Assembly: GCA_963833225.1 (NCBI GenBank)
Contig: CAWHXD010000006.1
Coordinates: forward strand, 310,846 to 374,845
Length of the DNA: 64,000 nucleotides
Source: an uncultured Chloroflexia bacterium
Lineage (GTDB): Bacteria > Chloroflexota > Limnocylindria > Limnocylindrales > CSP1-4
Direction: 5' to 3'
The position numbers and the translations under genes are program-made. Shown here in pieces: positions 1-64,000 of this stretch (position 1 is the first letter of the stretch; each line of letters begins with the position of its first letter). The notes under the pieces were generated by a model, which was not told where the DNA came from, searched no databases, and was given only the letters and a program-made list of their open reading frames with translations.

Positions 1-3000
1 TGCCCGGATCGCCCATCGCGCACCGCCGCGCCGCCCCGCTTGCCGTCGCGGCGCTCGCCGCCTCGTTGCTGGCCGGTCTGCTGCCGCTCACGGCGGCCGC
101 CTCTGGACCTGACCCGGAGGCCGGCCCGGTTGCGCAGCCGTCGATCGCCTACCTCGAGGCCATGGCCCACGAGCAGGACCAGATCGAGTTCGATCCGGGC
201 AGCCTCGTCACCGTCCCGTTCACGCCCCGCGTCGACGACCGCTGGCCAGTCGACGGCCGTCGCCCGGTCGCCCTGCCCGCGGGCCGGATGACCGGTCGCG
301 AGATGGTGTCCGCCCCCAATCCGGTGCCCTGGGCGGCGATTGGCCCGCGCGGCCGGGCGGGGGATCCCGTTCCACAGCCCGGGGCCGCGGCCCACGACGC
401 TCCCGTTGATCGTGCCGCGGGTGACCCGGCGGTCGCGGCGCAGGGTGCCGTGTTCGTCAACCCTGCCGAAGCCCCGCTCGGATCTCGCGGCCGCGTCCGG
501 GCTGCGCCGCCAGGTGTTCGGGTTCCTGCCGTACTGGGAGCTCTCCGGGGCACAGTCGAGCCTGAACTACGACGTGCTCTCGACCATCGCGTACTTCTCC
601 GTGGGTGCCAACGCCCGGGGTGACCTCCGCAAGCGGAGCAACGACGGCTCGACCACCACCGGGCTGGGGCGGCTGGACGAGCTCGTCCATGACCCGCGTG
701 ATTGACGAGGCGCACCGGCACGGGACGCGGGTCGTGCTCACGATCTCCGTGTTCGCCTGGACCTCCAGCCAGGCCGACGTCCAGCGCTCGATCCTGGGCA
801 GCGCGACGGCCCGCCGGAACCTCGCCCGCCAGGCCGCCGCCGCCGTCCGGGACCGCGGCGCCGACGGCATCAACCTCGACTTCGAGCCGCTCGCCTCAGG
901 CTACGCCGACGAGTTCGTGGCCTTCCTCCGGACCCTGCGCGCCGAGCTCAACAAGGTCCGCAAGGGGTATCAGCTCACGTACGACACGACCGGCTTCATC
1001 GGCAACTACCCGCTGGAGGACTCCGTCGGATCGGGCGCCGCCGACGCCATCTTCGTGATGGGCTATGACTACCGGACGGCCGGCTCGTCGAGCGCGGGCT
1101 CCATCGACCCGCTCAGCGGGCCGCGGTACGACCTTACCGACACCGTCCGTGCCTACACCGCCCGGGTCCCGTCGTCGCGGCTGATCCTCGGTCTCCCCTG
1201 GTACGGGCGAGCCTGGTCCACCACCACCGAGTGACGTCCGCTCGAAGACCCGGACGGGGGCCAAGTACGGCTACAGCACGGCCGTCACCTACGAGAACCT
1301 GCCGGGCCTGATCGCCGACTACGGTCGTCGATGGGATCCGGTCGAGCAGAGCCCGTACGTCGCGTACCGCCGGGAGAACTGCACCAGCACCAACGGCTGC
1401 GTGACCAGCTGGCGCCAGGTCTACTACGACGACAAGGCCTCGCTCAAGGCGCGCCTCTCGATGGTCAACGACTACGGGCTGCGGGGTGCCGGCATGTGGG
1501 CGCTCGGGTACGACGGCGGGCACAGCGAGCTCTACCGGGCGTTTGCCGAGTCCTTCCTCGTCGACAAGTCCGCGCCGCAGGCGGGGATCCGGATCCTTGC
1601 CAGGACGCAGCGTGACGAGGGGTTCGTGGTCAGCTGGGCCGCGACCGACACCAGCCGCATCGTCTCCTACGACGTGCAGGTGTCGAGAAACGGCGGGGGA
1701 TGGGTGAGCTGGCTGACGGGCACCAGGGCGACCTCCGATGTCTGGCTGGGCGCGTCCGGCGACGGCTATGCGTTCCGGGTTCGTGCCCGCGACAGCAAGG
1801 GCAACACGGGCAGCTGGAACGTGTCCTCCACCTGGGACGGCGCGCCGGCCCTGGCTAGGGGTGGGTTTGGGCGCGTCACGCTCGACGGCCTCTCGTACCG
1901 GACCGGCCCGGACACCTCGGCTGGACGGCTGGGCAGGCTCGACGCCGGCACGATCGTCGCCATCACCCGCGGTCCCGTGACCTCCGATGGGTACACCTGG
2001 TACGAGGTCACCACCCCGATCCGGGAGTGGAGCCCCGTCACCTTCGTCGAGCGCGGCGTGTGGATCGCCGTGGCCTCTTCCAGGGACACGTTCGTCGCCC
2101 CCTACCGCGCCCCCAACAGCACCACCGTGGACGCGGGCCTCGCCGGCCTCGACTTCGGGACCGGGCCAACGGCCCTGGGCACCGCGCCCGACGCTCTCGC
2201 ACGACGCGTCTTCTCCCCGAATGGCGATGGCTCGGGAGACACGATCCGGCTGCGCTGGACGAGCTCGACCGCGATGGATGCCCTGGTCGTGAACGTGATG
2301 CGGCCCGGTGGGAAGCAGGTCGGATCGGTCAAGGTGCCGGTCACCGGCGCCGGCGCGCGCGCCTGGGAATGGGACGGCCGCGTGGGCGGCTCGCGCGTGG
2401 CAGATGGCCGCTACGTCCTCCAACTGGCCGGGCGGGTGGGTAGCCGGACGTACACCGCCCCGTCAATCCGCCCGACCACCGCCGTCCAGGTCGTGCGCTA
2501 CGCGGTGACGGTGGACACGGTTGCGCCCGTCCTGACCTCGAAGTCCGTGTCGACCAGGCTCATCTCGCCCAACGGCGACGGGACGCTCGATTCGACGAAG
2601 CTGACCCTGGCGGCGACCGGCGCCACGCGCTGGACCGCGCGCGTCACCGACGCGGCCGGCAGGACAGTCCGGTCGAGATCCGGCGCGGGCGGCAGCGCGC
2701 GGCTGACCTGGAAGGGCACCGACAACGCTGGCGCGCTGCTCCCCGACGGGCGCTACACCGCGACCCTGGCCGCGTGGGACGATGCCGGCAATGCCGCGAC
2801 GAGGTCCTGGACCATCACCCTGGACACGACGGGGCCCCGGATCAGCGCCGGTCGTCTCCCTGCCGGTCTTCTCGCCCAACGGCGACGGCGTGTCGGACCG
2901 CTCGCTCCTCGGCTGGACGGCCGACGAGCCCGGCAGCGGCACGGTCCGGCTGAAGAAGGGCTCCACGGTGGTCCGCACCTGGCACGTGTCGGCGGCGACG

Positions 3001-3726
3001 TCGTGGTCGGTCGCCTGGGATGGCCGCCGCGCCGACGGCTCCCGCGTTCCCGATGGGCGATATACCGTCCGCGTGCGGCTGCTGGACGCGGCCGGCAACA
3101 AGCGCACGGCCAAGACGACCGTGATCGTCGATCGAACCGCCTCGTCGCTGCGCTGGTCGTCGGACTTCTACCCGCAGGACGGCGATGCGTTGCGCCCGAC
3201 GGCGAAGCTTGGCTGGCGCCTGACCCGCGACGCGACCATGACCCTGCGCCTGTACGACGAGCGGGGTGCGCTCGTCCGGACCGTGTGGACCGATCGAGCG
3301 AAGAAGGCCGGGACGCGCGGCTGGACGTGGAACGGGCGTTTGGCGGATGGGACCTTCGTCCCGCAGGGCCGCTACACGGCACGGCTCACCGTGACCTCGT
3401 CGCTCGCGACGCAGGACCTGACCCAGACCGTCCTCGTCGCTGGGTTCCTGGTCGCGCCCTCGGCCTCGAAGGTCTACCCGGGCCAGACGCTCACCATTCG
3501 CGCAGCGTCCGTTGAACCGCTCGACGGCCGGCCCGTGGTCACCTTCAAGCAGCCCGGGCTGGCAGCGGTCCGGGTCACCGCCACCCGGCTCGCCAACGGC
3601 ACCTATCGCGCCGTGTTCACCGTCAGGTCGGGCTCGACCGGGGACGCGAAGGTGAAGGTGAGCGCGACGGACAGTGGCAGTGGGTACAACACGACGCTGA
3701 TCACGGTGCGAGTCGGCGCGCGCTGA
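1..3726 (+). CDS. Secreted multidomain glycoside hydrolase: GH18 catalytic domain + Fn3 + SH3b-like + repeated FlgD-Ig-like domains (5' partial; split by ~4 frameshifts)
   Basis: Joins ORF pieces 66-623, 340-705, 605-1234, 1401-3515 and 2782-3726. Signal-peptide-like start, QVFGFLPYW, GH18 motif DGINLDFE, VMGYDY, GLPWYG, GAGMWALGYD, SH3-like LSYRTGPDT..GYTWYEV, repeated FSPNGDG/WDG..DGRY units. Frame switches near 478, 665, 1232, 2850. Confidence 0.8.
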
Positions 3727-3784
3727 CCGCCGTACGCCGATCACGCCCGACGGCACTCCACCGTCCTCGTACACTGGTCCCGAG

Positions 3785-4611
3785 ATGCGCGAGCCCGTCG
3801 ATCCCCAGGACGCCCGGGACCCGGCCGCCGCCGCGACCGCGGCCGCACGGTCGTCGGCCGGCGTGCCCCCCTGGGTGCCGGCGCCTGGGTCATCCTGCCG
3901 ACGTACGACGAGCGCGAGAACCTTGAGGGGATCTCGGCCGCCATCCTCGAAGCGCTTCCGGGAGCCACCCTGCTGGTCGTCGACGACGCGTCGCCCGACG
4001 GCACCGGCGAGATCGCCGAAGCGCTCGCGGCCGCCGACCCGCGGGTCATGGTCCATCACCGGCCCGGCAAGCAGGGCCTGGGCCGGGCGTACCTCGACGG
4101 CTTCGGCGTCGCGCTTGGCGCCGGCGCGGCCGCCGTGATCCAGATGGATGCCGACTGGTCGCACGACCCGGCGGCCCTGCCCGCACTCCTTGAGCCCGTC
4201 ACGGCGGGCCGTGCGGATCTCGTCATCGGCTCTCGCTACGTTGCCGGCGGTGGGGTCGAGGACTGGGGCATCATGCGCCGGTTCATCTCACGCGGCGGCT
4301 CGACGTTCGCCCGGATCGTGCTCGGGCTCGGCCCGCGCGACCTGACCGGCGGGTTCAAGGCCTGGCGGGCGGCGACGCTGGCCACGGTCCCGTTCGACGG
4401 AGTGCGGGCGGGCGGGTACGTGTTCCAGATCGAGATGACCTACCGGGCGTCGCGTCTGGGGGCGCGTGTGGCGGAGGTGCCGATCACGTTCCGGGATCGC
4501 CGGCTCGGCCAGTCCAAGATGAGCCGGCGGATCATTGTCGAGGCGCTGTTCGTGGTGCTCCGCCTGCGCCTGGACGAGCTGCGCGGCCGCGGACCCGCCC
4601 GGCCGGCATGA
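3785..4611 (+). CDS. Polyprenol monophosphomannose synthase (GT2, DPM1-like); possible frameshift near 3870
   Basis: The frame of ORF 4048-4611 extends upstream as WVILPTYDERENL..VVDDASPDGTG; also QMDADWSH, GSRY, DLTGGFKAW, GYVFQIE. Confidence 0.88.
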
Positions 4612-5933
4612 CGGCGGATCGCGCGGTGGCCGGTGATGCCGGGCAGGGCGCGATGGCCCGTGATGCCAGTCCCGCCGTCTGGAGGCCGGGGGCCGCCGCC
4701 GATCAGCGAGAGGCGGCACGCGGAGTGCGCATCGTCCTCGACGCCCGGCCGCTGCAGGATCCCGAGCGCGCCCCGCTGACCGCGATCTACCTGGGCGAGC
4801 TGCTGACCGCGCTGGACGCCGATCCGGTCCCCGGTGAGTCCTACGCGTTCCTGATCTCCGTGGACCGTGATGACCCCACCGAGCGCCTCGCGAATCTCGA
4901 GGTCATCGGCCGCCGCCTCCTGCCACCCACGCGTCTGCTCCGGTCCGGGTCGTTGACCGTGGACCCGCTGCTCCTGCGGGGTGCATCGGCGGGTGCCGGC
5001 TGGCGGGCGGAGCGTGGGGGCGCCGCCGGGAGCGTCTACCACGCCGCCGCGGGGGGCCTGCCGATCGCGTCCCGGATCCCGGTGGTCGCGGCATTGCTGG
5101 ACCTGGCGCCGTGGGCCATGCCAGATGCCTTCCAGCGCGGCGCGGCGGCCCGGTTCGGCCAACGGCTCCGCGCCCGGATCCTCAAGGATGCGGCGGCCGT
5201 GCTGGTCCCGGGCGCCGCCGCGGCCACGGACGCCCGCAGGCTGCTCCACCTCCGCCGCAGCCGGCTGCGCGTGGTGCCGCTTGCCCCGCGATCGGCGTTC
5301 CGGCCCCAGGCCCGAGCCGACTCGCTCGGCGAGCGCACGCGGCTGGGTCTCGGGGCCCGCTACGCCGTCTACACGGGCCGGTACGACGCCCGCCAGGACC
5401 TGCCAACGCTCCTCGACGCTCTCGCCCGGCTCGCTGCTGCCCCCGCCCCCGACGGCGTCCCCGCGGGCGCCTGGCCGCCGAGGGTGTGCCTCGTCGGTGC
5501 TTCACCCGACGACCGGGCCGCGCTGTCGCGAGCTGCCGGGCGGGCCGGCGCGGCCGAGCTCATCGTCTACGCCCCCGCGCTCCCCGATGAACGGCTGGCC
5601 GCGTTGGTCGCCGGAGCCCGCGTCGCGCTGCTCCCCGTCCACTCCGATTCGGCCGGCCTGGCGGCCCTCGAGGCGCTCGCCGTCGGGGTGCCCGTCATCG
5701 CGAGCGCGGTCGGGACGTTGCCCGAGATCGTCGGCTCGGCCGGCATCCTCGTCGAACCCGGCGACCCGGGGCGCCTGGCGACCGCGATCGCAGCTGCGTG
5801 GGGGGAGGCGGATCCGTATCCGGGTCTCGTGATCGCCGCCGGCGAAGGCGCCGGCGGCCGCACTTGGGCGAACGTGGCGCGCGAGACCCGCGCCGTGTGG
5901 GCGGAGGTGGCCCGGACGGCCCCGCTCCTGTAG
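4608..5933 (+). CDS. Glycosyltransferase family 4 (GT-B)
   Basis: GT4-like C-terminal GLAALEALAVGVPVIASAVGTLPEIVG; ATGA overlap with the upstream GT2. Confidence 0.8.
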   Translation: MTADRAVAGDAGQGAMARDASPAVWRPGAAADQREAARGVRIVLDARPLQDPERAPLTAIYLGELLTALDADPVPGESYAFLISVDRDDPTERLANLEVIGRRLLPPTRLLRSGSLTVDPLLLRGASAGAGWRAERGGAAGSVYHAAAGGLPIASRIPVVAALLDLAPWAMPDAFQRGAAARFGQRLRARILKDAAAVLVPGAAAATDARRLLHLRRSRLRVVPLAPRSAFRPQARADSLGERTRLGLGARYAVYTGRYDARQDLPTLLDALARLAAAPAPDGVPAGAWPPRVCLVGASPDDRAALSRAAGRAGAAELIVYAPALPDERLAALVAGARVALLPVHSDSAGLAALEALAVGVPVIASAVGTLPEIVGSAGILVEPGDPGRLATAIAAAWGEADPYPGLVIAAGEGAGGRTWANVARETRAVWAEVARTAPLL

Positions 5934-6041
5934 CGGGCAACCACTCCTGTAGCGGGCGGTTGCCGCTGGCGGGCGGTCTGCCCGTCCGGCAAGGATCTGG
6001 GCGCCCGACGACCCCCCCGCCGCCCGGCAACCCGGGAGCGA

Positions 6042-8159
6042 CTACCGCGGCTCGTCCCCGATCGGCAGGGCCGGACCGAGCCAGCCGGCGAGCGCGGAGG
6101 CGAACGGGCCCGCCATGTGGTGGTAGTCGCGGAACACCAGGAACTTGCCGATCACCGCGGGACACGGACTCGAGGGACAGACCCAGGAGGTCGGGTCCAC
6201 GAAATCGGCCTGGCCCAGCTCGGCCACCTCGCGCTCAAGCTCGGTCCACCCTGCGTCGACTGCCCTGTCGAACGGCGTCGCGCACTCGAGCACGTCGTCC
6301 TCGTGCGCCGACACGCAGCTCGGCAGGTCGAACGCCGATTGAGGCGTGTCGCCGAGGACGACGACGTGGTCCGCGATGGGCGCGAGGCGAGCGAGCGTCC
6401 GGGCCATGCCGGCGCGCCAGCGATCGATCCGGTCGGTTCCGGTCGCCGGTGCCGACCCGTCGGCGTTTGCCGCCTTGAACCCCCGGTAGCCCGCCACGAT
6501 CACCATGGCCGGTCGCTCCTGTGCGATCCGCTGGAACGCGGCTTCCCGCCACGAGGCACATTCGACGTACTCGCGGTTGAGGGCCTTGTCCCACATGGCC
6601 ATGTCGGCCGGCTGGCAGCCGACCTTCCCCAGCATCACGAGCTTCCACGAATGGTCCGTTGCCAGGCGCTCGACGGCAGGGAACCATGCCAGCCCGTGGC
6701 TGTCCCCCAGCAGGACGACGGTCGTTGGTGACTGCTCGTCGCCGTAGACGCAGGGGGCCACCACGGTCTCGGCGCGATCAGCCTCACATCCATCCGTGTA
6801 GGGCCGCGGCACGCTCCTCCGGGCGACATCGAGGGCGGGTCGCAGCCCGGGCGGCAGCGGACCTGCCTGCGTGGCCGGCCGTCCCGGCGCCGCGGCGAGG
6901 ATCTGGTTGAGCTCCGCCTCATCGTCCGCAAGCGAGGTGATCGCGCCGCTTCCGTGGAGCGCGATCGTCGTCTGGGCACCCACGCCCAGCGACACCGTCG
7001 CCACGACGAGCGACAACGCCCCCGCCATCGCGAGGTTTCGCCGCGGCACCGTGCCGATCCCGCGTCCGTGGCGGATGGGATCCTCGACCCAGCGCTGGGT
7101 GACGGCCGCGAGGCCGATCGCGACCAGGACGAGGGCCCCTCGGGCCCACCAGGGAAGCCGCGTGTCGAGGGCGAACGCGGGCAGGATCAGCAGTGGCCAG
7201 TGCCAGAGATACAGCGAGTACGAGATCCGACCGAGGAAGCGCGGGATCGCCATCGAGAGCCAGCGTCCGGGAGCCAGGGCGGTCTGCCTGAAGCCGCCCG
7301 CGATCACCAGGGCGCTCCCGATGGTCGGCAGGAGAGCGGCGACGCCCGGGAATGGCGTCTCGGTGCCCAGGATGACGCCCGAGATGGCAACCATGGCGAG
7401 GCCAGCCCACGCGGCGATCGCGGCGGGTAGCTCGGGGATCCGGCGGAGCCGCGCCGCGCTGATCGCGAGACAGGCGCCCAGCCCAAGCTCCCAGGCCCGG
7501 GTGGGCAGGGAGAAGAATGCCCACGGCTCGTTGGCATGGGTGAGCCAGATCGAGAGCGCGAGCGAGACCACGGTGATGCCCACCGCGACGATCCCGATGC
7601 GCCGGTCGAAGTTGCCTCGAACCCTCGCGACCAGGAGGACGATCGCGGGCCAGAACACATAGAACTGCTCTTCGACGCTCAGCGACCAGAAGTGGAGGAT
7701 CGGCGACGGAGCCAGGTCCGACTGGAGATAGTCCGTCGCCTGGAAGGCGAAGCGCAGGTTGGACACGTAGAGCGCGGCGGACGCGGCATCCCCTGCCACA
7801 TCCGGCACGCTCAGCGCCGGCATCACGAGCACCGCGGCAATGAGCGTGGCCAGGAGCACGAGGGCCGCCGCGGGCAGCAGACGCCGCGCGCGCCGCGCAT
7901 AGAAGGCCGGCAACGAGATGCGACCGGTGCGCCGGACCTCGCGCAACAGGAGCCCGGTGATCAGGAACCCAGACAGGACGAAGAACACGTCCACGCCGAC
8001 GTAGCCGCCAGCAAACCCGGGAACGGACGCGTGGTAGAGAAGGACGAGGACGACCGCGACAGCGCGAAGGCCCTCAAGATCCGGGCGGAAGCCTTCGGTC
8101 GGATCTCCGGGGCGAGGGCTCGTTTCGGTCAAGAAGGCGCTGGCCTCCAGCTTCGACAT
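6042..8159 (-). CDS. Acyltransferase family 3 fused to SGNH domain (OafA/OatA-like O-acetyltransferase)
   Basis: FRPDLEGLRAVAV, GVDVFFVLSGFLIT, HFWSLSVEEQFY, SYSLYLWHWP; C-terminal GDSH and DYHH SGNH motifs. Confidence 0.92.
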   Translation of the reverse strand: MSKLEASAFLTETSPRPGDPTEGFRPDLEGLRAVAVVLVLLYHASVPGFAGGYVGVDVFFVLSGFLITGLLLREVRRTGRISLPAFYARRARRLLPAAALVLLATLIAAVLVMPALSVPDVAGDAASAALYVSNLRFAFQATDYLQSDLAPSPILHFWSLSVEEQFYVFWPAIVLLVARVRGNFDRRIGIVAVGITVVSLALSIWLTHANEPWAFFSLPTRAWELGLGACLAISAARLRRIPELPAAIAAWAGLAMVAISGVILGTETPFPGVAALLPTIGSALVIAGGFRQTALAPGRWLSMAIPRFLGRISYSLYLWHWPLLILPAFALDTRLPWWARGALVLVAIGLAAVTQRWVEDPIRHGRGIGTVPRRNLAMAGALSLVVATVSLGVGAQTTIALHGSGAITSLADDEAELNQILAAAPGRPATQAGPLPPGLRPALDVARRSVPRPYTDGCEADRAETVVAPCVYGDEQSPTTVVLLGDSHGLAWFPAVERLATDHSWKLVMLGKVGCQPADMAMWDKALNREYVECASWREAAFQRIAQERPAMVIVAGYRGFKAANADGSAPATGTDRIDRWRAGMARTLARLAPIADHVVVLGDTPQSAFDLPSCVSAHEDDVLECATPFDRAVDAGWTELEREVAELGQADFVDPTSWVCPSSPCPAVIGKFLVFRDYHHMAGPFASALAGWLGPALPIGDEPR

Positions 8160-8228
8160 CCGGCCTCGCGCCGGAGGGCACCCCGGCCTCGAGTATATGT
8201 CGGCTCCGGATCTGGCCCCCCCAGCCCC

Positions 8229-9407
8229 CTAGGCGACCGGGACCTTGCCGTCCTTGACGGTGATCACCGTGGACTTGATGACAACCTGGATGAAGGTCTG
8301 CCCGATCGTGAGCGTGACCTGCTTGCCGTCGGGTCCGAAGAAGCGCGTCGGCGAGTCGAAGCTCTTCTTCTTCCAGGTGCCCTTGATGGTGATGCCGTTG
8401 GTCGCGATCCAGGCCGGCCCGGTCCCCGTGATGTGCCCGTCGAGGCGATGCTTCTTGTCGCCGATCGGGACGAACGCGACCTTCATGATGACCACGTTCT
8501 TGGGCGCGATCCGGGTCTTGGGCTTCGTCCCGACGTCATACTGCTTGCCCTCGACCGAGACCGAGCGCCTGTAGGTGTTGGTGGCCCGGTCGTACTTGTA
8601 GGTGATCTTGTTCCAGGTGTACGGGACCTTGATGGTCCCGCCCTCGGGTCGCAGCTCGAGGGGCGCGTCCGGGGCGAAGTTCCACACCGGCTTCTGGTCC
8701 TTCACCGGCTTGGCGCCGACGGATTTCGGGATCTTCTTGACGTTCTTCTGGTCGCTGTAGAGGTTGTGCGGCGCCGTCCGGAACTTCACCCGGTACAGGA
8801 AGCGGCTCCAGTCCGCGTTGTACACGGCCTGGCCATGACCCTGCGCGCGCAGGAACGCGATCGCCTGTGGCGAGCCGCCCGCGTGCACGTACACCGACGT
8901 CCACTCTGACGCCCATCCGACGTAGTACAGCCGCGAGCTTCGCACCGGTCCGAGCCGGGTCGGGAACGTCGTCTGGAACAGGGCCATGTAGCGCGGGATG
9001 CCACCCTCCGCGGGGGCGTGCCACACGACATCGGCCTGGGACAGGCCCATCTGCGGCCGGGCCGCCCACAGGTCGTCGATCATGACCGCGATGACGGGAC
9101 GGCTCGCCACCTTCTCCGTGACCGGTGCGCCGGTGAGCGGCGCGGGAACCAGGACCGGCGTGGGCTCCGGCGTCGGGGTGGGGACGGGCGTTGGCGTCGG
9201 GGCGACCGACGGCGAGGCGGAGCCGGTTGGAGCCGTGGGCTGCGAGGTCCCGGCGGCGCCGGTGTCGGCCGGTGCGGGCGTGGGGCTGGCCACCGCGACC
9301 GGCGAGGAGGACGCGTTGGGCTGGGCCAGCGCTCCGGCCCCGATGCCCAGGGCCACCCCGATGACGAGGGCGAGGACGGCGAGGGTGGCGAGGACGGGTC
9401 GGCTCAT
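8229..9407 (-). CDS. DUF3048 family exported protein with Pro/Thr linker
   Basis: Start MSRPVLATL with signal/anchor; RPVIAVMIDD, ARPQMGLSQADVV, EGGIPRY, GPVRSSR, APHNLY. Confidence 0.85.
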   Translation of the reverse strand: MSRPVLATLAVLALVIGVALGIGAGALAQPNASSSPVAVASPTPAPADTGAAGTSQPTAPTGSASPSVAPTPTPVPTPTPEPTPVLVPAPLTGAPVTEKVASRPVIAVMIDDLWAARPQMGLSQADVVWHAPAEGGIPRYMALFQTTFPTRLGPVRSSRLYYVGWASEWTSVYVHAGGSPQAIAFLRAQGHGQAVYNADWSRFLYRVKFRTAPHNLYSDQKNVKKIPKSVGAKPVKDQKPVWNFAPDAPLELRPEGGTIKVPYTWNKITYKYDRATNTYRRSVSVEGKQYDVGTKPKTRIAPKNVVIMKVAFVPIGDKKHRLDGHITGTGPAWIATNGITIKGTWKKKSFDSPTRFFGPDGKQVTLTIGQTFIQVVIKSTVITVKDGKVPVA

Positions 9408-9574
9408 GAGGGCTCCGGTGCGGCAAGTCGCCTGGCGGTCGTTGGCCCCGCGGAACCCGGGCGGCGGCAGGGGCGACCGCCGGGACTCTACACCACGGGA
9501 CCTCCGGCCGTGGGCGCGGGCGGGTGAGTGGGGTAGGCTGCTTGGACTGCCGCGCCGCATGCTCGAGGACAACG

Positions 9575-10183
9575 ATGAACGAAGACACGCCCCCCGCCAC
9601 GAAGCGAACGCCCAGGAGGGCGGCACCGACCGCGCCGGCTGCCGATGCCTCGTTCGAGGCCGCCGAGGTCGCGGCCGCGCAGGAGGCGCAGGTGGAGATC
9701 GCCGCCCCGGCCGCCCCCGAGGGCGCCCGACTCGCGGACAGGATCGACGTCCCCGCTCTGCACATCGAGCGCGGTGGGATCAACGAGGCCACCGCCGGCT
9801 CCGTCGAGGTCCGGATGGGCGGGATCGGGACCCTCAACGCCGAGGAGGTCTTCGTCCAGTGGGGTGGCGTGGGCGCCGCCCGGGCCGAGAAGGTCGGGGT
9901 GGAGTTCGGCAGCGTGGGCGCCGCCCTTGCCGGCGAGCTCAACGTCAGCCAGGGGTTCGCGAACACCCTCGTCGCGCGCAGCGCAACGATCGAACAGGGG
10001 ATCGTCAGGACCGTCATCGCCCAGCGGGTGTCGTTCAGCCGGCCGTCCGCGGTGCTGGTGCTGATTGCCGCCAAGGTGGAGGGCGAGGTGCGGCCCCTGC
10101 TCGACTGGCGAGGCGCGCTGGCGGCCGGCGCGGCGTTCGGACTGATCTCCGTGATCGCGAAGGCGGTGCGCGGGCGCCGCTGA
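9575..10183 (+). CDS. Hypothetical protein with 15-residue beta-solenoid-like repeats and C-terminal hydrophobic helix
   Basis: GAGG Shine-Dalgarno before ATG 9575; periodic GGI/GGV..A..V repeats. Confidence 0.65.
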   Translation: MNEDTPPATKRTPRRAAPTAPAADASFEAAEVAAAQEAQVEIAAPAAPEGARLADRIDVPALHIERGGINEATAGSVEVRMGGIGTLNAEEVFVQWGGVGAARAEKVGVEFGSVGAALAGELNVSQGFANTLVARSATIEQGIVRTVIAQRVSFSRPSAVLVLIAAKVEGEVRPLLDWRGALAAGAAFGLISVIAKAVRGRR

Positions 10184-10206
10184 GGCGAACGGCCGGACCG
10201 CGCCGG

Positions 10207-11109
10207 CTAGCGCTGCCGCCGTCGTCGGCCGCGCCCGCGACCGGGGGCCTTGGGCTCCTTGCCCGCGGCGCCGAACACGCCGGCCGCCTTGGCAGCGGCG
10301 CGGCGCTCCGCGGATCGATCCTGGTGGAGCGCGACGACATCGGCCGGCGAGCCTTCGGCCACGATCCGGCCCTGCTCGATCAGCATCGCGTGGTTGCAGT
10401 ACTCGCGGACCCAGTTCATATCGTGGGTCACCAGCACGATCGCCTTGGCATCCCGCACCAGCTCCGCCACGCGCTGCTTGGACTTCTCGCGGAACGCCGC
10501 ATCGCCGGTCGAGAGGACCTCGTCGAGGATCAGGATGTCGGGCTCCACCGCGGTCGCGATCGCGAACCCGAGCCGCGCCCGCATGCCGGAGGAGTAGGTC
10601 TTGATCGGGACATCGATGAACTCACCGAGCTCGGCGTAGTCCACGATCTCGGGCAGCTTCTCCTCGACCACTTGGTGGTCGAGGCCCATGAACGCGCCGG
10701 CGAGCCGGATGTTGTCGATGCCGCTGAGATCCGCGTCGAACCCCACGCCGAGCGTGAGCAGGCTGGAGACGTGGCCGTCCACCTCCATCGAACCCTCGGA
10801 CGGCGTGATGATCCCGGCCATGACCTGCAGGAGCGTGCTCTTGCCCGCCCCGTTGGGCCCGATGACCCCCAGGGACTCACCGTGACGGACGCTGAACGAG
10901 ACGTCGCGCAAGGCCCAGAATGCCTTGCCCGTGTTCCGCCGGAGGCGCTGCGAGAGCGAGGCCCGCATGGTGGGCTTCTTGGTCAGCTGCAGCGTGTAGC
11001 GGACGCCCAGTCCGTCGGCCCGGATGGCGACCCGAGCGTCCGCCGCGGGCGCGGGGCGCGCCTGCGTGACCGACTCCTCGCCCGTCGCGAGCGTTTGCGA
11101 CTCGCTCAC
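10207..11109 (-). CDS. ABC transporter ATP-binding protein, Wzt/TagH-type polysaccharide export
   Basis: Walker A GPNGAGKST, YSSGMRARLGF signature, ILILDEVLSTGDAAFREK. Confidence 0.93.
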   Translation of the reverse strand: MSESQTLATGEESVTQARPAPAADARVAIRADGLGVRYTLQLTKKPTMRASLSQRLRRNTGKAFWALRDVSFSVRHGESLGVIGPNGAGKSTLLQVMAGIITPSEGSMEVDGHVSSLLTLGVGFDADLSGIDNIRLAGAFMGLDHQVVEEKLPEIVDYAELGEFIDVPIKTYSSGMRARLGFAIATAVEPDILILDEVLSTGDAAFREKSKQRVAELVRDAKAIVLVTHDMNWVREYCNHAMLIEQGRIVAEGSPADVVALHQDRSAERRAAAKAAGVFGAAGKEPKAPGRGRGRRRRQR

Positions 11110-11987
11110 AGGACCTTGGCGAAGTTGGGCTCGACCCGCTTGAACAGCAGGATGGCGAGCGTGAGCAGCACCAGCGACACGATCCCCACGTTGACGAGCC
11201 CGCCCCAGTGCGGTGCCATGCCCTCGTAGATCACGTTTCGGTAGGCCCCGATGAGGTAGGTGAAGGGGTTGATCGAGTACCAGGTCTCGATCGCAGGACC
11301 CAGCCCGTTCTGGCGGGCGGTGATCTCCTTGACCTGGTCCATCCCGTACAGCGTGGGCGACAGGTAGAACCAGAACCGCATCAGGTGGCGGGCGACGTTC
11401 CCGATGTCACGGTAGAACACGTTGAGGGCCGACACGGCGATCGCGACCGCCGTCGAGAACACCAGCTGGACGATCGCGATGACCGGGATCAGGACGATCC
11501 ACAGCGTCAGCCGGTGCGGATAGAACAGGATCATCATGAATATGAGCGGGATCAGACCGAACAGGAAGTTGACCACGCCCGAAGCCGAAACCGCGATCGG
11601 CAGGACGAGCTTGGGAAAGTAGATCTGCTTGATCAGGCGCTCCGACCCCACCACCGTCTGGAGGCCGGCCTTGACCGTGGCGTCGAACCATTTCCAGGGC
11701 AGGATGGCCGCGAAGATGAACAGGGGGAAATCTGCGTATCTGTTGCGCCCCAGGATCACCCCGACCAGCAGGTAGTAGACGAGCATCTGGAGCAGCGGAT
11801 CGACGATCCACCAGATGTTGCCCAGCAGGGTGTCGGCGCCGGTCTTCTTGAGGTCGGCGCGCACAAGATAAGCGATGAGCCGTCGTCGGGACAGCGTTTC
11901 GGTGATGCCGATGCGGATCAGCGCCAGCGGGCCGGGACGTACCGACGACGACCGGAACGAGGACGGCACCTCGGATCTGGCAGTCAC
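11106..11987 (-). CDS. ABC-2 transporter permease, Wzm/TagG-type
   Basis: LGNIWWIVDPL, LIKQIYFP, NVFYRDI, INPFTYLIGAYR; likely GTG start at 11987 after TGcTACTCT. Confidence 0.9.
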   Translation of the reverse strand: MTARSEVPSSFRSSSVRPGPLALIRIGITETLSRRRLIAYLVRADLKKTGADTLLGNIWWIVDPLLQMLVYYLLVGVILGRNRYADFPLFIFAAILPWKWFDATVKAGLQTVVGSERLIKQIYFPKLVLPIAVSASGVVNFLFGLIPLIFMMILFYPHRLTLWIVLIPVIAIVQLVFSTAVAIAVSALNVFYRDIGNVARHLMRFWFYLSPTLYGMDQVKEITARQNGLGPAIETWYSINPFTYLIGAYRNVIYEGMAPHWGGLVNVGIVSLVLLTLAILLFKRVEPNFAKVL

Positions 11988-12146
11988 GGCCGGGAGAGTA
12001 GCACGCTGCCCCCGCGCACCGGCCGCGCATGCCGCGCACACCGGCCGCGCGCGCGCATGGGGTACCATCCGCCCCGCACCGTCCGCCGTCCGGACTGACG
12101 TCGTGGCCGGCAGCGACAGACACCACTTGAGGAATCTCCGACCATC

Positions 12147-13859
12147 ATGACTCCACGCCCCAAGCCGACGCCGCGAGCTCGCACCTGGGACGACCGCGAG
12201 CGGCGCAACATGCTGCTCAACTTGGGCTTCGGCTTGACCGTCGTGGCAGCGCTGTTGCTGCTGCTCCTGGCCTGGGGGGTCTCCTGGTACACGGACCACC
12301 TCGCCGCCGCCGGATCCGTCAACGGCACCACCATCACTCGCGACGAGTTCATGAAGCAGGTCGCGATCAACCAGTTCCGCGCCAGCTACCAGCAGAGCCG
12401 GATCCGGACGCTGCTGGTAGCTGGCCACATCGGGGCCGCGGATGCCACGGCTCGCCAGAACGTGATCGACCAGCGCCTGCAGCAGCTCGGCTCCCTTTCG
12501 CTCGAGCAGCTGATCGACGGCACGCTCCAGGCGAGCCTCGCCGTCGACCAGGGCGTCACCGTCACGGCCGCCGACGTGGACGCCCGCCTCAAGGAGGAGG
12601 CCACGACCCCCGAGCTCCGCCACGCCTGGGTCATCGAGGTCAAGCCGGAGGTCGTGGCCGGCGCCACCGGTCCCACCGACGAGGCCGTCGCCGCCGCCAA
12701 GGCCACCGCGGACACGGCGCTCGCGGACCTGCGCTCGGGCCAGGACTGGGAGACCGTCGCCAAGGCCGTGTCCACGGCGGCCAGCAAGGACCAGGCGGGT
12801 GACCTCGGCTTCATCGACGAGAACACCACGCTCGACGCCTCCTTCCACGAGGCGCTGCAGGCCGTTGCCGTGGACACCCCCACGGACGTCCTGGCCGGGT
12901 CTGACCAGATCTTCCGCATCGGACGGGTGACCGAGATCATCGCCCCGGTCGAGGACGCGACGTTCACGACCCAGATCACCGAGGCCGGCATCTCGCTCGA
13001 CGACTATCGCGCTGCCGTCCGGCGGGACGTGACCCGCACCAAGCTCAACGACGTCATCGTTGCCCAGTACCTGGCGCCCTCGCCGCAGCGCGAGACGTCA
13101 GAGATCTTCATGCAGCAGAGCAACAGCGAAACCGGGCCGTCCGCCGTCCGCGTCCGGCACATCCTCTACTCGCCCAACCACGACCCGCAGGGGGCCGCGG
13201 CCCTCGCCGATGACGATCCCGCGTGGGTCGCCGCGAAGGCGGATGCCGACGCCGCATACGCGAAGATCGAGGCAGACCCGTCGCTGTTCGACTCGATCGC
13301 CAGGACCGAGTCCGATGACACGGCCTCGGCGCCCTATGGCGGCAAGCTGGGCTACGTTGCCGACGATGGCACGATGGTCCAGGAGTTTGCCGACGCGATC
13401 TTCGCTCCCGGCCTGACGGCCGGCCAGCTGCTGGCTCCCGTCAAGACGGCGTTCGGCTGGCACCTGATCCAGATCATGAGCTATCCGACGGACGTGGAGT
13501 GGATGACCATCCTCCGGAACCGCATCGAGTCGGGTGAGCTCACGTTCGCCGATGCGGCCCGCGACAACTCGGACACGACCGAGTCCGCGGATGGCGGCTC
13601 CCTAGGCTGGATCGGCAGGGGCCAGCTCCCGCAGGTCCGCGAGGACGCGATCTTCGCGGCGCCGATCGGCAAGCCCAGCCAGACGCTGGTCGTGGACGGC
13701 GAGGGGATCTACATGTTCCTCGTTGCCAAGGAGGAGACGCGCGCGCCGGATGCCGAGCAGAAGGCGACGCTCGAGGTCTCCGCGTTCTCGATCTGGTATG
13801 CGAAGGAGAAGGCCAACGCCGTGATCGAGCGCGACAGCCAGATCACCGGCGGGATCTGA
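12147..13859 (+). CDS. Membrane-anchored peptidylprolyl isomerase (SurA/PrsA/PpiD-like, several parvulin domains)
   Basis: N-terminal TM; GDLGF, VRHIL, GGKLGY, PVKTAFGWHLI, GGSLGWI motifs. Confidence 0.85.
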   Translation: MTPRPKPTPRARTWDDRERRNMLLNLGFGLTVVAALLLLLLAWGVSWYTDHLAAAGSVNGTTITRDEFMKQVAINQFRASYQQSRIRTLLVAGHIGAADATARQNVIDQRLQQLGSLSLEQLIDGTLQASLAVDQGVTVTAADVDARLKEEATTPELRHAWVIEVKPEVVAGATGPTDEAVAAAKATADTALADLRSGQDWETVAKAVSTAASKDQAGDLGFIDENTTLDASFHEALQAVAVDTPTDVLAGSDQIFRIGRVTEIIAPVEDATFTTQITEAGISLDDYRAAVRRDVTRTKLNDVIVAQYLAPSPQRETSEIFMQQSNSETGPSAVRVRHILYSPNHDPQGAAALADDDPAWVAAKADADAAYAKIEADPSLFDSIARTESDDTASAPYGGKLGYVADDGTMVQEFADAIFAPGLTAGQLLAPVKTAFGWHLIQIMSYPTDVEWMTILRNRIESGELTFADAARDNSDTTESADGGSLGWIGRGQLPQVREDAIFAAPIGKPSQTLVVDGEGIYMFLVAKEETRAPDAEQKATLEVSAFSIWYAKEKANAVIERDSQITGGI

Positions 13860-13876
13860 CGGGCGGCGACGAGCCG

Positions 13877-15042
13877 ATGCTGGACGCGCTCCTCGCCGAG
13901 GCCCGGGTTCGCTGGAGCCTGGATCCGGCGGCCGGCGTGTCGGTGGTGGTCGCCGAGCGCCTCGTCGCCACCCCGATCGAGCCCTCGCTGCCGGTGATCG
14001 TGGTGCCGGCCGTTCGCCTCCGGGCGCCCCTCGCGGGCGATGAGCCCGCGCCGGGGCCGCTGCCGGGGCGCCACGGTGCGACGGGTCGTGATCCGGTCGA
14101 GGTCCTGCGCCGCCTGTACCCTCCCGGCCACGCCGTTGGACGGTTTGGCAACCCGGACGGCACCACCATCGGTGCGCTGACCGCCAATGACCTGGAGGTC
14201 CCGCTGTACCTGGCACCGGTCGAGCCGGTGGCAAACCATGCCTCGCCATGGGGCATGCCCTGGATCTCGGACCGTCTCCGGGCGCCCGACGGGTGTCCGT
14301 GGGATCGCGAGCAGACCCACCAGTCGCTGCGCGGCCATCTGCTGGAGGAGGCCTACGAGGTCTACGACGCGCTCGAGTCGGGCGCCACCCCGGAGCTGGC
14401 CGGCGAGCTGGGAGACCTGCTTCTCCAGGTCGTCCTCCACGCGCAGCTCGCCGCGGAGCAGGGCGTGTTCGACATGACCGACGTGTGGGCCGCGATCACC
14501 ACCAAGATCGTCCGCCGGCATCCCCACGTGTTCGGCGAGTCCGAGGCGCGGACCGCATCGGACGTGAACCGCCAGTGGGAACGGATCAAGCAGGGCGAGC
14601 GTGCCGCCGCCGCGGAGGCGGACGGCGGCGAGGCGCCGGCCAAGAGTGCCCTCGACGGCATCAGCCGCTCGCTGCCGGCGCTCGCCGCCAGCCAGGAGAT
14701 GCAGGAGCGGGCCGCGCACCTGGGCTACGACTGGCCGTCCATCGACGGCGTCCTCGACAAGGTGCGCGAGGAGGTCGGCGAGCTCGTCGAGGCGGACAGC
14801 GACGCGCACCGCGCGGAGGAGCTGGGCGACCTGCTGTTCGTGCTGGTGAACGTCGGACGCAAGACGGGCGTCGAGGTCGAGTCGGCCCTGCGGCCGCCAA
14901 TGACAAGTTCCGCCGGAGGTTCCGGCACGTGGAGCTCGACGCCGCCGCGCGCGGCACGGCGCTCCGCGACATGACCTTCGAGGAGCTGGACGCGCTCTGG
15001 GACGCCGCCAAGGCGACCGAGCGCGGGGAGGCGACAGCATGA
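13877..15042 (+). CDS. mazG: Nucleoside triphosphate pyrophosphohydrolase MazG (frameshift near 14890)
   Basis: [45 protein letters not shown]; C-terminus [18 protein letters not shown] lies in the alternate frame ending at 15042. Confidence 0.92.
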
Positions 15043-15773
15043 GCATCGGCAACCGTGGACACGTGCGCGCGGATGGGCGCGGACCGAGCGAGATCCGCCC
15101 GATCTCCATCGAGCTGGGCGTCCAGAAGTGGGCCGAGGGCTCGTGCCTCATCCGGTTCGGCGACACCCAGGTCCTGTGCGCGGCGACCATCGAGGACCGT
15201 GTCCCGCCCCACCTGCGCGGCAAGGGGACCGGCTGGGTCACCGGCACCTACGAGATGCTGCCGCGGGCCACCGCCGAGCGCTCCGAGCGTGAGAGCGCGA
15301 GGGGACGGATCGGGGGCCGGACCCATGAGATCCAGCGGCTTGTCGGGCGGTCCCTGCGCGGCATCGTGGACCTCTCCCGGCTCGGCGAGCGGACGGTCAC
15401 CGTGGACTGCGACGTGATCGTGGCCGATGGCGGCACGCGCACCGCGTCGATCACCGGCGGCTTCGTGGCCCTCGCCGCGGCCCTGATCACGTACGGCATG
15501 GACCGCCACCTCGTCGGGCACGTCGCGGCCGTGAGCGTGGGGATCATCGAGGGCGTCAACATGCTGGACCTCGACTACAGCGAGGACTCGCGGGCCGAGG
15601 TGGACTTCAACGTGGTCGGCACCGATGCCGGCAGCTACGTGGAGCTCCAGGGGACCGCCGAGGGCAAGCCATTCGATCGGGCGCGGCTCGACGAGCTGCT
15701 CGACCTCGCCAATGTCGGCCTCGCCCGGCTGTTCGAGGCCCAGGCGCAGGCGATCGCCACGGTGAGGCGCTAG
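15039..15773 (+). CDS. rph: Ribonuclease PH
   Basis: [49 protein letters not shown]. Confidence 0.97.
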
Positions 15774-16426
15774 TGCCGGAGGCCCCCGCCGCCGCCCGGC
15801 TGCTCGTCGCGACCCGCTCGCGTCACAAGCTCCGCGAACTGGGCGAGCTGCTCGACCTGCCGCCGGGCGTGGAGCTGCTCTCGCCCGACGACCTGGGAAT
15901 CGAGGGCGAGCCGGACGAGACCGGGCGCACGTTCGAGACGAACGCGAGGATCAAGGCCCGCTACTACGCTGTCCGATCCGGCCTGCCGACGCTGGCCGAC
16001 GATTCGGGCCTCGAGGTGGACGCCCTCGGTGGCGGTCCCGGCGTGTATACGCGCCGGTACGCGGGACCCGACGCGAGCGACGCCGACAACAACGCCAAGC
16101 TCCTGGACGAGCTTGCTGGCCTCCCGCCGGAACGGCGCGGGGCCCGCTACGTGTGCGTGCTCGCACTGGCGCTCCCGGATGAGGCCGGGCCACGCGGGGC
16201 CGTCCGGATCCTGGCCCGGCGCGGGACGTGCCGTGGCCGCATTGCCACGGGCCTCCGCGGCGACGGCGGCTTCGGGTACGACCCGTTGTTCGAGCCATCG
16301 CAGGAGCCGCCCGGCGGCCGGACGCTCGGCCAGTGGTCGGCGGCCGAGAAGCACGCCATCTCGCACCGGGCGCGCGCTGCTCGGCGGATGGCCCCGGTCC
16401 TGCGCGAGGTCCTGGCGCGGCGCTGA
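15773..16426 (+). CDS. rdgB: Non-canonical purine NTP pyrophosphatase (RdgB/HAM1)
   Basis: ADDSGLEVDALGGGPGVY, GFGYDPLF, KHAISHR; syntenic with rph. Confidence 0.95.
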   Translation: MPEAPAAARLLVATRSRHKLRELGELLDLPPGVELLSPDDLGIEGEPDETGRTFETNARIKARYYAVRSGLPTLADDSGLEVDALGGGPGVYTRRYAGPDASDADNNAKLLDELAGLPPERRGARYVCVLALALPDEAGPRGAVRILARRGTCRGRIATGLRGDGGFGYDPLFEPSQEPPGGRTLGQWSAAEKHAISHRARAARRMAPVLREVLARR

Positions 16427-16445
16427 GGTCGGGCGCGGGCCCCAC

Positions 16446-16988
16446 CTATGACGCGCGGTACTCCGCGGAGGCCATGTCCGAGTCCAGGAAGACCGAGGAA
16501 ATCGACTCCCCCAGACTCAGGTCGTTGATGACGACCCCCCGCAGCGTCAAGGTCCCGGCGGCGCTGGACACCATGACGACGTCAAAGTGGGCGCCCGTGG
16601 CGCTGGCCTCGATCACGCGCGGGTCGAGCGCGTCGGTGGCGAGGGTGACCTCGATGATGGAGGCCGACGCCCGGCGCTCCAGGGAATACGAGTTGATCTC
16701 CATCAGGGACGCGATCTCCGGGATGGCCATCGTCGGTCCGGCCGTGGCCTTTGGAGCGGCAGCGGGTTTGGCCGCGGGCGAAGCCGGCGTGCCACCCTCG
16801 CGCTGGACGGGCGTCCGTAGCGCAACCGGTCCCCGCCCGGCCAGGAGATCCACGACCGAACGATTGCCCGATGCCACCTGAAGACCGAGCAGTACGTCAG
16901 CGGTGGTCTGCGGGCCGCCGTCCCGGGGCGCGATCCTTCGCTCCTGCTCGCTCGTGTCTTCCCGCGGGCGGGGCCGATGGGACTTCAT
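16446..16988 (-). CDS. Hypothetical protein: LQxxxGNxxV-type leader + Hcp/tail-tube-like C-terminal domain
   Basis: ATG 16988 (C-terminal part of ORF 16446-17741): LLGLQVASGNRSVVDLL..VQRE, Pro/Ala linker, then EINSYSL..EVTLATDALDPRVIEASATGAHFDVV..LTLRGVVINDLS..EY. Confidence 0.55.
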   Translation of the reverse strand: MKSHRPRPREDTSEQERRIAPRDGGPQTTADVLLGLQVASGNRSVVDLLAGRGPVALRTPVQREGGTPASPAAKPAAAPKATAGPTMAIPEIASLMEINSYSLERRASASIIEVTLATDALDPRVIEASATGAHFDVVMVSSAAGTLTLRGVVINDLSLGESISSVFLDSDMASAEYRAS

Positions 16989-17038
16989 TGCTGGCCGCGG
17001 TGCATGCCCCGGACCGTACGGCCGCGCGGACGCCGGAG

Positions 17039-18154
17039 TCAAGGGACCCGGGCTGGCCGATGTTGCGACGGCTCGTGCTGGATTGGCTCCCCGTACCAGC
17101 GCCGGCCCAGCCAGAACGCGACGTTGACGAGGGCGATCATCACCGGGACCTCGACCAGCGGTCCGATGACCGCGGCGAAGGCCGCCCCGCTGCCGATGCC
17201 GAACGTCGCCACGGCGACCGCGATCGCCAGCTCGAAGTTGTTGGACGCCGCCGTGAACGAGAGCGCCGTGGTCTGCCCGTAGCTGGCCCCCGCCCGGACG
17301 CTCATGGCGAACGTGACCAGGAACATGACCACGAAGTAGATGAGCAGCGGGATCGCGATCCGGACCACGTCCAGGGGCAGCGCGATGATGTTCTCGCCCT
17401 TGATCGAGAACATCACGACGATCGTGAACAGCAGGGCGATCAGCGTCACCGGGCTGATGCGCGGGATGAAGGTGCCCTCGTACCAGGCCCGGCCGTTGCG
17501 GCGAATCAGCAGGATCCGGGTCAGGAACCCGGCGATGAACGGGATGCCGAGGTAGATGAACACGCTCTGCGCGATCTGGCCGATCGTGATGTCGACGGCC
17601 AGTCCCGGCAGCCCGATCCAGGTCGGGAGCACGGTGATGAACACGAACGCGAACACGGAGTAGAACAGGACCTGGAAGATCGAGTTGAACGCGACCAGCG
17701 CGGCCGCGTACTCCGGATCGCCGCGCGCGAGGTCGTTCCACACGATGACCATCGCGATGCAGCGCGCAAGGCCGATCAGGATCAGCCCGGCCATGTACTC
17801 GGGCTGGTCACGCAGGAAGACCACCGCCAGCCCGAACATCAGCAGCGGGCCGATGACCCAGTTCTGGACCAGCGACAGGGCGAGGATCCGCGTGTCCCGG
17901 AACACGCGCCCGATCTCCTCGTACCGCACCTTGGCCAGCGGTGGGTACATCATCAGGATCAGGCCCAGCGCGATCGGGATCGAGGTCGTCCCGACGCTGA
18001 GCCGGTCCAGCAGCGGGACCACGCCGGGGACCAGCGCGCCGAGCGCGATGCCGCCGGCCATCGCCGAGAAGATCCAGACCGTGAGGTAGCGATCCAGCAG
18101 CTTGAGGCGGCGCGCGGGTGCCACCGGCGCCGTGGGGGCCGTGACGGGGGTCAT
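17039..18154 (-). CDS. acr3: ACR3 family arsenite efflux transporter
   Basis: [38 protein letters not shown] (conserved Cys), [18 protein letters not shown]. Confidence 0.97.
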
Positions 18155-18993
18155 CGTGCCGGCCGCTCGGCAACGACGGACGGCCGTGCCCGGCCCGCCG
18201 CGCGGAGCGCCACCTCGATGAACGGCCGCAGGCGGCCGGCAACCTCCTGCTCCGTTCTTCGGAATGCGGCCAGCTTCTGCTCGTCCGTGCCCTCGACCTC
18301 GGACGGATCGTCAAGGCCCCAGTGCAGCGTGTTGGTGGACCCGGGGAACACCGGGCACGTCTCGCGGGCCCGGTCGCACACCGTGATCACGTAGTCGAAC
18401 CGCTGGTCAAGGAACTCGGTGATCACCTTGCTCCGGGCACCGGACCAGTCGATGCCGGCCTCGCCCAGGACGCGGATGGCGAACGGGTTCACCCGGGTCG
18501 CCTCCGTGCCCGCCGAGTGGACCTCGAAGTCCGCGCCGCCGTAGCGCGCGAGCAGCGCCTCGGCGATCTGGCTGCGCGCCGAGTTGTGCGTGCACACGAA
18601 GAGCACACGGATCGGATCGGCCACCGGGTTCATCCTCCTTGCGCGGCCACCGGCCGCGATCGTCTGCTCCAGGTCGACGAGCTCCCCCTCGAGCCGGTCG
18701 AGGTCATCACGCTGGCGCGCGATGGCGGCCCGTTGCTCGGCCAGCATCGGCCCCAGCCCGAGGTCCACGGCGCCCAGCTCCAAACACAGGCTTGCGAGCC
18801 GCCCGGCTTCTCGCGGGGCCACGCCCAGTCGCCGCAGGGCGACGACGAGCCGGAGCCGAGCCACATCGACATGCGCATAGCTGCGGTAGCCATTATCCCG
18901 CCGGTCCGGGACCGGCAGCACGCCTGCCCGCTCGTACCAGCGGACAGCTGACGGGGCAATCCCGACGCGGTGGGCGAGCTCGGCAATGCGCAT
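18151..18993 (-). CDS. MerR-family HTH domain fused in frame to a thioredoxin-type arsenate reductase ArsC (LMW-PTP fold)
   Basis: N-terminal [23 protein letters not shown] plus coiled coil; C-terminal [36 protein letters not shown]. No stop between the domains. Confidence 0.9.
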
Positions 18994-18999
18994 GTCCGT

Positions 19000-19030
19000 A
19001 GCCTAGACCTTCAAGTGACTCGAAGGTCAA
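19000..19030 (-). promoter_or_regulatory. MerR-type promoter/operator: -35 TTGACC, 19-bp spacer, -10 TAGGCT, with dyad GACCTTCGAGT-C-ACTTGAAGGTC
   Basis: Minus strand 19030->19000 reads TTGACC TTCGAGTCACTTGAAGGTC TAGGCT. Inverted repeat 19006-19028 matches 10 of 11. ATG follows the -10 after 6 nt. Confidence 0.88.
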
Positions 19031-19049
19031 GCCACTTGCCGAGGCAGCC

Positions 19050-19892
19050 TCAGCGACCGAAGCGGCGTGCCCGTTGCTGGTAGGTGCGGATCGCCCGCAG
19101 GAAGTCGATCTCCCGGAACGCCGGCCAGTAGACGTCGCAGAAGTGGTACTCGCTGTAGACACTCTGCCAGGGCAGGAATCCCGACATTCGGATCTCGCCG
19201 GAGGTCCGGATGATCAGGTCCGGATCCGATGAGCCGTGGGTGTAGAGGTGGGCGGCGAGCGCCTCGGCGGTGATGCTGTCGGCAAGCCCGGCCGGTGGCG
19301 TGCCCGCCGCGACGGCGTCCCGGACCGTGGCCCGGAAGGCCTCGAGGAGCTCGTCCCGGCCGCTGTAGGCGATCGCCACCGTCACCGAGATCGCGCCGTC
19401 GGTGTGGGACAGCGTCCCCGCCCGTTCGACGGCTTCGGCGAGGCCGGCCGGGAGGACGTCGCGCCGACCGATCACGTGCAGCTCCACCGGGGCGCTCGTC
19501 CGCCGCCGACCCGACGCAAGCGCGCTGATCGCCTCGCTGGCGACATCGGTGATCGTCGTCACCTCGTCGGCCGGCCGCTCGAGATTCTCCATCGACAGCG
19601 CCCACAGCGTGACCTCGTGGATCCCGAGTTCAACGCACCAGTCGATGAGCTCGAGGGCCTTCTCGGCGCCTCGCCGATGGCCCTCCCCGAGGTCGGGGTA
19701 CCCCTCCGCCGTCGCCCATCTGCGGTTGCCATCCATGATCAGCGCGATATGGCCGGGCCGTGGCCTCGCGCACACGGCCGCTCGCAGGCGGGCAACGTAG
19801 AACGCGTAGGCCGGGGCGAGGATGACGCCGACCGCGCGCCGGTAGGCGCGGCCGAAGCGTCCGTTGGCGAGCGTCGTGAGCGGATCGGCCAT
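19050..19892 (-). CDS. uppS: cis-prenyltransferase (UppS family, Rv1086-like)
   Basis: HIALIMDGNRRWA, LSMENLER, DPDLIIRTSGEIRMSGFLPWQ, RRFGR C-terminus. Confidence 0.92.
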   Translation of the reverse strand: MADPLTTLANGRFGRAYRRAVGVILAPAYAFYVARLRAAVCARPRPGHIALIMDGNRRWATAEGYPDLGEGHRRGAEKALELIDWCVELGIHEVTLWALSMENLERPADEVTTITDVASEAISALASGRRRTSAPVELHVIGRRDVLPAGLAEAVERAGTLSHTDGAISVTVAIAYSGRDELLEAFRATVRDAVAAGTPPAGLADSITAEALAAHLYTHGSSDPDLIIRTSGEIRMSGFLPWQSVYSEYHFCDVYWPAFREIDFLRAIRTYQQRARRFGR

Positions 19893-20163
19893 CGGGTCTC
19901 CCTGGGTGCAGGACGCAGACAAGACGGTAGCCGCCCGCCTCGCGTGGCGTCCCGATCAACGAGGGCTCGATCGGCGACGGCTCGCTCGTTCGACACCGGC
20001 GCGTCCGGACAGCGGACCGGGCATGGTCCGACGAGCTGGGCGCGCGCCACCCTGCGAGCACGCCGCCCGGGTCACCACCGCAGAACCCGGTGTGATCGCA
20101 TGGCCTGTGGTCATTCCCGGCGAGTGCGGGCGGCGAGCCCGATCCGATCCGGCTTACGGAATC

Positions 20164-20196
20164 GGCAAACCGCCCGGGGTCTCCGGGCGGTCTGCT
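20164..20196 (-). terminator. Stable hairpin, probable terminator of the 20312-20875 gene
   Basis: GGCAAACCGCCCGG-GGTCT-CCGGGCGGTCTGCT stem-loop; only a weak U-tract. Confidence 0.4.
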
Positions 20197-20311
20197 CGAC
20201 ACGGGATGGACCCGCTGGGCCGGGGAGTCGACTGCCGACAGGGACGTGCGATGTCAGTGACGTTCCGACGCGGCCGGCCCGGCACGCAGGTGGATGGCAG
20301 GTGGTGGGCCT

Positions 20312-20875
20312 CTACGGCTTGAACTTGAGGTCGTCTCCGTTGAAGGTGCTGACCATCGAGACCAGCAGCCCATCGTCGGTGATATAGGCGTCCGAGCCCC
20401 GGTAGGGCTCGGCCAGGAACGGGGCGTCAGCCTCCCAGAGCACGGCGATCGTGCCACCGGTCACCTGCCGGGAGATCTCCGTGAACTGGATCCCGCACAG
20501 CCCTCCGTCGGCGGGCGTCAGGCTCACGAACCCGGCGAACGTCGCGGCGGCTTCCGTCCTGCCCTTGATGAGCGATGCGACGTCCCGGAGCTCGTAGCTG
20601 TCCGGGTACTGCTGCATCAGCCCCTTCCAGTCACAGGTGTTGAGGGCCGTCAGGTGCTGGGCGAGCACGGCATCCGGTGTCTTCTCCCGGACCAGGCCCG
20701 GCGACACCTCGCCCGTGATGGGGTTCGTGACGGCGCTCGCCGTGTACTTGTGGGAGTTGCTGTTCCACCCGGGTGGGGTCTTTCCATTGCCCGCGACGAC
20801 GATCGCGGCGCTGGCGAGCAGTGTGAGCGCCATGAGCGTCACCAAGCCGACTCGGAGTCTGCGCACTTGGTCCAC
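20312..20875 (-). CDS. Secreted NTF2/SnoaL-like fold protein
   Basis: AAGGAGG before GTG; signal peptide; TPDAVLAQHLTALN..DW..LMQQY, IKGR, GSDAYITDDGLLVS pattern. Confidence 0.65.
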   Translation of the reverse strand: MDQVRRLRVGLVTLMALTLLASAAIVVAGNGKTPPGWNSNSHKYTASAVTNPITGEVSPGLVREKTPDAVLAQHLTALNTCDWKGLMQQYPDSYELRDVASLIKGRTEAAATFAGFVSLTPADGGLCGIQFTEISRQVTGGTIAVLWEADAPFLAEPYRGSDAYITDDGLLVSMVSTFNGDDLKFKP

Positions 20876-21198
20876 CTCCTTGGGCGTGATCGTGCGGGTC
20901 GGTCTCGCCAGTGGCTCGGCACGGTCCCGGCGGCCGGGGTTGTGGACCGCGTGTCAGCGCCTCCCGCAGCACGGCAACCTTGGCAGATCCGGTGCCGGTT
21001 GACAATAGATAACCGATTCTCGATTCTCGATGATCTTGCTTCCGGGCGCGACGCGCGGGAGGGGTCACCGTGGATCCCCCTGTGCGCTTGGGCTACCATG
21101 TGCGCCTTGGAACGCTGAGGCGCGCAGCGGAGCAATCCGCTTCGCCACCAGCGTGGCCGATCCACGAGGCACCGATGTTGGGTGCGCGTGAGACCTGT

Positions 21199-21273
21199 CG
21201 GGGCGTGGCGCAACGGTGGCGCACGTGCTTTGGGAGCACGAGGATGTGGGTTCGAATCCCACCGCCCCGACCA
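21199..21273 (+). tRNA. tRNA-Pro (UGG)
   Basis: Acceptor CGGGGCG/CGCCCCG, D stem GCGC/GCGC, anticodon arm CGTGC-TTTGGGA-GCACG, T arm GTGGG-TTCGAAT-CCCAC, encoded CCA. Confidence 0.93.
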
Positions 21274-21382
21274 CTATCGCAAGGCGTGTTGGCGCGCTGT
21301 TCCCGGGCCGGCCTTGACCGCGCGGAAAGCGCCGTCAACCCGGCGTGTCACGTGGTCGAAGTAACACGCCGGTGTGTGGCGG

Positions 21383-22408
21383 TCAGCGGGTGACGGCGAT
21401 CACCACGGTCTTGCGCGCGCGGTGACCGTGCCTGTCGGTGACAGTCGCAGTTACCTTCCTGGTGCCGACGGTCGTGAACAGGAGTCGTCCCGAGCAGCCC
21501 CTGAGGACGTTCTTGTGGTTGATCGAGATCACGCAGGTCACCCTGCCCCTGAAGCCGGTCGCGACCACCTCAAACGGAACGAAGTGCTTGCGTCGAACGC
21601 TCTTCTGCAGCCTGAGCTTGACCGACTGGGCGGCCCGACGCACGGCAGGGTCGACGCCGGCGCCGGCGAACTGGGGATCCCCCGCGTCGTTGAACCAGGC
21701 CGACCAGTTGCCTGGCGTGTGCGGGACGAAGGAGAAGGTCATGCTCCGGGTTCCCTGGATGCCGTGGTACTCGCTTTCGTCGCCCGGTCCATACGCCATC
21801 CATGTGATCCCGCCCTCGGGAATGACGTAACCACCAAAGGGGTGGGCTGTTGCCGTGACGGTCTTCTCAACCATCATGTTGGCGCTGAGCGACGCCCACA
21901 CGCCTGGCAGCGTGCTCTCGGTGATCCCGGTTCCGGCTGGCACGCCGTTGGTCCCGGTGAAGAGCGGATACTCGTCGGAGAGCCAGTCGCTGGGCATGTT
22001 CTCGATGAGCGGATTGGACTCGGAGTCAACGATGCCGTAGGTCCACTGCCACTGGCTGGCGGAGCTGTACGGCAAGGTGAAGGTCCAGCCATGGCAGTAG
22101 CCCTGCTCATTCGTCCCGCGCAGGACGACGGCCCCGAAGCTCGAGTTCCATACGTTGTTCAGCAGCGAGGCGTCATCGCCCCAGCGCAACTCGTACTGGC
22201 AGACGGCGTCAGCCGGCACCGTGAAGTCTTCCGGGTATTGCGGGCTGAACGTGAAGTCCTGGCCACTGACCGGGTTGGCGGTCGTGTCCATCGTCCACGG
22301 GACGGGGACCGGCTGCTCGAACGCCATGGCGGACGTTGGCATCACGCCGACGGCCATCGCCGCGGCGATGCCGAGACCGGCGAACCGGGCAAACATGGAT
22401 CGGATCAT
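21383..22408 (-). CDS. Secreted hypothetical protein, Trp/Tyr-rich, with basic PKD/Ig-like C-terminus
   Basis: Signal peptide MIRSMFARFAGLGIAAAMAVGVMPTSAMA; C-terminal VTATVTDRHGHRARKTVVIAV. Confidence 0.6.
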   Translation of the reverse strand: MIRSMFARFAGLGIAAAMAVGVMPTSAMAFEQPVPVPWTMDTTANPVSGQDFTFSPQYPEDFTVPADAVCQYELRWGDDASLLNNVWNSSFGAVVLRGTNEQGYCHGWTFTLPYSSASQWQWTYGIVDSESNPLIENMPSDWLSDEYPLFTGTNGVPAGTGITESTLPGVWASLSANMMVEKTVTATAHPFGGYVIPEGGITWMAYGPGDESEYHGIQGTRSMTFSFVPHTPGNWSAWFNDAGDPQFAGAGVDPAVRRAAQSVKLRLQKSVRRKHFVPFEVVATGFRGRVTCVISINHKNVLRGCSGRLLFTTVGTRKVTATVTDRHGHRARKTVVIAVTR

Positions 22409-22609
22409 CTGGGGTGTGGTTCCTCGGGCGCGGCGGGCCATGGACGGGGATCGACGGTCAACCCATCCGGACGGGGTGTGCACCCTGGAACGAGGGTGAG
22501 TCTCGACCACAGTTGCGCCGCGACTGTCCGTCGCGCAATAGGCGCAGAAGCGCAACGGAGACCACCATTGGTACGGGCAGTGTTCCACGCAGGTATTCGA
22601 TCCGCCGCC

Positions 22610-22629
22610 TCTTGAGGGGATCTTGACGT
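22610..22629 (+). promoter_or_regulatory. Putative OmpR-family binding box, copy 1 (TCTTGAGGG-GA-TCTTGACGT)
   Basis: 11-bp-period direct repeat upstream of the PCYCGC gene; same motif at 26109-26128 and 31225-31244. Confidence 0.55.
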
Positions 22630-22740
22630 TGGGCTGAGGCGCCCTGCATCGACTCCTGGCCGTGTATCGGGGACGATGGTGTCCGGACCGTGCCGCTGCT
22701 CGCGACACATCTCGACGCCGACGAAGACCAGGAGCGCCCC

Positions 22741-23328
22741 GTGTCCACCCCCCGAACCCGAGCCATCCGCATCGCGGGGCTCCACCTTCGCGTCTTGCTG
22801 CCCGTGTTCATCGTGACCGCCGCCCTCGGTGGTGCCGTCGCCGGCTGTTCGACCGGTGCGGCGGGATCGATGGAGGCCCAGCCAACGGCCGTGACCGGTG
22901 GCGGGGTAACCGCGGCCGGCGGGGTGAGCGTCCCGATGGGCTCCATGACCATGCCCACGGCGCAGGAGATTGACGCCGCCTGGGACGCCCGCCCGGCGTA
23001 CGTCACGGACCTCCCCGCCGAGTGGCAGGCGGCCTATGCCTTCGCGCTGGCGAGGCCCGACGTCCTGCAGTGGCTGCCTTGCTACTGCGGCTGCGCCGGC
23101 ATCCCGCATCGCAGCAACCTCGACTGCTTCTTCGGGCGCCGCGAGGTCAAGGGCACGTTCTCGTACGAGGAGCATGCCTCGTACTGCGATGTCTGCATCA
23201 GGACCGCGAACATGGCAAGCGACATGCTCGGACAGGGCCAGACGATGGTGCAGATCCGGGCAGCCGTGGATTCGACGTTCAGCGGCGGTGCGGCGCCCGG
23301 TACCGACACGCCGATGCCGCCCGCGTGA
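22741..23328 (+). CDS. PCYCGC motif-containing lipoprotein
   Basis: Lipobox AVAGC; LPCYCGC, HRSNLDCF, HASYCDVC; AGGAG before GTG 22741. Confidence 0.88.
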   Translation: MSTPRTRAIRIAGLHLRVLLPVFIVTAALGGAVAGCSTGAAGSMEAQPTAVTGGGVTAAGGVSVPMGSMTMPTAQEIDAAWDARPAYVTDLPAEWQAAYAFALARPDVLQWLPCYCGCAGIPHRSNLDCFFGRREVKGTFSYEEHASYCDVCIRTANMASDMLGQGQTMVQIRAAVDSTFSGGAAPGTDTPMPPA

Positions 23329-23367
23329 CCTGGCACGGGCCCCGTGGGCAGGTGTCCCCGCGGGGCC

Positions 23368-24480
23368 TCACGCCAGCGGCAGCCGGACGCTGAAGGTGGA
23401 TCCGCCGCCAGCGCCGGGGCTGCTGACCGTGATGGATCCACCCATCGCCGCCACGAGGGACTTGCTGATCGCGAGGCCCAGGCCGCTTCCCCCTGCCTCG
23501 CGGGAGCGCGATGGATCTGCCCGGTAGAAGCGGTCGAACACCCTCGCCGCCTGCTCGGGCGCCAGGCCGGCGCCGTCGTCGCCCACCGAGAGGATGATCA
23601 TTGGCGACTTCACGGCCGACGCGAGCTCCACCCAACCGCCGGTCTTGCCGTAGCGGAGCGCGTTCCCCACGAGGTTGTCGAGGACTTGGGCCACGCGCAC
23701 CCGGTCCCCGCGGAAGGAGGCTTCCTCGACGGGGCCAAGGGTGAGGACCACGGATCCTGCCGCGGCCGCGGCCCCATGCCGCGCCACGGCATCCTCAAGC
23801 ACGCTCCGGGCGTCGAGCGTCTCCACGGCGAGTCGCAGGTCGCTCGACTCCGCGTGCCACAGGACCGCGAGGTCATCGACCAGGCGCTCCAGGCGGGCCG
23901 TCTGCTCATCGAGCACGCGCCAGGTCTCGGGCCCGGGCGCGAACACGCCGGCCTGGAGGCCCTCCACGTATCCGCGAACGGAGGCGATCGGCGTCCGCAG
24001 CTCGTGGGTGACGTCCCCGATGAGATCACGGCGGCGCTGCTCGTGCTCCCCAAGGGCAGCGGCCATCTCGTTGAACGAGGAGGCAAGATCCCCGAGCTCG
24101 CCATCGGCCGCGGACACGCGCTGCGCGTAGTCGCCGCCGGCCACCTGACGGCTCGCCGCGGCCAGCTCGTCAATCGGGCGGGACAGCCGCGTCGCGAGCA
24201 GGACCGATGCCCCCACGGCCACGACGACCGCGGCACCGAGGCCGAGGGCCAGGGCCGATCCGACGGCGTCGCCGAACGCCGCGCGCAGGGCGGGATCCAT
24301 CATCCCGGCGCCTCTCCCGCCCATCATCTCGCCGGATCCGTTCATGCCCATGGCATCGTCGAAGGCGAGCGGCGCGGCGAGCCACACGCCGATCGCCACG
24401 GCGGCAACCCCGGCCGTGGCGACCGCCAGGTTGGCCGCCAGCAGGCGCCAGCGGAGCCGCCCGAGGTCCGGACCGGTCAT
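23368..24480 (-). CDS. Sensor histidine kinase (HAMP-HisKA-HATPase), probably copper responsive
   Basis: Two TMs with Met-rich loop, DVTHELRTP, NLVGNALRY, GGSGLGLAI. Confidence 0.9.
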   Translation of the reverse strand: MTGPDLGRLRWRLLAANLAVATAGVAAVAIGVWLAAPLAFDDAMGMNGSGEMMGGRGAGMMDPALRAAFGDAVGSALALGLGAAVVVAVGASVLLATRLSRPIDELAAASRQVAGGDYAQRVSAADGELGDLASSFNEMAAALGEHEQRRRDLIGDVTHELRTPIASVRGYVEGLQAGVFAPGPETWRVLDEQTARLERLVDDLAVLWHAESSDLRLAVETLDARSVLEDAVARHGAAAAAGSVVLTLGPVEEASFRGDRVRVAQVLDNLVGNALRYGKTGGWVELASAVKSPMIILSVGDDGAGLAPEQAARVFDRFYRADPSRSREAGGSGLGLAISKSLVAAMGGSITVSSPGAGGGSTFSVRLPLA

Positions 24481-25187
24481 CGACCTGGTTCCCGCAGGCG
24501 GTACCCGATGCCCCGGACGGTCTCGATGAACCGCGGATGTCCCGGGTCATCGCCGAGCTTGCGGCGAAGATTCCCGACATGAACCTCGAGGACGTGCTCG
24601 TCGCCCATGAAGTCGATCCCCCACGCCGCATCGAGCAGCTGCTGACGGGTCAGCACAACCCCGGGGTCACGACCCAGCGCCTCGAGGATCGCGAACTCGA
24701 GCGCCGTCAGCTCCACCGCTGCGTCGCCCACCGTCACCTCGCGGCGGGCCGGGTCAATGGTGAGGTCGTCCACGCGCATCACGCCGTCGCGGCGGGGATC
24801 CGGCGCGGGACGCCGCCGCCGCTGGAGCGCCTCGACCCGCGCGACGAGCTCACCCGGGGAGAATGGCTTGGTGAGGTAGTCGTCCGCCCCCACCTTGAGG
24901 CCCACGATCCGGTCGATCTCGTCGGTGCGCGCGGTGAGCAGGATGACCAGAGGGTCCGCGAAGGTTCGGACGCGGCGGAGCACCTCCAGCCCGTCGAAGC
25001 CCGGCAGCATGATGTCGAGCACGACGATGTCGGGCGCAAAGCCGCGGACCTGCTCGACGGCCGAGGGTCCGTCGGCGGCTTCGGCAACGATCATGCCCTC
25101 TCGCTCGAGGAATCCCCGCACGATCGCGCGGATCGGCGGCTCGTCGTCCACGACGAGGACTCGGGTCGGGTTGCCCGGGGTGGCCAT
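24477..25187 (-). CDS. OmpR-family response regulator
   Basis: VLVVDDE, LDIMLPGFDG, GADDYLTKPF, ETVRGIGY; GAGGAG before ATG 25187 (alternative start 25247). Confidence 0.93.
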   Translation of the reverse strand: MATPGNPTRVLVVDDEPPIRAIVRGFLEREGMIVAEAADGPSAVEQVRGFAPDIVVLDIMLPGFDGLEVLRRVRTFADPLVILLTARTDEIDRIVGLKVGADDYLTKPFSPGELVARVEALQRRRRPAPDPRRDGVMRVDDLTIDPARREVTVGDAAVELTALEFAILEALGRDPGVVLTRQQLLDAAWGIDFMGDEHVLEVHVGNLRRKLGDDPGHPRFIETVRGIGYRLREPGR

Positions 25188-25243
25188 GCGCTCCTCGATC
25201 GGATGGCGGCCGTCGCGGCCACCTGCGGGCATCGTACGGTGGC

Positions 25244-25768
25244 TCATTCGACGACGGTGATGATCCCCCGCATGCCCGCCTCGTAGTGGCCGGGCTCGTG
25301 GCAGGCGAAGGCGTACGGCCCGCTGCCATCGAACGTGTAGGTGACGGCCTTCGTTTCCATCATGCCGATGTCCGCCGCCTCGGGCGTGCCCTCCGCGTCG
25401 GTGGCGACCGCGTCTGCCGGACCCACCATGAACTCGTGGACCAGGCGGCCCATCGAGGTCACCTCGAAGGTGATGGTCTCGCCCTTCGCCACCACGATGG
25501 CCGATGGGTTGAACGTGTAGCCGGGACCGGCGATGACGCGCACGACGCGAGGGCGAGCGACGGTGCCCGCCACGAAGCCCGCCTGGCCCGGCCCCGGGGA
25601 GATAAACCCGGTTGACCCGGTTCCGCCCATCATCCCGCCAGGTCCGCCGGCGACGGGACCGATCGTGCCCAGCGGACCGAGGCCTCTGCCCACGACCGTC
25701 CCGGCGCCGATCAGCAGGATGCCGGCCAGCACGAGGGCGACGCCCAGCAGCCCAAGCCGTCCCCTCAT
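25244..25768 (-). CDS. Exported cupredoxin (plastocyanin/azurin/CopI-like)
   Basis: HEF plus C-x4-H-x4-M type-1 copper motif CHEPGHYEAGM. Confidence 0.9.
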   Translation of the reverse strand: MRGRLGLLGVALVLAGILLIGAGTVVGRGLGPLGTIGPVAGGPGGMMGGTGSTGFISPGPGQAGFVAGTVARPRVVRVIAGPGYTFNPSAIVVAKGETITFEVTSMGRLVHEFMVGPADAVATDAEGTPEAADIGMMETKAVTYTFDGSGPYAFACHEPGHYEAGMRGIITVVE

Positions 25769-26028
25769 CCCTCGGATTCCAGCGTCTGCTTCGCCGCGAG
25801 GTACTCATCTCTCGTGATCTCGCCCTTGGCAAACCGGAGTCGCAGCACGTCCACCGCGTCGCCGACCGGCGGCCGCAGCACGGCCGTCGAGGAGGCCGGC
25901 GTACCGGCTCCGAGCCTGCCGATCGCCCAGGCGACCAGCAACACGGCACCCACGCCGAGCAAGACCAGTCCGATGAGGGCCAGCAGCCCTCCCAAGCCGA
26001 ACCCAAGGCCGGCGCCGTACTCCATCAT
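25765..26028 (-). CDS. SHOCT domain membrane protein
   Basis: TM segment then AVDVLRLRFAKGEITRDEY. Confidence 0.85.
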   Translation of the reverse strand: MMEYGAGLGFGLGGLLALIGLVLLGVGAVLLVAWAIGRLGAGTPASSTAVLRPPVGDAVDVLRLRFAKGEITRDEYLAAKQTLESEG

Positions 26029-26108
26029 CTCGATCGCTCCATCTTCACGCGGCCCGCTTGGGGCACAACCTCACGATGGGGCACGTGGCTCAGGGGGGCC
26101 GCTCGACA

Positions 26109-26128
26109 GCCTCAAGATCGCCTCAAGA
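26109..26128 (-). promoter_or_regulatory. Putative OmpR-family binding box, copy 2 (TCTTGAGGC-GA-TCTTGAGGC on minus strand)
   Basis: Perfect 9-bp direct repeat with 11-bp period in the divergent SHOCT/copB intergenic region. Confidence 0.65.
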
Positions 26129-26212
26129 CGCCGTTGCTCGGACCGTGGACGGGGTCGGCGACCGATGCCTGCCCTTGCAGGCGGCGGGCGACCGGCCCAC
26201 GATGCCGGTGAC

Positions 26213-28262
26213 ATGCACGAGATGCACGACATGCCCGCGGCCCCGGCGCCCGACGGCGGAACCCACGACGAGCACGCCGGCGGACACGACAAGCACGCGG
26301 GCCACTCGGTCTCGATGTTCCGTGACAAGTTCTGGCTGAGCCTCGTCCTCACGATCCCCATCGTGCTGCTCAGCCACGATGTGGCGGGATGGCTCGGGTA
26401 CCGGCTGCCCGTGTTTGCCGGTTCGAGCGTGCTGCCGGCGGTCCTGGGCACGGTCGTCTTCCTGTACGGCGGCCTGGTGTTCCTCCGGGCCGCGGCGGGC
26501 GAGCTCCGGGAGCGCCAGCCGGGGATGATGACCCTGATCTCGCTCGCGATCGTCGTGGCGTTCGTGACGAGCTGGGCCGGCACGCTCGGCTGGTTCGAGA
26601 TCGAGATCTGGTGGGAGCTCGCCAGCCTGATCACGATCATGCTGCTGGGCCACTGGCTCGAGATGCGCTCCATCGCCCAGGCTCGTGGCGCGCTAGCCGC
26701 GCTCGCCGACCTGTTGCCCGATACCGCAGACCGGGTCACGGCTGATGGGACCGAGGCTGTCCCGCTGGCATCGCTCGTCGTGGACGACATCGTCCTGGTG
26801 CGGCCGGGTGCCCGCGTGCCGGCCGATGGTGCCGTCGTCGATGGCGTTGCGGACGTCGATGAGTCGATGCTCACGGGCGAGTCCCGGTCGGTCGCCAAGC
26901 AGCCGGGCGACCAGGTGGTCGCGGGGACGGTGACCGCCGGTGGATCGCTGCGCGTCCGCGTGACGGCCAGCGGTGACGCAACGGCGCTGTCGGGGATCAT
27001 GAGGATGGTGGCGGCCGCGCAAGCCTCTGCCTCGCGGGCGCAGGCCCTGGCCGACCAGGCCGCCGCGCTCCTGTTCTACGTCGCGCTCAGCGCAAGCGGC
27101 GTGACCTTCCTGGTGTGGTGGCTCCAGGGGGACTCCAAGGGCGCCCTGGTGCGGACGGCGACGGTCCTCGTGATCGCCTGTCCGCACGCGCTCGGCCTGG
27201 CGATCCCCCTGGTCATCGCGATCTCAACCTCGCTCGGGGCGCGGAACGGCCTGCTCGTGAAGGACCGGATCGCCCTCGAGCGGGCGCGCGAGCTGGACAT
27301 GGTGATCTTCGACAAGACCGGCACGCTCACCAAGGGAGAGCCGGCGCTGGTTGCCGTCGCCGTGACGGACGGCATCGAGAAAGGCGAGCTCCTCCGCCTC
27401 GCGGCGTCTGTCGAGGCCGACTCGGAGCACCCGCTCGCCCGGGCGATCGTCCGGGGGGCGGCGTCGCGCGGGATCCCGCCCGAGCGCGCGTCGGGGTTCG
27501 AGGCGCTCGCCGGCCGGGGCGCCCAGGCCCGGGTCGGCGATGTCGACGTCCAGATCGGCGGCCCGCGCCTGCTCTCGGATCTCGGCCTCAAGGCCGAGGG
27601 AGGCCTGGCCGATGCCATGGACGCCTGGGCGACCCAGGGGCAGACGGTGCTGGCCGTGGTGGCGGACGGGCACCTGGTCGGCGCGGTCGCCCTCGAGGAC
27701 GAGATCCGCGCCGAATTCGGCCGAGGCCGTGGACCGTCTCCACCGCTCGGGCCTCCGCGTTGCCATGATCACCGGCGACGCGCAGGCCGTGGCCGACTCG
27801 GTTGCCCGGCGCCTCGGGATCGACGAGGTCGCCGCGCAGGTCCTTCCCGCCGACAAGGCCGACGCCGTCCGCCGGTTCCAGGCGGGCGGCCGATCGGTGG
27901 CGATGGTGGGCGACGGCGTCAATGACGCCCCGGCGCTGGCCACCGCGGACGTGGGAATCGCGATCGGCGCCGGCACGGACGTCGCCGTTGAGGCAGCAGG
28001 GATCGTGCTCGTCCGGAGCGACCCGCGCGACGTGGTTGCCGCCATCGACCTGTCGCGTGCGACCTACCGGAAGATGGTGCAGAACCTCGTCTGGGCCACC
28101 GCCTACAACCTGGTGGCGATCCCGATCGCGATGGGGGTCCTCGTCCCGTGGGGCTTCGACCTGCCGATGGCGGCGGGCGCCGTCGCGATGAGCCTGTCGA
28201 CGATCATCGTGGCCGCCAACGCGCAGCTTCTGCGGCGCCTCCGGCTGCGACCGGCCGGCTGA
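26213..28262 (+). CDS. copB: Copper-translocating P1B-3 ATPase (frameshift near 27715)
   Basis: His/Met-rich N-terminus, TGES, CPH, DKTGT, SEHPL; alternate frame gives [18 protein letters not shown]. Confidence 0.92.
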
Positions 28263-28263
28263 C

Positions 28264-29523
28264 CTATGCGGGCGGGGATCCCGCACGCGTGGCGTCGCGC
28301 GCTGCCTCCTCCGGCGCGGGCATCGACCGGAAGCTTCGGTACAGCAGCAGGTCGTACGCGATCTTGAGGCCACCGCCGATCATGAACGGCAGGCCGGCGA
28401 CGGCGGCGCTGCCCATGAGCGGGGCCGACAGGATCGGTGCCACCGCTGCCCCCACGCTGCGCGCGATCCCGGTGACGCCGGCCGCCGCGGAGCGCTCGTC
28501 GGGATCGACCACGGCCATCGTGTACGACTGGCGGGTGGGGACGTCCATCTGGCTGATCGAGTACCGCACCAGCAGCACTCCGGCCGCGAGCGGCAGGGAG
28601 GGCATGAGCGGCACCAGGATCAGCAGCACGTTCGAGGGCAGGTGGGTGAACACCATCGTGCGAACGAGACCGATGCGGGCCGCGATCCTCGCCGCGAGCA
28701 GGGCGGAGATCCCCGCCAGCAGGTTGGCGCCGAACAGGATGCCGCCGATCAGCGCCGGGCTGGCCCCGAACCGGACGTGGAACCAGTAGGCGATCAGCGT
28801 CTGGACGATGAAGCCCCCGCCGAAGGCGTCGAGCGCGAACAGCGCCGACAGGCGGGCGACGGTCCGCTGCGAACGGTGGAGGCCGAGGCGGCGCGCCACG
28901 GAGACATCTGTGGCGTTGGGGACCTCCACGGCGCTCGACACCCGCGTGAACAGCGCCCCGAGCGCCAGGCCAAGCAGCGCGTAGCCCACGATGACCTCGC
29001 GGTAGGCATCGGCCGGACCCTGGCCGATGGCGATCAGGACCGCGGCGAGCGAGCCGCCCACGAGGGCGCCGGCCGCGGTGGAGAAGGACGCCACGAGGTT
29101 GAACCAGGCGAACACCCGCGTCCGCTGCCGGTCCTCAACGGTCTGCGCGAGCGCCGCCTGCTCCACGGCAAGGAACGGGCCCACCTCGTTGCCGCTGGGG
29201 CTGATGACCCCGATGGTGGCGGCGACGGCCAGCAGCGCGAACAGGTCCGTGGTCGAGAACACGATGCCGGCCCCGACCATCAACAGCGCGCCGACGAGGA
29301 GCACCCGCCGCCGCCCGACCCGGTCGGCATGCGTGGTCAGCCACAACGAGATCACCGCGTCGCCGGCCAGCGTCAGGCCAAGCAACAGCCCGATGGCCGG
29401 GGTGTCCAGCCCGAGCGCGGCCAGGTACAGCACCAGCACCACGGACACCAGGCCGTACCCGAACATCCGCAGCGACCGCGTGGCGAACAGCAGGCGAGCG
29501 TCGCGACCCAGCGATGGTGTCAT
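28264..29523 (-). CDS. MFS transporter
   Basis: Hydrophobic profile consistent with 12 TMs, motif A ADRVGRRRVL, SPSGNEVGPF, SQMDVPTRQSY. Confidence 0.9.
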   Translation of the reverse strand: MTPSLGRDARLLFATRSLRMFGYGLVSVVLVLYLAALGLDTPAIGLLLGLTLAGDAVISLWLTTHADRVGRRRVLLVGALLMVGAGIVFSTTDLFALLAVAATIGVISPSGNEVGPFLAVEQAALAQTVEDRQRTRVFAWFNLVASFSTAAGALVGGSLAAVLIAIGQGPADAYREVIVGYALLGLALGALFTRVSSAVEVPNATDVSVARRLGLHRSQRTVARLSALFALDAFGGGFIVQTLIAYWFHVRFGASPALIGGILFGANLLAGISALLAARIAARIGLVRTMVFTHLPSNVLLILVPLMPSLPLAAGVLLVRYSISQMDVPTRQSYTMAVVDPDERSAAAGVTGIARSVGAAVAPILSAPLMGSAAVAGLPFMIGGGLKIAYDLLLYRSFRSMPAPEEAARDATRAGSPPA

Positions 29524-29548
29524 CGGGCAAGTGTGCCGCGTGCGACCA

Positions 29549-31060
29549 CTAGTCCGTGTGGCGGAAGTCGCTCCACATCTCGGACCACGGGCGCAGCGTT
29601 CGGCAGACGGCCACGCTGGCGCCCTGTTCCTGATTGGGCATTCCGGCCGCGTTGTCGATGGTGGCTATTGGCTCGCACGAGCCCAGGCGGCCACTCCACC
29701 ACGGGGAGCTCCACCAGCCCACGAGGACGACGACGTCGTGATCGTCCGGCGGCGGCCCGAGGTCCGCGAGGCTGTTGTGCCCCGAATACGCTGCGGGCAA
29801 GTCCGGCCCCAGGAGCTCCAGCGCCCCCTGTTCGCCATAGTTGGCCGTGAGGATGACCGCGCGGTCGCGCTCGTCGGACGGGAGCGCCTCGACCACCTTG
29901 CGAACGGTCGCCACCAGATCCGGCCAGCCCACCTGCTCCGCGTTCTCAGGATAGATGTCGGGGATCGGCGTCGTGGCCAGGGTGGTAGCTGGGAGCACGG
30001 GGAGGGTCAGCAGCGCGACGATCGCGAGCGACCCGGCAGTAGCCACGCCGAGCACCGGCGCCCGCCAGCCACCACGCCGCAGCCACGTGTCCGCAGCGAT
30101 CGCCCCCGCAGCCATCAGGATCGGCAATGCGCCAGCGACGTAATAGCTCTTGCCGCCGGACACCAGCACCACGCCGAGGATGGCCAGGAATGCCGTGGAG
30201 AGCGTCCGGAACGGTCGCAGCTCCGGTGCACGGGCCAGACGCCACAGCCCGCCGAGCGAGATCGGGAACAGGAGCGGGCCGGCCAGCAGCAGGAGCTGCG
30301 GGAGGAGCATCACCCGGTTCTCGATCCCGTTGCCGGCGATGCGGCCGGCCATCGTGAGCTGCGGGAAGCCGTTGGCCGCCTGCCACGCGAGGTTGGGTGA
30401 CCAGACCAGCAGCGCCACGAGTGCCCCCAGCCAGGGCCAGCGGGTCCGGAGCAGGTCCCGGCGATGGACCACCAGGCCGACGAACAGCCCGCCGACGAGG
30501 AACAGGACGAGGTGCTTGTTGAGCAGCCCGAGTCCTGCCACCACCCCGACTACCAGCCACAGGCGGGGATCCCCGCCGCGGAGCAGCCGGGTCACGAGCC
30601 ACAGGATCAGCGCCCAGAACCCGAGGTCGTAGGTGGCGGTCACGCCGATATGGCCGGCGGCGAGGTAGCCGGACACGGCGGTCACGACCGCCGCAAGGAC
30701 CTGCGCGCGACGCGACCCTCCCATCTCCCGGGCGATCGCGGCGACCAGCAGCACGCAGACGCCGATCGTCAGCGCGGGCAGGATCCGCAGCGCGAACGGC
30801 TCCAGCCCAACGAGGGTGACGGCGGCCGCCGAAAGGAGCGGGGTCAGCGGCGGCTGGTCCACGTATCCGAGGGAGGGGTGCCGGCCGACCACGATGAAGT
30901 ACAGCTCGTCCCGGTGGAACCCGTACGCGGTAGCCAGGGCGAGTAGACCGATCACGGCGACCAGGGCCACCGCCGCCACGAGGGGCACCGGAAACGCTGA
31001 TCGAGATGCGTGCACGGGCACGACGCTCGGGCGATGCGCGTGGGCGTTCATGGAGGTCAT
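29549..31060 (-). CDS. GT-C membrane glycosyltransferase (family 39/ArnT-like)
   Basis: YGFHRDELYF, GYVDQPPL, GLGLLNK, ANYGEQGAL, YSGHNS. Confidence 0.85.
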   Translation of the reverse strand: MTSMNAHAHRPSVVPVHASRSAFPVPLVAAVALVAVIGLLALATAYGFHRDELYFIVVGRHPSLGYVDQPPLTPLLSAAAVTLVGLEPFALRILPALTIGVCVLLVAAIAREMGGSRRAQVLAAVVTAVSGYLAAGHIGVTATYDLGFWALILWLVTRLLRGGDPRLWLVVGVVAGLGLLNKHLVLFLVGGLFVGLVVHRRDLLRTRWPWLGALVALLVWSPNLAWQAANGFPQLTMAGRIAGNGIENRVMLLPQLLLLAGPLLFPISLGGLWRLARAPELRPFRTLSTAFLAILGVVLVSGGKSYYVAGALPILMAAGAIAADTWLRRGGWRAPVLGVATAGSLAIVALLTLPVLPATTLATTPIPDIYPENAEQVGWPDLVATVRKVVEALPSDERDRAVILTANYGEQGALELLGPDLPAAYSGHNSLADLGPPPDDHDVVVLVGWWSSPWWSGRLGSCEPIATIDNAAGMPNQEQGASVAVCRTLRPWSEMWSDFRHTD

Positions 31061-31224
31061 CGGGTCGTTTTCAACCTCGCGCGGCAAGGGATCGATCGGC
31101 GGCGGGCGACGCGTGAAGCGCAGCCAATCCTCCCGGTGTGGATGAGGGCGGCGAAGGGTCATCCGGCACGTCATCCCGTTCCCTCCTACCCATCCGCTGC
31201 CCTCCGCCCAGGTCAGACGGCCCG

Positions 31225-31244
31225 GCTTGAGCCGTTTTTGAGGA
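31225..31244 (+). promoter_or_regulatory. Putative OmpR-family binding box, copy 3 (GCTTGAGCC-GT-TTTTGAGGA)
   Basis: Degenerate 11-bp-period repeat about 105 bp upstream of the HMA-DsbD_2 gene. Confidence 0.45.
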
Positions 31245-31348
31245 ACGCTTGCCCCGCGCTGGATTGGCGGAGCAGGTCGGTTCATGCACCCTGTTCCCAG
31301 CACCCGGTTTCCCGACTGGTGTGCGCCGGAACAGGAGCCAGCGTTCCG

Positions 31349-32926
31349 ATGTCCCGCCCGAAACGGGCCCGCATTTACCCGGAAGCCGCCGCCGTCCCCC
31401 CGGCGGTGGCTTCCATTGCGTCCGACGACGCGGACGAGCTGCATCGCCGCGCAACCGAGCTCCGCGAATACCGGATGGGTCGCGGCGCCCGGCCGGCCGG
31501 GTTCGAAACACCGGTGGTGCGCACGACCGGTACGGGCACGACCGCCGTCACCTTCCCGGTGCTGGGCATGACCTGCCGCGCCTGTGAGGTCCGGATCGGA
31601 AAGCACGTTGGACGGCTGCTGAACGTGGAGCGAGTCACGGCCTCAGCCGTCCGCGGCGAGGTCATGGTCGAATGCGCCGTGCCGGTCTCGGCGGCCGCCA
31701 TCGAGCAGGCGATCAACAAGGCCGGCTACGAGATCGGGCGGACGTCGTGGCTCGCCCGGGACGCGAAGGTGTGGGGAACCGCGGGCGCGGGGCTGTTGTC
31801 CGTTGCTGCCGTGGCGGTCATCGCCCAGGTCACGGGCATCGGGGATCTTGCCGCGGGCGCCGGCGACCTCGACAGCGGCGGTCTCCTGGTGGCCCTCCTC
31901 CTTGGGCTAGCCGCCGGCGTGTCGACCTGCCTGGCCATGGTCGGCGGCCTCGTGCTGGGCCTGTCCGCCTCCTTCGCCGCACGGCGGGCCGCGCGAGGAG
32001 AGGAGACGGGAGCAGCAACCGCGCTGCGTCCGACCCTCGTGCTCGTGCTCGGCCGGATCGTGGGCTACGCGGTGTTCGGTGCGGCGCTCGGGGCCGTCGG
32101 AGCGAGCCTCACGATGCCGCCACTCCTCACGGCCGCTTTGATGATCGGGGTCGCGCTCGTGATGACCATCCTCGGCACGCGTCTCACGGGGGTGTCCCCA
32201 AGGATCGCGGGCTGGTCGCCCACGCTGCCGATGGGCGTCGGCTCGAGGCTCGGCCTTGGGCGAGACGCCGGCGGCACCGCCTACTCCGACACCCGCGCCG
32301 CCACGCTCGGTGCCCTCACGTTCGTGCTGCCCTGCGGCTTCACCCAGGCGGTCCAGATCTATGCGCTGTCAACGGGCTCGCCGGCGTTCGCCGCGGCCTT
32401 GTTGGCCACCTTCGCGTTGGGGACCGCTCCTGGGCTGCTGGCCCTTGCCGGTCTCCCGGTCGTCGTGCCCAGCGCGGCTCGGCCCACGCTCCTGCGGCTG
32501 GTGGGCGTCATGGTGCTTGGCTTCGCGCTCCTGAACCTCACCGCCGGTCTCCGCCTGTCGGGGATCGGCCTGCCGTCGCTGGCCGGCATCGCGTATGCGG
32601 CACCCCTGCCCGGGACGCTAACGGCGGTCGGCGTCCAGGCCATTACCACCTACCAGGACGCCGATGGCTACAGCCCCGCCAACATCGTGATCTACGCGGG
32701 CTATCCCACCATCTGGACGATCCAGTCCTCGACCACCGCGACCTGTGCAGCCTCCCTGTGGGCGCCTGGGGTCGACATCCGGGCGCGGCTGGAGAAGGGT
32801 GAGAACACGTTCGAGCTGCCACCGCTCCAGGCCGGCACCCTCAACTACACGTGCGCCATGGGGATGTATGCCGGGAGGATCACGGTCGTGGATCCGCCGG
32901 CCGCCGAGGCCGGCTCGGGCGGATGA
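31349..32926 (+). CDS. HMA + DsbD_2/TauE-like membrane domain + cupredoxin-like fusion protein
   Basis: GMTCRAC, GVSTCLAMVGG, LPCGFTQ, C-terminal YTCAMGMY. Confidence 0.88.
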   Translation: MSRPKRARIYPEAAAVPPAVASIASDDADELHRRATELREYRMGRGARPAGFETPVVRTTGTGTTAVTFPVLGMTCRACEVRIGKHVGRLLNVERVTASAVRGEVMVECAVPVSAAAIEQAINKAGYEIGRTSWLARDAKVWGTAGAGLLSVAAVAVIAQVTGIGDLAAGAGDLDSGGLLVALLLGLAAGVSTCLAMVGGLVLGLSASFAARRAARGEETGAATALRPTLVLVLGRIVGYAVFGAALGAVGASLTMPPLLTAALMIGVALVMTILGTRLTGVSPRIAGWSPTLPMGVGSRLGLGRDAGGTAYSDTRAATLGALTFVLPCGFTQAVQIYALSTGSPAFAAALLATFALGTAPGLLALAGLPVVVPSAARPTLLRLVGVMVLGFALLNLTAGLRLSGIGLPSLAGIAYAAPLPGTLTAVGVQAITTYQDADGYSPANIVIYAGYPTIWTIQSSTTATCAASLWAPGVDIRARLEKGENTFELPPLQAGTLNYTCAMGMYAGRITVVDPPAAEAGSGG

Positions 32927-32977
32927 GGGCTACGATCACGTTCGACCTGTGACGCAACCGCGCACCAAGGAGACCAG

Positions 32978-33175
32978 ATGACCGAGCAGCGTACCGTCGC
33001 CCCCAACGAGGATCCCGTCTGCGGCATGACCGTGGACCTCGAGCAGGCTCGCGCCAAGGGCCTCGTCCGCGAGCACGGCGGCCGCGAGTACGGGTTCTGC
33101 GGCAAGGGCTGCTTCCTTGAGTTCGGCGACGATCCCGAGGCGTTCCTGAAGGCCGACTACAAGCCCGCGATGTAG
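32978..33175 (+). CDS. YHS domain protein
   Basis: DPVCGMTVD..YGFCGKGC..F..DPE; AAGGAG Shine-Dalgarno. Confidence 0.9.
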   Translation: MTEQRTVAPNEDPVCGMTVDLEQARAKGLVREHGGREYGFCGKGCFLEFGDDPEAFLKADYKPAM

Positions 33176-33228
33176 CGCCGATCCCGGGGCAGGCGGGCGC
33201 GTGCCCGTGTCGGTGGCACACTGCACCG

Positions 33229-33939
33229 ATGGAGCTGCGTCCCCACCGGGTCCTTGTCGTCGACGACGAGCCGCCCATCGTCGAGCTGCTGACCGGCTAC
33301 CTCGAGCGCGAGGGCTGGCTCGTGCGGAGCGCCCCTGACGGCCCGACGGGGCTCGAGGAGGTGCGGGCGTTCGAGCCGGACGTGGTCGTCCTCGACGTCA
33401 TGCTCCCAGGACTCGACGGGGTAGAGGTCTGCCGCCGGCTCCGGGCCTTCTCCGACGCCTACGTGCTCATGCTCACGGCGCGCGGCGAGGAGATCGACCG
33501 GATCATGGGTCTCACCGTCGGAGCGGACGACTATCTCGTCAAGCCGTTCTCGCCGCGCGAGGTTGTGGCGCGGATCAAGGCCCTGCTCCGGCGCCCGCGT
33601 GTCTCGGGAGCGGCGACCGCCGGCACCCCGCCGGCGCGATCCGCCGCGGCCGGCCTGGAGATCGACGAGGGGCGTCGCCTCGTGCGCGTCGACGGTATCG
33701 CGGTGGAGCTCACGGCACTCGAGTTCAACCTCCTCGCGCTCCTTGCCCGGGAGCCGGGCATCGTCGTCTCCCGCCAGGCGCTCCTGGACTCGCTGTGGGG
33801 GCCGGAGTTCGTCGGCGACGACCACCTGGTTGACGTCCACATCGCCAACCTCCGGCGGAAGCTGGGCGACGGGCCCGCCAGCCCGCGGTTCGTGGAGACG
33901 GTGCGTGGCGTGGGATACCGGGTGCGAGAGTCGCCCTGA
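33229..33939 (+). CDS. OmpR-family response regulator (paralog of 24477-25187)
   Basis: VLVVDDE, LDVMLPGLDG, GADDYLVKPF, ETVRGVGY. Confidence 0.94.
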   Translation: MELRPHRVLVVDDEPPIVELLTGYLEREGWLVRSAPDGPTGLEEVRAFEPDVVVLDVMLPGLDGVEVCRRLRAFSDAYVLMLTARGEEIDRIMGLTVGADDYLVKPFSPREVVARIKALLRRPRVSGAATAGTPPARSAAAGLEIDEGRRLVRVDGIAVELTALEFNLLALLAREPGIVVSRQALLDSLWGPEFVGDDHLVDVHIANLRRKLGDGPASPRFVETVRGVGYRVRESP

Positions 33940-35026
33940 TGCCCCGCAGCCTCCGCGCCCGACTCCTGCTGGCGTTCCTCGTGGTCGTCGCGGCAGCCCT
34001 CGGGACGGTCGGGATCGCCGTGCTGCTCGTCGGACCGGGCTACTTCGCCGAGGCGATGGGCCACCTGCCCGGCGACCCGATGGGTGACGCCATGGCCGAA
34101 TCGACCCAGGTCGCCTTCACGGATGCAATGCGCCAGGCCCTGGTGGCCGCCACGATCATCGCGGTGGCCACGGCGACCGTCGTGAGCATCGTCGTGGCTG
34201 GGCGGATCGCCCGCCCGGTGGGCGCTCTGGCGCGGGCGGCCCGCCGGATCGCCGGCGGCGACTACCGCGATCGCGTCCGGGTCAGCGAGCCCGGCGAGCT
34301 GGGTGAACTGGCGGCGTCCTTCAACGACATGGCGGGCTCGCTCGAGGCGACCGAGCGGCGTCGCCTCCAGCTCGTCGGCGACGTGGCCCACGAGCTGCGG
34401 ACGCCGCTGACGACGCTGGATGGCTACCTCGAGGGGCTCGAGGACGGCGTGGTCACGCCCTCGGCCCAGACCTGGCACCTGCTGCGGGCCGAGACGTCAA
34501 GGCTCACCCGCATGGTGAACGAGCTGTCGGAGCTGTGGCGCGCCGAGGCGCATCAGCTCCCGCTCCAGATTGCCGCGGTGGACGTCGCCGAGGCGGCGCG
34601 CGAGGTCGGCGAGCGCTTCGCGCCGCAGGCTGCGGCCCGCGCGATCACGCTGGCGCTGCCGAGCGGCCCCCGCGATGGCGATGGCCGACCGGGATCGTGT
34701 CGCGCAGATCATCGCAAACTTCCTGTCCAATGCCCTGCGTCATGCGCCGGACGGCTCCCGCGTGACGGTATCCGCCGGTCGCAGCGGGAGCTGGATCCGT
34801 GCTGCCGTCGCGGACGAGGGGCCGGGTCTCGCCACGGATCAGCTCGAGGCCGTGTTCGAGCGCTTCTACCGGGTGGACGCGGCGCGAAGCCGCGCGGCCG
34901 GGGGATCCGGGAATCGGGCTGGCGATCGTGCGCGCGCTGGCCGGCGCAATGGACGGCGTGGCCTGGGCCGAGAGCGATGGTCCGGGCCGGGGCGCGACGT
35001 TCCTCGTGGAGCTCCCGGCTGCCTGA
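33939..35026 (+). CDS. Sensor histidine kinase (frameshifts near 34668 and 34910)
   Basis: DVAHELRTP; NFLSNALRH and GLAIVRAL..FLVELP lie in successive alternate frames. Confidence 0.87.
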
Positions 35027-35085
35027 CGGACGCCCGGGCGGGCTCGCCTGCGGGGATGCCCCCCCGGGGCTACTCGCCCCTGAGG

Positions 35086-36561
35086 CTACTCGCCCTGGGC
35101 CTTGCTGTAGCCGGGTTCCCCGTCGAACGACTGCAGCCGCTCCACGTGGTTCCAGCGGTAGCCGGCCCCGGTGATCCGCCCGAGGAGGTCGACCAGGTCG
35201 CTGTCGCGGACCACGGCACCTTCACGGGCGACGAAGCGCAGCCGCCACCAGCGGACGTGATCGCTGGCCGCGATATCGGTGGCGGGGTACACCTTCGTAC
35301 CCCGGGAGCCGACCATCTTGAGCATCAGCCGATCACCGGCCAGGTCCTCCATCACCGGTCCGATCACGGCCGCGTCCCGGTCGTCCTCCACCATCACGTC
35401 CATGCCCACCAGCACGCGATCGATCGCCGCGTACCGCGAGGGCTCGTAGGACCAGCGAGGCAGCGGGGCCGCGCTCGACGGCGCCCGTCGCGTCCGGCCG
35501 GGGATGATCGGGCCGCGCTGGCCCAGGTTCGCGATCACGGCGTCGGTGAACGCGGTGGTCGAGGCGGCCTGCGCCGCGTCGCCGCCGGTCTGGCGCGCGA
35601 GGTCCTGCGTCATCACGGTGCCCGACGCCAGCGTGGCGAACACGGCGTTCTCGACGGTATCCGCGACCTGCGGCTCACCGATGTGGCGCAGCATCATGAC
35701 CGCCGACAGGATGAGCGCGGTCGGATTGATGACGTCCTTGCCGGCGTACTTGGGCGCCGAGCCGTGGACGGCCTCGAAGATCGCGACGTCGTCGCCAAAG
35801 TTGCCTGACCCGGCAAACCCGAGCCCGCCCACCAGCCCCGAGGCGAGGTCGCTCAGGATGTCGCCGTTCATGTTGGTCATGACCAGGACGTCGAATTGCG
35901 CCGGGTCCTTGGCCAGCTGGTGGGCGGCGTTGTCCACGATCACGTGCTGGGCGGTGATGTCCGGGTAGTCGCTGCTGACCTCCTCGAACACCCGCTTGAA
36001 CATGCCCTCGGTGAGCTTGAGGATGTTGGCCTTGGTTGCGCAGGTGACGGTCTGGCGGCCCTCGCGGAGGGCGAGCTCGAAGGCGTAGCGGATGACCTTC
36101 TCGGAACCCTTGCGGCTGATGACCTTGAGGGCCTGGGCGACATCGGGCGTCTGCATGTGCTCGATGCCCGCGTACAGGTCCTCGATGTTCTCGCGGACCA
36201 GCACGAAGTCGATGCCTTCACCCGCGTAGCGGGTTGGGACGCCGGGCAGCTGCCTGGCCGGGCGGATGTTGGCATACGTCTCGAACAGCTTGCGCAGGGT
36301 GACGTTGGCGCTCTTCTCCCCGAAGCCGACGGGGGTTTCGAGGGGGCCCTTGAGCACGACGCGCGTGCGCTCGATGGAGTCGCGAGTTGCCTGGGGGACG
36401 CCCGACGGATCGCCGCGCTTGAACACCTCCGCGCCGGCGTCGGCCTCCTCCCACTCGATCGCGAGGCCGGCGGCGGCGATGATCCGCTGGGCGGACCGGA
36501 CGATCTCCGGGCCGACCCCGTCGCCGGGGATGAGCGTGATCCGGTGCGGAAGGCCTGGCAT
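35086..36561 (-). CDS. icd: Isocitrate dehydrogenase (NADP, Thermus-type with C-terminal extension)
   Basis: ITLIPGDGVGPE, KGPLETPVGFGEKSANVTLRK, NMNGDILSDL, FEAVHGSAP, YSKAQGE end. Confidence 0.93.
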   Translation of the reverse strand: MPGLPHRITLIPGDGVGPEIVRSAQRIIAAAGLAIEWEEADAGAEVFKRGDPSGVPQATRDSIERTRVVLKGPLETPVGFGEKSANVTLRKLFETYANIRPARQLPGVPTRYAGEGIDFVLVRENIEDLYAGIEHMQTPDVAQALKVISRKGSEKVIRYAFELALREGRQTVTCATKANILKLTEGMFKRVFEEVSSDYPDITAQHVIVDNAAHQLAKDPAQFDVLVMTNMNGDILSDLASGLVGGLGFAGSGNFGDDVAIFEAVHGSAPKYAGKDVINPTALILSAVMMLRHIGEPQVADTVENAVFATLASGTVMTQDLARQTGGDAAQAASTTAFTDAVIANLGQRGPIIPGRTRRAPSSAAPLPRWSYEPSRYAAIDRVLVGMDVMVEDDRDAAVIGPVMEDLAGDRLMLKMVGSRGTKVYPATDIAASDHVRWWRLRFVAREGAVVRDSDLVDLLGRITGAGYRWNHVERLQSFDGEPGYSKAQGE

Positions 36562-36659
36562 CGGGGATCTCCTGTTCGAGGTTGCGGGCTGCGTGCAGGT
36601 CACGGTGGCGGAGGGGCGCGGGCTGATTCTGCCGCATGCACCCACCCGGTGCCGAGAGC

Positions 36660-37964
36660 CTACGGAGCGCGGTCCGCGAAGCGCTCGATCGTGCCCCGGT
36701 AGCAGGACACCCAGACCGTCCGGGTGGCGGCGTCGTAGTCGACGCCGATGGGGTGCACGCCCTTGGTCACCAGGCGCTGGAGCACGACCATGTCGCGTGT
36801 CCGCACCTTGACCAGGGTCTGGCTCTCGTAGTTGACGACGTACAGGCTCCGGCCGTCCGGCGCAAGCACGATCGTCCGTGGGTTTCGACCCGTTGTCACC
36901 CGGTCCACGACCCGCTTGGCCCGGATGTCGATCTTCACGACCTGGCCGCCGGTGTTGAGCGACGCGTAGAGGTACCTGCCGGTGGGGTCGATGACGAGAT
37001 GGCGCGGCTCACCGTTGAGATACGGGATCAGCGTCCTGAGCTTGCCAGTCGCGAACGTGTACACGAGCACCCGCTGCCCGGACTCCGCGGACAGGTAGAC
37101 CTTCGACGAATCCGGCGCGAAGGCGATGCCGCGCGGGTTTCCGCCCACGACGATTCGCTTGATCTGGCGTCCCTTGCGCAGGTCCACCAGCGAGACGTCG
37201 CGGTTCGTCCAGTTGGCGGCCAGGAGCCAGCGGCCGTCGGGGCTGACGCCCACCGCCTTGGGCACCGGGCCCACGCGGAACACCCGCGTCTTGCGGAACG
37301 TGGACAGGCTGATCTCGTACACGAACGACCGGTCGATCGTGTCGTCCACCCAGCCCGTGTCCCAGCCGGGGTGGTTGAAGCCGGGTCCGTACATCGAGTA
37401 CTGCGAGACGTAGATGTGCTTGTGGTCGGGGGCAACGGCGGCTTCCACGGGGGCCCCGTTCACCCGGCTCGGCCAACGATCGAATCCGAAGCGCGAGAGG
37501 TTGACCCGGTCCGAGATCGTCTTCACGAGCTCGCCCTTGCGGTTGTACACGGTCATCGTGTGCCGGTACATCATGTTCTGGGCGAAGAACAGGCCGGTGC
37601 CGGTGGCGACCACGGACTTGGGCGAGATGTTCCCGCGGATCACCGGCAGGCGGCGCAGCCGCAGGGAGTCGGATGGTGGCGTTGTGGGGCTCGGGGTGGG
37701 GCTCGGCGTCGGTGAGGCGGTCGCGGTGGGCGCGGGTGTGGGGGTTGGCGACGGTGTGGTGTCCGGCGTCGCAGTCGGCTCGGGCGTGGGGGTCGGCGCG
37801 AACGTCGGCGTGGGATCCGCCGCGAGTGTGAGCTCCGGCTCCGGCCCGGGTCCAGCGGCGACCGCGTGCGCAGGCCCGACGGGCGCGGGCGCAAGCGTGC
37901 CGGCGATGAGGCCGGCCATCAGCAGCGCGAGAGATGCCACCCTGGGCGTGGGTCGCGTGGGCAT
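36660..37964 (-). CDS. Secreted YncE/YVTN beta-propeller protein with PT linker
   Basis: Signal peptide, PTPTP linker, VGPVPKAVGVSPDG, NPRGIAFAPD, NPRTIVLAPDG repeats. Confidence 0.85.
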   Translation of the reverse strand: MPTRPTPRVASLALLMAGLIAGTLAPAPVGPAHAVAAGPGPEPELTLAADPTPTFAPTPTPEPTATPDTTPSPTPTPAPTATASPTPSPTPSPTTPPSDSLRLRRLPVIRGNISPKSVVATGTGLFFAQNMMYRHTMTVYNRKGELVKTISDRVNLSRFGFDRWPSRVNGAPVEAAVAPDHKHIYVSQYSMYGPGFNHPGWDTGWVDDTIDRSFVYEISLSTFRKTRVFRVGPVPKAVGVSPDGRWLLAANWTNRDVSLVDLRKGRQIKRIVVGGNPRGIAFAPDSSKVYLSAESGQRVLVYTFATGKLRTLIPYLNGEPRHLVIDPTGRYLYASLNTGGQVVKIDIRAKRVVDRVTTGRNPRTIVLAPDGRSLYVVNYESQTLVKVRTRDMVVLQRLVTKGVHPIGVDYDAATRTVWVSCYRGTIERFADRAP

Positions 37965-37993
37965 GAGGTCCTGGGTCCTTGGTCCGCCATGGG

Positions 37994-38027
37994 CGCGGCG
38001 GGAGCGGCGGGAGCGGCGGGAGCGGCG
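37994..38027. repeat. 9-bp tandem repeat (GCGGCGGGA), about 3.5 copies
   Basis: Directly visible in the intergenic region. Confidence 0.7.
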
Positions 38028-38082
38028 CCATCATCGCCGATCCGCGCCCGGGCCGGGTACCGCCAGAAAGTACGATGCCACC

Positions 38083-38373
38083 ATGACCCCCGACGCCACG
38101 CTACCCGCGATCGTGATGACGTTCCCCACCCTGGACCAGGCCGAGTCCGCCCTGGACTGGATCGGGCTGGAGTTCGTCGAAGGCGAGGACCCGGGCGGCG
38201 GCTGGTTTGCGGGCGAGCTGGACGAGGACGCCGCCGAGCGGCTCGCCGCCATCTCCGGGGACGGCGACACGCCGCCGGAGGTGCAGGCGCTGGCCGTCAT
38301 CCTCCGTCAGCGCTGGCTCGACCTGGCAGCGGACCGCGGCTGGCGGGTCACCTTCCCGCGTCTCCCGGACTAG
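38083..38373 (+). CDS. Small hypothetical protein (96 aa)
   Basis: TACGAT-6nt-ATG start; GC-rich third codon positions; fills the intergenic gap. Confidence 0.65.
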
Positions 38374-41093
38374 GTGCAGGGCAGGCTCGCCACCAGCACG
38401 CCGTCGGCCTCGCTGAACGTGAACCCCTCCTCCTCGAGGAGCTCCCGCATGCCCTGGTTGGCAGGGTTCAGCTCGGACACCAGGTGCCCGACGCCCTCAC
38501 CGCGCGCGACCTCCACCGCCGCTCGCAGCAGGTGCGCTCCCACGCCGCGCCGCTGCCAGGCATCGGCCACGGTCATGGTCAGCTTCCGGTCCGTGGAGGC
38601 ATGCACCCGCGTGACCCGCGCGATGCCCGCGAACTCCGGCGTCTCGTCACCCTCGATCTCGGCCACGATCGCGAACTGGCGGTCGTAGTCGGCGAAGCAG
38701 ATTCGCTGGAGGCGGGCGTGGGCCGCCCGCTCCTCGAGGGGCCGGTGCACGCCGTACCGCGAGAACACGGTCTCGGGCGACAGGCCGGCGTGGAACCGGG
38801 CGGCCGTCGGCTCATCCTCGGGGCGGACGGGCCGGATCAGGAGCTTGGCTCCGTCGTCGGTGACAGCTTCGTGCTCGTACTCGTGCGGGTACGGCCGGAT
38901 CGCGAACCGCGGCAGCTCCGCGTCCGGGATCGAGGACGGGTGGAGCATCACCCGCGCGTCGAGAGCGATGATCCGCTCCGGCGATGCGAGCAGCGGGTTG
39001 ATGTCGATCTCCGCGATCCGCGGCTGCTCGGCCACGAGCTCGCTGAAGCGCACCAGGAGCGCGGCGAGGACCTCCTCGTCGATCGCCTTGCGGCCACGGA
39101 CGCCCTTGAGCGCGTGCGAGATCATCGTCTCGTTGATGAGGCCCAGCGCGAGCGTGGTGTTGAGCGGCGGCAGGGCCAGGGCGCGGTCCCGGAAGATCTC
39201 GACCAGCTGCCCACCCATCCCGAACAGCAGCACCGGCCCGAACTGCGGGTCCGGCGAGGAGCCCACGATCAGCTCGTAGCCGGACCAGTTGATCATCGGC
39301 TGGATGGTGACGCCCTCGAAATGCTCCGCGCCGACCTTCTCGGTGACCGAGTCGCGGATCTTGGCGAACGCCTCGCGGACCGCCTCCGGGTTGCGCAGGT
39401 TGAGGACCACGCCGCCGACGTCGGTCTTGTGGGTGACCGTCCGGGACAGGAGCTTGGCGACCACCGGGTAGCCGATCTCGTCGGCGGCGGCGACGGCCTC
39501 ATCCTCGGTCTGGGCAAGCTCGGTGTCCGTGATCGGGATTCCGTAGGCGGCCAGGACCTTCTTTGACTCGTACTCCGTGAGCAGCGTCCGGCCCTCGGCG
39601 CTGACCTCGGCAATGATGCGGTCCACTTCCTCGCGGAACTCGCCGCGCTCCGGCGCGACGGGCAGGCGGGGCGTCTCGTACAGGGCCTGGAGGTTGGTGT
39701 CGTAGCGCCACAGGTGGTTGAACAGGATGCAGGCCGTGTCCGGGTAGGCGAAGGTCGGGATGCCGGCCTCGCGCAGGATCCGGGCGCCCTCTTCCACCTC
39801 TTCGCCACCCATCCAGGAGGCGAGCACCGGCTTGCCCTCGATGTGGGCGTGCTTGACGAGCGCCTTGGCGGTCTCGGTCGGGTCCGTCATCGCCTGCGGC
39901 GTCAGGATCACCAGCAGCCCGTCCGTCTCGGGGTCCGCGGCCGCAACCTCGAGCGCCTTCGCGTAGCGGTCGGGCGGGGCGTCGCCGATGATGTCGATCG
40001 GGTTGTTGTGGCTCCACACCGCGGGCAGGACGGCGTTGAGCGACTCCATGGTCTCGGGGCTGATGGCGGAGAGCTCGCCGCCCCCGCCGATCAACGCGTC
40101 CGTGGCGATGACGCCCGGGCCGCCCGCGTTGGTCACGATCGACAGCCGGCGCCCCTTGGGCCGGGGCTGCTTGGCCAGGATCTCCGAGATCTGGAACAGC
40201 TCGCTGATCTTCTCGACCCGCAGCACGCCGGCGCGGCGGAAGGCCGCGTCCAGGACGTCGTCGGAGCCCGTGAGCGAGCCGGTGTGGGAGGCGGCCGCCT
40301 TTGCCGCCTGGGCGGTTCGCCCGGGCTTGATCACGATGATCGGCTTGGTCAGGGCGACCTCGCGCGCCGCGGACAGGAACGCCCGCGCGTCGCCGATGGT
40401 CTCCATGTAGATCACGATGGAGTCCGTGTGGGGGTCGTTGCTCATGTAGTCGATGACGTCGCCCCAGCCCACGTCGAGCATCGAGCCCAGGGACACGATC
40501 GAGCTGAACCCGACGTCCTCGTGCGCCGCCCAGTCCAGGACCGCCGTCAGCAGGGCGCCCGACTGGCTGACGAAGCCGACTCGGCCAGGATTCGCGATGC
40601 CCGCGGCGAACGTCGCGTTCAACCGGCCGACCGGGTTCATCACGCCCAGGCAGTTCGGGCCAACGACGCGGATCCCCCATTTCCGGGCGGCCGCGAGGAC
40701 CTGGCGCTCGAGCTCCATCCCCTCCGGGCCGACCTCCTTGAACCCGGCGCTGATGATGATCACGCCCTTGATGCCGGCCTGGCCGCACTCGTCCACGAGC
40801 CCGGGGGCCGTCTTGGCCGGGGTGACGATGACCGCCAGGTCCACCGGCTCGCCGATCGCGCCGATCGACGAATATGCCTTGACGCCGAGGATCGCCGGGC
40901 GGGTGGGGTTGACCGGGTACACGGTGCCGCCGAACGGAGACGACAGCAGGTTCCACAGGATGGTGCGGCCGACGGAGCCTTCCTTCTCGGTCGCGCCGAC
41001 AACGGCGACGGAGCGCGGGTGGAAGATCGCGTCGAGCGGCTCGCGCTCGGGCGTATGGGTGGTGGCGTCGGTCGCCGGTGAGGTGGCGGTCAT
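38370..41093 (-). CDS. Bifunctional acyl-CoA ligase (NDP-forming) / GNAT acetyltransferase (Pat-like)
   Basis: [48 protein letters not shown]-terminal GNAT WQRRGVG. Confidence 0.93.
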
Positions 41094-41366
41094 CAGGATC
41101 CTCGGATCAGGGTTCGGGCGCAGACATGCGGGCGCACGGAATGCGTATCCGTAGGGTTGCCCCGATGCCCGTCGGGCGCAACGGGCCACTCGGCCGCCCG
41201 TGTGCCCCAATCGCCCGTCACCACGGGGGCCATTGGCCCAACCGACGCGTGCCGTGCGGGCGTCGTCGGCAGAGGGTCCCGTGAGCGAGCCTGTCCGCAG
41301 AACGGGCTAGACTGCTGACCGCCATCCGGGACCGGATCCCGGAACCCCCAACGCAATGCAGGGTTC

Positions 41367-41831
41367 ATGAGCACTCCTGTCGCGCGGCTCCGCCGCCTGC
41401 ACCCCGGCTGGATCCTTGCCGTCCTGGACGTCCTGGGCCTCGCGATCGCGAGCTACCTGTCCGTGGTCGAGCTGGGCGGCGGTGTGCCCTACTGCGGCCC
41501 GTTGCACGGCTGCGAGACCGTCGCGACGAGTGACTTCGCGTGGGTCGGCCCGCTGCCCGTTGCCGTGTACGGGGTGTTCCTGTCGCTGCTGCTGCTGACC
41601 CTGGCCCTGATCTGGGTCCGCACGGACAGGCCCGCGCTGCTGGATGTCCACTACGGCCTGTCGTTGATCGGCGTGATCTTCGAGATCTACTTCATCGCGG
41701 TCCAGGTGTTCGTCATCCACGCCGTCTGCATCTGGTGCACGCTCTACGGCCTGTCGCTGATCGCCCGGTTCTTCGTCGCGATGGCCATCTGGCTTCGCCG
41801 GGGGCGGCTCTCGGCGAAGCTCCGCTCCTAG
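41367..41831 (+). CDS. Vitamin K epoxide reductase family protein
   Basis: YCGPLHGCETV loop cysteines, PVAVYG, CIWC active site. Confidence 0.92.
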   Translation: MSTPVARLRRLHPGWILAVLDVLGLAIASYLSVVELGGGVPYCGPLHGCETVATSDFAWVGPLPVAVYGVFLSLLLLTLALIWVRTDRPALLDVHYGLSLIGVIFEIYFIAVQVFVIHAVCIWCTLYGLSLIARFFVAMAIWLRRGRLSAKLRS

Positions 41832-42783
41832 GCGTCGGGCGCGGGCACCGCAGTCTGGTCCGGAGTCGGCGTGGGGTCCGGGCGGCGTGGGGTCCGGAGT
41901 CGGCGTGGGGTCCGGAGTCGGCGTGGGGTCCGGGTCGGCGTGGGGTCCGGGTCGGCGTGGGGTCCGGAGTCGGCGTGGGGTCCGGAGTCGGCGTGGGGTC
42001 CGGAGTCGGCGTGGGGTCCGGAGTCGGCGTGGGCGTCGGCGTCGGCGAGCCGCCGGTCCAGGTGCCATCGGCGCCGTGCTTCCAGAGCCATTGGCGGAGC
42101 GACATCCCGGAATCGTGCACCCGCTCGGCGAGATCCCGCCCGACGTATCGGAAATGCCACGGCTCGAACTTGTAGCAGGTCTTGCGAGGGCTCTGGCCCT
42201 CGGGGTAGCTGAGCACCCACCCGTATCGCCAGCTGTGGCGCGCCAGCCACTTTCCGGGCCTCGTGGTGCCCCAGTCGCGGTAGGTCCATGGCGCGGCGCC
42301 GCCGGGGGACTTGAGGTCCACGGCGGTCCCCAGCTGGTGCTCGGAGTGGCCCGCCCGCGCGGACGCGAGGATCGCGTGGTCGTAGCCGGAACGGGCGACC
42401 CAGTTCCAGAATGTCGCCTTCTGGGTGGCATAGCTGCGGTACGCGGACTCGACGGCGAATGTCGCGCCGGCCCGCTTCGCCGCGCGGAACATCGCCGCGA
42501 AATCCTTGAGTGCGATCCTGCGGATCCGGCCGCCGCCGCTCGCCCCGGACCGGGCGACGCTCACGAGGTCGGGAGGGACGTAGGTCGACCGGAGCTTGAG
42601 CTCGGTGTCGAGGAGCGAGCGATACCAGTCGGCCGGATCCCGATACCGCGTCAGCGTGTCGCCGATCGTGCACGCCGGTGGGCCACCCGCTGACGCAGGC
42701 ATCGGCGCCGGCCCGACGGTCGTGACGACGAGCGCCGTCAGCATGGCGGCGACGAGGCGGCGATTCAGGCGGGGCCTCCACAT
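41828..42783 (-). CDS. M15B D-alanyl-D-alanine carboxypeptidase (VanY-like) with PTPTPD repeat tail (indels inside the repeat)
   Basis: SAYRSYATQ, GHSEHQLGTAVD, EPWHFRYVG; probable true stop at 41828. Confidence 0.88.
41857..42045. repeat. 18-bp tandem repeat (GGGGTCCGGAGTCGGCGT), about 10 copies, encoding PTPTPD
   Basis: Directly visible; three units are 16-17 bp. Confidence 0.9.
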
Positions 42784-42842
42784 GCGTTGCACGCTAGCGG
42801 ATCAGGGCCAGTGCCCGCCATGGGCCGATCGGCGGGAGCCAG

Positions 42843-43679
42843 TCAGTCCCGCATGGGCCCGGCCACGATCCGCGCGCGGAGCGCGTCCACGGAGACCGCG
42901 GCCCAGTCCGCCTCCACCCACCACGTCGCCCCCGCATCGGCGGCCGCGCGCAGGGTCGCGGTGGCGCGGTCGGGATCCTCGGGCGACGTCGTCCCGCTGA
43001 CGACGACGTCGTACGGGCCGTCGAGCCCGCGCGCTGCTCGTTCGCTCCGGATCCACGCGGTGATCTCCGCCAGTGACGGCGGGTTGGTGCTGGCGGGGTC
43101 ATCGGTGCCCGGCCCCTGCACAACCAGGCCGTCCCAGCGCGCCGCCCGGCGCATCGACCGCTCGTGCGGCCAGGCACCCACGACCCACACCGGGATCCGG
43201 GGGCGCTGGACAGGGAGTGGCCGCAGGGACATCGACTCGAAGGCGTAGTGCCGGCCGGCGAAGGCGAACGGCTCGCCGCGCTGGAGGCCGTCGATGATCG
43301 CGAGCGTCTCGTCCAGCCGGGCGGCCCGCACCCGTGCCTCCGTCGCTTCGCCGACGGTGCCGAAGCCTGCGTCGTCAAGGGCGCCCAGGCCGACCGGGAG
43401 CACGAGCCGGCCGCCCGAGAGGTGGTCGATCGTGACGGCTTCCTTGAGCAGCGTCCAGGGGCGGCGCCGCGACGGGGCGAACACCATGGCACCGAGCCTG
43501 ACCCGCTCGGTCCGGACGGCGATGGCGGCGAGCAGGGTCCACGGGTCGAGGATGTCCATGCCGCCGATCGCGATCGCGTCCCAGGTGAAGACGCCGTCCC
43601 AGCCGGCGGCCTCGGCCCCCACGGCGAGCTCGACCGATGTCCGCGCGTCCCCGGTGGTCAGGACGATCCCGTGTTGCAT
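42843..43679 (-). CDS. LLM class flavin-dependent oxidoreductase
   Basis: AEAAGWDGVFTWD, DPWTLLAAIA, DHLSGGRL, PVQRPRIPVWV. Confidence 0.9.
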   Translation of the reverse strand: MQHGIVLTTGDARTSVELAVGAEAAGWDGVFTWDAIAIGGMDILDPWTLLAAIAVRTERVRLGAMVFAPSRRRPWTLLKEAVTIDHLSGGRLVLPVGLGALDDAGFGTVGEATEARVRAARLDETLAIIDGLQRGEPFAFAGRHYAFESMSLRPLPVQRPRIPVWVVGAWPHERSMRRAARWDGLVVQGPGTDDPASTNPPSLAEITAWIRSERAARGLDGPYDVVVSGTTSPEDPDRATATLRAAADAGATWWVEADWAAVSVDALRARIVAGPMRD

Positions 43680-43760
43680 GGCGCCATTGTGTCCAGCGCT
43701 GCCCGCCCCTGCTTGGCAGCGTGATCGCCCCGGGCCGCGCACACTAGGCTCCATTCCACG

Positions 43761-45413
43761 ATGATCGACACCGTCACCGACCCCGCCGATGCTCGCTCCG
43801 CTGCCCGTCCCGGCCGGCCGGACCGCCGCGCCATCCTGTCCGGCGTCATCCTCACGGCGATCTTCGGGCTGCTGGCAGCCGGCCTCATCGGGCTCGCCCT
43901 GGTCGCCCGCAACGACCCGACCGGCGCTTTCGGTGCCGTGGCGACGGCCACGCCGGATCCCGCCAGCTTCGCCTACGCCGAGGTCAGACCCGCGCCGCCG
44001 CTGCGATTGACCGACCAGGACGGGCAGCCGTTCGACCTCACCGCGCTGCGTGGCCGGCCGGTGCTGGTGTTCTTCGGCTACACCCACTGCCCGGACGTGT
44101 GCCCGGTGACCGTGGGCATCGTCAACGAGGTGCTGGCCGAGGTGGGCGACGGCCCGCGCGCGGTGTTCACGTCGATCGACCCCGAGCGTGACGACGCCGC
44201 GGCGATGAAGTCGTACCTGACCTACCTGCCGCCGGCGTACTACGGCCTGTCCGGCACGCCGCGGGAGATCGCCGAGAACGCCGCGGGGTGGGGTGTCCAG
44301 TACGCGCGGATCGACCAGGACTCGGCCTCCGGCTACGCGATGGCCCACACGGCCGACGTCTTCCTCGTCGATGGGCAGGGCAATCTCCGGGCCCACTTCC
44401 CGTTCGGGATCACGGCCGGTCCAATGATCGACGCCGTGCGCGGGCTGCTCAACGAGTTGGCGGTCGCATCGGGCGACCCCGCGGCGGCGGTTCCGTCCGA
44501 GGCCAGTCCGCCCCGTTCCCCGGTCACGACGACCACTGCCCCCTCCCCGACGCCGGCCCCGACGCCCACCACGGCCCCGACGCCGGCCATCGCCCTGTAC
44601 CCGGAGGTCGTGTCGACGAGCACCTGGGCACGGGAGCCCGACCCGGTCATCCTGCGGGTCACCGACAGCCTGGGATCCGCGCTCGATGGCTCCATCCCGC
44701 TCACCGTGCAGCTGGCCACGTTCGAGGGCACGCCGCAGGGCGCCCCGGCGACCGCGGTCCCACTCCTTCCCGAGGGCGAGAAGCAGGCCTTCTTCATCGC
44801 GACGATCTCGATCCCCACGCCGGGCGCCTGGCGCCTGCTCCTGGCTGCCGGCGAGGCGGCCGGGACTGTTGCCATCAACGTCCAGGATCCCGGCAGCACC
44901 CTCCCCATCGGCGGCCCGGCGCCCGCCATCGACACACCCACGCTGGATGACGTCGGCGGGGTCGTGCGGGCCGTGACCACCCAGACGCAGCCCGACCTGC
45001 GGCTGTCGCAGACATCGACCGCCGACGCGCTCGCGATGGGCAAGCCGTACGTGATCGTCATCGACTCGGCGCGGTTCAAGGTCTCGCCCGTGTGTGGCCG
45101 GGCCCTGTCGATGATCCGGTTCCTGCTCGACCGCTGGGATGGCAAGGTGGTGTTCATCCACCTCGAGCCGTTCGAGTACCAGATCATCACCGAGGAGCCG
45201 GTGCTCTCTGGATCGCTCACGGATCCGCCGCTCAACCAGTACGCGAAAGCGTTCGGCCTGGGTCCGGATCCGTGGCCCGCGGTCCAGATGCCGTGGGTGT
45301 TCGTGGTTGACGCCGGGGGCACCGTTCGCGCGAAGTACATCGGGATCGTCGGCACCGCGGACATCGACGTGATCCTGACCCAGATCACAGGCCAGGGTCA
45401 GATCGGCGGGTAA
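43761..45413 (+). CDS. SCO1/SenC domain fused to an Ig-like and a second thioredoxin-like domain
   Basis: TM anchor, FFGYTHCPDVCP, MAHTA; after the PT linker ADALAMGKPYVIV..VCG..FIHLEP..PWVFVVD. Confidence 0.85.
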   Translation: MIDTVTDPADARSAARPGRPDRRAILSGVILTAIFGLLAAGLIGLALVARNDPTGAFGAVATATPDPASFAYAEVRPAPPLRLTDQDGQPFDLTALRGRPVLVFFGYTHCPDVCPVTVGIVNEVLAEVGDGPRAVFTSIDPERDDAAAMKSYLTYLPPAYYGLSGTPREIAENAAGWGVQYARIDQDSASGYAMAHTADVFLVDGQGNLRAHFPFGITAGPMIDAVRGLLNELAVASGDPAAAVPSEASPPRSPVTTTTAPSPTPAPTPTTAPTPAIALYPEVVSTSTWAREPDPVILRVTDSLGSALDGSIPLTVQLATFEGTPQGAPATAVPLLPEGEKQAFFIATISIPTPGAWRLLLAAGEAAGTVAINVQDPGSTLPIGGPAPAIDTPTLDDVGGVVRAVTTQTQPDLRLSQTSTADALAMGKPYVIVIDSARFKVSPVCGRALSMIRFLLDRWDGKVVFIHLEPFEYQIITEEPVLSGSLTDPPLNQYAKAFGLGPDPWPAVQMPWVFVVDAGGTVRAKYIGIVGTADIDVILTQITGQGQIGG

Positions 45414-45420
45414 CGGGCCC

Positions 45421-45492
45421 CCGCGTGCCGGCTCTGGCCCGGCGCCGCGTGCCGGCTCCGGCCCGGCGCCGCGTGCCGGCTCCGGCCCGGCC
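45421..45492. repeat. 24-bp tandem repeat (CCGCGTGCCGGCTCYGGCCCGGCG) x3
   Basis: Directly visible just after the SCO stop codon. Confidence 0.85.
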
Positions 45493-45708
45493 CCGGCCGC
45501 CCGCCAGCCACGACTCACTGCGCCAGGTATCACTCCCCGGTGCTGCACCAACGGCCGACAGTGTCCAGGACGCGCTGCCTATCGCCCCCCGGTGATGTAG
45601 CCGTCGAATCCGGACCGCGGCCTGTTGCTACATCGGGCCAGAGCGATGTCCGGTGCGTTTCGGCTCGCGGGCCGCGGCTCGCGGGCCGCGGAGTGCTACG
45701 GTCTGGGG

Positions 45709-46646
45709 ATGATCCCCCGACGAGCCGGCCGCCCCATCGGCGTCGGCATCCAGCTGCCAGAGGTGGAGCGCGAGGTTCGCTGGCCAGAGCTGCGCGCGAT
45801 CGCCCGCACGGCGGAGCAGGCGGGTTTCGACTCGATCTGGGTGGGTGACCACCTGCTCTATCGATACGCGGACCGATCGGCCCGTGGACCCTGGGAGGCG
45901 TGGACCACGCTCGCCGGCCTGGCCGAGGCCACGGAGCGGGTGATGATCGGCCCGCTGGTCGCCGCTGCCTCATTCCACGCTCCGTTCATGCTGGCCAAGC
46001 TCGCCGCCACGGTGGACGAGATCTCCGCCGGCCGGCTGGTGCTGGGCGTGGGCGCGGGCTGGAACCCGGTCGAGTTCTCGGCGCTGGGCGTCCCATTCGA
46101 CCACCGGATCAGCCGGTTCGAGGAGGCGTTCACCATCGTGCGCACCCTCCTCCGCGACGGGTTCATCGACTTCGAAGGCGAGTTCTTCACGGCCCGCGAG
46201 GCGGAGCTGCTGCCACGACCGGCCGCGGCCCGGCGGTCCGGAGATCCTGGTCGGGTCCTCCGGTCCGCGGATGCTGGCGCGCGACGCTCCCGTACGCCCA
46301 GGCGTGGAATGCCTGGTACGCGGATACCCGCAACTCGCCGGGCGGCGTGCCGGCGCTGCGCGAGGTGGTGGACCAGGCGGCTCGCGAAGTCGGCCGCGAC
46401 CCCGCCGACATCGAGCGGACGGTGGCGGTCCAGGTGCGGATGCCGGGTGGCACCGGGCGGGTCATGGGCGACACCGATGCGCGGATGGCGGTGCCGCCGC
46501 TGGAGGGCAGCCCGGAGCACATGGCGGCCGAGCTGCGCGCCTACGCCCGAGAGGGGATCGGGCACGTGCAGCTGGTCGTGGATCCCATCACCGAGGAGTC
46601 CGTCGCCGCCCTGGCCACGGTGCTGGAGTGGCTCGACCGGGACTGA
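45709..46646 (+). CDS. LLM class flavin-dependent oxidoreductase (frameshifts around 46225-46280)
   Basis: AEQAGFDSIWVGDHL, DEISAGRLVLGVGAGW; C-terminus in the frame ending at 46646. Confidence 0.85.
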
Positions 46647-46737
46647 CCAGGGTGTCGCGTCACGGAGCGTGAGCCGGCGGGTCGTCACCGGCCCGACCCC
46701 GTGCTAGCATCCCGGCCCACTCACGCCGAACGAGCGT

Positions 46738-47241
46738 GTGGTTGGGAGGGCCCAGCCGGTGACCGAGGCTCGGACGCGTACCGCCCGCACCCACGAGGTG
46801 TCGGACCTCGACAAGCGGATCATCGAGCACCTGCAGGAGGATGGCCGCCGCCCCTTCACGCAGATCGCGGGCGACCTGGGAGTCAGCGAGGCCGCGGTGC
46901 GCGCCCGGACGGGGCGCCTGATCGAGCGGGGGATTCTCCAGGTCGTCGGCGTCACCGATCCGCTCAAGCTGGGCTTCCAGCAGATGGCGATGATCGGGAT
47001 CAAGGTCGAAGCGGCCCGGCTGATCGAGGTGGCCGAGGAGATCGCCTCGTTCCCGGAGACGGACTACGTCGTCGTCACGGCCGGCACCTACGACATCCTC
47101 GTGGAGTGTGTCGCGGCGGACAACGAGGCCCTGCTCCAGTTCCTCTCCGAGCGGCTGCGCAAGATCAAGGGCGTGCGCGAGACGGAGACCTTCGTCTACC
47201 TGCGGCTGATGAAGCAGAGCTACCAGTGGGGCACGCGCTGA
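46738..47241 (+). CDS. Lrp/AsnC family transcriptional regulator
   Basis: LDKRIIEHLQEDGRRPF..LGVSEAAVRAR, TAGTYD. Confidence 0.93.
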   Translation: MVGRAQPVTEARTRTARTHEVSDLDKRIIEHLQEDGRRPFTQIAGDLGVSEAAVRARTGRLIERGILQVVGVTDPLKLGFQQMAMIGIKVEAARLIEVAEEIASFPETDYVVVTAGTYDILVECVAADNEALLQFLSERLRKIKGVRETETFVYLRLMKQSYQWGTR

Positions 47242-47320
47242 CGTCATCCTGATGCCGTCCCGTCGGCCGAGCCTTGGTCGCCGGCGGGCGGGGCGGGCGC
47301 TCCCCGCGTATGATCGCCCC

Positions 47321-48547
47321 GTGACCGACGAGCGACCCCGTCCCCGTCCCGGCTCCCCGGATTCCCACGGCCCCAGCACCCGCGCGATCCGGGCCGCCTC
47401 GCGTGTGCCGGACGTGCGCCAGGTGCCGACCTCCGTGCCGATCTACCAGACGGCCACGTTCGCCGCGGGCGATGCCGAGGAGCTGGCGGCCGTCCTGGCG
47501 GGTGACCGGCCGGGCTACGCGTACTCGCGGATCGACAACCCCACCGTGGACGTCCTGGGCGACGCGGTCGCGGACCTCCATGGCGCCGAGGCCGGGTTGG
47601 CCCTCGCCACCGGGATGGCGGCCATCCATGCCGGGCTCCTGTCGCTGCTCAGCGCCGGCGACCGGATCCTGATGGAAATCGTGGGCTACGGCACCACGCG
47701 GACCCAGGCGGTCGCCGCGTTCGGCCGCCTCGGCTGCGAGATCGCCTACGTGGACACGAGCAACGTCGCCGCGGTCGAGGCCGCCCTCGCCGCGGCGCCC
47801 ACGCGGGTGCTCCACGTGGAGACCATCGCGAACCCCACCTGCGTCATCGCCGACCTGCCCGCGCTGGCCGAGCTCGCGCATCGCCACGGCGCCCTGCTCA
47901 CGGTGGACAACACGTTCGCCTCGCCGATGGTCTGCCGCCCGCTGGAGCACGGTGTCGATCTCGTGTTCGAATCCGCGACCAAGTACCTGGGCGGGCACAG
48001 CGACGTCATGGCCGGGGTCGTGGTCGGCTCGCGGGAGCGGATCCGCGCCGTCCGCTCGGCGCAGATCGACACGGGAGCCACCCTGGCGCCGTTCTCGGCG
48101 TTCCTGGTGCTGCGCGGGATCGCGACCGTCGCGGTGCGGATGGAGCGCCAGGCGCGGACGGCCCAGGCGCTCGCGACCTTCCTCGAGGCTCGGGACGGCG
48201 TGCGTACCGTCACCTATCCCGGGCTGCCGAGCCATCCGCAGGCGGCCGTCGCCGCCCGAATCCTGGACTCGGGCGGGGCGATGCTCGCGGTCGACCTGGC
48301 CGACGGTCGCGAGGCGGGCCGGGCGTTCTCCGATGCCCTCACCATCCCGGAGCGCACCGCCAGCCTGGGCTCGGTGCACACCATGGTCGTTCACCCGCCC
48401 AGCAGCTCCCACCGGGCGCTCGACGCCGCTGCCCTCGCGGCCGCCGGCATCACCGAGGGGCTGCTGCGCGTGAGCGTGGGCCTGGAGGACGAGGCGGACC
48501 TCGTCGCCGACTTCGGGCACGCGCTCGAGGCCGCCCGGGAGGCCTGA
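47321..48547 (+). CDS. PLP-dependent Cys/Met metabolism enzyme (methionine gamma-lyase / cystathionine gamma-synthase family)
   Basis: PIYQTATF, YSRIDNPT, VDNTFASP, SATKYLGGHSD, SLG, LLRVSVGLED. Confidence 0.92.
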   Translation: MTDERPRPRPGSPDSHGPSTRAIRAASRVPDVRQVPTSVPIYQTATFAAGDAEELAAVLAGDRPGYAYSRIDNPTVDVLGDAVADLHGAEAGLALATGMAAIHAGLLSLLSAGDRILMEIVGYGTTRTQAVAAFGRLGCEIAYVDTSNVAAVEAALAAAPTRVLHVETIANPTCVIADLPALAELAHRHGALLTVDNTFASPMVCRPLEHGVDLVFESATKYLGGHSDVMAGVVVGSRERIRAVRSAQIDTGATLAPFSAFLVLRGIATVAVRMERQARTAQALATFLEARDGVRTVTYPGLPSHPQAAVAARILDSGGAMLAVDLADGREAGRAFSDALTIPERTASLGSVHTMVVHPPSSSHRALDAAALAAAGITEGLLRVSVGLEDEADLVADFGHALEAAREA

Positions 48548-48589
48548 GCCATCGCGACGATCGCCGCCGGCCGGTCCGACGCGCGCCCT

Positions 48590-50062
48590 GTGCGCCCCGA
48601 GCGCGGTCCCGCGTCCCGCCTGGGCAACGCCGTCTGGGGCCTGCTGACCTCGGTCGACTTCGCCGTGCTCCAGATCATCGTGCTGGCGCTGTTCGCCGTC
48701 GTCGGCATGACGCTCCGCCAGCTGCCTGGCTTCGCGTTCCGCTCGCCCACCGACTACACGAACGAGATGGCCAAGCTCCACACGCTCTACGACCCGGGCC
48801 TGGGTGTCGGCGTGGTGGATGCGCTGGAGCGGCTCCAGCTGTTCCAGGTCTTCACCTCGACCTGGTTCAGCGTGGGCCTGGTCGTCCTGATTCTCTCGAT
48901 CGTGGCCTGCACCCTGGACCGCCTGCCGCGGCTGTGGCGCCAGTCGGCGGACATCCGGGTGGTGCAGCCCGACCCGTACTACGACCCCGACCTCCCGGAC
49001 CGGGCCCTGATGTCGGGCGTGGACGGCGACGCGGCAGCCGGCGTGCTCCGTCGCCACCGGTTTGCCGTGCACCGCGACGCCACCGGCGGGGTCGCGTACC
49101 TGTACGGCGACCGCAACCGGTGGGTGAAGCTCGCGACGCTGCTCACGCATCTGGGGCTGATCCTGTTCCTGGTGGCCGCCGCGGTCACCGCGCGCCTGGG
49201 CATTGAGCAGGGGCTGGTCGTGGCCGAGGGCGAGTCGCTGACCGTCGGGCCGATCGGGACACCGGGCCTGCTCCTGGTCCAGAACCTCGGTTTCGAGGCT
49301 CCCGGGTTCGAGACCGGCAAGCCCACCGACTTCACCACGCACCTGGCGGTCTATCGCGACGGACAGCGGATCGCGGACAAGGTGATCCGGGTCAACGACC
49401 CGCTCGAGGTCGACGGCTTCACGTTCCACCAGAACGGCTTTGGGCCCGCGCCGGACCTTGTCATCCGCGACGCGGCCGGCAAGCCGCTCTGGACCGGCCC
49501 GATCCCGATGACCGACGAGGCCGCCGGTTCCCCCCTTGCCGAGTTCGGCGTCCCGGGCCGGGACGTCGCTCTCCAGCTGCTGCTGCGCCGCCTGGACGAT
49601 GGGACCGGGGTGCTGCTGGTGCTGCCGTTTCGCGCGGCCGGGGCCAACGCCGACGGGACGCCGGCGGTGGAGGGCCTGGAGCCGCTGGCGCTGACCGTCG
49701 GCGAGGCCGGCACGTCAGCGGGCACGGACTTCTCGGTCGAGCTCCGGAGCGTCGGTCAGTACACGCTGCTGATCGCCAAGAAGGATCCAGGGGCACCGAT
49801 CGTGTGGACCGCGTTCGCGCTGCTGATCTCGGGCCTCCTGATCACGTTCTGGATGCCGCGCCGCCGCGTCTGGGGTCGGCTCGATGGTGACGGGCGGCTG
49901 GCGTTGGTGCTGCGGGCCGACCGGTACGTCGATGGCGAGCGGGAGTTCGGGCGGCTCCTTGACGATCTCGTCGCGTCGCGGCGAGCCCCGGTCACGACGG
50001 GGGCGCCGCCGGACCCCCTGGCAGGATCGCCGCCCCCGCCGCCGGCGCCCCGCGCAGACTGA
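48590..50062 (+). CDS. resB: Cytochrome c biogenesis protein ResB/Ccs1
   Basis: LLTSVDFA, VFTSTWF, conserved His in LLTHLGL, IRVNDPLEVDGFTFHQ, KDPGAPIVW, RRVW. Confidence 0.85.
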   Translation: MRPERGPASRLGNAVWGLLTSVDFAVLQIIVLALFAVVGMTLRQLPGFAFRSPTDYTNEMAKLHTLYDPGLGVGVVDALERLQLFQVFTSTWFSVGLVVLILSIVACTLDRLPRLWRQSADIRVVQPDPYYDPDLPDRALMSGVDGDAAAGVLRRHRFAVHRDATGGVAYLYGDRNRWVKLATLLTHLGLILFLVAAAVTARLGIEQGLVVAEGESLTVGPIGTPGLLLVQNLGFEAPGFETGKPTDFTTHLAVYRDGQRIADKVIRVNDPLEVDGFTFHQNGFGPAPDLVIRDAAGKPLWTGPIPMTDEAAGSPLAEFGVPGRDVALQLLLRRLDDGTGVLLVLPFRAAGANADGTPAVEGLEPLALTVGEAGTSAGTDFSVELRSVGQYTLLIAKKDPGAPIVWTAFALLISGLLITFWMPRRRVWGRLDGDGRLALVLRADRYVDGEREFGRLLDDLVASRRAPVTTGAPPDPLAGSPPPPPAPRAD

Positions 50063-50069
50063 GGCAGTC

Positions 50070-51557
50070 ATGGCCACGCTCCACGACCTGCTCGATGCCG
50101 TGCTCCCCGGCGCAGCCTCGCTGGGTGCCCCTGTCCTCGCGGATGCCGAGGCACCGCCCCTGGGCTGGGTGCGCATCCTGCGGGCACGCGTCCCGGCGCT
50201 CGACGTCCTCGACCCCGGCGACCTCGTGATCGTGCCCGCGAGCACCCTCCCGGTCGTTGCGCCCACGCCCGAGGATGCGCGGGACCTCGTGCAGACGCTC
50301 GCGCGCAGCGGGGCCGCGGCCCTGCTGCTGGTCCCCGGGCCCTCGGACGAGACCTTCTCGGTGTTCGGACCGGTGGCCGCCGAGGCCGGGATCGCGGCGG
50401 TCCGCGTTGACGGCACCGATCCCGCGACGCTGGAGCGCCGGGTGATCGGCTACCTGGTCGACCGTCGAGGGGAGCTGGAGCGGCAGGCCTCGGTGCTGGA
50501 GTCGGACCTTGCGAGGCTGGCCATGGCCGGGCGCGGGCTCGACGCCCTGGCGGCGGCGATCGGTGGCTTCCTGCGGCGGGCGGTGGCGCTCGAGGGACGC
50601 CGAGCCGACGCGCTCGCCGTGCATGCGCCCGCCGACGTCCCGGGCGCGGCCGCCGCGGTGACCGCCTACCTCTCGCGCCCTGGCGCAACGGGCCGCCGCG
50701 TCCCCCTGCCCGGCGCGCCCGGTGATCCGGCGCCAGCCGGCTGGCTGGTCCTCCTCGGCGACCGGCCGGCGAGCGACCTCGACACGATCGCGGCCGAGCG
50801 CGTCGCCCCGCTGCTGTCGCTGGAGCTGATGCTCGAGGCGCAGGTCCGCCGGGCCCGCGACGAGGCGGGCCGCGGCGATCTGCTGCCCTCGGACGGCCCG
50901 CCGTGGGTGGTGCTGTTCGCCCGGCAGTCCGAGCCCGATGACGGCGGCCGCACCCGCGAGGAGGTCCGCTCCGAGCTGCGGTTCCGGTTCGCTGCCCGGC
51001 GCCTCGCCCTGCGCGGCACCAGCGAGAGCCTGGAGCTCCGCGCCGTCGCGGCGCCCGAGCCCGACGACCCCGACGGGACCGGGATCGGGGAGCGGGTCGC
51101 GGACTTCCTGGGCCGGACCGTTGCCGTCTCGCGTCCCTTCGGCGAGGCCGCGGAGCGCCCCGCGGCCGAGGCGACCGCGCGGGCGACGCTCGAGGCCGTG
51201 GAACGGCTGCCGGAGCCGCCGCGCGTCGCGCGTGCCGACCGCCTGCCCGCGTATCGCCTCCTCGCGGCCTTGGGCAACCTGCCCGACGATCGCATCCAGG
51301 CCGCCGCGCTGCTCGAGCCGCTGTCCATCGGGCGCGCATCGAGCGTGCGCGAGCGACTCCAGACGCTCCGGGCGGTCCTCGACCACGCTGGGGCCGGCGA
51401 GGCCGCCGCGGCGCTGGGAATCCACCGCAACACCCTCGCGTACCGGGTTCGCAACCTCGAGTCCCTCACCGGCTGGGATCTGGGCGACCCGGACCTCCGG
51501 CTGGCGCTGTCGGTGGCCGTTCGGATTGTGCAATCGGCACAATCCGAAGGCGCCTGA
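50070..51557 (+). CDS. PucR/CdaR family transcriptional regulator
   Basis: PucR-like N-terminus (GWVRIL..LDPGDLVI); C-terminal AAAALGIHRNTLAYRV..DPDLRLAL. Confidence 0.85.
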   Translation: MATLHDLLDAVLPGAASLGAPVLADAEAPPLGWVRILRARVPALDVLDPGDLVIVPASTLPVVAPTPEDARDLVQTLARSGAAALLLVPGPSDETFSVFGPVAAEAGIAAVRVDGTDPATLERRVIGYLVDRRGELERQASVLESDLARLAMAGRGLDALAAAIGGFLRRAVALEGRRADALAVHAPADVPGAAAAVTAYLSRPGATGRRVPLPGAPGDPAPAGWLVLLGDRPASDLDTIAAERVAPLLSLELMLEAQVRRARDEAGRGDLLPSDGPPWVVLFARQSEPDDGGRTREEVRSELRFRFAARRLALRGTSESLELRAVAAPEPDDPDGTGIGERVADFLGRTVAVSRPFGEAAERPAAEATARATLEAVERLPEPPRVARADRLPAYRLLAALGNLPDDRIQAAALLEPLSIGRASSVRERLQTLRAVLDHAGAGEAAAALGIHRNTLAYRVRNLESLTGWDLGDPDLRLALSVAVRIVQSAQSEGA

Positions 51558-51676
51558 ACGCGGCATTCCGCCCCACCCGGGCGCTCGGACCCGGGCTAGA
51601 CTCCGGCCATTGGCCGGTGAGCCGAGCACAGATCGTGCGGACGGCACTATCGGACCCCGCGGAGGGCTCATTGCGC

Positions 51677-53032
51677 GTGGCGGACAACGGCGAGGCGCTG
51701 GCACGGATCGAGGCCGCAAAGGCGAGCGGCATCCGCTTCGTGCAGCTCCAGTTCACGGACATCCTGGGCGTCGTCAAGGCCGTCACCATCCCGGTCCACC
51801 GGCTCGAGGATTCCGTGCGGCACGGCACCTGGTTCGACGGGTCGTCGATCGAGGGTTTCACCCGGATCGCCGAGTCAGACCAGTACCTCGCGCCCGACAT
51901 GGACACGTTCAACGAGCTCCCGTGGCAGCCCGGCTCCGGCTCGCGTGGGACGGCGCGCGTCATCTGCGACGTGTTCACGCCACGTGGCGAGCCGTTCACC
52001 GGTGATCCGCGCTACGTCCTGCGCCGCCAGGTGGAGCGCGCGAAGCGGCTGGGATACGTCGTCCACACGGGTCCCGAGCTGGAGTTCTTCCTGTTCCGCC
52101 GCGGCGACGACGGCCGGATCATGCCCTTGCCGCACGACCAGGCGGGCTACTTCGACTACTCGACCGATCTCGCCGGCGAGGTCCGCCAGGACATGGTGGA
52201 TGCCCTCGAGGCGTTCGGGATCAGCGTGGAGGCGGCCCACCACGAGGTGGCGGCCGGCCAGCACGAGATCGACTTCGAGTACGCGGATGCGCTGCGCACC
52301 GCGGACAACGCGATCACCTTCAAGTTCGCGCTCAAGGCCATCGCCAACCGCCACGGCCTGTACGCGACGTTCATGCCCAAGCCCATCGGGGGCATCAACG
52401 GCTCGGGGATGCACACCCACCAGAGCCTGTGGTCCATCGCCGAGGCGCGCAACGCATTCGCCGATCCCAATGCGCCGTACGGCCTGTCCGAGGTTGCCAA
52501 GTCGTACATGGCCGGGATCCTTGCCCACGCCCGGGGGATGATCGCGATCCTCGCCCCGCTCGTGAACTCCTACAAGCGCCTGATCCCGGGCTACGAGGCC
52601 CCGACCTACATCACCTGGGGCCGCACCAACCGCTCAGCGCTCATCCGCGTGCCCATGATCTCGCCCGGCAAGTCCGTCGAGGGCACCCGGGCGGAAGTGC
52701 GCTGCCCCGACCCCTCCTCGAACACGTATCTCGCGTTTGCCGCGATGATCGCGGCCGGCCTGGACGGCGTTGAGCGCGGCCTGACTCTCGGCGAGCCCGT
52801 CGAGGAGAGCCTGTTCGAGATGGGCGCGGCCCGGATCGCCGAGAAGGGGATCCGCGAGCTCCCCGGCACCCTCGGCGAGGCCATCGACGAGCTCGAGGCC
52901 GATCCCGTCATCGCCGAGGCCCTCGGCGACCACGTGCTGTCCCACTACGTGTCGGCCAAGCGCGCCGAGTGGGATGCCTACCGCACCCAGGTCACCCAGT
53001 GGGAGCTCGACCGCTACCTGGAAGCCTTCTGA
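51677..53032 (+). CDS. glnA: Glutamine synthetase type I (GSI-alpha-like)
   Basis: FDGSSIEGFTRIAESD, GPELEFF, HHEVAAGQHEIDF, FMPKP..NGSGMH, PGYEAP, NRSALIRVP. Confidence 0.94.
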   Translation: MADNGEALARIEAAKASGIRFVQLQFTDILGVVKAVTIPVHRLEDSVRHGTWFDGSSIEGFTRIAESDQYLAPDMDTFNELPWQPGSGSRGTARVICDVFTPRGEPFTGDPRYVLRRQVERAKRLGYVVHTGPELEFFLFRRGDDGRIMPLPHDQAGYFDYSTDLAGEVRQDMVDALEAFGISVEAAHHEVAAGQHEIDFEYADALRTADNAITFKFALKAIANRHGLYATFMPKPIGGINGSGMHTHQSLWSIAEARNAFADPNAPYGLSEVAKSYMAGILAHARGMIAILAPLVNSYKRLIPGYEAPTYITWGRTNRSALIRVPMISPGKSVEGTRAEVRCPDPSSNTYLAFAAMIAAGLDGVERGLTLGEPVEESLFEMGAARIAEKGIRELPGTLGEAIDELEADPVIAEALGDHVLSHYVSAKRAEWDAYRTQVTQWELDRYLEAF

Positions 53033-53079
53033 TCCGACCCCGATCCAGTCACCGCCCCAGCAGCCCGGCAGGAGTGCAC

Positions 53080-55224
53080 ATGACCGCCCGAACCAACGCC
53101 ATCGACACGATCGCCAACCACAAAGTCGCCTCGGTTGAGAAGTACCAGGAGGACGGCGGCGCCGACATCTACGGCGCCTACGTGTTCCACGAGGGTGTCC
53201 AGCGCCAGTATCTCGCCAAGCCGATCTTCGAGCGGCTGCGCCGGACCATCGACGGTCAGGAGCCGTTCGATCCGGAGATCGCCGATGCCGTGGCGCACGC
53301 GGTCAAGGAGTGGGCGATGGCGAAGGGCGCCACGCACTACACCCACTGGTTCGTGCCCATGACCGGCTCCACCGCCGAGAAGCACGATTCGTTCCTGTCT
53401 CCGACCGGCGAGGGACGGACCATCGCGGAGTTCAGCGGCCGCAACCTGATCCAGGGCGAGCCCGACGCCTCGTCCTTCCCGTCGGGCGGCATCCGCGCCA
53501 CGTTCGAGGCCCGCGGCTACACCGCCTGGGACCTGACCTCGCCGATCTTCCTCCAGGTGGAGCCAAACGGCATCACCCTCACCATCCCGACCGCGTACGT
53601 CTCGTTCACGGGCGAGGCGCTGGACCACAAGATCCCGCTCCTGCGCTCGCAGGAGGCGCTCGGCCGGGAGGCCCTCCGGATCCTGCGCTGGTTCGGCAAC
53701 TCGGTGGCCTCGCGGGTGTTCACCACCATCGGTCCCGAGCAGGAGTACTTCCTCGTCGACCGGCGGCTCGCCGAGCACCGGCCCGACCTCATCCTCACCG
53801 GCCGCACCCTGTTCGGCGCCCCGCCGCCCAAGGGCCAGGAGCTGGAGGACCAGTACTTCGGCTCGATCCGGGAGCGGATCCTCGCGTTCATGATGGATCT
53901 CGACCGCGAGCTGTGGCGCCTGGGCATCCCCGCCAAGACCCGGCACAACGAGGTCGCACCCGCCCAGTTCGAGATGGCGCCCGTGTTCGAGCCCACCTCG
54001 GTCGGCTCCGACCACAACATGATCGTGATGCAGACGATGCGCCGGCTCGCCCCGCAGCATGGGCTCGCGTTCCTCGTCCACGAGAAGCCGTTTGCCGGCA
54101 TCAACGGGTCGGGCAAGCACAACAACTGGTCGATGGCCACCGACGTCGGGGAGAACCTCCTCGACCCCGGCACCGATCCTCACGCCAACGCCCAGTTCCT
54201 CGCCTTCCTGATCGCGGTCATCCGCGCCGTCAACACGCATGCCGACATCCTGCGGGCCGCCATCGCCGACGCCGGCCAGGACCACCGCCTGGGAGCCAAC
54301 GAGGCACCGCCCGCCATCATGTCGATCTTCCTCGGCTCGCAGCTCGAGGATGTCATCGCGCAGCTCGAGGTTGGCGCCGCGTCGAAGTCCAAGCAGGGCG
54401 GTACCGTCGCCCTGGGCGTGACGTCCCTGCCGGAGCTGCCCAAGGACGCCACTGACCGCAACCGGACCTCGCCGTTCGCGTTCACCGGCAACAAGTTCGA
54501 GTTCCGCGCCGTGGGCTCATCCGCGCCCATCTACTGGCCGCAGACCGTCCTCAACACCGCCGTCGCCGACTCGCTCCGGCAGCTCGCCGACGAGCTGGAC
54601 AAGCTCGAGACCGGCGACTTCGCGGGCCTGACCCGGGTCCTCTCGGAGATCGTCCGCGGGCACAAGCAGGTCCTGTTCGAGGGCAACGGCTATTCCGAGG
54701 CGTGGCACGCAGAGGCCGCCCGCCGGGGCCTGCCCAACAACCGGACCACCGTGGATGCCCTGCCGGCGCTCACGACCGACAAGGCCATCGCCCTGTTCTC
54801 CGCGTTTGGCGTCCTGTCCGAGCGCGAGCTCCGTGCTCGCGCCGACATCAACTGGGAGCGCTACGTCAAGGTCCAGAACATCGAGGCGCTGTGCTCGCTG
54901 GACATCGCCCGGACCATGATCCTGCCCGCCGCGGTGGCGTACCTCGGGCGCCTCGGGGCTGCCGGGTCATCCAAGGGCGTGACGCATGTGCGGACCGCTG
55001 TCGAGGGGTTCACCGATACGCTCGTCGAGCGCATCCACGCCCTGGAGCACGCGGTCCACGAGGCCCACGAGGCCGGTTCCGTCGAGGCGGAGGCCAGGGT
55101 GTTCGTGGACACCGTGATCCCCGCGCAGAACTCGCTGCGCGAGATCGCCGACACGGTCGAGACGATGGTGGCGGACGACCTGTGGCCGCTGCCCAAGTAC
55201 CGAGAGCTGCTGTTCCAGTACTGA
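53080..55224 (+). CDS. glnN: Glutamine synthetase type III
   Basis: THYTHWF, EKHDSF, GEPDASSFPSGGIRATFEARGY, HEKPFAGINGSGKHNNWS, DRNRTSPFAFTGNKFEFR, WPLPKY. Confidence 0.96.
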   Translation: MTARTNAIDTIANHKVASVEKYQEDGGADIYGAYVFHEGVQRQYLAKPIFERLRRTIDGQEPFDPEIADAVAHAVKEWAMAKGATHYTHWFVPMTGSTAEKHDSFLSPTGEGRTIAEFSGRNLIQGEPDASSFPSGGIRATFEARGYTAWDLTSPIFLQVEPNGITLTIPTAYVSFTGEALDHKIPLLRSQEALGREALRILRWFGNSVASRVFTTIGPEQEYFLVDRRLAEHRPDLILTGRTLFGAPPPKGQELEDQYFGSIRERILAFMMDLDRELWRLGIPAKTRHNEVAPAQFEMAPVFEPTSVGSDHNMIVMQTMRRLAPQHGLAFLVHEKPFAGINGSGKHNNWSMATDVGENLLDPGTDPHANAQFLAFLIAVIRAVNTHADILRAAIADAGQDHRLGANEAPPAIMSIFLGSQLEDVIAQLEVGAASKSKQGGTVALGVTSLPELPKDATDRNRTSPFAFTGNKFEFRAVGSSAPIYWPQTVLNTAVADSLRQLADELDKLETGDFAGLTRVLSEIVRGHKQVLFEGNGYSEAWHAEAARRGLPNNRTTVDALPALTTDKAIALFSAFGVLSERELRARADINWERYVKVQNIEALCSLDIARTMILPAAVAYLGRLGAAGSSKGVTHVRTAVEGFTDTLVERIHALEHAVHEAHEAGSVEAEARVFVDTVIPAQNSLREIADTVETMVADDLWPLPKYRELLFQY

Positions 55225-55313
55225 GGTCTTCAGGGGCGGGTTGCGCCGGCCCGGGTTCCGGCACCGCACCCCTCGCTCCGGCGCCGCACCCCCGGCTCCC
55301 AATGCCCCCGCGA

Positions 55314-55503
55314 ATCATCATTGCTGATCAACAGCGGGCATCTCCGCCCGTCACTCGCTCATCCTGACCTGCTGAGCAGGGATATGCGCCGAAACATCAC
55401 CATTGGTGATCATCTAGGCGATATCGGCCTCGGGCTGACGTGTGGGCGCCCAGAACAGGCCTCCAGGCGCAACAAGAGCCGTCGATGATCAGCATTGCTG
55501 ATC
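55314..55503. repeat. Three related 15-bp palindromes ATCAsCA-T-TGsTGAT
   Basis: ATCATCATTGCTGAT 55314-55328, ATCACCATTGGTGAT 55396-55410, ATCAGCATTGCTGAT 55488-55502. Confidence 0.75.
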
Positions 55504-55507
55504 GGAT

Positions 55508-55611
55508 GGGCGCCTGATCATCGGCCGGGCGCCAGTTGACGGGCAGGGGCGCTTGATGATCGGCCGGGCGCCGGTTGACGGGCAGGGGCGCCTGATGACC
55601 AGGCGGGTGCC
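55508..55611. repeat. 39-bp tandem repeat, about 2.6 copies
   Basis: GGGCGCYTGATSATCGGCCGGGCGCCRGTTGACGGGCAG repeated. Confidence 0.8.
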
Positions 55612-55701
55612 CCAGGACGCGTCGCGCGCTCGGCCACCGCCTGGCCCGGCAGCGAGCCGCCGCCAAGCCGGGCGTAAGCGGGCCTCGCCACACTCGCCGA
55701 C

Positions 55702-56472
55702 ATGAAGCCGCGCCGCTCCACCACGTCCATGCGTGTCGGGGTGGCACGCGCCCAGAAGGTCGCGAAGCGCCTCGGCGTCAGCCTGAGGGACGCGCGCCAG
55801 GCTGCGGATCTCACCCAGCGGCAGCTCGCGGATCGGGCAGGGGTCTCGCAGCCGGAGATCGTGAGGCTGGAGGCGGGTGATGGCTGGGACACGGGCATCG
55901 ATACCTGGGCTGCCTGCGCCGCCGGCACCGGCACGCAGATCGCCGCGTTCCTGGAACGCATGCCCGGCGCCGACCTTCCCCGCGACATCGAGCACCTGCG
56001 CCGCCAGAACCTCGTCATCCGTGAGTCGGCGCCCGGCGGCTGGCACCCGCTCCCCGAGGCCCTCCTGCCTGACGGCACGGCGCATCCGAGGTCGATCGAC
56101 GTCCATCTCACCCGCGAGGCCCGTCGCGAGGTCGCCGTCGTCGAGATCTGGGATCTCATCCTCGACGGCGGGGCGGCGATGCGCGGCCTCGAGGGCAAGG
56201 TGCAGACCCTGCGCGAGCGACTCGGCCCGGCGTGGAACGTCCAGGGCCTGCTTCTCGTCCGCGGTACCCGAAGGAACCGCGACCTGGTCCGGGACCTTGC
56301 GCCCCTCTTCGCCGCGCGCTACCCGGCCTCGTCCGAGGCATGGCTGAGCGCGTTCCGAGACCCTGAGACGCCGCTGCCAAGCGCTGGCGGCCTCGCATGG
56401 ACGGACGTCAAGGGCGACACTCTGATCCCGTCACGTTTGCGGACCGGGGAACGGGGCGTTGCCGCACCATGA
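55702..56472 (+). CDS. XRE-family HTH fused to a restriction-endonuclease-like (PD-(D/E)XK fold) domain
   Basis: LRDARQAADLTQRQLADRAGVSQPEIVRLEAG; C-terminal PE..RSIDV..VVEIWD..K. Confidence 0.7.
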   Translation: MKPRRSTTSMRVGVARAQKVAKRLGVSLRDARQAADLTQRQLADRAGVSQPEIVRLEAGDGWDTGIDTWAACAAGTGTQIAAFLERMPGADLPRDIEHLRRQNLVIRESAPGGWHPLPEALLPDGTAHPRSIDVHLTREARREVAVVEIWDLILDGGAAMRGLEGKVQTLRERLGPAWNVQGLLLVRGTRRNRDLVRDLAPLFAARYPASSEAWLSAFRDPETPLPSAGGLAWTDVKGDTLIPSRLRTGERGVAAP

Positions 56473-56563
56473 CGACCCCGCTCCGCCCCCGGCCGGGGAC
56501 ATGCCGCCCCCGACCCGGGGACTCACCGCCCCGGCCCGGCGCCCCCCCGCCCCGGCCCGGAGC

Positions 56564-57739
56564 TCACCGCCCCGGCGCCGGCGCCTCCGTCCCGCGTCCA
56601 CGCCCGCCGCCCGCGAGCGCCCGCGCTTCCAGCGACCGAGCAAGCTCGGCCGCGGACATCAGGCCCACGACCTCGCCGGCGTTGATCACCAGCAGGTACG
56701 GCGGACCGCCCGCCGACCCAAGACCCGTGCCCTGAAGCGCGGCCAGCAGGTCATCGTCGGGCGCCACCACCGGCACCGTCTGGTGCGGCACCGCGATGTC
56801 GCGAACGCGGGCATCGGTACGCGCCCGTCCTCGAAGCCGCGCGACCTCGGATAGGCCGGCGATCCCGAACGGCACGCCGCCAGCCTCGACCACCAGCGCG
56901 GCCGTCTGCCGCTGGGCGATCAGGACGCCCTCAGCAAACACGTCGACCGTGATCCCCGCCGGGGCCCGGATCGGTTCCGGAGCCATCACATCGCGGACGC
57001 GAACGCCCGCCAGGGCATCCTGCACTACCGCCTGCTCGCGCTCAGCCGCCGCGGCGCCCGTGAGGAACAGCCCGATCACGATCGTCCACAGGCCGCCGAG
57101 GTTGGCGCCGATCACCAGCTCAAGGACGCCGAACCCGATCAGCCCGAAGCCGAGGATCCGTCCCAGCCGTGTCGCCAGGAGCGAGGCTCGCAGCCGGTCG
57201 CGGCCGAAGTGCCAGGCGATGGCCTTGGCGATGCGCCCGCCGTCGAGCGGAGCCCCCGGCAGCAGGTTGAAGATCGCCAGGATGATGTTCACGCGCGCCA
57301 GCCACGCCGCGGACTCGGCCAGGAGCGCGGGCAGCCCCAGCGAGCCGACCGCAAGCGCAACACCCCACCACGCCACCCCGAGCAGCCCGCTCGTGATCGG
57401 ACCCGAGGCCGCGATCCGCAACTCATGACGGGGGGTGGGCGCTTCGCCCGAGAGCTTCGCGACGCCGCCGAGAAGCCACAGGGTGATTCCCTCCACCTCG
57501 ATCCCCGCCCGCCGCGCGAAGAAGGCGTGGGCGAGCTCGTGCGCCAGGAGCGACGAGAAGAACAGGACCGCGACCGCGATGCCCGCTGCCCAGTAGGCGA
57601 GTGACGTCGCGCCGGGCGCGGCCGAGGGAAGGAGCTGGGTCGCCAGGCCCCAGGCCAGGAGCCAGGCGATGAGCAGGACGCTCCAGTGCATCCCCACGCG
57701 GATTCCGCGCAGGGATCCGAAACGCAGGCTGTCGTTCAT
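56564..57739 (-). CDS. Site-2 protease (M50) with CBS pair
   Basis: HELAH, ASGP, NLLPGAPLDGG, VRDVM. Confidence 0.92.
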   Translation of the reverse strand: MNDSLRFGSLRGIRVGMHWSVLLIAWLLAWGLATQLLPSAAPGATSLAYWAAGIAVAVLFFSSLLAHELAHAFFARRAGIEVEGITLWLLGGVAKLSGEAPTPRHELRIAASGPITSGLLGVAWWGVALAVGSLGLPALLAESAAWLARVNIILAIFNLLPGAPLDGGRIAKAIAWHFGRDRLRASLLATRLGRILGFGLIGFGVLELVIGANLGGLWTIVIGLFLTGAAAAEREQAVVQDALAGVRVRDVMAPEPIRAPAGITVDVFAEGVLIAQRQTAALVVEAGGVPFGIAGLSEVARLRGRARTDARVRDIAVPHQTVPVVAPDDDLLAALQGTGLGSAGGPPYLLVINAGEVVGLMSAAELARSLEARALAGGGRGRGTEAPAPGR

Positions 57740-57845
57740 TCCGATTCGGACGCCTCCATGGATACGGAAGAAGCGAGCTCGGCGCGCCTTGAGGCGACCA
57801 CCGAGGCGACGATTGAGATCGCGAGGATGCCCACGATCACACCGC
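57736..57845 (-). pseudogene. Remnant 3' end of a second terC-like gene
   Basis: Translates GVIVGILAISIVASVVASRR, paralleling GVIVAILAVSIGASLWATRR of the intact TerC; stop overlaps the M50 ATG. Confidence 0.5.
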
Positions 57846-57875
57846 GATTAGCGGGGTCATCGGTTTGGCGTGGCA

Positions 57876-58088
57876 TCAGTCGCCGAAGCCATGGGTTGCC
57901 TGGGCGGGGACCCCAGGCTGCGGGCCTATCCAGGCGCCACCCTCGGCATCGACCAGCTTCTCCAGCTCGCCGCGGTCGAGGTAGATCCCGCGGCACTCGC
58001 GGCACTGGTCGAGGGTGATGCCGCTCCGCTCGTAGGTCACCATCTCGGCGGCGCACTTGGGGCAACGGAGAGCAACGGTGGAGGTCAA
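57876..58088 (-). CDS. zf-TFIIB zinc-ribbon domain protein
   Basis: CPKC..ITLDQCRECRGIYLDRGELEKL; AAGGAG Shine-Dalgarno. Confidence 0.88.
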   Translation of the reverse strand: MTSTVALRCPKCAAEMVTYERSGITLDQCRECRGIYLDRGELEKLVDAEGGAWIGPQPGVPAQATHGFGD

Positions 58089-58149
58089 CGCTCGGCTCCT
58101 TCTTGCAGTCGATCGGTGATGGCATCGCTCAGGCTCATCGGTCTCCGGC

Positions 58150-59124
58150 TCATGCGGCGTTCTCCGCGCTCTCGCCTGGGGGCGTGGTGGAGGCCTGTGC
58201 GTCGCCGCCGGTGGAGCGCCGGGTCGCCCACAGCGAGGCTCCGATCGACACCGCCAGGATCGCGACGATCACGCCCAGCGAGAGCGCGACCGGCATCTCG
58301 TAGACGTCGGCGACCAGGATCTTGACGCCCGCGAACACCAGCAGCGCCGCCAGGCCCTGCTTGAGGTAGACGAACCGGCCGATCATTCCGGCGAGCAGGA
58401 AGTACAGCGCCCGCAGCCCGAGGATCGCGAACAGGTTCGACGAGAGGACGATGAACGGGTCGGTTGTGATCGCGAAGATCGCCGGGATGGAGTCGATTGC
58501 GAACATGATGTCGGTCGTCTCGACCACCACGAGCACGGCAAACAGCGGGGTCGCCATCAGCGCGCCCTTGTGGCGGACGAAGAAGCTCTGGCCGTGATAG
58601 TCGGGCGTGATCGGGATCACGCGCCGCACCAGGCGCAGGACGACGTTCTGCTCCGGGTGCACCGAGTGCCCCGACGAGCGCCACATCTTGATGCCGGTGA
58701 GCAGCAGCAGGATGCCGAACCCGTAGATCAGGAAGTGGAACGCCTCGATCAACGAGGCGCCGGCGACGATGAAGATCGCGCGGAACACGATCGCGCCCGC
58801 CACGCCCCAGAACAGCACGCGGTGCTGGTAGATCGAGGGCACCGCGAAATACGTGAACAGCATGGCGAACGAAAAGAGGTTGTCCATCGAGAGCGACTTC
58901 TCGATCACGTAGCCGGCGAGGTACTCGCCGCCTGCCTGGGACCCGCGGGTCACCCAGACGAACACACCGAAGGCCAAGCCGAGGGTGATCCAGGCCACGC
59001 TCCATGCCGCAGCCTCGCGCAACGCGACCTCATGCACTTTGCGGTGGAACACGAACAGGTCGAGCGCGAGCATGCCGAGCACGACAACGCCCAGCACGAC
59101 CAGCGGAATGAGATCAGGTGACAA
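58150..59124 (-). CDS. TerC/Alx family metal-homeostasis membrane protein
   Basis: EKSLSMDN, QHRVLFWG, ETTDIMFAIDSIPA, SNLFAILGLRALYF; likely TTG start at 59124. Confidence 0.93.
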   Translation of the reverse strand: MSPDLIPLVVLGVVVLGMLALDLFVFHRKVHEVALREAAAWSVAWITLGLAFGVFVWVTRGSQAGGEYLAGYVIEKSLSMDNLFSFAMLFTYFAVPSIYQHRVLFWGVAGAIVFRAIFIVAGASLIEAFHFLIYGFGILLLLTGIKMWRSSGHSVHPEQNVVLRLVRRVIPITPDYHGQSFFVRHKGALMATPLFAVLVVVETTDIMFAIDSIPAIFAITTDPFIVLSSNLFAILGLRALYFLLAGMIGRFVYLKQGLAALLVFAGVKILVADVYEMPVALSLGVIVAILAVSIGASLWATRRSTGGDAQASTTPPGESAENAA

Positions 59125-59151
59125 CGGGCGAGGACCTCCAGGCTGCAACAG

Positions 59152-59258
59152 CCCGATGGTCTTCCCCAGTCGGCGCTCTTGGCCGACTGGCGACGGCGGA
59201 CCCACGACGAGTGGATCGTATTGACGCCGACGCGCTTGGCGGGGTACTCCCCTTCGGA
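59152..59258 (-). ncRNA. yybP-ykoY manganese riboswitch
   Basis: Minus strand AAGGGGAGTA...CGTCAATAC...GGGAAGACC, with P1 CCGAAGG/CCATCGG, directly upstream of a terC/alx gene. Confidence 0.85.
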
Positions 59259-59375
59259 TGCCCTATACCCTAGCGAACAAGTCGGAATTCTGTCAACGCG
59301 ACGCCTCGAGGGGGTCATTCGAACGGCGGGCGATCCTGCGCTATCATGCCCGGGCCCCCAGCGGGCACTTTCGGT

Positions 59376-59452
<77 letters not shown>

Positions 59453-59463
59453 TTTCGACCTCA

Positions 59464-60942
59464 TCAGGTCCAAAGGCCTCTGCGAGGCCGTGGTCGAGCG
59501 CCTCCTGCGTCGGTTCGAGCTTCGCCACGCTGACCCCGAGCACGCGCGATGCGCTCGAACAGCGTCGTCGCCAGGGCCCGCCGATCCTCCGGGTCCGCAT
59601 CGGCCCACCACGCCGGGAGGTTCTCCAGGTAGCGGCGGATCTCGTCGGGTGGCAGCGTCGGCCGCTCCGCACCGCCCGCGGCCTCCGCCTCCGCGGCGTC
59701 GAGCTCGCGCATCGTCTGCTCGAGGACCAGGGGATCGCGATCGCGCCGGTACGTCGCGAGCGCGCGTTCGCGCTCCTCCTCGATCCGGGCCAGGCGCAGC
59801 TGGTTGGTCTCTGTCCCAGCTCCACGTGTATAGGCACCAGCGGCGGCCTCGACGTCGCGCGCGCCCAGGCGGACCCGCTCCAGCACGAACGGCACGATCG
59901 CCTCGTACTCGTCGCGCCCGTAGCTCTGGCCCGGGATCCGCACATGACGCCCGCGGACCGCGCCGCCAGCTGGTCGGGCCGCCGTGAAGGCCTCGCAGGC
60001 ATCGAGGTGGCGGTAGCGGTCCTTGTCGCCCACGAGCCGGCGGCCGCAGGCGGCGCACTCCAGCATCGGCAGGGCATAGGTCCGGCGCGTCTCGGGCCGC
60101 CCGGGCGAGCGGCGGTTGCGGGCGGCCCGCAGGTCCGCCACCCGGCGCCAGGTCTCCTCGTCCACGACCGGGTCCCAGTTCGCGGCCGTTCCGTCCCGCA
60201 GCCGGCCCCGATACAGCGGCGAGGTGAGGATGCCGCGGATCGTGTGGAGGCCGATCCCGAGGCGTCCCGCCACCTCGCGGTCGGTCAGCCCGGCGGCGGC
60301 CAGCGCGTAGGCACGGACGGCCGTCCCGATGCGCTCGGGATCGATCTCGATGACCCTGGCGTCGCCTGCCCGACGGAAGCCGAATGGTGGATGGCCGCCC
60401 GGGTCGCCGTGCGTCTCGCGCTTGGCGGCATAGCCCGCCCGGACGTTGCGGCTCTGCTCGCGCGAGTTGATCTCGGCCGCCTTGCACTTGTCGACGAAGC
60501 GCTCCCAGTCGGCAGGGTTGGAGGAGAGGATCCGGTCGTCGCAGATGTACACGACCACACCCTGGCGGTGGAACCAGCGCCGGTACGAGAGCGCGAGGGC
60601 GAGGTCGCGCATGTAGCGCGCGGTGTAGCCGACGAGGAGGACATCGAACGCGCCCGCCTCGGCCGCGGCGAGCATGGCCCGGAACTCGGGCGTCCGGGTC
60701 GCGGGCGGATCATCCATCGAGTCGGGGCCCGACCAGCCTGAGCGCCCGACCGTCCAGGCGAGCCCGGTGTCGGCGAGCCCGAGCGCGGTGATCGCGGTGT
60801 CCTGCATCCGGCGCTGCGAGGGCGGTCCCCAGCGATCGAGCTGGCCCGGTGTGCTCTCGCGGATCCAGCGTGCCGCCCGGAGGCCGCGCAACTCCGAGGC
60901 ATCGCGCGCGAGGCGCAGGTCGGCGGCGTGGAGTGCGCTCAC
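59464..60942 (-). CDS. Large serine recombinase (resolvase + recombinase + Zn ribbon + coiled coil); probable frameshift near 59547
   Basis: WIRESTPGQ catalytic Ser motif, [43 protein letters not shown]. Confidence 0.9.
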
Positions 60943-61238
60943 CGGGCCGGGGTGCCGGTGCGGCGGCGGACGCGGGTGCGGGTGCGGGACGGGGTTCGGG
61001 GGTCTGGCATCGGTCGTACGGTCATGCGGGCAGGTCGGCGGACGCGCATCGTACCCCGTCGTGGCCCAGCCTTCGTGCGCCGCTCGGCGATGTGGCGGAG
61101 CCCCTCGGCGAGGACGAAGACGAGCCGGCAGGTTCCGGGATCGTCGCCGTGCTGCGACCCCTCGAGCGTCTGGGTCTCGAGCGCCGAGGCCGCGCCGGAC
61201 CGTGTCCGGCGCCGGGCGGTACCGTGTCGCACCGTCAC
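60939..61238 (-). CDS. Small basic protein coupled to both neighbours
   Basis: GTGA overlaps with the Replic_Relax stop (61235-61238) and with the recombinase start (60939-60942). Confidence 0.5.
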   Translation of the reverse strand: MTVRHGTARRRTRSGAASALETQTLEGSQHGDDPGTCRLVFVLAEGLRHIAERRTKAGPRRGTMRVRRPARMTVRPMPDPRTPSRTRTRVRRRTGTPAR

Positions 61239-62128
61239 GCGAGCGCCTCGTTATGGAGCTCGAGCCCACCCTCACCGAGGAGGCGGAGCCAGGCGTCGGT
61301 GCCGACAGGCGTCGGACAGCGCCGGGGCTGCGGGTCGGCCAGGAGGGCCCGCAGCACCGATCGCTTGCGCTCGGCCGTGAGGCCGAGGATCTGCGCGTCG
61401 TAGCCTTGGGTCCGCAGATCGGGCAGCAGGACGACCCAGGCCTTGCCCGAGAGCCCGGGCCGCGCGATCCGGCGCCCGATGGCCGCGAGGCGCGCCGCCC
61501 GCTCGGGCGAGCCCGTTACGAACAGGACGCACCAGGTCCTCGACCACAGCGCCTTCTCATACCGCGTGAGCTTGTCCTCGATGACCGGACCATGCTCGGT
61601 CGCCTCGTCGATCTCGAGGCACAGGATGGTCGAGCCGGTCGACCCTGCCACGGCGAGGATCCCGTCGGGGTAGACGCCGCGGAGGGTGTCGTGGCACATC
61701 GACTCGGTGAGCCAGGCGGTCAGGACCGGACCCGGGTCGGGCTCGCCCTGCTGGGCCGCGAGCAGGGCGCACACGGTCTCGACCCCGTTGAGGCTGTGGC
61801 GGAGCTGGGTCCCGGCCCGGCCGCGGGTGAGCGGGCCGTAGTGGAGGCGGCGGCGCCCGCGGGGACTGATCCGGAAGGCGAACGGGGCACCGCCGCGGGT
61901 GACCGGGGGCAGGACGGCCCGTTCGAGGTAGCCCGCGCGGTAGAGGCGGGCGAGGCGTTCCTGCGCCGTCTGGCGGCGGTGGTAGACGAGGGTGGTCAGC
62001 TGGGTGGTCGTGGCGACGTCGGCGCGGTACAGGATGCGCAGGGCTGCGCGGTCGCGGTAGGTGAGCAGACCCGGGTCCACGATGGCCCGGGAGGGAGGCG
62101 CCGGCGCGGCAGCGAAGGCACCGATCAT
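61235..62128 (-). CDS. Replication-relaxation (Replic_Relax) family protein; start uncertain, ORF is open to 62290
   Basis: wHTH LTYRDRAAL..TTTQL..RLARL, LRHSL, YPDG, LEIDEATE, KLTRY. Confidence 0.82.
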   Translation of the reverse strand: MIGAFAAAPAPPSRAIVDPGLLTYRDRAALRILYRADVATTTQLTTLVYHRRQTAQERLARLYRAGYLERAVLPPVTRGGAPFAFRISPRGRRRLHYGPLTRGRAGTQLRHSLNGVETVCALLAAQQGEPDPGPVLTAWLTESMCHDTLRGVYPDGILAVAGSTGSTILCLEIDEATEHGPVIEDKLTRYEKALWSRTWCVLFVTGSPERAARLAAIGRRIARPGLSGKAWVVLLPDLRTQGYDAQILGLTAERKRSVLRALLADPQPRRCPTPVGTDAWLRLLGEGGLELHNEALA

Positions 62129-62961
62129 GGGTATGTGGGGTCCCTGGTCGGCGGCCGTCCCGATCGAGCACGAAACCCCGTGCACCGAAGGCGTGCCCGG
62201 AACACGGGCCGCTGCCCCCATCCCTGCCGGACGGGAGGCGTCGGAGCGACCGGTGTGGCTGGCGTTGCTGGTGCTGACGAGGGTGATCATGTCGTGGGCG
62301 ACCTCATAGAAGGACTGTGCGTACCTCGATTTCGACGGAGCTGGCCGCGTTCAAAGGTCCTGCGATCGGGTTGACCCCGCAGGTGCTCGCGCATGGGAGC
62401 TCCCACCTGGCCGACACCGGTCCGCCTGACCAGCCGCTGCGCAGGCGTCAGGCCGCTCGTCACGCGGGACCGTCTCCGGCCGCCGGGGCGTCACCCCTGG
62501 CGCGGTCGCGATGGGTGGCGACTCTACGGGACGAGGTGCGCCACCGGGACGGGTACCCGCGGACAACCGACGCGACGTCAGCCGCCGAGCTCCAACCGTA
62601 CGACGGCGTCCGCCTCGGCTCAAGGGGGGCTTGTGTACCGGCGTGCGTCACGAGGTTCGACCTGCAGAGTTGGCAGCCGGTCCTGAGGAGCGGCACGGAT
62701 CTGGACCTCGCGGTTCGCAGCGCCGCCGATCGATCGGGTCCTGCTCACTGGCGGCCAGTCGGGTGATACCGTGATCGCTCGAACGCCTTCCTCGCGCAGC
62801 GCGGCGACGCGTCCCGCGCGGCCGCCGGCGCCGAGATGAGCCTGACGAGTGCCCTCGTGGCCGGCACGTCGACCGTGGAGGCTGTTGACGCGGCATCAGA
62901 GACTCTGCACGAGGACGACCGCCAGCAGGACGACGCCGAGTTCGCCTCGAACCCGGGGTCA

Positions 62962-63795
62962 TGCCCGTGGGGGTCGAAAACCCGGATTCGATCACGCGGC
63001 GAGCCTGTGGTACTCGTGGACGAGCCCCCCGAGCAGGTCCCGCCGGTGGATGTGGCGCGGGTCAACCGGGATCAGCTCCTCGGCCGCTCCGAGCGGCGAG
63101 GCGAGGCCGAGAGCGCGGTGCGGTCGCCTGCGGTTGTAGTGGTCCGCGTAGATCCGGAGCGTCCCGTCGAGATCGGCCCGACCGAGGATCTGCGTCCAGT
63201 CGAGGCACTCGGCCCGCATCGTCTCGATCACCCGTTCCGCGTAGGCGTTCGCGTTTGGAGCCCGGACTGGGGTGCGGATCACCCGCATCCCCTCCGAGCA
63301 CAGCACCGCGTCGCGGTGATGAAAGCCCATCCGGGTCTCGTGACCTACAGCAAGGGTCGCGTCGAGCAGACTAGCTGGGACAATGACGGGCAGCCACACT
63401 GGGGCGGAGCCTGGGTCCAGAGCTCCGGCACGAACGGGATGAACTGCACGTCGGGCTGGGCCATGGAAGACAACAACGGCCATCGGTGGATGGTGACGGC
63501 CGGTCACTGCTTCCCGAACGGCAAGGCGACCAACATGGGGACATCGATCCGGGATGACGGATACAACAATTGGGGCATCGATGTCGCCCGGCTCACCGGG
63601 CACTCGTACGCCGGACGGATCTACGCCGATGGCGCCACGGGTGACCGGACCGTCGTCGCAGAGATCCTGATCCCGAGCTTGCGGAGCTCCCCGCGGATCC
63701 GCTGGTATCCCCAGCGCGGGTTCTCCCGGCCCAGGCGGACGACGAGGGCGCGGACATCGGGCCCGATCGGCGGCCGTCCGGGGTGGCCGACGGCT
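62962..63795 (-). pseudogene. Disrupted rve/integrase-core transposase remnant with one IS end
   Basis: [19 protein letters not shown] (63650-63790); PNANAYAER..ECLD..HYNRRRPH..LGGLVHEY (62992-63312); end-like CCCGTGGGGGTCGAAAAC at about 62964. Central DDE part is missing. Confidence 0.8.
63313..63650 (+). pseudogene. Internal fragment of an S1 (alpha-lytic-like) serine protease gene
   Basis: Hand translation from 63319: ..SWDNDGQPHWGGAW..CTSGW..MVTAGHCF..IDVARL; no GDSG follows. Confidence 0.7.
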
Positions 63796-64000
63796 GGCTG
63801 GCCGAGGTCGCCGCCTTCCTCGAGGGCGACGAGGAGCCGACCACCACCGGGTAGCGCCGACCGCTTCTGCACCTTTTGCCCCGGGCGAACGTCCGGGGCC
63901 CCTCTTCGTGCGGCGGCGTACGTGGCCATCCACGCACTCATCGCGGCACGTGGGCCAACGGTGGCGCCCAGCAGCCTCGTCCCCCACTGGGAAACCAACA

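Follow-up and report, generated by a model that had tools for sequence, protein, structure and literature searches.

The window analysed here, a stretch of 64,000 nucleotides, carries on its reverse strand a merR-arsC fusion gene (18151..18993), a single uninterrupted ORF encoding a long product of 280 amino acids, followed on the same strand by acr3 (17039..18154), which encodes an arsenite efflux permease and closes the operon. The permease was assigned with TIGR00832 (453.8 bits against an equivalog cut-off of 282.8), and the two genes are translationally coupled through an ATGA, where the stop codon of the fusion (TGA, 18153-18151) overlaps the start codon of acr3 (ATG, 18154-18152). Upstream, a uppS-type prenyl transferase gene ends at 19050; beyond acr3, the Ham1 and RNase PH genes lie on the forward strand and converge on the operon, the end of which was therefore placed after acr3. 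From this gene order, the unit consists of two genes set among housekeeping genes. A scan of 16700-19200 found no terminator. A reverse-strand ORF downstream of acr3 (16446-16994) matches no Pfam family and was left out of the operon.

In the assembly, which comprises 3.89 Mb in 20 contigs and is 86% complete, so that the unassembled part may contain another reductase or pump, we found one acr3 gene and one LMWPc gene, and these are the acr3 and the fusion of this window. The other ArsC family (PF03960) gave one weak match, of 33 bits, on a different contig. The ArsR-type domain HTH_5 has 16 matches in the genome, none of them within the window (C6:310846-374845).

Domain composition of the fusion protein

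Residues 1-66 (18796..18993, reverse strand) form a MerR winged helix-turn-helix, recognised by the Pfam models MerR_1 (residues 1-66, E 4e-14, 52.8 bits against a cut-off of 21.6) and MerR (46.3 bits against 28.2) and by alignment to solved structures. The best PDB match of the N-terminal half is the Bacillus MerR 4ua1 (9e-12, residues 2-111), and residues 1-110 align without gaps to residues 1-110 of CueR 1q05 (E 1.6e-8). In the AlphaFold2 model (mean pLDDT 84.5) a long helix, the MerR dimerisation helix, spans residues 81-121 (18631..18753, reverse strand), and after six further residues the first modelled strand assigned to ArsC is reached (E128-134); the helix also aligns to those of CueR, MerR and CadR. 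MerR-family proteins dimerise and, judging from these alignments, the MerR part is a dimer-type HTH with a long helix, linked to ArsC by a six-residue connector. The metal-sensing MerR equivalogs of NCBIfam score 34-51 bits on the fusion, against cut-offs of 143-261, and a metal-binding loop of the CueR/MerR type is absent from the MerR part (residues 1-121). Its sole cysteine, located by homologue alignment, is C70 (codon 18784..18786, reverse strand), with no cysteine between residues 71 and 133. No HTH_5 domain was found in the fusion protein by Pfam.

The C-terminal part, residues 128-265 (18199..18612, reverse strand), is an ArsC domain with the low-molecular-weight (LMW) phosphatase fold and of the thioredoxin-coupled type, as indicated by Pfam (LMWPc, residues 130-256, E 2e-19), NCBIfam, alignment and fold search. 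The top NCBIfam model is arsC_pI258_fam (TIGR02691), with 123.8 bits; since this score lies under the equivalog cut-off of 174.3, the domain is classed by sequence as a relative of the pI258 and Bacillus subtilis ArsC class and not as an equivalog. Its closest solved structures are Deinococcus indicus ArsC2 (8p5n, E 3.5e-36) and B. subtilis ArsC (1jl3, E 2.7e-30), whereas protein phosphatases appear among the PDB sequence matches at E 5e-5 or weaker. The motifs CTHNSARS and CDRARETC contain the three cysteines C134 (codon 18594-18592), C206 (18378-18376) and C213 (18357-18355, all reverse strand). In the alignment to 1jl3, C134 corresponds to the P-loop cysteine, C206 and C213 to the two downstream cysteines (82 and 89 in B. 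subtilis numbering) and D229 to the catalytic aspartate of the DDP motif, so that the CX5R P-loop, both further cysteines and the catalytic Asp are all present. The third position of the P-loop is His in the fusion and Gly in the aligned solved enzymes. In the fold search, thioredoxin-coupled arsenate reductases were retrieved with TM-scores of 0.85-0.94 (on the target), and no single solved chain was found to span both halves of the fusion (TM on the query at most 0.45). The stretch after C206 is the least confident within the modelled ArsC domain. The initial annotation had described an uninterrupted MerR-ArsC frame coupled to acr3 by ATGA, an ArsC that keeps all three redox cysteines and a MerR part with one cysteine and without the CueR/MerR metal loop, and all of these observations are borne out.

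Promoter and operator

MerR activators typically act on promoters whose -35 and -10 elements are set apart by an over-long spacer of 19-20 nt, with a dyad operator lying between them. A candidate promoter of this class lies at 19000..19030 (reverse strand), within the 56 nt that separate uppS from the fusion gene, with a -35 element TTGACC (19030-19025), a 19-nt spacer (19024-19006) and a -10 element TAGGCT (19005-19000). It is accompanied by a dyad (19003..19031) of two 14-nt arms (19003-19016 and 19018-19031), 86% complementary, which overlaps the -35 element and fills the spacer. The half-sites are conserved across loci and may resemble the Escherichia coli copA operator. A scan of 16700-19200 for sigma-70 promoters with an ordinary spacer of 16-18 nt returned none, a result that fits a 19-nt spacer. 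The ATG of the fusion follows the end of the -10 element after 6 nt; no earlier start is possible because an in-frame TAG inside the -10 element closes the reading frame ahead of the start codon, and the match to the Pfam HTH model extends from the very first residue. From these two features the mRNA of the fusion should be leaderless or nearly so, starting at or next to the ATG.

The layout was converted into a mask of 20 positions and scored over the window and 38 related loci. A site with at least 18 of the 20 positions is present in all 39, and in each case an ATG or GTG follows it at 6-7 nt. In 28 loci it directly precedes the aligned start of the fusion and in five a start located 9-11 codons upstream of it, while two sites lie about 60 nt further upstream (L017 and L049) and four precede a metallophosphoesterase gene that overlaps the start of the fusion (L021, L027, L033 and L035). 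The scan gave 67 windows with at least 16 of the 20 positions in 654,736 nt, and the matches printed are the site itself, its reverse-strand reading or, in L057, one second site. In the 3.89-Mb genome the promoter/operator pattern occurs once (at most 3 mismatches), and its reversed control not at all; since the pattern is unique, the regulator's own operon would be its only recognisable target.

A predicted internal start in the linker

Between the two domains, an internal ribosome-binding site and a predicted start were located at 18622..18640 (reverse strand), consisting of AAGGAGG (18640-18634), 9 nt and an in-frame GTG, the codon of V124 (18624-18622). In 35 of 36 distinct intact genes (the exception is L023), an in-frame ATG or GTG of the linker, 6-14 codons ahead of the catalytic cysteine, is preceded at 4-13 nt by a Shine-Dalgarno (SD) core; for other in-frame ATG/GTG codons the figure is 42 of 318 (13%). 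The AGR codons, which are rare, account for 46 of the 116 arginine codons in the linker and for 49 of 1168 elsewhere. Because the SD is retained while the amino acids of the linker vary across genes, and because of the excess of AGR codons, we conclude from the sequence comparison that selection acts on the nucleotides of the internal SD and start. The predicted second product of the same mRNA is a free ArsC of about 157 amino acids.

Conservation and distribution

Both domains are present in each of the 120 best listed homologues (75-95% identity, 263-295 amino acids). Species-representative genomes contain 63 related loci, 38 of them with a full-length copy of the fusion, and in 35 of these 38 the fused frame is open (it is broken in L028, L041 and L059). 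The initial annotation had considered a stop or frameshift between the domains, at 18620-18660; we found none, and this junction is spanned by contigs of four public metagenome runs with no gaps and no indel listed, at low depth, the public DNA runs used for this check containing at most 0.29 of the words of 17900-19150, an interval for which no RNA run was listed. Among 150 distinct homologues, C134, R140, C206, C213 and D229 are each invariant, D77 is kept in 149 and C70 in 146. The conservation of C70, the promoter with its operator and the internal ribosome-binding site go beyond what the initial annotation had pointed out.

The distribution was studied in a sample of 401 genomes from the phylum. 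Within the 150 matches that were listed, 13 of 24 genomes in the window's own family (G000 among them) carry a full-length fusion, as does one further genome from another family of the same class, and the remaining matches are ArsC alone; the genomes that lack the fusion include the unpublished G272, G173 and G227. Holders in public records are metagenome-assembled genomes of Chloroflexota, Chloroflexia or Limnocylindrales, with one labelled Actinomycetes. In a library of 1.84 billion proteins, full-length alignment was obtained in five clusters at 50% identity only (P0121, P0122, P0164, P0196 and P0148), and both domains were recognised by Pfam in P0121 and P0122 only. Fusions of ArsR to LMWPc, found in 12 of 30 scanned representatives of the same library, are far commoner than the MerR fusion.

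The neighbours of the fusion vary. In 13 of the 39 loci the gene directly downstream is acr3 or a member of the SBF family: six of these genes are at least 83% identical to the acr3 of the window, four only 38%, and three are fragmented. An acr3 gene is divergent and upstream of the fusion in L042, L043 and L045, and in L057 a MIP channel gene lies downstream. ArsP is encoded near the fusion in six loci and ArsM-like methyltransferases in four, and ArsR is found within 2.6 kb in seven (L017, L024, L025, L028, L033, L041 and L049). In about half of the loci no arsenic gene stands beside the fusion; the neighbours there are PadR, hemerythrin, DinB and DUF2461, or EAL/GAF/PAS proteins, or DUF202 and DUF389. 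The description of an acr3 operon without ArsR, given in the initial annotation, thus holds for the window and fails for the family as a whole. On this comparison of loci, what stays constant is the fusion gene with its own promoter, and an acr3 operon without ArsR is the form that the window and its nearest relatives show.

Comparison with known systems

The available text of PMC6078987 describes, for Streptomyces lividans, a long form, TipAL, made of the HTH and a C-terminal domain, and a short form, TipAS, which is the C-terminal domain alone and arises from an internal start; two in-frame products are likewise proposed there for AlbA (AlbAL/AlbAS). The fusion resembles both as an apparently autoregulated MerR-family gene, having its own MerR promoter and a conserved internal start. 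Its C-terminal domain is, by contrast, an enzyme of the LMW-phosphatase fold instead of a drug-binding domain of the TipAS type, and has no TipAS homology (Pfam gives LMWPc, and the fold search arsenate reductases). Whereas those proteins sequester an antibiotic, the fusion would turn over its ligand, an oxyanion, and its two products are predicted from sequence.

With CueR, MerR, ZntR and CadR, the fusion shares the N-terminal part, the 19-nt spacer and the dyad between -35 and -10. It differs from them in having neither a metal loop nor a cysteine at the end of the long helix, where ArsC is found instead, and in being the first gene of the operon that it would control, from an mRNA predicted to be leaderless.

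Fusions of ArsR to ArsC also place a transcription factor of ars operons N-terminal to an ArsC of the LMW type. They are described in the available text of PMC4443643 (arsRC of Leptospirillum ferriphilum) and of PMC6514093 (actinobacterial ArsR-ArsC2, whose ArsR part carries the annotation of a repressor responsive to As(III)). Their DNA-binding part, however, is an ArsR/SmtB repressor that itself responds to As(III), whereas that of the present fusion is of the MerR type and lacks its own effector site. For 357 actinobacterial ArsC proteins surveyed, the available text of PMC6514093 mentions fusions to ACR3 and to ArsR only.

The thioredoxin-coupled ArsC enzymes (D. indicus ArsC2 8p5n, B. subtilis 1jl3 and that of Staphylococcus aureus pI258) share with the fusion the fold, the P-loop Cys and Arg, the two further cysteines and the Asp. 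They are free proteins of 130-145 amino acids, whereas the fusion adds a DNA-binding extension of 127 residues and carries His at the third P-loop position. One enzyme of this type, Cg_ArsC1' of Corynebacterium glutamicum, is reported in the available text of PMC6514093 to be constitutive, to be present before induction and to turn As(V) into the inducing signal. In C. glutamicum the pilot enzyme is a different protein from the ArsR sensor, whereas here enzyme and DNA-binding part form one chain.

Proposed mechanism and alternative explanations

We interpret the locus as a two-gene, self-regulated arsenic operon headed by a MerR-family regulator in which a catalytically complete thioredoxin-type ArsC replaces the effector-binding site, and we regard this interpretation as moderately probable. 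The fusion is probably an as yet unstudied kind of arsenic sensor that stands in for the usual ArsR repressor. As the initial annotation did, we infer that the ArsC domain is the sensor, because it is placed where MerR proteins carry their effector site and because the MerR part offers no other candidate except C70. The placement is seen in the ungapped alignment of residues 1-110 and in the model, with its helix at 81-121 and strand from 128: ArsC starts where CueR and MerR have the metal loop. The interpretation is also favoured by the promoter conserved at all 39 loci, the unique operator, the selected internal SD, the single acr3 and LMWPc genes and the absence of ArsR from the window. TipA and AlbA, moreover, are known two-product MerR genes of which the short product is the sensor domain (available text of PMC6078987). 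Against it stand the score under the equivalog cut-off, the His at a P-loop position where the solved enzymes have Gly, the absence of adjacent arsenic genes from about half of the related loci and the proximity of ArsR in seven, the incompleteness of the genome and the predicted free ArsC, which suggests that the domain serves mainly for catalysis, as well as the frequency of ArsR-ArsC fusions; in these the ArsR part is itself annotated as responding to As(III), so that fusion to ArsC need not imply sensing by ArsC.

In the MerR paradigm, transcription is activated by untwisting of the over-long promoter spacer. In the present case, a dimer of the fusion on the operator would keep the promoter off; arsenic would alter the ArsC domain, the change would travel along the helix, and the activated protein would untwist the spacer so that RNA polymerase could start. 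The signal could be generated in two ways. Turnover of arsenate could drive a disulfide cascade from C134 to C206 to C213 together with a rearrangement of the loop, both known for thioredoxin-type ArsC enzymes, with thioredoxin resetting the domain; or arsenite could be held by thiols, perhaps including C70. Judging by the titles of 1lk0, 1jfv, 1lju and 2ipa, structures of this enzyme class are available in redox and in arsenite-bound states. The output, from one mRNA, would be little extra regulator (from the poorly translated leaderless start), much free reductase (from the SD-led start) and the Acr3 pump; with arsenate reduced and exported, the switch would reset.

A more specific version of this scheme is a catalysis-coupled arsenate sensor, in which the ArsC domain of the DNA-bound dimer itself reduces As(V), the oxidised C206-C213 state, with its rearranged loop, activates transcription and thioredoxin resets the protein. 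We put it forward as a tentative possibility.

The strongest competing explanation is that the MerR part and ArsC were joined for co-expression only, as is assumed for ArsR-ArsC proteins, and that the ArsC domain sends no signal, the MerR part being either a constitutive repressor or activator, or a sensor through C70 alone, in which the two C70 of a dimer would be bridged, for example, by As(III) or by thiol-reactive stress. It is favoured by the frequency of ArsR-LMWPc fusions and the existence of ArsR-ArsC2 and ACR3-ArsC fusions (available text of PMC6514093), by the conservation of C70 and by the internal start, which indicates that the enzyme is wanted free as well. Both domains are nevertheless retained together in every listed homologue, with the frame open in nearly all loci, and in the model the helix ends within six residues of ArsC, which would suit mechanical coupling. 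A MerR part devoid of an effector site would moreover be left with a single cysteine as its only input, and that cysteine precedes the long helix. In the ungapped alignment, C70 does not fall on the residues that we take to be the metal ligands of CueR. We therefore consider this explanation rather unlikely.

The LMW-phosphatase-fold domain might instead report a signal other than arsenic, either disulfide or oxidative stress or a phosphorylated ligand, with the linkage to acr3 as a secondary acquisition. A cascade of three cysteines is inherently redox-active, and the many loci with no arsenic neighbour would be accounted for; but the domain is nearest to proven arsenate reductases, far ahead of the protein phosphatases, and the neighbours that are informative are arsenic genes (acr3, MIP, ArsP, ArsM-like and ArsR), so that we judge a non-arsenic signal improbable. 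Finally, that adjacent merR and arsC genes were merged in the assembly by a lost stop codon or a frameshift is hardly conceivable, for although the internal SD and start do resemble the beginning of a separate arsC gene and broken frames do occur in three of the 38 loci, an artefact is excluded by the homologues, the open loci and the gap-free contigs of four independent runs.

Significance

The As(V)-responsive logic of a MerR-ArsC protein had not been recognised as described in the initial annotation, and we likewise found no description of such a fusion in the searchable literature, a body that leaves subscription journals and supplementary files outside. The available text of PMC4531530, PMC6421061 and PMC11672702 does not describe it, and the name arsRC in that of PMC1851979 and PMC6421061, considered as a possible fusion, was rejected as an operon name. 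In the available text of the reviews and papers searched, ars operons are under ArsR/SmtB repressors that sense As(III), and arsenate is sensed only after reduction. The new element, as read from the sequence, would be a MerR-family regulator with an enzyme as effector domain, the MerR family itself being known.

If ArsC is the sensor of the two-gene operon, there is a second regulatory logic for arsenic, an enzyme joins the list of MerR effector domains, and a separate pilot reductase such as Cg_ArsC1' becomes unnecessary. The arrangement is also compact, with promoter, sensor and enzyme within about 900 bp. Should the catalysis-coupled version be true, transcription would report the flux of arsenate against the reducing capacity of the cell; the protein would be a direct As(V)-responsive transcription factor, a MerR activator with the active site of an enzyme as its effector site, and regulator, free enzyme and pump would come from one leaderless mRNA.

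Homologues of the fusion are named either "arsenate reductase" or "MerR family regulator" in database records, and given this split naming the fusion bears on how arsenic genes are read in metagenomes. Among Chloroflexota from soil and wetland the fusion is frequent in one family, and so it offers a testable part for arsenate-specific biosensors.

Conserved residues of the fusion protein

Two residues of the MerR-ArsC fusion are each conserved in most of 150 distinct homologues. The first, H136 (codon at 18586-18588 of the window), occupies the third position of the P-loop CTHNSARS, a position that is a histidine in 143 of the homologues, whereas the solved reductases of the structure alignment have a glycine there. 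The second, D77 (codon at window positions 18765-18763), is conserved in all homologues but one (149/150) and falls, in the ungapped alignment with CueR, at what we take to be the position of the ion-charge-selecting residue of metal-sensing MerR proteins.

Other ArsC architectures were also seen among the cluster representatives scanned with Pfam: ArsR-LMWPc fusions were many, and proteins with two LMWPc domains in tandem, as well as a MIP channel fused to an LMWPc enzyme, were found among P0139, P0185, P0152, P0233, P0133 and P0251.

Gene order and promoter position in related loci

In the window, a candidate gene of 182 aa lies just 3' of acr3 on the same (minus) strand (16446-16994); a search for a Pfam family matching this ORF gave none.

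Among the related loci from other genomes, four carry the predicted leaderless promoter of MerR type before a Metallophos_2 phosphoesterase gene (L021, 2390-3109; L027, 3285-4004; L033, 3264-4004; L035, 3204-4004, in locus coordinates), and in each of them this gene shares 4 nt with the beginning of the fusion gene, so that the fusion is there the second gene of the operon. In two others, the conserved promoter and an ATG are found about 60 nt 5' of the aligned start and in a different frame (L017, 3905-4000; L049, 3901-4000), which could represent a short upstream ORF that is itself leaderless, a leader sequence or a fault in the assembly.

The fusion frame is interrupted in L028, L041 and L059, where, counting from its start, it stays open for only 109, 61 and 124 codons, respectively, and the acr3 downstream of the fusion is fragmented in L028, L041 and L049; these broken copies may be pseudogenes or the product of long-read indel errors.

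Locus L057 carries a second copy of the operator-promoter (1779-1809), matching 18 of the 20 mask positions and located 2222 nt 5' of the fusion gene. Behind it lies a gene encoding Phosphatase-like_N and LMWPc domains (1825-3966), and then a pyridine-nucleotide disulphide oxidoreductase gene; downstream of the fusion lies a MIP channel gene. The fusion regulator may control two units in this genome.
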